Shown: one piece after another, positions 1 through 64,000 of the stretch
How the letters are laid out: each line of letters opens with the position of its first letter
Position numbering within the stretch: the stretch's first letter is position 1
Source of the DNA: Takakia lepidozioides
Taxonomy: Eukaryota; Plantae; Bryophyta
Direction: 5' to 3'
NCBI GenBank assembly: GCA_030704615.1
Contig: CM060734.1
Location: 51,274,001 to 51,338,000, forward strand
DNA length: 64,000 bases
Made by a program: the position numbers and the translations under genes
Notes under the pieces: generated by a model
What the model was told of the DNA's origin: nothing
What the model saw: the letters and a program-made list of their open reading frames with translations, nothing else
Databases searched by the model: none

Positions 1-1470
1 CTAGTGATGAGCCAGGTGGTGCCAGAGATATACATGAGGATTCGGCTGTGTTGGACTACCTCCGTACGGGAGACACGGCAACCACTGTGACTGCCAGGGA
101 GAGGGATCGGATCCTGCAACGAGCCAAGAGGTTCAAGTGGGAGGGGATACACCTACTTCGAGTGTGGGAGGATGGTCGGGTGAGGATTGTGCCTCACCCC
201 ACATAGCGTGCACGGTTAGTGCGGCATGCCCATGAGGAGTTGGGGCATTTTGGAGTGCGACGCGCTCACAGTTTACTGCAAGGGCAGTATTGGTGGCGTG
301 GTATGCATACAGAGGTGCAACAATTCGTGGCTAGGTGCATAGTGTGTGACAGGGTGCGTGCTTCATTCAATCTCTACACCACAGTTGCATCATTTACCAA
401 TCATGGGATTGGGCTACAGGTGGAGTCTTGACTTTGTAGGACCGTTGCCACTAACTATGCGCCACCACAGATATGTGTTGGTGATGGTGGATCACTTCTC
501 CAAGTGGATTGAGTTGGTTCCATTGCCTAACAAGGCTAATGAGGGAGCTGCGTATGCATTCTTGGATCGTGTGCTTAGCCGATTTGGTGCTCCAGCTGAG
601 GTACTCACGGACCAAGGGAGAGAGTTCTTGGGGGAGTTTCAGGCTTTGTGTGATAAAACCTTGATAGACCACCGCACCACTTCTCGGGATCATCCTGAGG
701 CCGATGGCTTGGCAGAGAGAGTTGTTCAGACGGTGAAGAGAGGTTTGCGCAAGTATGGCTTGCAGAAGGGACACCTAGGAGATTGGGATCTTCGGGTTCC
801 TTGGTTAGCCATGGGCTACAGGTTCAGCAAACAAACATCACTTGCCTCCTTCTCACCATATTTCCTTCTCTTTGGCCGAGAGCCGGATTTGCCTGCAGCC
901 ATTCGTAGGGACACTGCTCAAGTCCTTAACCTTGACGATCCGGACGTGTGGGTACGTGCATGTGATCAGCGTGCATAGTTGTTCAAGAAAGTCATGCCCA
1001 TGGCTTTTGAGAGCCTTGCCATTGCACAACACCGTGATACGTTGAGGTATGCCACTATACGTGGTGGAGGATATCGTCCTGGGGTTCGGAGGTTTAGCCC
1101 TGGTGACTATGTTTATTTGCAGCAGACTGCTCCTACGACTCTAGATGTTACTGCAGGGCGTGTTATTCTGAGGGTTCGAGAGGTGTTGCCCTCAAGGGTC
1201 CTGATCTTGGAGGGTCAGGATGGCATGACTTGGAAGGACCATGTGCGTAATTGTGCGCCATGTCACCTTCCCAAAGTTGATGGCAGAGTTGACCCAAACT
1301 TGGCAGTGGTACCTGCAGGTTTGAGATGCATGCTCTGTGGGTCTGCCAAAGGGGCAGCCACCATGCTGGTGTGTGATCGATGCTCAAGGGGTTGGCGTAT
1401 GGGATGCTTGACACCACCTCTTGAGAAGGTTCATGACAGAGATTGGTTGTGTCCACACTGCTTGGGATAG
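1..1470 (+). pseudogene. Disrupted Gypsy pol C-terminus: integrase HHCC zinc domain, DDE core, SH3-like region and C-terminal PHD finger
   Basis: HEELGHFG...YWW...CIVCDR (219-431); LDFVGPLP...VDHFSKW...TDQGREF...ADGLAER (346-978); CMLC...LVCDRCSRGWRMGC...WLCPHC (979-1470). Broken by a TAG at 204-206, a frameshift near 375 and a TAG at 976-978. Confidence 0.9.
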
Positions 1471-1680
1471 TGGTAGTGGGCATGACTGGAGGCAACTAAC
1501 AAGACATGGGAGGCCAAGCTCCTAGGAGTCAATACATGAGATCCCAAGCTCAAGTTCACAGGTTGTAAGATGGCGACTAACGATGGGGCAACTCTTGCAC
1601 TCTTAGTGAGGCTATGGTCACTATCACATCTTGTGACTACCTGGACTTAGAGGGACCTAAGCACCAGCTAGGGGGGCGAT

Positions 1681-2374
1681 TGTGTGGACTAGTGACTGCC
1701 ATAATGGGCAACATAGTGGCAGCCTAGTGACAGACTAGTTGTAGCCTAGTGGTTGGACTAGTGGCTAGACTAGTGGTGGACTAGTGTGTGGCGTGCACAT
1801 GTGTTGTGTGGTTTTGGACAGCGATGTAGTTGTGTAGCGATATGTATGCGCACGATAGCTGTCAAGTTATTTTACCACTAGTGTGAAACTAGCTAGAAAA
1901 TAGCTAGCTTTTACATATTGACATTTGGGATTGGCCCAAGTGTCAATCCAGGGGTCAAGGTAGATTTAGGCCTTGGAGTGGTTATCTTCACGGCAAGCGC
2001 GGGAGGCTCATCTTTCTCGAGTTGAGCCTCACCGCGCCTAGCTATGGCGCCGTAGTGTGGATTCCCCATGGCGTGGGGTGCACTTGGCTTGACTTGTATT
2101 TGAGTGATGCAGTTATATATACATGAGTTTATGCTTCAGTTTTGTGAGCTCGCATGAGCTTGTGCTTGTATTCTTCTTCTTTATCATTGTGTGGACTAGT
2201 GACTGCCATAGTGGGCAGCATAGTGGCAGCCCAGTGATTGACTAGTTGTAGCCTAGTGGTTGGACTAGTGGTGGACTAGTGGTGGACTAGTGATATACTA
2301 GTGTGCGGCGTGCACATGTGTTGTGTGGTTTTGGACATAGATGTAGTTGTGTAGCGATATGTATGCGCACGACA
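1681..2374 (+). repeat. 3' LTR containing a ~180 bp direct repeat at both ends (1681-1857 and 2188-2374)
   Basis: Starts TGTGTGG right after the PPT and ends ...CACGACA. The two segments align along their length and are rich in ACTAGT/CTAG motifs. Confidence 0.75.
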
Positions 2375-2399
2375 TGAGAGAGAGAAGGAAATAGAGGGA

Positions 2400-4300
2400 A
2401 GGACCTTCCAGGTGCGGGGGACAGGGTATCTAGATTTGAGATAGAGAATATTTTCCCTGTTAGGATTAGTGGGAGAGGGATGGAAAATAAGAAAGGGGAT
2501 AGTGATGGTGGTCTGGCTTACCGTGAAATTGGGAGAGACAGATCTGACCGGGGATCCGACCGGCGTTGGCGTTGGGAGCTAGGGAGATTGAATTCCATTG
2601 GGCTGCATTGAGTTGGCCGGTGTTGGTGTTGGGAATTGGGGCGACTCCACGCCGTCGGGGATCGTTGAAATAGACGCCTCCCCATCTAGTTGAGGGCCGA
2701 CCGGTGGTTGCCGGGAGTGGGGCTGTAATTCTTGGAGGTCTTCAGAACTGTTAGAGTCAGTCCCCGCATGATCAATAATAGGCCAGGTCTGCCTAAAGTG
2801 CGGTGAGAGTCGATCCATTCGTTATGCTCGTGGACTTCTGATTCCAGCAGAGCATGCAGGATAGTGAAGGCATTGTGCAAGGTGTCCTTGGATCTGTTGA
2901 GGAACAAATTGGTGGTGGGAGGCTGATTAAAAGGGGCTGGTTGCATCCATGAGCCTTCGGGGATAGAGCCGTCGATGAGTAGATCCTCCATGTCCATGAG
3001 AGCTAGAATCTGAGTGGTGGGGGAGAGGTTTATCCCCAGAGTGGGATTACGTTCGACATAGGACCCCCAGGTAATTTGCACAATGGGCGAGAAAGAGAGA
3101 TGGGGATGATTGGAGAGCAGATAGAGATTGATCTTGGTCTTGAGGGCTGGGATGGGGCTGTCGTCCCTTGGGATCTGATCCATGAAGAGAGAGATGTCGC
3201 GATTAGAAATCCAAAGGGATTCAATGTCCATTGTTGGATGTGAGAAGGAAAGAGGGGGATGGGGTTCTACGATAGATGAGCGGGGTAAGGCAAATAGATT
3301 TTGGATGAGAGGGGGAGATCACCTGTGAACAACCCCGGAGGACCAGCGTAGGGAAAGACTGAATTTTGGTACAGACCCTGGCCACTATAGGATTGAATGC
3401 AATGAGAGAGGAAACAGACAGAGGAAGGGAGGGCCTAGAGGGTGGCGGGGAAATTCTAGACAAATTTCTGGGTCTTGAAGTGATCGAGGGTTGGTGACCT
3501 TGAGTAGACCCTGCATTCAGAGAAGAGTCACCATAGTTGACGACAATCAAAGAGTAGGGACCCTTGCATGCTTCCAACTCCATGGGGTCCAGATTGATTG
3601 ATTGCCTGGGGAGAGCTCTTGGTTGGGCCCCCACCGATGAAGAAGGGATCCACTTAGGGTGGGGTTGAAATTGATGGAGACGAGGGTGCTTGGCCATCCT
3701 AGAGTCACTGGGCGGGCTCATATGAGAGGGAGCAGAGACTGCTGGCCGATGAAGATGTGAGGGAGCGGTGGGAGAGCCTTTCTCCGGAGAACGACGAGCA
3801 TTTTTTTTATTTTTTATTTTTGCTTTAGGACATCCCGCCTTTAGGTGACCAGCTTGCCCGCAGTAGTAGCATGTCATATAGGCAGAGTCCTCGGATAATT
3901 TGACAGAAAAGAAATTTCCCTCCTCATCAATTGGGAGACGAATAAATTGAGGAATAACTTCATGCTCAGGCATCATAACCACAATCTTTGCAAAGCCTGA
4001 TTCATGTGCCCTGGACGAAATGGTAGCCCCCCTCCAAGAAGGATCATTCTTTAGATTGTCCGTGCACATACTAGGCTCAAAAACTGCCAAGCAACCAAGA
4101 TAAACCCCAAGAAAATTCCGAATCTCTAGGAGAAAGAAGAGGTATTGATCTGGAATATAAGGCAATGCAATAATCCTAGGACTCCACACCTTGCCATTTT
4201 TATTCCCCATAGCCCGCGACCAAGGGAAGATGTTTATATACTCGGGTTTAGTACTAAACTAGGTGATTTTTTCAATTTCACTAAACATACATTTTTGCAA
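2400..4300 (-). mobile_element. LINE (L1-like) ORF1/gag-like relic
   Basis: ORF 3221-4210 (-) has a CX2CX4HX4C knuckle (CYYCGQAGHLKAGC) after a DUF4283-like segment and before a Pro/Ser-rich tail. A second ORF, 2686-3231, follows on the same strand. No endonuclease or RT is seen before the Gypsy LTR. Confidence 0.6.
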
Positions 4301-5464
4301 GGACAAAGTAGGATAGTGCACCGAGTGCCAGTCAGGTGATTCTGGGTTCAAATCCTGCTCCATTGTCGGGTGTGGTACAATTCTCCCCATTCCTTGGGCG
4401 TTGTTCCATGTGCCACGTGGCAATTTGTTTTTTCTTTCTTTTCACAAAAGAGCGACAACCCACAATGCCCCTTGAGGAGGGGGGAAAATTAACCCCCTTT
4501 CATCTGTGGCCATGAACGCCACCCGCCATCACGAACAAAACACACACGGGCAGGGCAGCGGACCCTGAACCACCAGGGTAAAGTTGACATAATTAAGAGC
4601 CACTTTACCTTGCAGCTACTACCCTGAACCTTTGGGGTTGGGGTCTATAACTGAGCTACCAGATGTGCTATTTTAAAACTAAAAAAAAAGGAGAGAAAAG
4701 AAGAAAAAATAAACAAGGCGTAACATACACATGGACCCGCCATTACTTTATGGAAGAAAATAGAAATGAGGTAAGAACTTCACGCACACGTGCAACCTCT
4801 AACATGATGTTACACCGGTTTCCGGCATATCAAATCTTCCCCACCCTCTCTTGCGAGTGACATGGAACTGAAGGAGTGTCGGGGTTACGCTGGGTTACAC
4901 AATGGGGAGTATAACTCCACTTTGGTGTAACTCACATTTGGTCTTAAAATTTGGCTAAGTATGAAATGGACTAAGAAGAGTTACACAAGAGATCGGCATT
5001 ACAAAGGATTACATCAATTGGGATACCGGTACCCTGGTTACACTACAGTAGCCTCCCATCATGTATTAACCCGAAATTTTGCCGCATGCACTGCAATCAC
5101 CTTACAACGAACATCCTACCCACCACAACATGAAATCCTCTAGGATTCTCAATTATTTAATATTGAAACCGAGGTAAGAGGGGGTGGGGAGGTTTTGATG
5201 CCCCCCCCCTTCGAGGAGCCCAGGCTGCCGGAATCCGGCGAAAGCACGAGTGCAGTAAGTTCTTACTTCTTACCTCATTCCTATTATTATTATTATTGTT
5301 TCAAAAATTAAAGGAGACCTGGATTATCTTCCTTAATCTATTTGTCTAATATTCATGAAATGAATTTAATAATAATAATCATCAATATGATTAATGAAGT
5401 AATTCCTTAAAACAAACTACATGTTCAACCCATAATTATAAGTTTAAGGATAAGTTGATGTATA

Positions 5465-6160
5465 GTCCAGTGTTGGTCTGGTATATAGGTGACGGACTAG
5501 TATAAAATACTGGTATATGCACTGGTATCAGATACCAGACCAATCTGGTATCATATGAGAGAATACTTGGTCATATACCAGACCAGGCTGGTATCAGTTT
5601 ATTCATACCAGCCACAATACCAGTACTCCCCCGCAGTCTACCTCATCTGGTATGTGTACCATATTAATTTATGAGTACATTTGCCTATACATTTGTATTT
5701 ATGTATATTTACTTCTAAATATGACTGGCTGTATATGACGGCCGTCTTCCTCATTTATTTTGGTATGTGTATTAGACTATTTTAGTGTATATATGCCTAT
5801 GTACTTGTATTTATGTATATTTATTTCTTTATTGGCTCTCTTGTAGAGAGAGACTTTGCGGAGACATGCAAGTCAATGGAGAAAATGTGGTCAAAGTACC
5901 TTACACTCTGTCAAGGCTCCCTAGTCTTACCTTCCTCTTATGTTGTGCCAAAACAAAGCAAGAGAGCCAATTGCCATTTGAGGCTTGTTTATATTGTATC
6001 TGTTTTCACTTGATACTTGCTATGTGATAAACTTGTAATTCAATGGAATGATACCAGAATTGATATCTCGTACCAGCTGGTGTTGTGGTCATCATACTCA
6101 TACCAATATCTAGAAAAAAATACATCCACCATTATATAGACCAGACTGGTATAAAAGTTT
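5465..6160. repeat. Dispersed repeat rich in TGGTAT/ATACCA motifs (copy 1), probably a non-autonomous transposon
   Basis: 5465-5720 aligns closely with 26838-27100, e.g. the shared GAGAATACTTGGTCATATACCAGACCAGGCTGGTATCA and CCAGTACTCCCCCGCAGTCTACCTCAT. 6045-6160 resembles 27165-27285. Confidence 0.8.
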
Positions 6161-6789
6161 TGTGATATGTCTGGCTTTCTGCTTGTGGGTTTATTGCATT
6201 CTGTAGGTATCTGTTTATGCGTCCCAACATTCTACAAAAGCGTGGTGAGGGAACAGCAAAGGAGGAGTCTTCTAACCAATTCGTGAACGGGAGGGGGTGT
6301 GGGTGCGGCATCAACGCTCGCCCCTAAAATTGGACCTTTTGGGCTCTCTCCAAAGAAGACTGGAGAAGACATTGCCAACGAAACTGCAAAAGAGTGGAAG
6401 GGTCTACGGGAGTGAGATGTTTAAATACTCAATCCCTCTGTAGAATGCACAACAACAGTGAGCTTGGTCAAAGCCAATTGTAGATCCAAGGGTTACATAA
6501 ATTACCACCAGAGTTAGCCCAATTATGGGCCAATTATATCTCGCCACATAGTCAGTCAACTCTGCATGGCCACTCTTGTATGCTCCAATTTCATGACCAT
6601 ACGCTTTCTAAAAACTCTACAAGTGGGAGAATTCAGGAAAATTAACTAGTTTCAATGTGAGAAGGTGGGCCATGTTTTCAGAAATGTAAATGCAGTTGGA
6701 ACCAATAAAAATATTAAAATCTGCAAAAAGTACATAAAAAAAATCTATTTTATCAAAACCCGAAACATCCAACCAGTGCAGAGATGGAT

Positions 6790-7030
6790 ATAGCCCCCCA
6801 GGAGTGGTCCTGGAAATTCTCTAGCCGACCTAAACCCTTTTTTTGCCTACACAACCAGAAAGGGTTACAAAGCGCTATCTGAAACTCAGCCTATGAAATT
6901 GAAATGGGAAACAAGATGGGGGCTCCATGGTTTCCGTGATGAGAACTGGTATGTCCTTTAGGGCTCTGTGTGGATCAAATCGCGCCCTGCAAAGATCACA
7001 TCTTTTCTTTGGCAAATAGTTAACTCTTTC
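6790..7030 (+). pseudogene. LINE ORF2 C-terminal (zf-RVT-like) fragment
   Basis: Frameshifted translation YTTRKGYKAL...KWETRWG...VWIKSRPAKITSFLWQIV resembles the FSVKSAY...W...P.KI..FLW region that follows RT in plant LINEs. Confidence 0.5.
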
Positions 7031-9908
7031 TGAGCGTGAAGTAAACTAGAAGCATCTCAAACCTTCTATGAAGGCCTCGAGGCTTAATTATAGATAGAAC
7101 TTTACTGCTATTAGAAAGGTCAATGGTCTAAATCTCGAAAGTTCATTTTGGACTCCATCTCACCAGTCTGTCTTATAAAGACCAGCCAGACTGCAGTTAC
7201 TTGCTTAGGTATTAAAATGGTCTGGTTTCTTGGGACTCGTCCCGGTATGGTATCATAGGCAAGGTCCTCTTCTCGAGGATGTAAGGTTCTCATAACACTG
7301 AATGCAATGTGTGCGCCTTATGGTGTAATGGGGGGTTTTAATTTTTCGCCAAATCATTTTTTAGTAAAATTCATCAGGGCCTCTGTCCCTGTTCTGTAAT
7401 TCTAAAAAAAAAGTAAAAAAAAGGACTGAAACAGGTCTCCTAGGCCCTTTGGCCCCTAAATGCAACCTACAACGGACAAGGAGCAATGTGTGCGGGGCTA
7501 CAAGGAGAGAGAAAAGAAATATGAAACAGGCGGGAGCCACCCTTTTAATCATTCCGTGTAATGCAGGTTATCTTTAACGCTAAAAAACACTAACTTCTAC
7601 ACATGACAATTCCACACCCCCTCTCCTTTGATCAAGTGTCAAGTGGCATAATCTCCTCCAAATTCTGAGATCTTGGGTTTTTTAGAACAAGAATGTCATA
7701 CGCACTATCATGTTGGGTTGCCTCCACCAGGCCCAACAGATTTCAACTGAAATCTATAGAATCATATTGATTTTTTTAGGTTGTTTTTGTTTTGTTTTGT
7801 TTTGTTTTCCCAAAAAGCATTCGACATTTAGTTTATTTAGTAGAGGGGAAAAATTAAAACTTTATGGTTTTTTTGAGAAATGCCAAAACAGGGCCCCGCA
7901 TTTAACGGTGGGGTTTTTGAACATTTTCTCTGATTGGCCCCAAATTTGGACAGGGGGGGCTGGGGGCTGGGTATTGGGTGGTTGAATTATCAAAATGACA
8001 AGTTTTTTCCAAGTTATAGGATTTCTATTAGGCGGGGGTCTTTTCTTTTTCCGAAAAAGTCAACCCCCCCCCCATCATAATTTGTTACCCAGCAACGAGA
8101 CTACCTGCTGCCCCCAGGCCGGCCTTAAACTCCTGTGATGGGTAGTATGTTCCTTTTTTTAAAATAAATAAAAATAAAGAAAGGGATCAATCTAATTAGA
8201 AAAGAAAAGTTCCCATTTGGTTTCAACAAGGTTGGATAAGGTTTGAATTTTTAAATCTGCTTATTCCAGGCATTACTTTATTGGCCCTGCCCCTGGGCAG
8301 ACTAGGCTGGAATGTTGTATGGATGCTCTCAGTCAGCAACGGAATTTGTTCAAGACCAGTGCAGATGGAGTATTTCATCCATATTTATAGATGAGCACTA
8401 AAAAATTCATTCACACAGTGACAGAGCTCCAGCCGGAGGGTCAAGAGCAGTGTCGGGCGCAGCGTCCGGGAAATAATTTCATTTGAACCAGCCAGTAGCC
8501 GCTCATTCCCAGCAGCAATCGGCTAAGTGGGTTGGGCAGTCGGTTGCTGCCCCTTAGTGGTAACTATACCCGGTCAATTTCCGGGATAAATTCTTTACAA
8601 CCGGTAATATTCCTAATGATTTATTTTGTGTTCAGCTATAAATCCGGCCCTTATAAATATCAACTGGTTGACAACACAAGTGTCAAATGCACAACAATAA
8701 GTAAATAATAATAATAAGAAATAATCACAACCAGTTTTAAGCAATTCAAACAAGTGAAGAACATTGTATCCTTATAGAAGTTGGACCTGTCAATGCCTTC
8801 AAACCACATGGAGGTCAAGAATTGAACCCGCGTGGACAGGTGAGCTGTGATAGCAGGCAACGAGTGCAAGCAGGCGTGGGGCTGGGGCTGCGAGAGCAAC
8901 GTCCAGACTTAGTAGGGTTTGCCCGTGGGCCGCCCTCTTGAGTTCAATATTTTTTAACGTAAACGCCCTTCCTCGGATGTAACCCGGCCTAGCACGTTGG
9001 AATTCTGCCATGTGGCAGACTTCGACGGCCATTTCCGTTTTTTGTAATATAAAAAGGGCCGGAATCCGTCCAGGCCTTGCCAACTAAGGCAGATTTCCTG
9101 TCTGTAATGAAATGGAAAGGCAAATATCCTTCTTAAAAGTAGGGCACCCGGTTGATTTCCGCTTCGGCCATTTTCCCCCTCGGATCCATTTCCTGAGGTT
9201 TCATATTTCATTCGGAAATTCTGGAATTTAGTCGGCTAGCATGTAACTGGCTGCCGGTTCTCCCCGGACGTTGGTCGGGCGGTTATTTGATTTTTTTCAT
9301 AACTGGTTCCAGTTGCTTCAAATTTTAGAAAACTATTAACCTGCGGTTACAGTTATTAAATTTCTTATGGCTAGATATAACCTGCGGGTTACGGTTACTT
9401 GCAAAAACCTCAAATAACCAGCTGTTTTCATCAAATAACGACGTGTGTTGGGCAGTTCTTTAAGAGGTTTTTTGCTGGGTTATTTGAATGCACAACCTCC
9501 ACCGGTTCCTAACTGGACCGGTTACTTCATTTTTTCACCTCCATATAACCGGATAGGTAACCGCCGGGTATTAGAGAGAAATTCAAATAACCTGCCAACT
9601 GGTCAAGAGCTCTCTGTAAATAGATTGTAGATTAGCTGCAAGTTGCTGCCTCCCGTTCGTCGGCGCCAGGCTATTCAGGGTTTTTACCACACAAAAAAAC
9701 AAGGAAAGGTGGACCAATTTTCCTGGGAGGAGTCACGAGGTGGGGGTGGCGACGGTGCCCCGCACCTGCAACTGGATCCGTGGCCCTCCCACTCTTTCTT
9801 TGGCAGATCGCTGGAATGGCTGGCCTGCATTGCCACAGAGATAACAAGGAAGAATTTGAGAGATGAGTTTGCACATCGTACAGAATTTCATGCTTTGATG
9901 GTACAGGG

Positions 9909-9936
<28 letters not shown>
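9909..9936 (+). repeat. (GA)14 microsatellite upstream of the receptor kinase; possible GAGA/BPC-type element
   Basis: Perfect GA dinucleotide run about 150 bp before the ATG at 10083. Confidence 0.8.
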
Positions 9937-9941
<5 letters not shown>

Positions 9942-10082
9942 GAAGGGAGAGAGATTGTGTGTCCCATCGAGCTCATGACTAGTACCTGTCGATAAGGTGC
10001 TATGAGTTGTAAGTTGAAGGGAATGATGCTGGGAGCATAGTTGACACAGTGAAGTTATTGTAGCGAGGAAGAAGGGAAAGGG

Positions 10083-13000
10083 ATGGAGAGATTTAGAGAG
10101 AGAGGTAAGAGAAAGAGAGAGGTGCGAGCGTCTTGCAATGTACTACGCGCTCTGATTTCTTTTCCTGTAGCTGCTATGCTTTGGTATCTGGTAGTGCCTG
10201 TGGTTGCTGCGAGCTCGGCCTGCAGAACCGGCTGTGGAGGCGTCTCCATTCAGTACCCCTTTGGCATCGATCAGGGCTGTGGGAGCTACAGTTTTAGCAA
10301 CACTCTAGAATGCAGCAACCGTACAAACACCTTGAATTTCATCACCCCGTCTCTAAACTATACGGTACAATCCATTGACTATTCCAGGAACACCATCTCC
10401 CTCTCGGACCAATCCATGACCACCTGCAGTGATGGGCTTGTTCCAGGGGAAAATTTCAGTCTTGGTTCTTCGAGCCCGTTTTATCTCTTTGAAGATAACG
10501 ACCTGCTATTACTGAATTGCAAAGACAATGCCAGCCTTGTGCGGTCCTCTCTCTTCTCGTGCAATGACTCTGTGAGTGTCTGCAGTGCCTTCAAGACATG
10601 TACTGACTACTCTAATACTAACGCCTCGAAATTGGTTACCACATGTTGTGCGCTCAATACACGATCAAACAAGTCCATCGATCTCTCTGTGCTCAGGTAC
10701 ATCACATCCCCTCCCTTTCTGTGCCCTTTCCTCTCTGTGACGCAAGTTTACTGCAACCTGAAGCTGTATAGATATATACGCACGTACGAATCACAACTAC
10801 ATGGATAGGCTCTGGTCGTCACCAAACCTGCTAAGTGTGTCTTGGAGTATTTGTGGAATGATTCATGCAATGTCCAGATCGAGTCTGTAGCTTATTACAT
10901 TCTTTTGTCTCAATTTGCAACGATGGGATAGTTGTGCTGGCTATACAAGCCTACACAATTACAACTCGATCAGCACAGACATCAGCAAATTTAAGTTCTT
11001 CATTGAGCTTGCATGGATTGAGCCCCAAGAGCTTTCCCAATGCAATCTATGCGACAACAGCTCAGGCTCCTGTGGCTACAATTCTACACATGAGTTTTCA
11101 TGCCTTTGCGAAGACACAAACACAACTTCAGTCTGCCCTGGTAACGCTCTCTACTCCTGCTGGCATAATAGATTTTTCTTAAGTATCTCTCTCTGCCACT
11201 TTCTTGCCCTCAGGCCGCCTGTGGACATTATAACCTAGTTTCTTTCTGTCTTCTCTCTCTGCAGTCATGAGTGTTGTCGTACCCCGTGGGCCTCCGCGGA
11301 CGCAATACCTTTGTTGGTGGCCTCTGAACAGTTGTTCACACGATAGCTAAAGAACAATCGCATGACAATCGTACTTGCGATTGCAGGCCTGCTCACACAG
11401 TTTTGTAGAATTCCTTCACGGCAGCTTGCAACGGCAGTCTGAAATTGCGCAGAGCAAGAGGATGCAGAGAAGACGAACAATTCCATTCTCTTTCAGTTTC
11501 TCTGAAAGTGGCACTGCAACCGCCTCTTAGTCTCATCTATGTAGAGTAGGGAGGATTGTGGTGATAGTGGAGTGGGAGGGCTTCGTTCATACAGTAGTCG
11601 ATGCTCCCAAATGAGGTCAATTGATTTTAACCTTTTTTCTTCTCCCCGGATTTGCAGTGGTTCATTAACAAATCTAACTAAATGTGACATACCCCGCATT
11701 TCTCCATTTCAGTTGGGACAGCTCTCTCCAATTTCTGTCGAAATTTTGCTAACAGGTGCATCAAATTAACTCGTCTGCAGAATCTTCCACACACTTGACA
11801 TCAAGGACAAAAGCTGTGATAGGAGGTCAGTCACCACTCCATCATGCTTCCTTCTCCAATCTGTGTTTACAGCATACACTTTGTTCACAGTCTGTCAATG
11901 GCTCTTCAGTTTCAGTTTAAGTTATCTTGAGGAAAAGACTTTGCATCGCAGGTACAATTGTGGGAGTTGGTACCGTCATTCTTTGCGTTATTGTAGTCCT
12001 CACCCGCTGCTGCCGAATGGAGAAGCTGAAAGATTTTGAAGTCCTTGAGTTTGATACCATGGATGGCATCTTAGAAGCTCCTACCAGGTTCTCATACAAG
12101 GAGTTGCTTATTGCTACTGATAATTTCAGTAATCAGCTCGGGCACGGCGGGTTTGGCGTAGTCTACAAGGGGGTCCTTACAGATGGCCAGTTGATTGCAG
12201 TCAAGAAGTTGGAAGGCTCAAGGCAAGGAGAGAAGCAGTTCCGAGCTGAGGTACCAACATCTGAGACTGTCTAACATTGCATACTCTGTCTGGGATATAA
12301 TACCACTCTTTTAAGAGTTTTAATTACAGTAAAGAGGTAGTTGTATCAACTGCAAACTGTGGTGAGAGCTTATGTTTTCCATACATTTGTTCTCTTGCTC
12401 TAAGCTACAAAGTCCACTGAGTGCATCCTCTCTCTTGTACAAGGACAGAATGCCACTTTCAAAGATTGACCCATGTGGCACTCTGGCTGCTATAAAGCTT
12501 CTTCCTTTCCATCTTTCTCCGGAATTTTTCAGCACCTCTGTGGGCCTCAACTTACTTGCAGTGATCTAGTAGTTATTCCTTAACTGTTTTGCCTATTTTT
12601 CCCATTAGTTCTTTGGATACTTGTAGAAGTTAAGAGGTCCCTTTTCGATTCTTGTTTCTTATGTGTTTGTGGGCCCATTAAGCTGTTGGATTTAATTGAT
12701 CCCCTTTCTTTCTTGTCTCAAACCAAACAGTTCTCTAGTTCCCCTACTGCGACTGGCAGTGCAAGCACAAGAATGCCACAGGAGAAAGATCTTCTATTTA
12801 ACTTTTGATTGCTCCATGGTAGGTGTGAGGCATAGGTCACTCCCAGAGCTCTTTCATCTGCACTTGAGTAATCAACACTGTTGTTGGCAGGCATGAGGCC
12901 TGTGGCAACTTATCTGAGTTTCAATCCTTTGTAGTCAGTGTTTGCAGGAAACGCATGATGAGTGCATCTCTGCAACCAAGAGAACCTCCAATCCAGAGTG

Positions 13001-14267
13001 AGGGACATAACTGCAATGCCCATCCGACCTGCAAACACTTAGAATGTCCAAGAGACCCAATCAGCTAGAAAGTCCAAAATCTTTCAATGGGCTCAATTGA
13101 CATTGTGATCTGAAACTTTCAGGTGGCTACCATAGGCAACATCCATCACTTCAATCTGGTGCGCTTCTTTGGGTACTGCGTCGAAGGCTCTGAGAGACTA
13201 CTTGTGTATGAATACATGAACAACAGTTCACTTGACAAGTTTGTGTTTAAGAAGAGAAAAGAGGGGTTCATCCTTGACTGGCCTAGACGCTTCTCAATTG
13301 CCTTGGATGTGGCCCAAGGATTGGCGTACTTACATGAGGGATGCAGAAAGCGGATCGTGCACTGTGACATCAAGCCAGAAAACATCCTTTTGGATGACAA
13401 TTTCTCAGGAAAACTTTCTGATTTTGGACTCGCTAAGCTCATAGACAGGCAAGAGGCCGATGCTTTCACAGTTGTGCGAGGTACCCGAGGCTATCTGGCC
13501 CCTGAATGGTTTCTCAGCAACACTCCCATCACCGAGAAATGTGATGTATACAGCTATGGGATGGTGCTATTGGAACTGATCGGAGGTCGACGGAATGTAG
13601 ATTTTGAGCTCAGCTCACCCCAATTCTACTTTCATGTCTGGGTGTATGACAAGATTGAAAGCTCTGATCTCAGGGAGATCATCGACATGCATGTTGCAAA
13701 GACAGCAGATTTGGATCAAGTCATGCGTTTGGCGCGTTTGGCGCTCTGGTGTGTTCAAGAGGATCCTAGCCAGCGGCCTACAATGGGCAAGGTAACTTCA
13801 TTTTTTTCTACAGTTTTGTGTCTAATGTACGATCAAGGGAAAGGTTCCCCCCCAGTGTGGTATGCCATGTCACTGCGGTTGTTGAATTGCCGTTAAGGAA
13901 GAAGCATTCAACTTTTGTAACAAGCAGTGAACAAAATCATCTTGAGATGATATTTGCTCACCTTAGGTTCGAACCCTTGAATATGTTTTGCTGTAGAAAA
14001 CCTCTTCCCATCCTGTGTCCCTGGAGGCTCAACTTGCAAAGAACTTACAGCAGACCTGTCTTGGCCACTGGAGCCACTGTACTGTATTATAGATCTGATA
14101 TTTCCAAGTTGTCTCTCAATTGACTTCAGGTGGTGCAAGTGCTAGAAGGTGTCAGTGAGGTTGAAAACCCACCTGTTCCCTTCAGAAGACCGAATGTTGT
14201 GTTGCGTACCAAAACCTCTGTTTCAACTGCCACTGGAGGGTCTTGGAGCTATCCCTCAGGGCGATGA
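10083..14267 (+). CDS. Receptor-like Ser/Thr kinase: signal peptide, WAK-type Cys-rich ectodomain (GUB_WAK_bind/WAK_assoc-like), TM helix, non-RD kinase. Exons 10083-10696, 10932-11140, 11781-11825, 11952-12250, 13123-13791, 14130-14267
   Basis: [21 protein letters not shown] ectodomain start; [14 protein letters not shown]...FSCLC; [19 protein letters not shown]; [63 protein letters not shown]; ends PSGR*. All junctions are GT-AG and in phase. The start could alternatively be the ATG at 10176. Confidence 0.92.
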
Positions 14268-15281
14268 ATCGGCCACGGAAGGTCTCCTCTGCCATTCTGG
14301 ACATCACCCACCAAATATGGACTCATCCACACTCGGTTCACACAATCCCTAGATCCAGAGGACAGATGGCTAACTCATCTCGTGAGGATACTCGGATTTG
14401 TAGAGTAAGTACCGTGCAGGAAGTGGGCATGGACGACAATTTCTATTTACTTTTGTACTATTCGATCACGGAAAGATACCTTTTCAGAAGTCGCTTGTCG
14501 ACCCTGCACTGGGCAGAAGCATTCAATCTCAATCTCAATCTCAGGATCAGACGTCCTTAAGCGCCTACAACCTTCACGAGTCACCACATCTGCAGGCCAC
14601 AGCGATGTAGCACCCATTTATCAATCACACCCCACCCATAAGCTCCTTCAGCTTCCCGTGGACCGAATTGAGCATATGTAGCAACTACCATGGAAGCTCG
14701 AAATCCAGAGAGGCTCCGCGGGACACGCATCAAATAGTGAGAAAAATTCTACTTGAGCTTAGTTGGAGGGCCCCGTTAGGGGGCAGCCAGAAGAATAGGA
14801 TGTGCCGTTTTTTGTACCCTGCGCACGGTATTCTATTCTAAAAAGCGAAGGATTAGGTTGCTCTGCGCTAAGCACACGACTGTGAGTAAGACAGCAGGCC
14901 TAAGAGTTTCGTGCAAACGATATGGGATAATTCGGAGGCTCCGCCTCCACGGTATTTTCACCGTACAAGTATGGTAGTACCTTGGCAAGATCAACAATCA
15001 TATGTCGAATATTTATTTTATTCTGAGAATTTCATTTCAACATATGGAATATTTCTAAATATGCTTTATTATCATTCACAAAGTTCCTTAATTTCACAAA
15101 ATCAATTTCCAAAAGTTTCAACAATATTTGAAATATTAAAATTTGTGTCGAAGTTGCCAAGGAACTACGGAATGTCGGGGGTACTCTAAAGGGGCACTGC
15201 TGATTCATCCCTGAGCTTTCTCCTCATCCATCCATCTCCAAGCTGTATGGTTTCTGTGATGAGTTTTCATACGGTAGTTAT

Positions 15282-15781
15282 NNNNNNNNNNNNNNNNNNN
15301 NNNNNNNNNNNNNNNNNNNNNNNNNNNNNNNNNNNNNNNNNNNNNNNNNNNNNNNNNNNNNNNNNNNNNNNNNNNNNNNNNNNNNNNNNNNNNNNNNNNN
15401 NNNNNNNNNNNNNNNNNNNNNNNNNNNNNNNNNNNNNNNNNNNNNNNNNNNNNNNNNNNNNNNNNNNNNNNNNNNNNNNNNNNNNNNNNNNNNNNNNNNN
15501 NNNNNNNNNNNNNNNNNNNNNNNNNNNNNNNNNNNNNNNNNNNNNNNNNNNNNNNNNNNNNNNNNNNNNNNNNNNNNNNNNNNNNNNNNNNNNNNNNNNN
15601 NNNNNNNNNNNNNNNNNNNNNNNNNNNNNNNNNNNNNNNNNNNNNNNNNNNNNNNNNNNNNNNNNNNNNNNNNNNNNNNNNNNNNNNNNNNNNNNNNNNN
15701 NNNNNNNNNNNNNNNNNNNNNNNNNNNNNNNNNNNNNNNNNNNNNNNNNNNNNNNNNNNNNNNNNNNNNNNNNNNNNNNNN
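15282..15781. other. Assembly gap (500 N)
   Basis: Run of n characters; ORFs crossing it are artefacts. Confidence 1.
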
Positions 15782-17380
15782 CGGCAGGAGCCATCGGATG
15801 TTTCATCATTGAATCTGAGATGAAGTCCCTGTCGCTTCTTGGCAATGAGAGTGAAACAATGCGCAACACATTTGCTTCCGATCTTCGTTGTGTTCGGGGA
15901 GGCTTTCCACTTCAATTAGAATCGACAAAGGTCTGTGCAGCACCCTCTTCAAGCAGTTCCATTCATAAAAAATATGATGGAAACAACATGTCCCTTGCCA
16001 GGAAGTAGATTTTGTAGACCGGTTCCGTAGTAAGTGACCATTGAGCTCCATTGGCAATGACACTTACTTGTGAGCACCAAGTTCTAGAAGTACATGTCTG
16101 TTCATGGGTGTTATTCCACTTTGCCATTCCATCCACATTCAACCTATGTAACCCACTCAATGGGACACCCATGGGCCGTGGTGACACACCGCAGGGTTAA
16201 CTGTCTGGGGTTTCATAACGTAACATAGCTCTACTTAGTGTAACTTGCATCTGTGGACTCCACACAGTGTAACACAGATGATGTGAACCTCTTCAGTGTA
16301 CTCATTGTGGTGTAACTCCAAGTGTAACTACTGCAATGTAACTATCAACAGTGTAACCTAGTATGTAACCCATAGAAAATATGCTGTCAGTGGTGTAACT
16401 CTGAGAACAATGTGACTACAATGTGACTACAGGGTCTGGGTTAGTCTGCCGGGGTTACTGACCCTTCAATACAGAGTGGGAAGATGTTGAAGTCGAGCAC
16501 CTTTAGTCACCAACACTAGCCCCTGTATGTGTCCCCTCTATGTGTAACCCAATTTGTGTGTAACCCATGGACGTGTAATCCATGAGATAGATAATCATTC
16601 CGTTCAACCTATGTTATGGACCAGTGTAGCCCTCCGGAGTGTACTTGTTGTTGTGTAAACCCCAAGAATGTATGTATCCCGACCATATGTAACCCCCATT
16701 GATGTCACCCCCATCGCATGTACCCATTGTACTTTGGGGTGCACTTATAAACCCCCGATGCTACATCACCCCATCTTATGTATCCCCACGACACGTAGCC
16801 CTTGTATAGGCAACCCTGCCCACTTTCATTGTGCACAGTGTAACTTAGAACTGTGTAACCCTCTTGAGTGAGTGTAACCCAGAGTGTTGTAACTCCAAGA
16901 AGTATGTAGCCCCGACCAGATGTTACCCCCACACTATTGTGACCCCATCGTATGTAACCCATTGTACATAGCCCTCATGTATGTAACCCATGTAGTATAA
17001 ATCTGAGAACTTCAGTGCACAAACACTTCAGTGCGAAAAAAATAAAAAATAAAACAAATGCGCATAGTCGAGGTGGGGTTACATGCCACGAAAGTATACT
17101 GTTTCAGCAACGTGGACCCTGACATAGCCCAGGTATGTAACCCATAAGTGTAACCCCACGTTGTGAGACCCGGCATGGTGTAACCCATCACTTATGTGTG
17201 AACCCACAGAGTGTAAGCCCATTGCCCCAGGGCCCAAAGGTGTACCCAAGTACTTGTCTATGATTCCACTTCATGTAACCTTATAAGGTGTAACCCCATG
17301 TAAGCCCATTGCATGAAACCCAAACTATGAAGTGTTACGAACAAACCACATAGAAGCAAAAATGCATCAAGAGACGCTAT

Positions 17381-20300
17381 TTATTTCTTTGGCCATCTGA
17401 CCAAGTCTTTGTCCATCTCGTCACACAGCCAACTAATCATATGAGTACGGGAAGCTATCATGGTTGACTCGTTGAACCAACTTGCAGTAAACGCCCGCCT
17501 ATGACGGGTTCGATCTTCTGTGGTTTTCACATTGAACTTCCACTCCAAGTAAAATTGCACAAAACAAAGTGCATAAAAGCCCCACTCCCAACAGCTCCGT
17601 TGTGGGGGACACTGGCCTCAAACCATTCCATCCTCTCCATGACGTAACTGAAGTCATCAGATCCAGGCATGAAATCAAAGAACGCTATGGCAAAATTTCG
17701 CAAAATTCCTTCAATGAGTTTGGGTCGGGCAATGGTTTATGGGAGTCCAAATGTACTATCCGACCTCGGCGCTCTAAAACAGCTACACTCCAGTGATCAC
17801 TGCAACACAAACAAAGCCGTTACGTCAGAATAGAAAAAAACATCTCCAATGAAACCCTTGTGGTGTAACCCAGTAGTGTAACCTTTTGTACTGTAACTCT
17901 AAACGGTTGTTACACAACTAGTCAGCAGTCACTAGTGCAACTCAGTCTAGAATAGAGGAGTGTAACCCAACATGCTCAGTCAACGCTGAAATTACTTACT
18001 CGAAGACAATAGGGATGACAACCACGTCCACAAGATCTCGATTCTTTGTGAACACCATCCCTCGGGCATCCTGAGTGTACCATTCTTGCACCAACCCGAA
18101 TAGCGTCTGCAGATCGTTACCATTGGTACGCATGACATGCCATTGAAAAGGAGCACAGATGACAAACTCAGGTGCGATAGCCTTAAACAATTTGGCCTCC
18201 AGAAGTTTGTTGTAACCCGAGAGCAATGCATCTGTGACAGTTGCTCTTATTTTATACATCGGCTCAAAATCTGTCTCTTCCAAAAACTGTAACGGACTAG
18301 AAGCCAGGAGGCATCGCCATAATAAAACTTCACTTCGGGCGCCCCAGAGGGTCCGACACCATTCTGAACTTTGTCAAGTACCGTTGTTTTAGTCTGCACA
18401 ACAAACCGCACATTACGAACATTACGATGCATCATACAAGAGTTATAATCAATATTCAAAATCAGAGAGGATCAAAGTACAATGAGGTACCTCGAACGCT
18501 CCCGCAAGTGCTTGGCAAGGACCTCTTGCTGCTGGACAACGTCAACCTCCGAGACCCCTGCACTTTTGCCTTTCGGTTTGGTTCGCTGTTTTTTGGGTGC
18601 GACAAGAACAGATACTTCTTTGTCAGCGCTAGGGGGTTCAGCCAACCGCTTTCTTTGAGCAGGCGGCCGTTTTGACCTCCTGGGATTCTCTGCAACCCTG
18701 ACAATGCCGCGATAGGGGGAATTTCTGAGCCAGAGGTGCCTTGTTCTGAGTTTGCTGCAAGTGCTGAAGACTGCACTCCCTCGTCTGAGACGTGCTGGGA
18801 AGGATTGACCAAGGGCAGAAGTGTCACAGCTCACCTCCTCGGTGCTACCACCCTGTCAGTGTAACCCTTCTGTTCAAACCCCTTGTCACGCTTCTTAGTG
18901 TCACCCTTCTCTTCGGCTACCTCCTCAGTGTCACGATTCTCAGTGTCACCCTCTTCTCAATGTCACCCTTCTCTTCGGCTACCTCCTCAGTGTCACTCTT
19001 CTTAGTGTCACCCTTCTCTTCAGCTACCTCCTCAGAGTCACGCATCTCAGTGTCGCCCTTCTCTCCGGCTACCTTCTCAGTGTCACCCTTCTCTTTGGCC
19101 GCATTATCAGTGTCACTCTTCGCAGTGTCACCCTTCTCATCGGGTTCCTTCCCAGTGTCACTCTGCTGAGTAACAATCTTATGTGTGTCACCCTTGGCAG
19201 TGTCACTCTTCTCAGTGTCTAGATGCTCCGCAACATCCTCTCTTATCTTCTCTCTCTGTGACTCTCCACAGTGAAACGCTTCTCAGTGTGACCCTGCTTT
19301 GTGTCACCCTTCCAACTGACAACCTCCTCGGTGACACCCTTCCCCGTGTCACCCATGTCGATGTCACTCTTCTTTGCATCAACCTCCTCAATGCCATCCT
19401 TGTTTGTGTCGCCCTTCTCCGCACCCTCCAAGACCATGTTGACTAGCAGAAGACCGTCATCCGTCGCGACTAGTGGCCGTGGCAAAGGAGTGTCACCTTC
19501 CACGACTAGTGGTAGTGGAATGTCATCCATGACAGTGTTACACTCACTGACATCTACCATGTGGGTTGGCTGTGGGGTGTCACCCCTATCAGTGTAACCC
19601 ATGTCAATGTCACTCTCAACGGAAGTTGCAGTGTTCACGGGCAATGGTGTGTCACCCACGACAATGTCCCTCTCACGACATTGTCAGCCACACCGGTATC
19701 CGTAGTGTCCCCTGAGGTGCAGTGTAACCCTCCTTCCCTGTTGCTCCTCTCTGCACAGTGTCACCCTGAGGTGCAGTGTAACCCTCCTTCCCTGTTGCTC
19801 CTCTCTGCACAGTGTCACCCTGAGGTGCAGTGTAACCCTCTTCCCTGTTGCTCCTCTCTGCACTTGTCACCCTCGGTTTCAGGGGCAGAGTCACCCTGCG
19901 TCAATGGACCCACGAAGGCTGGGTCATTCTGAGAGAGGTTGACCACATGATCCTGACAACTACTTACATTGCTGCACTCGAGGGTTCAACCCAGCATCTT
20001 CCAGATTCAAAAGTCATACACAGACTCTGGTCAAAGCGGGTCAACCCGATTCTTCGATTAAGACCTTCAAAAGAAATGACTTGGGGCTGCGGACAAAGAG
20101 GGTTCTGCACTTGGTGTTCCACCTTGATGTATCAATCTTCAGTATCAGTATCAGAAATCATGGGCAATCCCGCGTCAGTCTGCTATGTTCACCCTAAGTG
20201 CAGCTGGTTTGAGTACAATTCACCACCTACCTGCGACAAAGATACAACGGCAGATTGACTTGGAATGATGTCCCTCGTCATGTACATCGTCGCTCTGCGG

Positions 20301-22884
20301 GGCGGAAATTGGCCCTCGCTCGTCTGCGCGCCCCCTACGCCCCCTGTATCGCATTGTGGAGGGGCCCCCATACACAACTTCGTGAAGCTCACGTTGAGCC
20401 TCAAAGGTTTTTGAACGCATTGGGCGACTGATTGGTCATAGCTCGGCTCATCTGCATCGGGAAAAGACAAAGGTTTTTAGTCTTGAACGAGGTTTTTGAA
20501 AGTGCAAGGGTTCACTATGTAAGGGTTACAACTGACTAGGACAAGCATAGTGGTTCGGATTACACGATATGGGTTTCACCACCCTGTTAGAGACAGTAGT
20601 TTGCAATGGGTTACACTACCATGGGTAACACTAACTGAGATTACACAACTAGAGGGTAACCAAATCTAGGGTAAACAGCGAGGGGTACCATTGGGCACTG
20701 ATTACAACAGGGTTACAAACTCCGAGGGTTTTACACTGATTTACACACAGCGAGTTTTACACTGAGTACAATGTTCCACATACCGAAGTTTACACACGGA
20801 TTACAGGGTAACACAAACGAGGGTTACCTGAGTTACAAGGTTCCACATAGCGAGCCGTTACAATGATTATACAGATTACACACAAAGGGGTTACACGACG
20901 AGAGTGGTGACAGTGGGATGGAGTAACACTTACAGAGATACAAGGCACTACATACCCAAGGTCTCTCATATACTGGATGCCAAACGCGCATTATAAGTCC
21001 ATTTTCTGTTGGTGATTCGCTGAATAGGCCACAACACCAAAGCTGGATAAACGCTTCTCTCTGTTGGATCGCAAAGTGTGGGCGGCGCGACGACGGCTTG
21101 TTGCTTGCAAAAACTGTATAGCTCCGTTGATCTTAATTGACCGGTCACCCCCACTCTTCTGTACCAAAATCGATCTTAAGTCTTCGAGCTCAGAATCCAA
21201 GGTCGCAATTCCGTCACCAGGTTGTGCAAAGTACATCAGACTAAGCGCGTAATACTCATCGACCAGGTCCTTCACCTTTGAGGCCGTAAGAGCACTTTCC
21301 AGAAGTTCAGTCGTGAACCCCAACCTGGGATGCGTTTGGGAAACTGACCTGCCATGATTTCTTACATCGTTGTGGGCTAGAATTCTCAAAAGGAGTGGTG
21401 GCGGTCCAGTGCGTGTTTGGTGAGATTCTCCATTTGACTGATTAATCCTTCGGCAAAACCACGAGTGAATTCCAACGGATGTGGAACAACCAAACCTTTG
21501 ATTCCATCTACAGTAATAGTGATGACAAGAGGATTTGAAGTTCTGGCATCGTCAAGGTCGGTATTGCCAACAGCTAGTTCGTCCATCGTGTCATCATCAT
21601 GTGAGGCTTTGGCTCTCTCGATGGACTCGTGTAAGTCTCCCACCTTTTTCTTTTTCTGCTTTGGCATGTCAGGATGCCCAATGCTCTCTAAATACTCCTT
21701 CACCCGATTCAATTCCTCTATCATTAACGGACCATGATCCGGCTGGGCAGTAAATGCCTTGTGGGCAGCAACAACACTGTCCCATCATCGCTCTAAGATG
21801 ATTCGACCTCCCTGCGCAATACAGCGTGAGGGGTTACACCAGAGAAAAAGTTTTACAGCACGAGGGTTTACACATGAAATGGGTTACAAACAAGATGGGC
21901 TACACGGGGTTACACAGAGGTGGGTTACACACCATAGGGGTTTTTAAAAGGGGTCCTGTGTAGGTGGGTTACACTCTGGGTTTACACGCCACAGGAGAGA
22001 CAGGGGGGGTAACACAAAGGGTTACATGGATAGACAACAGCCCAAAATTTGAAAAACAGAGAAATGGCAGGGAATCCAACTTGATTGTCTGTCGATAGAA
22101 CCCAACTTGATTTTGCAGCTGTCGCATGGACTGCGCCCTCGCCTCGTGCAACAAATTCTTGGAATGCCGGCCAAAACCCCTTCTCATTGACATTCGGAAA
22201 TGGGAACTGAGGAATAAGGCCATGCGGTAGCAGAAGGATTGAGCCTGGAGTTCTCTTTTGCAAGATGAACCTTGAGCTCCGGTTTCCCCGGTTTGCAATG
22301 TTGATTTTCTTTGCAATAGGGACAGGTAGAGGCAGGCTCAATCGCCGCTTGTCTCTCTCGTTAGAAACCTGCCGAATAGAAGGACCAGGGACAGAAACAG
22401 CAGGAGCACTAGAAGATGGAACCTCTGTAGCAGAAATAGCCGAAGAAGGTACAACAGCAGGCACTTCAATAGGATCTGCAATCTCACCCAAAGCCACCCT
22501 ATTTTGCAGAATCCATGCATGATATGCATCAACAGAAGAAGCTGGAACAGAATTCATCACATTTTCAACAGCCATGGCATGCTTGAGCTCCGCATCAGGA
22601 AACGGTTTTGTTCCTTTCGGTCTGGCCATACATGCGGCCGTTCCATCGACAATATGCCGATTCAATCTGCTCTTATCTACCTTTACTGCCCCACAATAAG
22701 GACATTTGAACTTAGGCCGGCCCTTTGCTCCCTCCACCTTGGCCTCTCTACACCTGGTGTGGCAGTACGCGATCATTGTAGCATGCTCATGCTCAGTGTA
22801 CCAAAAGCGAACTCGTTCGCCATCCCTTTTCAAGTGATCAAATGGAATAGTAGCCTCTCCAGGGAACAAATAACAATCAGCCAT
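17381..22884 (-). pseudogene. Multi-exon transposon gene: N-terminal BED-like C2HC zinc finger, acidic GDT-repeat region, C-terminal Ulp1/peptidase C48 domain
   Basis: FKCPYCGAVKVDKSRLNRHIVDGTAAC at ~22630-22710. The exon ending DLVDVVVIPIVF at 18000 splices to DHWSVAVL...IVHLDS at 17799 and, after frameshifts, PQRSCWEWGFYALCF...WPKK* (stop 17381). Joining all exons into one gene is an inference. Confidence 0.65.
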
Positions 22885-24207
22885 GACAAAAGAAAAAGCT
22901 GACAGAAGAGAAGAGAAGAGCAAGAGCAAGAAAAGACAAGACAAGAAAAGACCAAGACTTGTGAGAATTCCGAAGAATGCACAACAGGGAGCACGCACAG
23001 CAAGGAGTGCAGGAAGAATATGAATGGCTGCGAGAAGGGGAAAACTGAACAATGATCAAAGAACGAAGAACGAAGCTAGCTAGATGTCACCCGTAAGGCA
23101 CGTCGGTTAAGCGAAAGACGGCGGTTCATTAAAATCTGGCGGCTTGCAATCAATTATATCCGCACTGACTCACACGTGTATGAGTTGCAATCCCGGTGTC
23201 ACCCGGAATAGCGGAGTGTAACCCGTAACCCTACACTTGTCAGCGCGACAAACCGGCCATTACTCGAATGCCAGGCACGTCGAGTGTAACCCTCCGTCAG
23301 GTACCCAGATATGATGTAACCCTTCGTCACAACCTCATGTACCCCTAGTCTATGTGACTCCCGAACACAACATCGATGTAACCCTGTCATATCAAACCAT
23401 TAGTATGCAACCTCCAGGTAAACATGGTCAATGTAATGCCCCACCCATGTAACCCTAGCCTATGTGGCTCCGCGAGCGCAACATCCACGTAACCCATCAA
23501 ACATGTCAACCCATCTAAACCTCCATTACTAAACCGTCTACCAAGCTAGCATGTATTGAGAAAGAAAACACCGTGTAACCCCCTGTGTGTAACCATACCA
23601 CACGTGAGGTAGTCATATAAACCATCAGACATGTAACCGGTTGACAGTGCTTGCAAAACACGCATGATTCGATACGTATTGCATCCATAATAGCGATGAG
23701 TAGGCTGCCCCGGCTGGTGTGTGAACAAAAGATACACGAGAGGAGAGTGAATGGGCACCCCGTCAAATGAGCGGCTGCTTGCATGGCTAGACCGAAAGAA
23801 ACAAAACCCTTTCCTAATGCGGATCTTAGGAATACCATAGCCATCGGGGACGGTGACAAAACAACAAGAATGACATTGAGAAAGAAAAATGATAGAGACA
23901 ACCGTATCAATCGTAGAGAAAACCGTGGTAATAAATTTGACGGATCGTTGCACGGAAAGAGTTGTCTTGTATGTTGCTGGGATGACGATACTGAACTGAA
24001 TGAACTACAAATCTTTCGCATTGATGTGTGAAGCCGATTGGGCACCATGGGAATTGCAGAAAGCTGATGCCCCAAAGCAAAAAAACGAGCGAGCTAAGAA
24101 TCTGGAAACGGATGGAGAGAGCAAATTAGGGTTTCGGCCTCTATTTAAACCTCCATTCGGCCGTCGGATAGTTTACACGTGTATGATGTACACGAGGCGG
24201 TGATACT

Positions 24208-26540
24208 GAGGGTTACATGGTGGTGAGGGTTACAGAGGGTCAGAGAGGGTTACATGGAGTGAGGGTTACATAGGGGTGAGGGTGACACTCTGCGGTGTTA
24301 CAGAGGGTTACATGGTGGTGAAGGTTACAAAGGGTCACAGAGGGTTACATGGGTTACAGAGGGTTACATAAGGGGTGAGGACGACACTCTACGGTGTTAC
24401 AGAGGGTTACATAGGTTACAGAGCCACAGAGGGTTTGTGAGGGTTACATGGAGTGAGGGTTACATGGTGGCGAGGGTGACACTCTGCGGTGTTACAGAGG
24501 GTTACATGGAGGTAAGGGTTACACCTGGTGAGGGATATAGAGGGTCATAGAGGGTTACATGGAGTGAGGGTTACATGGTGGTGAGGGTTACAGAGGGTCA
24601 AAGAGGGTTACATGGAATGAGGGTTACATACGGGTGAGGGTGACACTCTGCGGTGTTACAGAGGGTTACATGGTGGTGAGGGTTACCAAGGGTCACAGAG
24701 GGTTACATGGGTTACAGAGGGTTACATGGATTACAGAGGGTTACATGGAGTGAGGGTTACATAAGGGGTGAGGGCGACACTCTGCGGTGTCACAAAGGGT
24801 TTGTGAGGGTTACGGAGGGTTACATGGTGGCGAGGGTGACACTCTGCGGTGTTACAGAGGGTTACATGGTGGTAAGGATTACACCTGGTGAGGGATATAG
24901 AGGGTCAGAGAGGGTTACATGGAATGAGGATTACATAGGGGTGAGGGTGACACTCTGCGGTGTTATAGAGGGTTACATGGTGGTGAGGGTTACAAAGGGT
25001 CACAGAGGGTTACATGGGTTACAGAGGGTTACATGGAGTGAGGGTTACATAAGGGGTGAGGGCGACACTCTGCGGTGTCACAAAGGGTTTGTGAGGGTTA
25101 CGGAGGGTTACATGGTGGCGAGGGTGACACTCTGCGGTGTTACAGAGGGTTACATGGTGGTAAGGGTTACACCTGGTGAGGGATATAGAGGGTCACATGG
25201 GTTACAGAGGGTTACATGGTGGTGAGGGTTATAGAGGGTCAGAGAGGGTTACATGGAGTGAGGGTTACATACGGGTGAGGGTGACACTCTGCGGTGTTAT
25301 AGAGGGTTACATGGTGGTGAGGGTTACAAAGGGTCACAGAGGGTTACATGGGTTACAGAGGGTTACATAAGGGGTGAGGACGACACTCTACGGTGTTACA
25401 GAGGGTTACATAGGTTACAGAGCCACAGAGGGTTTGTGAGGGTTACATGGAGTGAGGGTTACATGGTGGCGAGGGTGACACTCTGCGGTGTTACAGAGGG
25501 TTACATGGAGGTAAGGGTTACACCTGGTGAGGGATATAGAGGGTCACATGGGTTACAGAGGGTTACATGGTGGTGAGGGTTACAAAGGGTCACAGAGGGT
25601 TACATGGGTTACAGAGGGTTACATAAGGGGTGAGGACGACACTCTACAGTGTTACAGAGGGTTACATAGGTTACAGAGCCACAGAGGGTTTGTGAGGGTT
25701 ACATGGAGTGAGGGTTACATGGTGGCGAGGGTGACACTCTGCGGTGTTACAGAGGGTTACATGGAGGTAAGGGTTACACCTGGTGAGGGATATAGAGGTC
25801 ACAGAGGGTTACATGGAGTGAGGGTTACAGAGGGTCAGAGAGGGTTACATGGAATGAGGGTTACATACGGGTGAGGGTGACACTCTGCGGTGTTACAGAG
25901 GGTTACATGGTGGTGAGGGTTACAAAGGGTCACAGAGGGTTACATGGGTTACAGAGGGTTACATAAGGGGTGAGGACGACACTCTACGGTGTTACAGAGG
26001 GTTACATAGGTTACAGAGCCACAAAGGGTTTGTGAGGGTTACATGGAGTGAGGGTTACATGGTGGTGAGGGTGACACTCTGCGGTGTTACAGAGGGTTAC
26101 ATGGAGGTAAGGGTTACACCTGGTGAGGGATATAGAGGGTCACAGAGGGTTACATGGAGTGAGGGTTACAGAGGGTCAAAGAGGGTTACATGGAATGAGG
26201 GTGACACTCTGCGGTGTTATAGAGGGTTACATGGTGGTGAGGGTTACAAAGGGTCACAGAGGGTTACATGGGTTACAGAGGGTTACATGGAGTGAGGGTT
26301 ACATAAGGGGTGAGGGCGACACTCTGCGGTGTTACAGAGGGTTACATAGGGTTACATGGGTTGCAAAGTGTTACAGAGGGTTACATGTAGTGAGGGTTAC
26401 ATAGGGGTGGGGGTGACACTCTGCGGTGTTATAGAGGGTTACATGGGTTACAGAGGGTCATGGGGTTATATGGGTTACAAAGGGTTACATGGTAATGTGG
26501 GTTACACTCGGCGGAGTTACAGAGGGTTACATGGGGGTGA
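24208..26540 (+). repeat. 2.3 kb G-rich minisatellite of GAGGGTTACA(T) units with ~260-360 bp higher-order periodicity
   Basis: Continuous GGGTTACA/GGGTGACA units. The marker ACACCTGGTGAGGGATATAG recurs near 24521, 24881, 25169, 25520, 25777 and 26116. Confidence 0.97.
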
Positions 26541-26837
26541 TGGTTGAACCCGGGGCGGGGGTTACAGGGAACTGGCGGACTGCTGGAAGCGGCGGACTGG
26601 TGTCGCAGAACGAGGACGCAGGGGGCGACGACGCGCCTGGGGCGACGACGCCAATGGGATGAGGGCGGGGGTGGGGAGGGATTGACCGAGCCCAGCCGGC
26701 TGCCTTTCGATGTCTGCCGGAGGCGAAGAACCGGCGGTACGGGTGTCAGGGCTGGACCGTCCTGACGCGCTTGCATTAAGTTCTTATATTATTCCTATTA
26801 TCTTCCCCCACTCATACCCACCCCATTTAGTATGTTC

Positions 26838-27560
26838 AGACCAGTGTTGGACTGGTATATAGGTGAAGGACTGGTATAAAGTACTGGTATATGCACTGGT
26901 ATTAGATACCAGACCAGTCTGGTATCTTTTGGGAGAATACTTGGTCATATACCAGACCAGGCTGGTATCAATTTTTTCATACCAGCCACAATACCAGTAC
27001 TCCCCCGCAGTCTACCTCATTTACTCTGGTATGTGTACCATATTAATTTATGTGTATATTTGCCTATATATTTGTATTTATGTATATTTACTTCTAAAGC
27101 CATCTTGAATTTCAAGTTTATCAAATAGCAAATATCAAGTGAAAATAAATACAATACACATAAAGGATGATACCAGAGTTGATACCTCATACCAGCTGGT
27201 ATTGTGGTCATGATACTCATACTCATACCAGTATTTGGACATGAAAACTTTGTGATACGCCTGGTACCAGGACCAGACTGGTATGTAAAAAACTTGATAC
27301 CAGTCCAACACTGGTTCAGACCAGTGTTGGACTGGTACGTCCTTTTCTTAATACCAGACTGGTACTGGTGTGAAGGGTCCCACCCCTTTTTTCATACCAG
27401 GCTGGAATAGGTATCTATACAGGTATGAGCAACTTGGGTATGAATCTGGTGTGAGTAGTTGTACTTTGGGCTGCATATGAGTATGGTACTGGTATTGTCC
27501 TTTCTCTGTATTGATACTGGGGGATATGAGCACTGGTATGGTATTTCTACAGCTCACCAT
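26838..27560. repeat. Dispersed TGGTAT/ATACCA repeat (copy 2)
   Basis: Direct-orientation match to 5465-6160. Confidence 0.8.
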
Positions 27561-27959
27561 ACATAGAAATAAATGTCATTTAGCACACAGCTAATTGTAA
27601 TATAAGCCGTGAAACACTAGGCAAAGATAACCCAAAGTAGCATGAAACAGCAAATGAAGTCTGAATTGCAACATGGAGCCTTGAATTAACAAAATTGGAG
27701 TACAAGTTATAACTAGCTGCACTAACATATACTCATACGGGCCTACCTCCATTCGCCATGAACTCACCACAATACTGGTATCGGGACCATTCTATGCCTC
27801 CGTGTACCCAGACTGGTATGGTATGTGTGGGGGGAAATCCTAAAGACATACTCCCCCCAACAAGTGTATCACATGGGTTCTTATACCCGATTGGTATGTT
27901 CTTCAATATATATATTCATACATGTATTCCACACCTAAGTTCAACTAGGTATACTAGTC

Positions 27960-28610
27960 CGACACTGGTGAAGACACCATGGCGTTGCTGCTGAAGCCAA
28001 TATCCGAAAAAGTATTTGGTCATCTTTTCCCCCTTGCATGGTTGACCAGTTCACTCCAGCCTGTAGCTTAAGTTTTTTCTCCTGAAGGTTGTGATGGATC
28101 TCGAGGTTTTTCCTAGCTTCCAAGTATGTGAGGTAAGTGTGCTCATCACGACGAGGAGATTCCAGCCTGAGCTGACAAACTTTCAAGCACTTGCGAGTGC
28201 CTTGACTTTATGCTTACTGATGGTTGCCAGGGTCTGGCTCATTTTCTGACCGTGGATGTTGACGGCTTTAATCTTGGCCATGAACCGATCTGTTGGGTTC
28301 TGATTGACTGAACCTGATTGCTGCTAGGCCTGGATGAGACCCTACTTGAAGGATGGCAGTTTGAGGAGGATACTACTAAGCTTGTACAAGCCTCTGCCTC
28401 TACGTTGAATATCTAGGATGTTGATTGCCACTGATATTGGAGCATGATGAAATCCCAAAGGGATTGGCTGCTGTGGCAATCTTTTCGACCACTGAACTAT
28501 GTTAAGTGAGATGTAGGCTCTGTCCAAACGTGCCATCTGCAGGTTGTTGAGGGCTCTGTTGTTGGTCCAGGTGGGGGTTGGTATCGTGTGAGCACAACCC
28601 GCGGTCATAG
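27960..28610 (-). pseudogene. LINE ORF2 fragment: end of the AP-endonuclease domain and following linker
   Basis: PTWTN...MARLDRAYIS...GFHHAPI...RGRGLYKLSSILL matches the FTW...SRLDRF...SDH.PI...WK.N pattern. Stops follow downstream. Confidence 0.75.
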
Positions 28611-29818
28611 GGGTTAAATGTTTTCAAACCGCGGTCATAGGAATTACATGTTAACAGGCAAGGTGCATATGTGAGTACCTTCAAATTTATTTTCTCAATG
28701 CAAAAATAACTTTTCCAGGGCTTAAATTGCTGATACCCGGACTGAAAACCACGATTTTTGTTTTTGCGCCCTTTTCTCAAGTCTATGCCGGAAAGGGCCT
28801 AGTATCCGGTTCGCATAATGTGAGGAAACCCCCCGCCTATAGGGTAACATGTTTATCGTGTATAGGTGTTACTTGTTTCTTAAATGATGTTGTGAGGGCC
28901 TATGTGAACAGTTAAAAATAATTTCGCAAAGTTTTTAGTTTCTCAATTTTAGTTTCGCTGAAGAATATGCGAAAAAAATCTAGGGAATATCCTGAATATT
29001 CGCTTATGCTCACGTTAGCATACTCACACGCTACCCAACCTTGTCGAGGTAAACGCAATCGTTGGCGCACGCTCCCGCCAACAGCAGGGCGTCGCAACAC
29101 AACCCCCCCCCCCCCCCCCCTTTTTTTGCAGTACTGTCTCCCTGGAACAACTCCACATGATCCTAGAGAACATCAAAACCAAACACCAGCAAGAGCTTGC
29201 AGTAGCACAAACTACATGCCACCACAAGGTTACAATTGCTGACTTCGAGGACGAGAAAAACGCTATTCTTCGTTAGTACAACAACTGAGGTCCATCAAGC
29301 TGACTGGGAACACAAATGGGAGAGACAGAGGGGTCGCAGCAGCGGCAGCCCCAGTGTCGGGCTGCCGCAGCTGCGACCCCACACACTGGGGCTACGACGC
29401 TGTGACGCCCTAGTGCATCCATGCGGTGCATCTATCCTCATCAAGGGCTTTCCAACAGTACCAAGAGTGTAGGGGGAGGCCCCGTGGTCTGGGAAATCTT
29501 TACGTAGCAGAAACAACAAACAAAACAAACAAACCATACGATAGTCTTGAGAAATACATATACATATATAGTGTTCTTTGTTTTGTTGTGGTTTCAAATA
29601 TTTTTGGTATTTTTATATCAACAAAAATAAGATTTCTAGAAGGTTGTTGATCTATGCGGACATCAAAGTCCTCCACTGACAACTTTACTGCGACTCTACT
29701 ACAACCTAATTTCAAGTATCTCAGCTCAAAGGTTGCAACAGAATCCTTCAGACTTGCAACCAAACAACCACGTGCGACTTCCTCGTAATACTACTTCGTC
29801 TTATCATTGCATTTCATC

Positions 29819-30235
29819 ATGGCACTACATTCATCAGTTGTGCTCACCGCTCTCATTCTCATAGACTTGAGCATTCAAGGCGGTGTTGTGGCACTCGGCA
29901 TCAATTGCCGCGACAGCTCCAATTACAATAATGCGGAGAACCATGGAGCACTGCAATAGTTGGTGACTGTCATCAACGATATCAACCCCAATTGCTTTTA
30001 CAACAATAAAAAAAAAATTACATGCGGCGCTTTCGAGGGACAATTCATTTGTGTCTTCTGCAAAAGGTCCGACAGCACTCCCGACTTCTCGATCAAGACC
30101 TTGATTCAACAACTTACAGATCACGGTTGTAAGGTCTGTGGAAGTATTTCACTTTCTTATCCACAAGACAACAATGTTGCCGACGGGATGCTGACTTTCA
30201 ACGCTGTCGCTTTTGGCTGCGGGCAATGCCAATAA
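29819..30235 (+). pseudogene. KP4 killer-toxin-like secreted Cys-rich protein, copy 1 (intronless; TAG at 29957-29959)
   Basis: Signal peptide MALHSSVVLTALILIDLSIQGGVVA, then LGINCRDSS...LTDHGCKVCGSISL...NNVADGMLTFNAV, matching the recalled KP4 motifs LGINCRGSS and HGCRVCGS.PL...NDV..G.LT.N.V. Confidence 0.88.
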
Positions 30236-30773
30236 TGTTGACCTATGCTAAGCGGAAAGTAAATGTCCTAAAGCGAACACGGTGACAATGATATGAATAT
30301 AGCAAAAGACTTTAGGAAAGTTGGTATCCGTGGTAGCGTACCAAAGATGCCAGCTGCATGCCTTATTGAAGCAGAATACGAAGCAACGGCTTTTGTTTTC
30401 TATTTTGTTTTTTCTAGAAAACTTGCAGGAAATAGCCGTGTATTCTGTTCATTTTATGTGGAGAAGTTTGGCGATTTCATCCTTGAAATAACAACATTTG
30501 CGACAAAACAATTTATTTACGTATTCTTTGTTTGGTTGTGGATTCGATATTGTATTGTATTTTTAGATTAACAAATTTATATGTTTAGAAGTTTGTTGAT
30601 CTATGTGGACATCAAAGTCCTCCACCGGCAACTTTACTACAACTACTACAACCTGATCTCAAGTATATATATGTCTCTGCTCGAAGCTTACAGTAGAATA
30701 CATTAGACTCGCAACCAAGCAAACACAAGCGACCTCCTTGTAATATTTCTTCGTCTTACCATTGCATTTCATC

Positions 30774-31220
30774 ATGGCACTACATTCATCACTTGTGCTC
30801 ACCGTTCTCATTCTCATAGCCTTGAGCATTCAAAGCGGTGTTGCGGCAACCGGCATCAACTGTCAAGGCAGCAGTGATTGATGGATAAGGTTTCAACATG
30901 GACCAGTGGTACAAACGTTGGTGAACGCCATCAACGATCATATCGACCCCAATCGCTTTTACAACAATGAAGAACAGATTGCCTGCAGCATATTTAGACA
31001 ATATGTTTGTGTCTTCTGCCAAGGTTCTGGTGGCGCTCCCGGCCACTCGATCAAGACCTTGATTCAAGAACTTGCAGATCACGGTTGCAAGACCTGTGGG
31101 AGTATTCCACTTTTCTATCCAGAGGACAACGATGTTGCCAATGGTATGCTGACCATCAACGCGGTCCAAAATGCCTACACTTTTGATACTTATGATGGTG
31201 GCTACGTTGGCATATGCTAA
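30774..31220 (+). pseudogene. KP4 killer-toxin-like secreted Cys-rich protein, copy 2 (intronless; TGA at 30879-30881)
   Basis: MALHSSLVLTVLILIALSIQSGVAA-TGINCQGSSD*...LADHGCKTCGSIPLFYPEDNDVANGMLTINAV...GIC*. About 250 bp of upstream sequence is shared with copy 1, giving a ~955 bp tandem duplication. Confidence 0.88.
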
Positions 31221-33289
31221 TGAGCGGAAAACAAACACTACAACACCCCATGGGATTTCCAACCAGCGAGGTTTCACTGTCATTTTCACTATTGACACAT
31301 TTCACTATCATTTTCACTAGATTGTTAATAATTGCTGACAAGATACTCAACTCACTATATAATAGTTATGTTGGAAGTGATATTTATTATATTTCAATAG
31401 CTATTTGTAGTAAAACTACGTCAAAGAGGTTTCATATGACCAAGATATGGCCAAGCCTACAATATATAATTTAAATCTGACCTTATAAACTCTAAACAAT
31501 AAATGTTAATTCCGCATTCATTAAATTTTTGGCTTAGAAGCATATAATTGACTAATTAGTCAAATCTTTCACTATAGCTAGGGAACATGACTCACCTATA
31601 CACGTGGCACAATATGAGTGGCTGAAAAATGCGTGGGACCAGCTACGTGGGATATATAGTCATGGATACTTTTTGATTCAATCTCTTCGTCTTTAGTTTA
31701 ACGAAGTCCTACATGTGCGAGCTTGCGTGATTATGTGTAGGATCTAAGTCCTAAAATGTGTAGTTTGTATATTGTGTGTGATCTTTGAAGGTGGTTGAAC
31801 TAGCTTTTCTCATGCATAGAAGAGTCTGTTGTCACTCACCGTAACATTACTAGGGTTTTGTAGATTTTGAGAATTGGTGGATAGTGGTGCAACGGCTATG
31901 TTTGGTCGCGGCTTGATGAGAATACGGCAAGGCTGAAAAGGCAGCGTTTTGGAGTACAAGACAACTTGTCCATCTTGCAAATGTGGGCTCTTGATCTTGT
32001 ATCATGGTTTGATATTTTTCTTGGTATTTACAAGATTCTTGGGAGGGTCAACTTGGTCTTAGGAGGCCGAGTTTCTATGGCAAATGGCTACTCAGCTGCA
32101 CCAAAAATTGTGCGTTTGAAGAACAGTTTTGATGTCAAAGTTGACCTTCCCAAAGAAATTCTTTAAAGAATCAACTGAAGTAGCTCTTTCTGGTTCACAC
32201 AGTTGAGCTCGAATTTGTCTTGCTTTGCATCCAGTGCAACCCTAAATAGACCAAACCTACAGCTGCTGTCAGGAAGAAGCATCAAGCTAGGGTTAAGCAA
32301 GTTCAAAGTGTGGACGTTGTGGAAAAGAAGCCAAGGGGCTACATAGGCTTGGGCTTGAAGACAACAATGGCAAGCACTTGGAGAGCACTAAGAAGCTCAA
32401 GAGGTTTTGAAAGGGAGCATGTGAAGAAATCTTCCAATCATGGTGGTGTGGAGCCAAGCTTAGGGCGCCATTGGAAGGGCTTGGAGATATATGGTGGGAA
32501 ATCCTTGAAGAGAAATCATCATTCAATGTATGCATAGCTTCACCCTAACTATGTAATGTGACAAGAGGGGGAGACAATATTTGGCTATTTTTAACTGTGT
32601 GGGGGAGTTTGGCCTAGAAAACATACAGTTCACAAAAACAAAAAGGCTGGCAGGAACACAATTCACATTACATTCCATCCAAGTTTTTTTTTTTTACAAA
32701 AAAAAAGTAGGCCAATTTGAGTCATTCTCTCAATGATTGCACTTGCTTCCGCAGAACCATTGCTTCCGCAGAACCAAGTCTCTCACTGAAGTCTTCCACT
32801 AAGAGGACCCTTAGCCAATCACTCTTGCCATAGTTTTCAATTTGCCACTCGTTAAGTTTCATCTCTCAGGTTTTCCCCCATTTTCTTCCCTAAGCTCTAT
32901 GACCTATCTGCGGACGTTATAAAGCACCATTTCATTTCATTTCATTTCATTTCTCATACTTTTAATTTTTGGCTTTGATTTTATTTCCTCTCTCATGTTC
33001 TCTTCCATTTTGTCCCATAAACACTAGGAGCTTCCCGCGACATTATAGAGCACCAATTCATTGGATCATTTCATTTCTCATAGTTTTTATTTTGGGCTCT
33101 GACTTTTTAATCTCTCTCATATTTTTTTCCATTTTGTCCCACGAGCACTATGCACTTTCCGGCGTCTGCGGTCGTTATATAACATCATTTCTTTCCAAAT
33201 CTCATAGGGGGACATACTTTCAACTGTGTTTTTGCTATTTTTGGATGGGCAGCGTGCGTTCCTATTTTTGGCACATGTTCCTCTCGGTG

Positions 33290-34640
33290 ATGATCCAAAT
33301 GTCTTCTCCCTTCGTTCTTGCATTATTCTTTTCCCTTGCTCTGGATTGACATGCACTTGCCATTTTTATAGTTTGTTTTCTACGTATCTTAATACCAGGT
33401 TCCAAGGACGAGTCTTTGACTAAAATACTTTCCGTTTCAATGACTCTTTCATAACATTTGTTTCTCCATTTTTATTTTATTTTCTACCCTACTAACACAT
33501 ACTAAGTTCGAGCGAGTGCGAGTCTGTGCATGAAAGCCAAACCCTAAACCCTTACCCTTCCCTTTACAAATAGGAATGAACTATCCATACCATAACCATA
33601 ACCATAACTATTATGGTTATTCAAATGTCTTCTCCCTTCATTTTGGCGCTACTTTTTTCCTTTGTTTTCGATTGCCATGCACTTACATTTGCATAGTTTG
33701 TTTTCTAAGTATCTTAATACCAGGTTCCAAGGACGAGTCTTTAATTTAAATACTTGTCCGATACAATGACTAAACTTCCATAATATTTTGTTTCTCCATT
33801 TTTTTTTATTTTCAACCCTACTAACAACACTAAGTTCTAGCGAGTGCAAGTCTTCCACATTTGTTTGTCCATTTGTATCTTAAACCCAAACCCAAAACCC
33901 CTACCCTCAACCCTTACCCTAAAACCCTAAAACTTTACCCTTAAGCCATTACCCCTAAACCCTTACCCTTCCCTTTACAAATGGGAATGAACTATTCATA
34001 CCATAACCATAACCATAACCATAACCATTATGGTTATCCAAATGTCTTGGTTATCTAAATTTTTATTTTGTACCCTACTAACACACACTAAGTTCTAGCG
34101 AATGCGAGTCTTTCATGTTTGTTTGTCCATTTGTACCTTAAACCCAAACCCTAAACCCTTTGCCCTAAACCCTCACCGGAAACCCTAAACCTTTACTCTT
34201 AAGCAATTACCCTAAACCCTTACCCTTCCCTTTACAAATGGGAATGAACTATCCATACCATAACCATAACCATTATGGTTATCCAAATGTCTTCTCCCTT
34301 CATTTTTGCGCTAGTTTTTGACATGCACTTACCTTGGCATAGTTTCATTTCTATGTATCTTAATACCAAGTTTCAAGGATGAGTCTTTAATTTAAATACT
34401 TGTCCGTCTCAATGACTCTTCCATAATATTTGTTTCTCCATTTTTATTTTTATTTTTATTTTCTACCCTACTAACACACACTAAGTTCTAGCGAGTGCGA
34501 GTCTTCCATAATTGTTTGTCCATTTGTACCTTAAACCCAAACCCAAAACCCCCCAAAACCCTTAACCTTACCTTTACCATTACTCCTAAACCCTTACCCT
34601 TCCCCTAACCCTAAGCCTTACCCTTACCCTAAGCCATTAT
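33290..34640. repeat. Degenerate tandem array of ~250-420 bp units containing telomere-like CCCTAAA/CCCTTA runs and (CATAAC)n
   Basis: The unit marker CAAATGTCTT recurs near 33296, 33622, 34039 and 34284. CCCTACTAACA...CTAAGTTC..GCGAGTGC and CCCTTTACAAAT.GGAATGAACTAT also recur. Confidence 0.85.
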
Positions 34641-35359
34641 CCTTACCATAAACCAAAAACCTTAATGTACTACCCTAGTTACACTCCAAACCTTATTATA
34701 CTACCATGTTACCTCTTTTCAATGTTTCATGCTCTTTTGTTATTTTCTTTTGTTGGATAAGGTACGATAGAAGGATTACAGGGATATCAAATTCCCCTTA
34801 CATTTATTAATTCGAGCGAGTGTGAGTCTTCCATATTTGTTTGTCCCTTTGTACCATAAATCCAAACCCCGTAAACCCAAACCTTGTTGTGCTAACCTGT
34901 TACCTCTTCCTAATGTTTCATGCTATTTTAATATTTTACTGCCCTTGTTACTCCCAAAACATCATTCCAATGGTGTTGTCTATGAATGTGCTTGACATGA
35001 AGATTCAATTAAAATTAGCAAGTTGTGTCGAGTATGGTAGAGTAGGAGTTTGCCTGATGTTCGATGCGACACATTTGTTTATCGCATAATGTAATATTAT
35101 GACATCATTCGACTTCCCACTGGACGTTTCATGAATTGTTGAGTACTGCAACTCCACAAGCACTTCAATGTCAACTGGACCTCTTATATGACACATTTTG
35201 AAGCAAGTATGATATCACCTATAATTTCACAAAGTTCATTCACACATTACACCATAATATTATTAATATTTGAATTAATTCAGTAATATATTAAGTTTGA
35301 TCCGGATTTAAGCCAAAGTCCAGAATTAGTTCAAATAGGGTTTTATCGTTGGCCCTCCA

Positions 35360-36400
35360 TTGGGGCTCCATTGTAGCGTAGACTGTAGTGAATGGTGCCA
35401 CACAAATAACAAAAGATTCTTCTAACGACAGTATAATGCATGTGTTGTGGCTTGCTTTTAAATTTGGCTATCTGGTTGTGTGCCGGCCATCTGCAACATC
35501 AACCTTCCACTAGCTTCGGAATATGGGAAACCAGTTTCAATTATTTGCTCCTCATCGCTCCCACGCACGTCAAGGTGGCATTTGGATCCGCAAAGGTTGG
35601 TACTAGCGTTGCGTTCTCAAAGCCATATCGCTTCAAGATGCTTATGACGTACCTAGCTTGGTCAATCCAAAGAATCTGTAGATGCCTATCTCAGATTATG
35701 TATAGACCTACAATATAGACATGATCCGCATCGCTCACAATGACCTTAAATTCGTTCCTAATGAACTCAATCATGTCCCACATCCGAACAGTGTTAAGGC
35801 TACGTACAAGGCCCGCGTCATCGACAAATATCGTGGTTATCATAAGCGGTGCTTTCTTATTGGAATACACACAATGATGTGCAGTAGTGGGCTCTAGATC
35901 GTACCCAACAAGGAACTCGTTGAATCGCTTGTTCCAAACCCGACAAGCTTGTTTCAGCTTGTAAAGGCTTTTCTTGAGCTACAAATCTCTTCCTCCAGAT
36001 TCCCATACAAAAAGACCATTTTTATGTCAAACTGGATGATGTGCATATGTTGCGCGGGAGAGAATGTATCTTCACAGTCAATCCCATACTGCTGCGAGTA
36101 GCCCTTTGCCACCAATCGTGCTTTGTACCTCGCAATTGAACCATCTGACTTGGTTTTCACATTAAAGACCCACTTAGACTTGATTGCTTTCTACCAAGTG
36201 GCAGGTCAGCAAGCACCCAAGCATTATTGTTTAGGAGTGATTTGTACTCATCCACCATGGCTTCCTTCCACTCTTTGCATTGCTGGCCACAAATTGCTTC
36301 TTCATAGTTTCTTGGTTCGTCAGGGATGTCCTTTGACACAACAATCCTAGCAAATTTAGAGTTGACTCGGTTGCTCATATAGTAATCGTTGAACTTTGTT
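35360..36400 (-). pseudogene. Ty1/Copia reverse transcriptase relic
   Basis: EPRNYEEA...WKEAMVDEYKSL..NNAWVL; KTKSDGSIARYKARLVAKGYSQQYGID..DTFSP; QFDIKMVFLYGNLEEEI; LKQACRVWN; IFVDD; VRRIFCYLCGTIHYSLRY. Contains frameshifts and internal deletions. Confidence 0.93.
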
Positions 36401-39312
36401 GGAGCTCAATGTGTCCGTCTCAAAGAGTTGCAATCAAGTAACTCACTGTGCTCCTCATGCTGAGGTGCCACAACTTCATACTCAGTAAAAGCAAAAGCGC
36501 ATGATCCAGCAGCTTGGGCCACTGGATTCTCTTATGCTATACGTGTCACAACATTATTGTGCCCATCAGTTGGCTCTACCTTTCCAACTCATAATGGAAA
36601 ATTCCATTATGTTTTGATGGGTACCTACCAGAAGGTTATCCCGATAAAATTGCTCAATCCAAACATGTTGGTGTACCCTCCGGAAGATTGTTCTTATCAT
36701 TTTTTAAAGTTTATAAGAAATCCAAACAAATATGTTTATTACCTTCTGGAAGGATATTTATACCATTGAGTCATGTTTGATGGGTACCTATCATAATGTT
36801 GTTCCTATCAATTATAGTTGTATTTATTGGGAAAGGTATGATCTTGATAAATAGGTATTAACTGGGAAGGTAAGTTAGGAGAAAACTACCTATGAGCGGT
36901 CGCTCCATGGGGAGGAGCCAATAAACACCTCAAACAAACAACCCAGCAACCCTCAGCTAATGCAACGAAGAAAAAATAACTCTCTTATGTCACTGCATGC
37001 GTTCCAAAATGGATGTGACAATGAATGACAATCATCCAACAAAAACATTGGTCTTGTGACAAGGAGGAGAAACCACTTGCGTATACTCTGCCTAGGGGCA
37101 AGCCAACAAATTCACAAATGTATCAATTCTGATGCTACATTTTCATGTTAAAGAAATATTTAGATCATAGAATACAATTGAAAGAGAATCCAAATCAAAC
37201 CAACCAAAAACTGCAAACGTTTACTTGGTTTGTCTATTGTTTATTTAATCTTGTTTATTTGATAGAGGTGGGAAGAGTCGTGCCACAACACATGTAATTT
37301 ATAGTGTCAATTTATCCCCAACAATTATTGCCTTCCGTTGGGAAGGGTGGACACCAATGTTGGAATGGTAGATAGGGTATTGTCCCAAGTAACAAAATAC
37401 CGACCTAGCTGGTAAGTATTTTTAAGATTAAGAACCGGACCTTCTTGTTACTATTGGCACTTCCAAAATCAATACCCTATCTAGGCTAGTATTGGCATTG
37501 AAGGGAACACCCCAACAATACCTGGATTAGGGGCAAAAGCAAGGACCATGTACAAGGTATACGTATTAAGTAAAACTATTAACCAATTTTGGGCGGATGG
37601 ACATCGGTATGTGCAGCCCCAATCACCGCCACATCCTCTTCAATCTTTACCCCACCATGTCCTACCTTGGTGGGCTGCCTCTCTTGGGTGAAAGATTTTT
37701 TGTCTGTCCTGGGAATGCAATATGATCAACGAGAATTGAGGACCTCGTTGCAAATATGAGCATTTTGAAGCTTGTAGATAAATTTCTAACCGGATTTTGC
37801 ACATACCTATAAATATGCATATGTAATGCAAAAGGCCGACTCGCTTTAGCTACATTATTATTTTTTATTTCTTTTAAAAAAAATTCTTGGTGAAACAGGG
37901 ATGGAGCCCTGAGAACTTTATTACTTGATTATTTGAAGGGCAAAAAATTAAAACCCTTGAAGTGCCCGCATGCTGCCATAAGGCTTAACTCACGGAGGAC
38001 CGTGCTGGATAACTCTAGGACCATAACCTGAGAGTGGACTCTCGTATAAACGACATTATGAACCGACATGGGCTTGAAGCCTTATCGAAAACCTTGTAGA
38101 CTTACATTGCTTCAAGAATCCATTAACAGTAACGAAAGTAGGTCTAGATCTACGACAGTGGAGAGAACGGAAAACAGGGAAGCCGAAGGCTGGAGAGGGT
38201 GCTTGGAGGTGGCCGGGAGGGAAGGAGAGAGCAGGGGCGAATCTGATGAGGCAAGAAGAGGGAGAAGCTATTGCTAATTGGCTATCAGGATGAGAACTGC
38301 GAGTCTATCTGTGGAAATGGAGACGAGTTTATAATACATAATTTATTTTTTCTTTGGAAACAAAGTATGAATATAATTTTTATTTAAAAAATAGAAATTT
38401 AAGGTAAAACATCTTTTATTTTTTAGTTCGTAGTTTAAATTATATTTATCTGGGTTGGTAACCAGTTAGCATTATCATTGGAATACCAGTCGAGTTGACA
38501 ACCATCCACAAATCGAGAAATGCTTTTATTGGAAACCGACGAATATTGGCCAACTTGGTATTAAAAAATAAAAAAAATTCAATATCAGGACCTGGCTGGT
38601 ATTAAAAATAATAATACTCATCCGACAACGATGGCTTTTACATGTACGGATACATGAGAAGATACTAATTTAGCGAAGGCTCATCGAATCAGACTTCTTT
38701 AAGATCTTTCCCAATATTTCTGGTTGTCCTAGTTGTAGATCCCACAAATCAGTATAAAACAGATACTATATTTTTATTAGCACACAATACATGTGTGTGA
38801 ATGAAACATAAGTTGCAAAGAAAAAGAAATAAAAAAAGTTGCATGAGTTATCCTACATGTATGCCTTCCAAAATATTCTTCAAGTATGTTAACTTTTCTG
38901 GAATTTGATATATTCTGCGACTATTTTAACTTAATATCTGGAAAAGAAAAAGATTTGAAGAAATACCCCCAGGAAGGTAACCCCTTTAGAGTGAATGAAA
39001 GATTCACATATACACCCTGTACACTTATTTTTGTTGGGTTTGCATGTTGTTGAGTTTTTTGGAACAATCTGAGAATAACATTTTATTTATTTTATAAAAA
39101 ACATGGGTGCGGACATTGCGATGGCGATGAGGCATTAGGTTCTCTCAAATTAATGAGGGCTTGTGAAATGTCCAACCGTCACATGACACAAGAGAAAAGA
39201 GATGATAATTTGGGCTTGCGGAGAAGTATGTTGTGAACTCAGATCTCATGTAGCTTCGAAAGAAAATTTGGAGTAGAAAGCTGGGATATTATCAGGAGAG
39301 TCACCCTTGGCG

Positions 39313-42079
39313 ATGGAGAGTTGGAATTCTACAGTGCCTGCGGCAATTTCAGTGTTGGTTGCAAGCAAGGCATGGATTGGGTGGATGTTGCAATCACTTC
39401 TGGCCGCTACAATTCTTGGTTTCATCTGTCTAAAGATGTCAGTGCGCAAGAAAAAACTACCACCAGGTCCTCCCGCATGGCCAATTGTGGGCAACTTGTT
39501 TTCTTTGGGTGTGCAACCACATAGAAACCTGGCTGAACTTGCTTGGAAAAAATATGGAGGCCTCATGTACATGCACTTTGGGACAACTCCAGTCTTAGTG
39601 GTCTCAAATGCGAAGATGAGTAGGGAGCTGTTCAAAGTCAACGATCTTGCATTTGCCTCAAGACCCGCCTCAACGATTTTTTACACATTTTGCAAGTACT
39701 TGCCAAATGCCATGGGACTCATGGTCTACACACCTCAGCTACGACACTTACGTCAAATATGTAAGACAGAGCTTTTTACAAGTGCAAGGCTGGATGCGTC
39801 ATCAAATCTGCGGTATAAAGGGGTTGTAGAGTTGATAAAGTCTTTTTGGGATTCAACCCAAACACTAGGAGAAGTAGTTGAGATCCATCCTCCCTTGCAA
39901 CGGCTCAATGTAGAAACCATGTACAGGACCCAGCTTGGTCGGTTGTACAGAGCTGATAAACAAGTGCAAGAAAAGCTTGAAATTTTCAAAGACTTGTTTG
40001 AGAAAGTAATAGGTACGGCTGGGAGGCTCAATATTGGCGACCTAATTCCAATGTTGAGGAGGTTTGATCTACAGAGCTATGAGGCCAACTTAAAACAGCT
40101 AAAGCCGATCATTGATGAGATGGGCTCCTACATTTTGAAGGAGCACCGAAAGGCCAAGGCAAATAGGTCGATCACCCATAGTCCAGATCAGTTGGACTTT
40201 ACTGATATACTTATGGAGAACTCTTTATCCGATGAACTCGTGATGTCTCTCATCTTTGTAAGTTATTTTTCTCCACTCTAGCTTTGTCCCCAATCTATTA
40301 CACAATAATCTTTCATTTTGAAAGTGCAAATTTATCGCTGCGGTCAAATGTGATAAAGTTCACGCCTTGGGTTTATAACATTGACAACATGAGAGCACTT
40401 TAAGCACACGTGACACATCAATTACATATTATATAGATTAATTAATGTAATAAGTTGGAGAGTCCATTGAGTAGTTATAGGTATGAAGAACAAAGAAACT
40501 AATATCTGACAACCTGGTTCTACTAGTCGGGGATAGACATGCCACGACGCGCTGATTAGAACTAGAGTACGCTAATGTAATATTATGCTCATTTGAATAC
40601 AGGATATGCAGTCTGGGGCCTCTGATAATATGATCGCATCCATGGAGTGGACACTTATAGAGCTCATTCGACATCCGCACGTGATGAAAGAACTCCAAAA
40701 AGAGATTGATGTTGTGGTTGGAGTTCACCAGAATGTCAAAGAGTTAGACCTTCCCAAGATGCCCTACCTACAGGTATCAATGTGGTTTCTGCCCGATGAG
40801 AGTCCATATCTTGTAACCATCTAGAAAATTTATTATATGCACGATAGTTACACATTCCAATATTTGCAAAAGTTCCTATGTCTCTGTCTCTTATTACATG
40901 ACTATTTATATCAAGGTAAGTCCCCTACCTCACATTAAAGATAATATATCTATAGATTCTCTTTTGTTCCACCTAAACTCATCAGCACTGGGTCTATGGC
41001 CACAAAGCTTATACGACAAGCAACATCTGTATATGAGTGCATTAATTTGGCTAGTCTAGTGTATATGGTCATGAGTTTTTATGTCGACCAGCTCAAAATT
41101 ATTCATGGTCAAGAGTTTTCATGACTGTTGTATCATAATTTTACAATGAAATCCAGAAATTTAAGGATACTGCCAAAACTCCCTCTAATGCAAAAACTCT
41201 TTATAAGGTGGGGGAGAAAAGGTTGAGTACGCTTACCAAAACAAACTAGAACAACGTGGTTTCTAAACTCATCGCCCCACATATCCACACATCTAGTAAC
41301 TGGTTGACCAGGACCCCATTATAGCTGGAGCTATAGTAAGGGATAGCAATTTTTTCTTGCTTCGATCCCCCAAAGAAACTTATAAAGAGCCTCTCCTATA
41401 GTGCTAGGAAGATTAATGCAGGCCCTGGGGAACTCCGGAATTTTGAACTGGAGCTCAACTATATGACCAAAGTGTTCAAAGAGGATAATATGGAGCTGAT
41501 CACAACTTCTACTTGCATGTAACTATTTCTAGCATTTTTGGGTTTTGTTTATGAACGTTTACACTAACAATTCTCACTTGTGGCGCACTGCAGGCAGTCA
41601 TGAAAGAGTCATTTCGTCTCCACCCAAGTGCCGCAATGGGTGTTCCTCGATACAATCCACAAGAAGTCACTAACTTTGCAGGGTATACGATTCCTGCAAA
41701 CACGACGGTCATTTTCAACACTTTTGCCATTCAACGGGATCCTGCAGTGTGGTCAGATCCCAACAAATTCATGCCTGAGCGTTTTTTGAACTCTGGTTTG
41801 AATGTTTTGGGCAATGACGATCAACTTATTCCATTTGGAGGTGGAAGACGCATTTGCATAGGTATGTCATTAGCAATTCGCTTCTATCAATTGACATTAG
41901 CTTCCATGTTGCACGCATTTGACTGGACACCCCCTTTAGGAAAGAGCCCTGCAGACATGGATATCACTGAGGGAAATGGGTTTGTGCTTCACTTGAAAAA
42001 CCCACTATTCGCTACTGCTACACCTCGCCCTGCCGTGAAGGCTTATCTGGAAAGCAGTGATCTTCTAGATAAAGCATAA
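39313..42079 (+). CDS. Cytochrome P450, CYP71 clan (A-type), ~533 aa. Exons 39313-40257, 40603-40773, 41594-42079
   Basis: Membrane anchor followed by KKLPPGPPAWPIVGNL; FASRP; K-helix ESFR; PERF; heme motif PFGGGRRICIG. Two phase-0 GT-AG introns and no disabling lesions. Confidence 0.95.
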
Positions 42080-43151
42080 ACTTAGAACTGTATAAATACT
42101 GGATAATTACATAATTTACTATGCAATTATATCTAGAAAACTACTTTGTCTAGTTCACATATGATCATTTAATTGCATATCATATTGAAAGATTGTTTTG
42201 CAACATTCCATCTAAATTTAGAATTCCATTCAATGAGAAAACTGAAGTATTGTATACAACTTCACCCTATTTTTATGAATGCAACAGTAGACCACGTGAT
42301 AGGAAAAACCTCCCCTCTTGATTCAACGAGCTCTGTGCATTATGCATCAAGCGATTCATATAGAAAATGGGCTGGTCAATGATCCGATGATTGATCTTGT
42401 GCCAATGTCGTAGAGTGCATTGAATACATATTATCAGTTTTTACAAGTAAGTTTTAGAAAATTTTGAGATGAAATTCACTCTAATATTTCTGGCTCCGTT
42501 TTCTTCTATGAATAATTAATGCTCTTGATCGCAATGTCTCAGAACACTTGTTGCGTGAAAGAGCTTCATGAGTGAGACTCAGTGTTATGATAATACGAGA
42601 AGCATTCACTTCATAATTGTCTCCATGCTTTTATCATCTAGACTGTTTTTGTATAGTGTCGTACATCTCATGCTGTCAACCAGCTTGCACAAAAATCAAT
42701 CTATTCACGTCCATCGTGTTGCGTCTATTTTCTTCCTTCTTATCTTCCATTTCAAGAATAAAAAACCTCTAGATACTCACCTTCTTGATTAGTCTACCAT
42801 TGTATTGTACTAGGCTTCCATCCACCTTCTTATGTCTCATTACTATTATGTTATGATAACATTATGCCTCAAGACAACATACCATGTCCACAAGATTCCA
42901 ATGCAAATGCCTCTATCTCTACTTAATATGCCACCTTTATTCTAGATGTCCCCCTTCCATGTTTGCAGGCCGGTTCACCCAGAGCGGCGGTGCCCTACAA
43001 CATAACTTAGTCATAGTTAGGATTTGAAATGTATGTACATTGTCTAGCAGTCCATTCCAAGCCGGCCTCATCATAATTAATACATGGTATGTCGCGGCCC
43101 TTTGCCTTGAGGGTGGGGGGTCGAGACACAAGAAGGGCTGCCCCTGTGGTG

Positions 43152-44781
43152 TGTCACGGACATAGCCCAGAGGAGGGAGTAAATACCAGAAGTTACCAAG
43201 TTACCAAAAGTTACCGTGATCTACCATGATCTACCATGATTTACCATAAGTTACCATTAGTTACCAAGTTACCGGGAGTTTATCAAATTACCGAGAGTAA
43301 CTTGGGAAACTGCTCAGAAAGCTTCATTTGGATGAAACTTCTCCATCAAAATACCTTCTTTGTTTAAGAAAACTTCTCCATCAAGAAACCTCCTTTGGGG
43401 AAGCCTCTTAGGGAACCTCCTAGTATCCAGTATATATAGGAGGCGAGACTGGACACTCTTCAGTCTCGCCAACACCAGTTCAAGCTACTCTTGTTTCTAG
43501 TTCCCAGTACTCTATCCCAGTTTCCAGTATCTGGTACTCCAGTCCAGTTTCCAGCATTCCAGTATTCAAGTCGTATTCCAATATCTTCTACTCTTGTTCA
43601 TTGTTTTAAATATCATCTCGATTCCTATTTATTCATCATGCATTCGGCCACGCCGACTTTGACTTCTTGTCTAGTCTTGTACCTCTAGTTTGATCTCTTG
43701 TTTGTGTTCAGTCATGTTCTTGTCCTTGACAGTTTGGCGAGACTAAAGTTTGTTCTTTAATTAGTTAAGATGGAAGGCACATTTGCGAAAATGGTCGCCA
43801 CATTGCAGAGTCTTCAGCTCCAGATGCAAGAACTTCGTAACTCTACTGCCCAATTGCAAGCTGATCAGTCTCAAGATCTTGACAATGCTCTCTACAATTT
43901 GCAACAACAAATTTCAGAGTTAAAGGAGTTGAACAATGGATCTTCAACCATACGAGTCTCTACTACAACAGCTCCTACTGCAACGGTTCATCTTCAACAG
44001 ATTACGAGAGAACCAAAGATCAGCATGCCCGAGAAATTTGAGGGGACGAGATCAAGATTTCGCGGTTTTATTCAACAAGTACGACTGTGCCTACGACTAC
44101 ATCCACAATACTGCCCCGATGAAGATATTCAAGTGGGATTCGTGGGCACCATTTTATCAGGCACTGCCCTATCTTGGTTTGCACCGTTATTAGAAAAAAA
44201 AATCGCATTTACTATATAATTTTGAAGCATTCATGTCCGAGTTCACTACAACGTTTGGAGAGAATAATAGAGAGAGAGTTGCCGAGACAAAGATGCGAAA
44301 TCTTCGACAAAGAGCACGTCCTGCTTCCGTTTATGCTGCCGAATTTCGACAACTTGCGTGCGATCTCGACTGGAATGAGAAGAGCCTCATTAGTCAGTTT
44401 CGATGTGGGCTAAAAGATGATATAAAAAACTTGTTGCAGACAATGCCAAACGTGAGCACACTGAGTGAAATCATCACCCAAGTCATTGCATGCGATAATC
44501 GTTTACATCAAGAGAAGCGATCTGGATGGTCGACGACGCATCATGCCGCTGCTACTACGGCACCAAACACAACGATCCATCAGACATCCGGTAGTGATCC
44601 CCTGCAGATTGATGCTGTCCGATTCAAGCCATTGATGCCACAAGGAAAACAAAGACGGCGCTCGAATGGATTATGCCTCTATTGCGGAGAAGAAGATCAC
44701 ATAGCATTAAACTGCCCCAACAAGAGAAGATTCAAAGCTCACTCAAGTGGAGGTTTACTATTTCATGAGCAGAAACCATGA
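43152..44781 (+). mobile_element. 5' LTR plus gag of a Ty3/Gypsy element (Tf1/sushi/Tcn1-like), truncated before pol
   Basis: LTR at 43152-43731 with terminal inverted repeats TGTCACGGACA/TGTCCTTGACA, TATA at 43431, PBS at 43734-43744. Gag frames 43770-44219 and 44233-44781 (PEKFEGTR..FRGF; LSGTALSWF; LRQ...ASVYAAEFRQLA; CLYCGEEDHIALNC) are split by a frameshift at an A-run near 44195. Confidence 0.9.
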
Positions 44782-45754
44782 GCCATGAGCCGCATGAGCC
44801 GCATGAGCCGAAGTCTAAGACACGCGGATTTCATGAGCGGACTCCTCCAAATTTGGAAATGCGGCAGATTACAAAAGTATTAAAATAATAGTTTTTTATT
44901 TGACCTTGTTGTTTTTGGAAGTTCCAGATCCTATAATGCGGCGAAGATATGTCGTCAGTAACAACTCCGCTCATGGAAATGAGTGACCGTGCAACGAGAA
45001 ATCCAGTATACCACGGCAAAAGGACGTCGCATACTGGCCTGTATAGAGTATTCCGCGGTTTTACATGCCTTAACATTGGAATGAAGCTGACCCTTCTGCC
45101 GCGATTGAACCAATAGAGTCTATGCTCTTGGTAGTGTGAGCTTTGTGGTGGATAGTTGACCAAACAAGTGGTGCATGCTCTCTTGAGTTTGTAAGTTCAA
45201 GTTTGAGAAGGGGAGCTCTTGAACTAGCAAGAGGTGAGGGCCTTGAGATCCATTTGTGTGTGAAGTGGAGAGGTGTTGATTCATGTTACAATAAAGGAGA
45301 GCAACACATAGGCCAACATGGAACATGCATTCAATGACCAAGGGGAGCACATGGATGACGGATTAGTGCAAGACCCCAAATGAGACATATGGCGTGAGAG
45401 TGGGATCCAAGGTGGATTGCTTGGGAGCATATTGTAAGTGATAAGCATTGCTCCTACACATTGAGATAATTTGTATTGATTTGGAGCAATTGGCAAGTGA
45501 TAAGGAGACAAATGCATGATTGCTCGGCAATGGAGATATGATACTTTGCAATCAAATAAAAGGGACTAGAAGGGGGATTGATTTGGTGACCAATGATTGC
45601 AAGTTAAGTTAGACCACTCTTGGTTGCACATTGGGGTGGAAGAGAGCAAGAAGATGCCTCTTACGACCACCTAGAGACCATATTTTTGCTTGAGTAGAAG
45701 CATAGAAGTCAAGGACTTGCATTCTAGCTCTTCATTATAAACCCTAGTAGTGTA

Positions 45755-46130
45755 TGCTCAGACTATACCTCTGTTAGTATACCAAACATGAGCTTGTCCA
45801 TTTTACTATACCTCTACTGAGGTATCACCATATGTAAACCCTAATCAGCTCAGACTATACCTCTGTTAGTATACCAAACAAAACCCTCATTCTCATACTA
45901 TATTTCTGTAAAGGTATCATCAATATAAGGGACCCTAACAACCTCAGACTATACCTCTATTAAGGTATCAACATTGAAAGGACTTAGTGAAATTTAAGGG
46001 CCTTTGGATGATTGTTTGGAAGATATTTGAGGGCCCTCAGAGTATCATTTGGAGGACTATTGGGAGTCTTTGGAGGACTGTTTGGGGTCCTTGGAGAACC
46101 ATTTGGAGGACTATTTGGGGTCCTTGGAGG
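45755..46130. repeat. Short tandem repeats: three copies of CTCAGACTATACCTCT, then ~11 bp TTTGGAGGACT units
   Basis: Copies near 45757, 45849 and 45943; the 11-mer array spans ~46000-46130. Confidence 0.75.
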
Positions 46131-46269
46131 CCAAAATTTGGCGAACTTGAGGAGTCTTTGGTGACCTGTGTGAGAGACTATTTGGGGTCCTCGAGGGCCA
46201 AGTTTTGGCAGGCTCTTGGGGCCTTGGTGTACTGTTTTGGAGTCCCATTGTACAAGGATTGGGAGCCTT

Positions 46270-46920
46270 AGTCCCCTGTCGCCTCACCATATCTGCCCAG
46301 GCGACGGTTGGGCGACATGCGCTGGTGGGGCGACGGGGACGGATGGGCAACTGTCAGGCCACTACCAAACGACAGCCGGATGACCGACAACAGTGGGGCG
46401 GCCGTCGGGCGACAAATGATGATAGGACAACCCACAAATGGACTCTCAGGAGATCGACAACGGTTTGGGCGACTGTGGAGCGACCGCCGATCGATAGGCG
46501 ATGGTTGGGCGACCGTCGATTGACCGCCGGGCCATGGGCGACGGTGGGGTGCCCCGAACGACCGCCAGACGACGGACGATGGTGGGGACGACCGTCAACC
46601 GACTGCCCGGGCAATGGTGGGGCAACCACTGACCGAAAGCCGAGCTGCAAGTGATGGTCGCCCCGATGTCGCCCATGACAAGAGGTCATCCCACCGTCGC
46701 TCCGCTATCACCCCACTGTTGCCCCGCCCCCGAGGTCTCCTGGCGGTCGCCCCACGGTCGCTCCATTGTCGCCCCAATGTAACATGTTGCCCAACGGTCG
46801 TCCGGAGGTCGCTCCGCCGTTGCGATAGTGGGGCGACTGCCGAGCGACAACAAGGCGACCTTGGGCGAGGGGCAACGGTGGGGCGATCATCGGTCGACGG
46901 CATCGATCGCCCGACCGGAA
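46270..46920. repeat. GC-rich GGCGAC/GTCGCC motif array, probably transposon-derived
   Basis: GGGCGAC/CGACC dominate 46290-46640 and the reverse complement GTCGCC dominates 46655-46830. The overlapping ORFs on both strands are compositional artefacts. Confidence 0.65.
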
Positions 46921-49717
46921 TAACATCAGTTATTCTAGTTGTTTTTTTAATTTTCTATATGATTGTAAAGAAAATGCTTGCGTGTAATTTCCAAAGGGAT
47001 GTGTGCACTTACATATTTAATCTTTCACCAACTCCCTCCCCCCCTGGCCCGCCCCCGAAAAATTACATTTTTATGACCTAAAACTGACTTGGAGGTAAGA
47101 AAAGTGAAGTAGCAAAAAAATAATGGTGAAAAATAATGTGGACTCTTGCCGAAGAAAGTGTAACTTATGATGTCACTTGACCCCGATTGTCGATGGGAAG
47201 GTGTATACCTTTATGACATACAATACACTTATGTGGTTTTTGAACCCACAACTACTAGCAAAATGGTATTATGTCCCAACCACTGGGCTATCTATTAGTA
47301 TTGGTGTGATAATAGGGCCCATTGCCCTCAAGCAAGCTTACATGCTTGGTATAGAAAAAGTGGGCTTATCCACTTCCATTTTTTTTCATACGTCAAATGG
47401 GTGGCCGACCATCCCACCATGGCAAGAGATCTTGTCTCTCCAACAATCTTTTGTCTTGTGGTGTGGACCACAAGTGACCACACTTCTTCGTAAGAATGCT
47501 ACGGTTTTGGTATTTTTGCCTCTTAAGATGGTTGCGATCTTGAATTGTTGCTCTATAAAAGAATCTGATGAGGACAATGGTAAGGGGAACGGCTAGAGCT
47601 CGCTCGTACGGTTGTAGCACCAAAGCTTGACCGGTTATGGGTTTGTTTTTGCTGTTAGTGGTGCATTTCGATAGTCCACATGATTGGGCACATGGTGCCT
47701 GATGGTTATACTCCCAATTGACTCCATCGCTTTATCACATATGACATTGGTTGATTCTATTTGGTGATTACAAACGATAAGAATAGTCATGTTTTGTTGT
47801 TGCAATGACTGCCCCTCATCCAATTTTGAATGTTAGTGTAGACATAAGGTCTAATGATCTAACAAACACATTCTAGCCAGAATTTGATCTCACATTCTAG
47901 CCGGAATCTGATGATCTCATTGAAAAAAAATCACTCGCCCGGTAATGAGATTTGAAAAAATGGAGTGACTTTTATTACCAAATTAAATAATTATGTTTAA
48001 AAAACTTTAACAAATTGATGAGAAAAGAGGTTGCAGTTTGGTATATCACCAAATATCACAGTTATTTTGCAAGGACTATATGTATCATTTAAATAACTTG
48101 CATTTTGAATGTATATGAATTTGCCACACTCTCGACAACGTAGCCTTGTGCGCAAAATGCAACATAATTTTAGTTTGTGTCAAACATTTTACAAACAAAA
48201 CTCGGGATTTTTTTGCTGATTACAAGCCTTCTCACCTCTCACTCAAGCCAAAAAGAAAACACTCACCCAGAAAAATTGGTTGATCGCAATCGATATTGAG
48301 GTTGTAAAATGCTGTATCTGTTGCCTACTGAAGGACATAAAAGGGTGTCATGTGCAATTTCATATAGTCCTATATATGATGCCATAGTTCCTCTCCATGG
48401 TGCATCTCATATGTTTCCATTTTCTAAATAAATCTTAAAATTCAATTTTAGTTTGTATGCTGTAGTAATTGCCATGTTTTGATCTACTGTTGCTCTGACT
48501 CACCTCGTGGTGCACAAAAACTCTTGTAACAAAGAAAAAATGCTAGGATGAGCAATGATCATCAGTTGACGATTGGGAACACCTCTTTTGTTGTATACAT
48601 GGATTTGATACGTATGTATACAAATACAATAATCACATAAATCAAAGCTCTCCGTTGTCTCTCCCCTCACTACAAATGGGTCATCCAAGTTGTTTTGACA
48701 AATCAAAATATCTCAAGATCTCAATCATGTCACCTTGTTGTTTCTCAAAGATTGGAGGACGTTAAGCTTTAGAAGAGATTGGCAACCACTATGGTATTAT
48801 TGCCATCTGTGGGCGCAATAAATTTATTCATAGCTGCAGAAGATGTAGAATTTGGTCGTGTACATCCGTGTACACTACATGCAATGTATACGATCAAGTT
48901 TATCAATTGCTTTGCTGTAAAATACAGCCCAGTGCCAATTCTACTTGCAGAATGAGCAATTCCTGCTGACTCTGCGTGTAGAGTCAAGTTTATGCCACCT
49001 AATCAACCTTTAGAATGGCAGAATAGGCCCCTCAGTCCCTTGCAGAATCATTAGCTTTTCCTCTGCCATGACAGTCCCACCCTCTTGGCAAAAGCAAGCT
49101 CTCCTGTTATTTCCCACCATAAACATCCCGTAAACCAGGTGAGGTTCCCAAAGTAGTATGTTCCCAAAGACTGAAAATCACAAGCCTGCCCATACCAGTT
49201 TTGTTGGTTTTTCAGCATTTTAGAAGGGTTGAGAACCCGGCGAAGTGGTTCTTAGTTACGCCGGCTGGGTCTTCTCTCTCTCCCAAGAATAATGGTTTGA
49301 AAACTCGTCATGTGCAGCACCCAGAGCTGTTCCCCATATCAAAGTAACTTACCTTCCCTATGTTCTCCATTTTCGAGGCAGAGCTCTTGTGCCAAGATTC
49401 TCCTAGAGCCCAACAACACAACATGTGGACCAATCGGCAGGATTTCTTTTTCTCTTTTTCTGCTTGATTCTTCCCAATCAAGCCACACTCAAGCCCTCCA
49501 TCTGGAAAGGTCGTGGCTGCACTAGTGTGACGACCACATGCCAGCATTGCCGGAGATACTGGTAGTACGGTGGGGATGAGGGGGCGGCAACGGCCAGCTC
49601 ACGAAGAATTGACATACATACCCTCCTACCGACGTTTCATGTCTCTCAGTATCCGTTATCTGAAGAAGGAGCCGGTGGATGCAGCGCAGAGAAAAGCAGA
49701 CTTTCATTTTTTCTTCA

Positions 49718-49909
49718 CAGTTAGAAAGGGACAAACCGGGGGCCCACTTTGGGCCCGCTATTTTTTCTCACAGGAATTGTCCAAGTTCCAAGCAATTATG
49801 TGACAAGATGATTCAGTTAGAAAGGTACAAAACCGGGGGCCCACTTTGGGCCCGCTATTTTTTCTCCAGGAATTGTCCAAGTTCCAAGCAATTATGTGAC
49901 AAGATGATT
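49718..49909. repeat. Near-perfect 96 bp tandem duplication
   Basis: 49718-49813 and 49814-49909 (CAGTTAGAAAGG...GTGACAAGATGATT). Confidence 0.95.
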
Positions 49910-51978
49910 GCATAACTGAGGAGGCACAAGTGACGCACTTGGTGGTTGTCAATCTGTGACCCCCCACGCTACAGCCATCTTATTGAAGTGGCACGCCTAT
50001 CCACCATTATTTCTTTCCTGCATAAAGCTCCAACATGAACAGCAGGATAGCACGATGTGTGTAATATGTACCAACATACTCTACAAGACAAAGCAGGAAC
50101 AAGCCTGTCCCATACTCCCCTTTTCTGCATTCAAACTATGCTTGATGAAACTGTCAAGCGCAAAGTATCCACACGAAAGCAACTCCAGGACCATTTCCTA
50201 CCTAAAAAGGTACCGACATGGCAGGTTCTACAAGCATCCATGCCCCACGTGATGATCTTTCTCGCCAAATGTTTCTCTGAGATTCAAGATGCTAGTTCGG
50301 CCCTACCAGCTCCAGAATGAGCTTGCCACCAGACCAGATGAGCTTTATCTGGTAAAGATATGGGATATCATATTCTCCTCAACAGATAATGGGGCATCTT
50401 GAAGCAGCAGGCAGCACTTGTGGAACGTGTTGCCAGCCAGTGGCAGTCTGTGGGCCCAACACTCCACACCCTCTCTCTCTCTCTCGCACCTCCGAGCAAA
50501 AGCGTCTGCAAACCTAACCTCATCCATCTCGTTGGTCGCGCTGGCCTTCATTGGATGAATGTATGGACGGCTGTTGGATGAGCCACGGGTGCTGCACTTT
50601 CTGTTGGGATCACGTTCCCCTTCGCACATCGCGTGCTGCTGTCGTCGATCCCTTTGTTCCCCATAAACACCGAGAGGTCTCGGGTTCAAATTCAGGTGCG
50701 TCTACCAAGTCTTTCCTCTGACTCTGTCAATTGGCGTTGGCAAAATGATGTGGAGCACGTAATGATGTGGCACTTCTCTTGCTAAGATTAGGTTCGTGAC
50801 TGGGCCCTCCGTTGGACGCTGACCGTGAAATCCGTTTTAATAACAATAATAATGAAAAGAAAAAAGAAAAAATAAGAGATCGGGCCACCTGTCATGCCCT
50901 ATACCGACGACCGTCCGGAAGCCTTACTTAGTGCCACCTGGAAATGCCGACGGGACTCTTCGGCCAGCAGGCAATGTGAGGCGGAGAAGCGGCACGTGCG
51001 GATTTGAACCCAGGACCACTGACCGTTGTGTGGCTTGGCAAGCCATATCCAGTCCTCGCCGAGTCCCGACGTCCAAGCGAAGGGATAGTAGACTTCCCGG
51101 AATTGCGGAGCAGAGGAATACACACGTGCGAAGGAGGCAGGTGATGGACTACATATTCGGACTAAATTTGCTGCGACGATTGGGGAGGCAGCTAAAATGT
51201 CTGGCTCGGCTGAGATGCCGATCAAACTTTCAGTTCTTGCGATTCATAGTGATAATTTGCGTGCAGCAGCGACTTGGAGGAAGCTTCACAGGCAGGATTT
51301 TGGATAAAGTGTGTTGCGTGTTTGCTGCACCGAGTTTTGGTAGAGCAGAATTTTGAGGCATTAGGCTAATCTGGTAGGCAAAGTGCAGATTATCAAGGTT
51401 TGTGGCTGTGCTTGGTCTGGCCTTTTGTAGTTTGTGCCTGAGTGCTTCATAATGGAGGCAACCTCGTGCCCTGTTTTAAACCCCAGCCTTCTCTCAGAAG
51501 TCTAGTTCCTTTCCTGAGGCTGTTGTGTGCCTTGCCTTATTTGTTTTTGCAAGTTTCTCGTACGAAGATGCAAGAGTAAATATCAAAGTTGTGTACCTCA
51601 TCACAGGGAATGAGCGTACGGAAATTTTTGGTGAAGTCTCTTGCGAGTACTGCTCTTCGCGCTCTGTCCCTCTGTTGAACGATTTTTTGGTGTCTTTGAA
51701 CAGGGTGCCTTTTTGGTAGGAGCATCAGCCCTGTTCTACTTCCGCTTTGAGGCTCGACGAAATGTCCGTGGAGTGGCTTTGTCGTTGATCGAAACAGTGT
51801 AGGCGCAATCTGTTTCCCGAGCCCTCGATTCTCCATTACAAATCTCGGTTGGAGCTACTTTTAAGGCACAGCCGAAGTCCTGGTAGTTGATCGGCCGATC
51901 TCTTGATTCAACCTCCATATCAAACTCGTCGCAGTGGTTTTGTTGGAGGCTGATTGGTTTGGCTAAAAAGCTGTCAAA

Positions 51979-52900
51979 ATGTTGGAAGGGAAGGCAGTGA
52001 TCGGAGAAACAGACATGCCGCAGAAGATGCAGACACACGCAATGCGCTGTGCTTCGGAGGCACTGGACTTGCACGATGTCACCGATTGCAAAGATATTGC
52101 GTGCTACATCAAGAAGGTTTGCTTTCTCTTTCTCCTTTTGAACTTTATCAGTCTCCCTCGTGATGTCTTTGCCTGCGACACAGGGTTTTGTTTCTCTCTC
52201 TCTCTTCTTTCCCGCTTTTTCTTACATATCCTCCCTCATCCTTTCTCTGTACCGCGATGGATTTGTTCAACCTACACTTTTTTTCGTTGTAGAAACTGCA
52301 CTTACTGTTGGAGCAAGATAGCCTCTCCAAAAAAAATTCAATTCTTAGTTGCTTAGATCACGCTGATTCAAAACTCGGTGCTCTTTTGAAATGTAAAAGT
52401 ATGCGTGTATTTGTATATTACAGTTCTCTCTGCAAGTGCTTCCCTGTATTCCTCCCTGATGTCAAGTGCCTATCTATCTCCTTGGGGTAGGCGTTCTACA
52501 CAGTTTCTGTCTGTCTCGGGTCAGATCTACATTTGTCGGGACGATCTGTGTGGCAGGGAGCTCTGGCCGCTTGTCTTCTGCTTAGGCAACGTCCTTCCTT
52601 TCTCCCTTCCAAATTCTGTTCATTCTGTTCACCAGGAGTGCCATGCACTACAATTTTCAATGGGATTTGAGGGTGCCAGAAACTAATGTCTACCAATCAC
52701 AGTATTGTGATAAGGAATTCTTATCGTCACAAGTCTGATTGTTGTTGTCTGTGGAGCAGGAATTTGATAAGTCATACGGGCCAGGATGGCAATGTGTAGC
52801 TGGCATGAGCTTTGGCTCCTACGTAACACACTCTTCTGGTTCCTTCATTCACTTTTGTTTGGGAAGAATGGCAGTGATGCTATTCCGTGGCGCCTCATAG
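51979..52900 (+). CDS. DLC: Dynein light chain LC8-type protein, 92 aa. Exons 51979-52116, 52760-52900
   Basis: MLEGKAVIGETDMPQKMQ...DCKDIACYIKK|EFDKSYGPGWQCVAGMSFGSYVTHSSGSFIHFCLGRMAVMLFRGAS*; one phase-0 GT-AG intron. Confidence 0.96.
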
Positions 52901-55335
52901 CAGGTCTTGAGTGAGAAGTTTATGTGCCTGGTATGGAGGGAAAGAATTATCTGTTTATTCAAGTCAGCAGGCCACATGAACACATGCTGGTATTTCTGTA
53001 GAAATGGCTTAGGCGACATGGAGCAGAGTTTGTTGCTTTTGTTGGAGCAGAGTTGCTTTCTATATAACCTGCAGCCCTGGCCTTCCCCTGCCATAGAGTG
53101 GTCAAATGAGAGAGGGGTCTGTACATTATGCGATAAGTTCCTTGCATGTGAACGTGTTAATCTGAAAGTGCTCTGGGCTAGGCATCTCTTCCCCATTCAA
53201 TGTGGAAGGTATGTTTGTAAATTTGAAGCCCTGTTTCTTGAATTTGAAGGCTTTTGCTGTATTCGGTTAAAATGCACACTGTGGAGGATCTTGCCTCCTC
53301 TTGGACTTTCTTGAACAGTTGATCTGGTTGTGCATTGGAAATAAAAAGCCACCCTTTCCATGGGTGTGAGCATATGGCCACAGCTGTATCTCTGTCATAT
53401 GCTACTTTCTGAAATGCAGGTTCAGAAACTTTGTACTCAAAACAGGTACCAAAAACTGATGCTGTTATTCTCATGCTGTTAAAAGGTGGGGAGGGAGAGA
53501 GAGAAAAGAAAGGGAATGCCTGAGGTCAACAAATTTGATCCAGGAATTTTTCGTTATATTTTATGGGAGGTATTGCCAGGCAGAATGTTCCCACCCAGAC
53601 ATCACATTGTGGAACTGTCATCAAACCTGCAGGCTCTAGCACTGTAACCAGCTGCGTTGGTATCCACAGCCTCAAGAAAATCTCTGAACCCCTTGGGCAA
53701 ACCCCTAGCGTGCTCACAGCACCTCTCATCCTCCTTGCGACAGATAAGATACTAGAGTGAGAAAAGGCCTTCTCATCTTGAGGTCTCCAGTTTGTGATGT
53801 TCCAGTCTCTGGAGATGCCCCATGAACCCCATCTACTCCAGGTAATCCAGATGAATCAATTTGTGGATTCTCATGCTTCTGACTAATTCACAAAACCTGG
53901 TCCCAGCAAGTGAACATATGTACTTACTCGCAGGCCTGCATGCAACTCTGTATCGAGTTTCCACCGCATGCTTCTTGGAAACTTTCAATAGCGTTCTCTG
54001 TCAATAGCTTTACTGCCGTTTCCAATTCTCTCTGCAGGTGCTGTTCCGTGATTCTTGTCTACTTTTCTCGGGATTCGTTGGCCCAGCACCAAGTCATGAT
54101 TCTAGCGAGGTGATTGGCGAAAGCGTATCGAGGAAGAAAGGTCTGGTGTATAATCTAACCTAGTAATTAAGGGAAAGCTCGGCACTGTGCAGTCCTGGTG
54201 CCGTGTAATATGGGATGTGGTCGAGTGATGCAATAGTGTCAGAAAGCTCGAGAGCTGAAGGTCACCAGATCGCTTTGCAGTTCAACGAGTCCACCATTTT
54301 CTTTGCACGACGTTAGACGTCAACGATTGTGCGAGGGAAGCAGGTCTGCTCTGCACGTAACATTGTCTAATGTCACGTTCTTCTAAAGAGGGAGAGATTA
54401 GGGGCCCATGCTCATCGTAAGAATTCCACCGCTTAATCCATGATTGAGCAGTTCATCTGCAGCTTCAGATAACCGGAGTGGCAGAATCTGTACGCTGAGC
54501 AGAAGTCGGCGGTTGATCCGTGTGTGGGTCCACATTATCGGCCATCAAGCCCGACCAGCTGCTTATTAAAGGCCAAAACTGCGTGAGGACTGTATCTTTT
54601 AGTCTATGATTGTATGGAGACCTGATTCTCCGCCCTCTCAGATCTCTGCTCCAGTAACACTACAGTGGCTTCTGGCAGGGGACACCCTAAGAGAAGCAGG
54701 TGATGATTGGATCAGGGTTCCCAGGAACAAGGTTGGTGAGACAGTGTGGGATGGTACAGCTTCACGTCACTGAGTGCGGAGTCGGTCAGTGCACGATAGC
54801 ACCTGGGCGACGGAACGCAGGTCTATTATCAGGGCTCGCAGAAGTGCTGATTGCGAAACCGATAAGAAGGCAGTAGGCCCTCAGGAATTCCAGCTGTCCT
54901 CGAACAATTTGAGTGAGGTAATGAGCTGGCAAGAGGGGATTCAACCCTTGCAAAGTGAGCAAGGATCGTGTTTACGTGACAGACGCTTCACATACGGTGG
55001 ACAGGAATGACCTTGCTCGACAAGCTCGTGGAGGTGTACTGTCAAGGAGACATGCTATGAAAGCCCTAAACGGAGGAGCCGTACTGGTGAGCTGCCATTG
55101 TGGGTTCCACATCGCGTACATCAGGATTGCGCCTCTGTCCTGTCTCCAAATGCATTCTAATATCAACACTCCTTGGAGCTGGTACAACGTTGGTCGGTTG
55201 TGCCCGTTTGCTGAATGAAATGGCTCAGTCGTGGAGCTGGCACGAGTAGTTTAAAGGTTGCTCAACGGTCATCCCCCATCGACGACAAAAGCCCCCACAA
55301 GGTTTCGGAGGGTGACTCAGAGCACATTGAATATC

Positions 55336-56275
55336 ATGGCTTGGAGGATGGCAGGAGCTTTGAGACGATTGGTATGGATAGCCGTGCTAGTGCACTTCGG
55401 ATGCACTTTCACCATAGCTGCACTACCATTGCGTGGTTTCCTGCTCACCGACTTCACAGGTACTGTGATTTCAGCTGCGTTTCTCAGATGTATGGTCGCA
55501 GCTCTTTGAATACTCCTCTGACTTTCTATATGTCACGCATCGTAGTTTAAAGTTGCATTTCGATGGATGCAACTGTAGTCGAAGCTTATTCTGAAGTCCA
55601 TTTGGTGGACATCTCTAGATTGGCAAGCTGAGGAGCTTCCGAGGACTCTTGAAGTTCTACCAAATAATTTGCTGGTAAGTTGGGACTTGGGGCAACGACC
55701 TTATGCTGGGTTGTGAAGGTCGTCGATGTGTCTATTCAGACTTCCAAGCCGAGCTACATATTAATCCAGTGTTTCGGGTTCTCTCACCTGACTGCCATAC
55801 CAGTCGAGGCACGTTGAAAATACACCATTTGCAGTAAGGCTCCTTGATATTAGTGTGAAGAGCGTTGGAGCTTTGCTTTCATCGGATGAGTTGCTTCCAT
55901 CGAGCTACATATGGAGCTCATAGTTCTTGGATCTTCCCTGTCACTCTATCACACCTTCAGGCTCATGCTTGCGACTTGCTTAATGGCTGTACAACATGTA
56001 TATGAGCTTTCTGATAACGTCTCATATCAATGCAGGACCAGTATACCTCGACACTTCAACGTCGGCAACTTCAAATCCGTCAACACGCTTATCCTGCATA
56101 CGACTTACGACGCAAAGTTCCCATTGGTCGTCCGTCCGCCCCACTTCCACCTCATAGGCACAAGCAACAACCTCCTCCTCCATTTATCGCTACTCCTCCT
56201 CTATTTATTCCCACTCCGCCAATGCACCATCATCATCATCACTATCCATGCCCGCCACCTCCTCCGAGATGTTAA
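55336..56275 (+). CDS. Putative small secreted Pro-rich peptide precursor, 139 aa. Exons 55336-55459, 55619-55674, 56036-56275
   Basis: Exon 1 encodes a signal-peptide-like MAWRMAGALRRLVWIAVLVHFGCTFTIAA. The junctions CAG/GTACTG, TAG/AT, CTG/GTAAGT and CAG/GAC give one open frame of 420 nt. Exon 3 has RRQL and a Pro/His-rich tail. Confidence 0.6.
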
Positions 56276-57486
56276 TCCGATGTTCCTTGAGCGCTCTATC
56301 GGGCTCGAATGATCATCAAGCTTATAAATGTGAGGCTACTTTCGGAGATTCATCTTTGTTCGGGGGTTCACAGCTCTCTCAGACTGATGTAGAGGAACTC
56401 GAGCCTCGGAGATGTGACGGATGATGTAGGATCCTTGCTCCACCAGTCCACTGCTTAGGTGTAGAGTAGACTGGCTATGTACATACTTTTGATTGTCAGC
56501 TGCGCACTAGGAAGGAGATGTCCTCAAGTGGGTCCCGTCCCAACTCGATCATAATCATCTTACTAAATTTGTAACGATGATGATAAGCGCAATCTTATCA
56601 GAGTTTTACCCTTTAAAGATGCGAGTCTTGTGGGGCTGCTGGCCCACCCGCAGGTAGTTGACAGTCTCTTGTAAACGTGGTATGCTCGCACTGTTGATAC
56701 TAACTTAAGTACAGAGTAACTAACTAGTCTCAAGAAGGTACCGGACTATCTTTCCCACATATTCTGTTGGTTGTGGTCAAATGAAAAATCCAGGGAAGCA
56801 TATCTGATCCGCAAAAAATCAACAGATTCCAAAACAAACAGAAATTTCCTCACATCGTACTCCACCCACACACTTAATTTCCAGATTCGATAGAGCAAGA
56901 TAGAGCTTAAAGGCTTTTGCTGCCCATTCTTCACTCTCCTTAGTACATCAGGTCTAAGTATAGTACATTAGGGAAGCTTAAGATTGATAAACCCTGTCAA
57001 TGAGATGAATAGCGATTTTACGAGAAGTTCTAGAGACAAGCAGCGTGTATGCTTAGATGGCAAGGCATTCCAGGCTCCTTGATGCCAGTGACGCCAAGTC
57101 CCTGCCTGCCAACACAAGATCTCTAGTCGCTCCTGCAGCCGGAGAATTTTTCCCAAGTTAGAAAACGGGGAAGTGGTATTTGCATATGATCAGTGTAGAG
57201 ATGTGGAGGTCTGGAGCGTTACAGCATTGCGGAATTGTCTGCAATCTGTGATACGCATCCCTGCGCAAGATGCTCGGGGACTGAATTCTTGAAAGCAGAA
57301 CAGACCTGATTCCCAACCTTGCGACACAGCTCAAGTTATAATTTGTGCACTAAGATCCAAATCAACCTTGGACACTGAGATCCAAATCAACCTTGGACAC
57401 AAGCTGCTGCTGCACTCGTGACTTGATCACCTGACCCCAATTTTGTCAATCTTCGGACTGAAAAATCTGTGGATTGCAAAAGCTGA

Positions 57487-59566
57487 TCACCTCAATTCAA
57501 ACTTGAATGTGGCGCAGGCCCCAAGATAGAACTTGCGTCCAGGTCGATAACCAGTCCCACGTCGGTTGCAATAACCAGGGAAGTTAAGGGGGTCGAACTT
57601 CGTGGGTTCTCCCTTGAGCATGAGCCCACTCTTGCCAGCTTCTTCCACTAGTTTCCACTCCTCATAGGGACCCCCTCGCTTGTGGGTCACATGGACCTCC
57701 CCCCCAGGGAGCAACATCTGCCCAGCATACTCAAAGAAGACGCTCACAAGCGCCCTATGCTTCCTGTGTGGAAAAGTGGCCAGCGAACTGTATATTAGAA
57801 TCAGCTTTGACATCTTTGAATTAACTAACAAGTTGATTAATGTAGAGGATGAATTCACCTCTGGAAGGCCACTGCACACCTCAATATTCCTCCCGGTCCC
57901 AAGATGATGATCCCTCACTCTTGTTACAGACGATGCTTTGAACTCTTTACCGTAAAATTTCCATCTCAACTCCCAACAACTACCATGTTTCTGTGTGCAG
58001 GATTGATGCACTCCACAAAGGAGGCCATGACTCAGAGCGATTCGTAGAAAGAGAGAGGGAAGAAGCACTGGAATTGCTAGACATCTCTGCAGGAGGTAAC
58101 CTGAAGGTACGTGAGCGACTAATAAACTCGAAAGCAGGAAGTCTCTAGGGCTTTCTGACGTTCTACAGAACGTATTCGAACGTAAGTCCTGGGGTACGTA
58201 CTAAAAACGCGGTCTTCAGATTCAAAGTTACGTATGCTATGACACTGCAAGCCACTGTCAGCTGCACAAGGAGCTTGTCTGCAGGGTGAGGCACTAGGCA
58301 AAAAAGGTGAATACAGAAAAGCGAACTAGCCTTCAAAAAAGAGAGAGAATGTGTCAGAGCTCTCGAGAAATCAATTCGGAGAGACCGAGCTCCCTCTGAG
58401 CTCTTGACATCGTATGTGCATTGTGTACAGTGGTAATCGCCTGTATTTTGACGGAACGGAAACCGGAGGGGAAGATTTACTATAAACTGAAAGAAAGACG
58501 AAAAAGATCGAAGCGTCCGGGACTTGGGATACAGTAGAACGAAACAGTAAAGCAGAGTTCTAAACCAAGAACGAACGAACAAAATCCCAAAACGTTGCAC
58601 GAACGCGGAGTGCATTATCATTGTTAACTCAAAAGGGAGGTCACGTGAATCATGTTGTAGAATATGTACACATATCAGCAGAGGAAAGACCTGTACGTGT
58701 ACTTTGAAAGACGCATCGCAAGTATAGCAGATTCTACAGCGTGACGAGTAGAGATGGAAGACTTCGTAACATACAAAAAAAAATCACATCTAGATTAAGT
58801 CCGACACAGGTAAGAACTGTAAGGAAGAGACTCTGAAGATCACAAGACGATAAAAGATAGCTGAATTCATACTGGATCACAGATTTTTGGTTTTCTGGTC
58901 CCCAATATCCAGCGTGCGGAAAATTGTAGACGATTCGGTCAAAGAAGCTGGCCGGCCTGCCACCAACGACACTCTTGCCTACCGTAGCCATGTTTCGGAC
59001 ATCCACTCCATGGACGACCAGGGCCCCTCGATTTTTGAGATTCCGCAGAAACGGTGTAGCCCCCCCTGCATACTTCTGGAAGAGTTCATCTGCAACAGAA
59101 CTAAGCTCCGGACAATTTAACATGACGACTTTTGGAGCTAAAATTTTCATGAAGCACACTTGCAGCTCAATTTGAGCATTGAGTCAGAGAAAAGTAGACC
59201 TCTTACTCACGTAATATGCTGATTAGACTCTAGAGAGCTGTATCTGCACTGCAACAATACCAAAAGGGATTCAAGAAAGAAAGAAAGTTCTTCATTCATT
59301 TAGATCTTAATCGCAAATGTGTCTACACGTGCATGCATACAATGTCAAGTACCTCGAGAATCAAGAGATGTGGCGATCATCTTGTCAGCATTCCCAAATG
59401 CCGTAGCAAGAGCAGAGGAAAACGAGAAATCTCCCTCCCCCACAAGCAAGATCCTGTGCGTATTTTCATATTGGGCAATCCGCGGCGCTCTTACTACTAA
59501 TTTTTCCACATCATCAACTTGCTCGTGAAGCTCTCGTTGCTTAGATTTTCGCGACACCGCTGCCAT
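57487..59566 (-). CDS. DUF2431 / BMT5-like rRNA uridine-N3 methyltransferase domain protein, 235 aa. Exons 59566-59353, 59089-58873, 57763-57487
   Basis: RILLVGEGDFSFSSAL...ATSLDS; VHGVDV; FDRIVYNFPHAG; HRALVSVFF...GEVHVTHK.GGPYEEW; FPGY.NRRG. In-phase GT-AG introns. Confidence 0.92.
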
Positions 59567-61048
59567 TTCACTTGAATCTCAGCCTCCAAAGAGAGATATG
59601 TCTTCAGGAAACTCCCTAAAAGACTAGACTGAGCCCCTTCGGTTTCTAATCCTTTGCCTGCACGAGGCCTGCACAGACCAATGTAAACTCAGAATCGACG
59701 GCCAGTCGATGACTAGTCAGAGCTCTGGTTCTGAATTACAAGGACAGCTCTGATTATCGCAATGAGCTTGCTGCAGTAGCTGATCGCATCACAACTCCAA
59801 TTTCCAATCAGCATTACAAACCCACTTTTCCGATAGCGGTTGGAGGATCGTCCAGAAGCTGGGTTTTGAGAGGGCATTGAGAGTCAGAAGAGATTCTGAT
59901 GGGGATTGACTCACCCTGGCAGGATTTGGAACTTAATGGGGAACTATCTTACCATCGTACTGGCAATTGCTCTTTGGAACATCGAAGTCTCTGATCTGCG
60001 CACCAACTTCCACAACGACTCGTCTACCTACTGGGCCAATACACGAAGCACAGTGCAATCTCACTGCCAAGGGGTTGCCATAAAATTGAATTCGAACCTT
60101 CACTCCACAGATTACAAACTCATTCCTGAATCAGAGCAAACCGCAGTACCACGGTCCGGATTTGATGTTTTTCCGGCGCCAGCAGTTACAGTTCGCTTTA
60201 ACACGTACCTCGCTCTTAATGATATAACCGAGAGGATTCATGTTCTTTCACACACACTCGCAGATGCTTTTCTTAGTACCGTCCGTGCATCCAACTTTTC
60301 CCCGCTTGCAGTGTTCTTCTTCACGCCTTCAATTCGGTTTTTGCGTGCATTTCAATAGACTGTGTATCAATTTGCTGATAGTCCTAACTGAAACTCAATA
60401 GCTGATGGAAACTGATATTGTGGTTGAGGCAGTGGCTTATGCTTCATGTACCTACACCATTCTTGTCTTGAGGGGCGAGGAGCCATGATCCATCAATGAG
60501 CAAGAAAGATAAGCAGGATTTGGCCACTAACCCTCCTAGGAATTGACTCCCAGATTGTCAAAACTGAGTGGACCTGATTGCAAATGCACTTCCATCTGCA
60601 CTGACCTATCTTCAGTGAGTGGAAATCTCACATTTAGAAAACTTTTTTAAACGCGGAGTGTGGAACTGCCGTCTTCCAGGGGATTGCCAAGGCTGAGACC
60701 TATAGCTAAGATTTGCCACAAGGCTATGTGGTAATGACAAGGCCACAACATGTCTCTTGCAAAGCATCACAGGACTGGGTACAGCTCCTCTTTATTTTGA
60801 TTTTCGTCTCCAGTAATATTGGAGGAATCAGAAGCAGGGTCCGAAATATGGTCTATATCTAGGAGAGCCTACTTCTGTTGGATCAATACCAGATCACAGA
60901 CTTTTACGGGAAGCTATAAGAAAATTATCTAGCGCCTCACATGCATATGAGCTCGGTACATCAACTTTAACAAATCAAATCCATTGAAATATGCATGGAA
61001 AGGTTTACGTCAGAATGAACTCCTCCAAATCAACAAGATGTTGAACAT

Positions 61049-63610
61049 CTAAAGCTTTGGCTTCGCCTTGGTGAGCTGAACAAGTTCCCGACGTAGTATT
61101 TTACCCGCTGCTGATTTGGGAATGGCCTCTAAGAATGCAACCTTGCGTACCTTCTTGTAGGAAGCCACCTGCCACGAAACCATACCACCATTCATAACAG
61201 ACATGGTGCAAACCCTTATCTTCTCTCCTCCCTCACAAGGAGAAATCTCTCTGTGATTCTACCCTCATACTATGATGCACTTTGCCAAGGTTTCAGAGTT
61301 TTCTTGAGACCATAAAAACCATGAAAATTACAACGAGAACATTCACATTAGCGAGCTTGTTAATTGAAGATGTGTCCACACTTTACCTGTTCAGCAACAA
61401 ATTTCATAACCTCATCGGCAGAAAGTGTGCTTCCTGGTGCCCTTACAATGAAAGCCATCGGGATTTGACCAGCTTCCTCATGCGGGTACCTGAAGGTGTC
61501 CACCCATGCAATTTGATGGTCTAAATAGTCAGGCACATCTGGCAGAATGCTTTTCTTCTAGCAGACAGAACATTTCACAACAACTTTACTCTGCCCTCTC
61601 AGGAGATGTGCTTCCATTGGAAACTGTTGCACAGAGGGTCTACTCATGAGACTGCTTAGAGTATGCTTCTGGCCATGCATCCTGTGATCACTGTTCTTGG
61701 AGCAGATATGAGAAGGGAAAGTAGACAGGCCGACATGAGGAAAGTAGGATGGGGGCATACTTCCGTGTTAGTAAGGGAATCTTCATCCAGAGGGTTCCCT
61801 GCTTTTCTCTAGCCTCTTCAACTAGACAAAATGTGTGCCATGACTGTCTATAGAAAAAAAGCAGCCCTTCAGAGAGTAATATGAAGACACAGATAGAGGA
61901 AGAAAGTTATCAGCTAGGCAGTCTCGCCTTATGCACATGGAAGTGCAGAATAATGTGATTATGAGATGATGCCACTTACGGAATCACTGCAGAATCTAAG
62001 ATTTCCGGATGGGAGAGAAGCAAGGCTTCCAACTCTGCTGGAGCCACCTGCACCCATGCTCCCCATACAACTCAAGCTACAAGGGATGGAGAGAGAGTTA
62101 CGACGGGTAAGTTTTTGAGCAGTAGGATGGTGTGGTTTGAATCTTGACAAGTCGCCTAGCCTGATAGTCCCTGGCCTTGGCAAAATTACAAATTAATCTC
62201 AGGCCCAGGACATAGGTTGGGAATGCGAACTGTGGCTTTACCAACTGGAGCCCAGGATTCCTTGGCAAAATTTCATATGCTGGTGCATCCTCCAATTTCT
62301 CATGGCATGAGGGAGAACAAGAGGGTAGGGAACTCAATCTGGGTATATTGCATCCAAAGGGTATGGAACATGCCCAGAGGTATCCATTTGCAGGATTAAT
62401 GCAGAATTCATTGAAAACCTAGCACTGACATCATACATGAGAGCGTAAAGCTCATTACCAGCACTAGGGGAGAGAAGATGTATTACTAAGACTTTGTTTG
62501 CCATAACCCTCAGGCCATAGAGTCTGCACCCATTTTGGATGGTAGAAGAATAATTTACTACATCCACTGGAGCCCAGGCGAAGAAAGAGGAAAAGATGAA
62601 GAGAGACTAAAGAGGAGAGAAGGGGAAGATATAAATTATGTAGTCTCTCTTGAGCAGATATCCTAGTCGGTACTGGTTCAATTTGCTGGTTCTTGAATGA
62701 TGGACAGAAAAGCAAAAGCTTTCAACCCCACATCAGCAACCACTCTGTTTGAAAGGAGCACTGATGAAAAAATTGACCTGAAACGCTTTGTACTTGATGA
62801 GCTCCTTCAGGCGATCCACAACAAAGAGATAGCCATCCTCATCAAAATAGACCAAGTCACCGGTATGAAGCCACCCATCCTTATCAAGCGTCTCCACTGT
62901 TTCCTTTGGATTGTTGAGATACTCTGCACCATGCATAAAGGCCTTAGCGGAATGATTCAGGAGAAAATCGTACTGAGTTACAAAAGTGTCCCGAGTTACA
63001 AGATTTGACAAACCAAAGCAACTTGCCAAAATGTAGTTCTATCAATCCTGTCACCATTCCTCCAGTAACTATTATATGCACACTGAAACATTCATACATA
63101 CAATTTTGGGCCTAAAGTATCAAATCAGAAAATCTGTAGCCAATGCAAAACCTTGCCTGCAGCTACCATCACCCGTAGATTGTAGCTCCCTGTGGCAATG
63201 ACCCTGGGACATTTTCTGCTGGTTCTGTGCATTGCTGACCAACTTAATGGATAGTGACAAAACCAATGTGAACAAGCTGGTATTTCCTTTTCAGTGTAAC
63301 CAGCACATCAACCACTCAAGCAAAATGAAGTGGTGGTAACCCCAATCCTTCCAAATATTCAATCTATCACAGAGGCCAACTCACTCAAAAATGCAAGACT
63401 ATGAAGTGCAACACCTTTCATGACCATGGGTCCTCGTATCCAGAGCTCTCCCTGTTTGTTAGGAGGCAACCACTTCCCTGTAGAGGGGTCAACCACCATT
63501 GCCTCCGCATTTGGTATGAGTATGCCAGCCGACCCAAAACGATGGTTGCCGTCTTCCACGGGGGTTGGTGTAACGCTACCCACACCAGTTAACTCTGTCA
63601 TGCCATATCC
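61049..63610 (-). CDS. 4-coumarate:CoA ligase-like acyl-activating enzyme, 3' part only. Exons 63610-63415, 62923-62778, 62047-61980, 61489-61387, 61168-61049; 5' exons lie beyond the window
   Basis: GYGMTE; [12 protein letters not shown]; GWLHTGD; [24 protein letters not shown]; [12 protein letters not shown]; [14 protein letters not shown]; C-terminus KAKPKL*. GELWIRG rather than GEICIRG points to 4CL-like, not canonical 4CL. Confidence 0.93.
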
Positions 63611-64000
63611 CTGACACACATCACCAGATTTCCCCATCCTACCCAGCTCAGTTGAACAGCAAAATATGGCCATGCATATTCAGTCCCCTGCCCTGAGCCG
63701 TCAAGTGTAATATGATGCCAAATGCATTTGCGCTTGCAATCAGTCAAACGCTTGTCAACAGATTCAAGCTCCAGGCTCATCCAGCTGACTATTCCAAAGT
63801 TATAACTACTGACACAGACACTGATAGACAGCATCCTGCAGAATGGTAACAGCACAGGGGGTAAGAGAATATACACATAAGGCGTTTGCCGTAGCCTTGT
63901 GGCCATAGGCCCCATGCACATTGGGCCGAACGGGGGGGGGGGTAAGAGGATGTACACATGAACTTTGTTTCCTGTAGCCTTGTGGCCATAGACCCCATGC

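Follow-up and report, generated by a model that had tools for sequence, protein, structure and literature searches.

Two interrupted KP4-like genes in tandem, probably of fungal origin, in a land-plant genome

The stretch of DNA analysed here (64 kb, hereafter the window; positions count from its first letter) carries two KP4-like genes, one behind the other, each broken by an in-frame stop codon. With a probability that we put at about 80%, they form a tandem pair of KP4 killer-toxin pseudogenes that reside in land-plant nuclear DNA, derive from a fungus, belong to an expanded family and were disabled independently of each other. The transfer of KP4 from fungi to mosses is already published (Brown 2011, Yue 2012, Guan 2023), and the pair adds to it a decaying lineage distinct from that of Physcomitrium. 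The two copies themselves are best regarded as dead genes, devoid of direct functional interest. Their value is that of a data point for the published story of mosses that borrowed KP4 from fungi more than once, in this case with a KP4 family that has multiplied, is turning over and leaves dated relics behind.

Reading frames, breaks and family membership

An earlier note on this DNA had described a tandem pair of KP4-like genes with one internal stop each, and the sequence, the list of open reading frames (ORFs) and the Pfam Kp4 profile all agree with that description. The two frames and their breaks are located as follows.

29819 to 30235, + strand: reading frame of KP4 copy 1, 138 codons plus the terminal stop, interrupted (ATG at 29819, TAA at 30233-30235)
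29957 to 29959, + strand: in-frame TAG of copy 1, at codon 47, inside the domain and flanked by positions 33 and 38 of the Kp4 profile
30209 to 30235, + strand: tail of copy 1, its frame differing from that of the homologous 3' DNA of copy 2, with a net length difference of 11 nt
30774 to 31220, + strand: reading frame of KP4 copy 2, 148 codons plus the terminal stop, interrupted (ATG at 30774, TAA at 31218-31220)
30879 to 30881, + strand: in-frame TGA of copy 2, at codon 36, in the second of the six conserved cysteine columns

According to the sequence and the ORF list, the pieces 5' and 3' of the stop share one frame in copy 1 and copy 2 alike. Inspection of the translations and their alignment reveals in each a hydrophobic, signal-like segment that leads into GINC, the start of mature KP4 (in copy 1, the signal peptide occupies approximately codons 1-25), and the HGCxxCGS and LTxNxV motifs are carried by both. 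The signal peptide followed by GINC and HGCxxCGS that had been noted beforehand is thus present in each copy. A six-frame scan with the family HMM found no third KP4 copy in the 64-kb window.

The assignment to the KP4 family was examined by HMM search and by structure prediction, the search and folding programs being given the pieces of each copy separately. Read-through translations, used in our own scripts only, carried an X at each break. The C-terminal pieces match the Pfam family Kp4 (PF09044, gathering cut-off 27.8 bits) at E 7e-20 and 71.8 bits for copy 1 (29960-30232) and at E 6e-25 and 88.2 bits for copy 2 (30882-31217). The N-terminal pieces give short matches of 17-18 bits over profile positions 2-33, at E 3e-3 for 29819-29956 and E 5e-3 for 30774-30878. 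Searched against the PDB, a profile of the clade retrieves 1KPT at E 1.7e-14. For the C-terminal piece of copy 2, AlphaFold run on an alignment of 19 rows gives a model with a pLDDT of 84 and a pTM of 0.77, whose sole significant Foldseek match in the PDB is 1kpt_A (E 3e-5, TM 0.73/0.78, rmsd 1.8 over 96 columns); this match to the alpha/beta sandwich of 1KPT covers the C-terminal piece of copy 2 only. At the level of sequence and modelled fold, the membership of both copies in the KP4 killer-toxin family, as originally claimed, is confirmed.

The Kp4 profile coordinates also settle where the stops lie. They continue across both breaks, from positions 2-33 to positions 36/38-125, so the stops fall inside the domain and introns that would hide them are rejected. 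Each copy retains five of the six cysteine columns conserved in close homologues; in copy 1 a tyrosine occupies the second column, where copy 2 has the break (TGA). Both copies combine an incomplete cysteine framework with an interrupted reading frame. A read-derived contig of sequencing run X1 matches 29883-30044 exactly and spans the TAG of copy 1, a check that is not independent if X1 is the sample behind the assembly, as it may be. For the TGA of copy 2, neither an exact spanning contig nor a variant row was present among the read-derived pieces listed.

The 3' ends differ in another way. The tails diverge after the shared NAV residues and are a net 11 nt apart. In the pairwise DNA alignment, TATGCTAA is the 3' end common to both copies and is in frame in copy 2 only, the anchor offsets giving its TGC a frame offset of 0 there, as against 1 in copy 1. 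Because TATGCTAA is in frame only there, the tail of copy 1 would most simply be a frame change rather than a diversified end, and the proposal that the different Cys-containing tails reflect diversification before decay is not borne out. Most likely, then, the two copies are tandem pseudogenes, and a functional protein from either is improbable. The candidate antifungal locus of the earlier note is not, as both interrupted copies stand, a working one.

Relatives and fungal affinity

Sequences close to the two copies come from fungi and metagenomes. A word-indexed search returned 16 proteins with 43-60% identity, from Fusarium, Aspergillus and metagenomes, and an exhaustive phmmer search returned 359 representatives, the best being 63% identical. 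A profile search extended the set to 572 proteins, including one from Glonium stellatum (P0297) with up to 65% identity. Among the best 120 of these 572, the named ones are all fungal, mainly Pezizomycotina with some Agaricomycetes, save a single Physcomitrium patens cluster (P0361, 45% identity), and none of those named is algal or from another plant. The gene neighbours of two homologues are themselves fungal, P0147 lying beside UstYa and short-chain dehydrogenase genes and P0138 beside HET and NACHT-type genes. When the flanks of the pair were compared with the contigs of the closest homologues, similarity was limited to 50-86 nt within the coding sequence, at 73-79% identity.

In a maximum-likelihood tree of 69 rows and about 140 columns, unrooted and with poorly resolved deep branches, copies 1 and 2 are sisters (support 95/89). 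Together with P0147, P0154, P0001, P0187 and Penicillium sequences they form a group with support 94/87, and in the unrooted trees they are nested among fungal (Pezizomycotina) sequences. Both the profile matches and the tree fit the horizontal acquisition that had been proposed, and from them we infer that the gene was probably acquired from a filamentous ascomycete. Given some 140 columns and an unrooted tree, the donor and the number of transfer events are both inferred.

Among the alternatives, the one that fares best holds that the pair goes back to the same acquisition as the Physcomitrium KP4, or to an old vertical plant family, and that the copies are divergent orthologues. KP4 is known in mosses: the record for P. 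patens goes back to Brown 2011 (cited in PMC9506348), a survey of horizontal gene transfer in moss mentions it as well (PMC3493653), and two papers that cite Guan et al. 2023 describe the P. patens gene as acquired from ascomycete fungi and as having a role in protonemal development (PMC11228847, PMC12513842). P0361, moreover, belongs to the same large family as the copies. Its 45% identity is nevertheless well short of the 65% of the Glonium stellatum protein, and in the 69-row tree it is placed elsewhere, beside Colletotrichum in a separate, well-supported part. A clade uniting both copies with P0361 is rejected by an AU test (delta lnL 56, p = 0.0001), which was planned before the labelled tree as a test of one clade and concerns this one P. 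patens cluster. The named top matches point the same way, P. patens being the only plant among them and algae being absent. Since the common clade is rejected, the KP4 lineage found here differs from that of Physcomitrium, and a shared acquisition or vertical descent is unlikely.

Duplication, paralogues and surroundings in the plant genome

The preferred reading of tandem, fungus-derived pseudogenes includes a local duplication, whose parts are the following.

about 29570 to 30258, + strand: duplicated block 1, in which KP4 copy 1 is preceded by about 250 bp of upstream DNA and followed by about 20 bp on its 3' side (pairwise alignment, repeats D1-D5)
30259 to 30519, without strand: spacer of about 260 bp, non-homologous to DNA outside the pair, with a high-copy repeat at about 30316-30509
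about 30520 to 31235, + strand: duplicated block 2, in which KP4 copy 2 stands between its upstream region and a short 3' stretch (pairwise alignment, direct repeats)

The earlier note had put the duplication at about 955 bp and had included the upstream region in it. Both points hold: the direct repeats D1-D5 are spaced 949-961 bp apart with 78-85% identity, the two KP4 genes on the + strand are 955 bp apart, and the roughly 250 bp upstream are homologous. The duplicated block proper measures roughly 690 bp. Summed contig depth peaks at 9018 in the bin of the spacer repeat (about 30316-30509). No terminal inverted repeats or LTRs were found to bracket the pair, and without them transposon capture of the duplicated unit is rejected.

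Divergence between the two units is uneven. The signal-peptide codons show zero synonymous change, the upstream DNA has about 0.19 substitutions per site, and the mature domain of copy 1 compared with copy 2 gives a dS of 0.53, a dN of 0.27 and a dN/dS of 0.50 (bootstrap 0.28-0.89). Since this ratio is below 1, it suggests that purifying selection acted on the mature protein during some of the period that followed the duplication; it would also fit copies whose function was lost only very recently or is retained in other individuals. Some X1 contigs pass from one unit into the other at homologous points (29689 to 30640, 30115 to 31083, and 30547 back to 29625), and this observation, together with the uneven divergence, suggests exchange among paralogues.

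The same run bears on the size of the family. On a 5.8-kb stretch, 1383 X1 contigs could be placed at a likeness of at least 90%. Single coding positions are covered by 6-8 distinct X1 contigs with another letter, and summed depth over 29540-31867 amounts to 340-890, against 56-73 in neighbouring unique DNA, summed depth not being equivalent to copy number. These many variant contigs show that several close paralogues exist elsewhere in the genome, and it is plausible that intact ones are among them. The birth-and-death evolution postulated beforehand is supported in that the family is multi-copy and has decaying members.

A second alternative is that the genes are functional, the stops being assembly errors, strain-specific alleles or codons that are read through, and that the pair works as secreted antifungal or developmental KP4 proteins. 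A dN/dS of 0.5 is indeed below neutral, both copies retain a signal peptide and the majority of the motifs, and each gene was duplicated with its own upstream region. Against this, an exact read-derived contig contains the TAG, the two copies carry different stops, the tail of one has changed frame, and each has lost one conserved cysteine column. Nor did transcript contigs turn up: in the small, putative RNA runs X6 and X7 (33 and 49 million letters, in the form of contigs whose depth is uninformative), no RNA contig falls on either coding sequence, which is weak evidence for the silence of both copies in these runs. One X6 contig of 961 nt resembles 30640-30713, upstream of the gene in unit 2, and then runs into unrelated sequence. 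A working pair is distinctly improbable.

The pseudogene pair is flanked on either side by a plant gene on the same contig.

10083 to 13896, + strand: plant receptor-kinase gene, with a WAK galacturonan-binding exon and a kinase exon (GUB_WAK_bind E 6e-12, Pkinase E 1.6e-38)
39307 to 42079, + strand: two-exon plant-type cytochrome P450 gene (Pfam p450 E 5e-21 and 9e-39)

To our knowledge, the WAK galacturonan-binding domain occurs in plants only, and every named relative of the P450 is from a land plant, the best database identity being 38%. Base composition at third codon positions (GC3) is 0.48-0.53 in the KP4 copies and 0.39-0.55 in the host exons, compared with 0.51-0.83 in the nearest non-plant homologues (0.57 and 0.73 in the two with fungal gene neighbours). 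Depth in run X1 is likewise even, exact contigs on the KP4 copies reaching 53-64 and the unique flank about 56. Run X5, an independent 'plant metagenome', contains exact contigs at 29434-29633, the junction of the flank with unit 1, and at 33084-33234 in the outer flank, as well as contigs with 1-2 differences on the spacer (30339-30510) and on the other outer flank (28340-28490); all four have a depth of 2.6-3.1.

These data bear on a third alternative, in which the segment comes from a contaminating fungus or was wrongly assembled as a chimera. The close relatives of the KP4 copies are all fungal or metagenomic, as such an origin would have it, and no read-derived contig spans the whole locus. 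Opposed to this are the plant genes that lie on both sides of the pair in one contig, a GC3 that is host-like and unlike that of the nearest fungal-type homologues, the equal low depth of locus-specific and flank contigs in the independent run X5, and in X1 the agreement in depth between unique KP4 contigs and unique flank. On the strength of the flanking genes, the host-like GC3 and the depth agreement in X1 and X5, contamination is unlikely, and the alternative as a whole can be given very little credence. The location in plant DNA that the earlier note had assumed is upheld by the WAK-type kinase and P450 flanks, the host-like GC3 and the X5 contigs.

Nor is the pair part of something larger from a fungus. 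Between 16 and 39 kb, ORFs of at least 100 amino acids have zero Pfam matches, no HET or other fungal-type domain was found near the pair, and a larger fungus-derived island is rejected on both grounds. The description of the surroundings as a transposon-rich island is true only in a loose sense: the immediate flanks contain satellites and repeats, and the retrotransposon fragments are 25 kb and 13 kb away from the pair. In place of bracketing repeats there are only a 22-nt hairpin at 29330-29380 and short A/T-rich inverted repeats.

A reading of the copy 2 TGA as a selenocysteine codon, for which its position in a conserved cysteine column might speak, has a negligible probability and is rejected, since an Rfam search of the window yields neither a SECIS element nor any other family above threshold, land plants generally lack selenocysteine machinery as far as we know, and in copy 1 an ordinary codon for a residue other than cysteine fills that column, the TAG lying elsewhere.

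Proposed history and comparison with known KP4 systems

The history that we propose for the pseudogene pair would begin with an ancestor of the lineage that gained a KP4 gene, small, secreted and disulfide-rich, from a filamentous ascomycete. The base composition of the gene would then have become host-like, and its copies would have grown into a family, in part through local tandem duplication of a unit that included its own upstream region. After duplicating, the two copies present in the window may have been under some purifying selection, until each was disabled independently by its own in-frame stop; copy 1 would in addition have undergone the frame change in its tail, and one of its conserved cysteine columns is filled by a residue other than cysteine. 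KP4 acts on calcium, with an antifungal effect in Ustilago and an effect on protonemal calcium and cell development in Physcomitrium. Going by family membership, intact members would be expected to be secreted modulators of calcium uptake or of calcium channels.

A more tentative extension, possible but held with less than even confidence, is that this plant lineage owes its KP4 to a filamentous ascomycete through a transfer separate from that of the Physcomitrium lineage, and then built a family of tandem arrays at multiple loci, far larger than the two genes of P. patens, in which an arms-race role in defence would prevail over a housekeeping role in development. It is the active gain and loss of KP4 copies that would suggest such an arms race. 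Were this true, and were the host lineage outside the sampling of Guan et al., the pair would represent an additional, undescribed KP4 transfer event. The genome would in any case be well suited to asking whether plant KP4s are kept for antifungal defence or for calcium-dependent development.

With the KP4 toxin of Ustilago maydis virus P4 (1KPT), the copies share the Pfam family, the GINC start of the mature protein, the HGCxxCGS motif and LTxN. They differ from it in that identity is only about 23% in the structural alignment of the copy 2 model, and in that the Ustilago toxin is the product of a dsRNA-virus gene, whereas here it is a chromosomal plant gene with stops. Their cysteine pattern, unlike that of 1KPT, is the one of the ascomycete KP4-like clade, with its six conserved columns.

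The KP4-like (KP4L) proteins of Pezizomycotina, including Fusarium kp4l-1/2/3 and those of Glonium stellatum and Penicillium, are the sequences closest to the copies. Both have the extra cysteine CxFC, as seen in P0001 and P0139, and in both, small KP4 genes stand in tandem a few kb or less apart, as in Fusarium (PMC9506348) and on contig L010. By contrast, the copies described here have a plant host and a host-like GC3, and both are broken. The Fusarium KP4-like genes form small tandem clusters and contribute to wheat seedling rot (PMC9506348), and their proteins act as virulence or antagonism factors.

Finally, PpKP4-1/2 of Physcomitrium patens are a parallel in terms of host, being likewise fungus-derived KP4 genes in the genome of a bryophyte-grade plant, secreted and of similar size. 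At least three independent fungus-to-moss KP4 transfers were reportedly recognised by Guan et al. in 2023, and PpKP4-1/2 are said in the same study to affect protonemal development via cytoplasmic calcium. The two systems differ in their sequences, with 45% identity to the single P. patens cluster retrieved and a common clade rejected, and in their numbers, several close paralogues here standing against the two KP4 genes reported in P. patens. They differ also in their state, since a working role in protonemal development is reported for PpKP4-1/2, whereas the copies found here are pseudogenes.

Flanking genes, unmatched ORFs and the G-rich minisatellite

The following features flank the tandem pair of KP4-family pseudogenes:
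10083-13896, WAK-type receptor kinase gene
21982-23052, minus strand, ORF of 356 aa
24197-26458, G-rich minisatellite of 2.2 kb, with words resembling GAGGGTTACA
39307-42079, P450 gene

The top database identity of the P450 gene is only 38%, and public protein data cover the host lineage poorly. The 356-aa ORF has no Pfam match, nor do the ORFs of 112-186 aa that adjoin it. The minisatellite has nested periods of 19, 46, 95, 194, and 256-340 nt. Lying some 3 kb upstream of the first KP4 copy, it produces a GC skew that reaches +0.49.

Repeats between and around the duplicated units

Four further repeats lie closer to the pair:
29330-29380, inverted repeat of 22 nt, GC-rich, with a 7-nt loop and 95% complementarity
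30316-30509, repeat in the spacer that separates KP4 unit 1 from unit 2
32256-33031, very high-copy repeat
33288-34937, repeat cluster of CCCTAAACCC words and ACCATA microsatellites, with spacings of 250-660 nt

The inverted repeat is located about 190 nt upstream of the first duplicated block, and one contig of X1 (read-derived contigs, possibly from the assembly's own source sample) switches strand there. In the same run, where summed contig depth is not a copy number, the spacer repeat reaches about 150-fold and may correspond to a small inserted element, and the repeat at 32256-33031 reaches 12,900-98,800 per bin, as against about 60 for unique DNA. The latter repeat is also found in contigs of the two putative RNA runs, X6 and X7. 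Within the upstream region of unit 2, positions 30640-30713 are matched, with 5 differences and 2 gaps, by a 961-nt X6 contig that then runs on into unrelated sequence; this contig could represent either a paralogue that is transcribed or a repeat. The CCCTAAACCC words of the downstream cluster resemble the plant telomere repeat.

A tandem KP4 pair in a probably fungal contig

Two intact KP4 genes, at 42-491 and 1503-1943, are carried in tandem by L010, a 2-kb contig from the public run ERR10900068. One of the two was measured for GC3, and its value of 0.83 makes a fungal origin of the contig probable. The tandem habit of the KP4 pair of the window is seen in L010 for the donor-like group as well.
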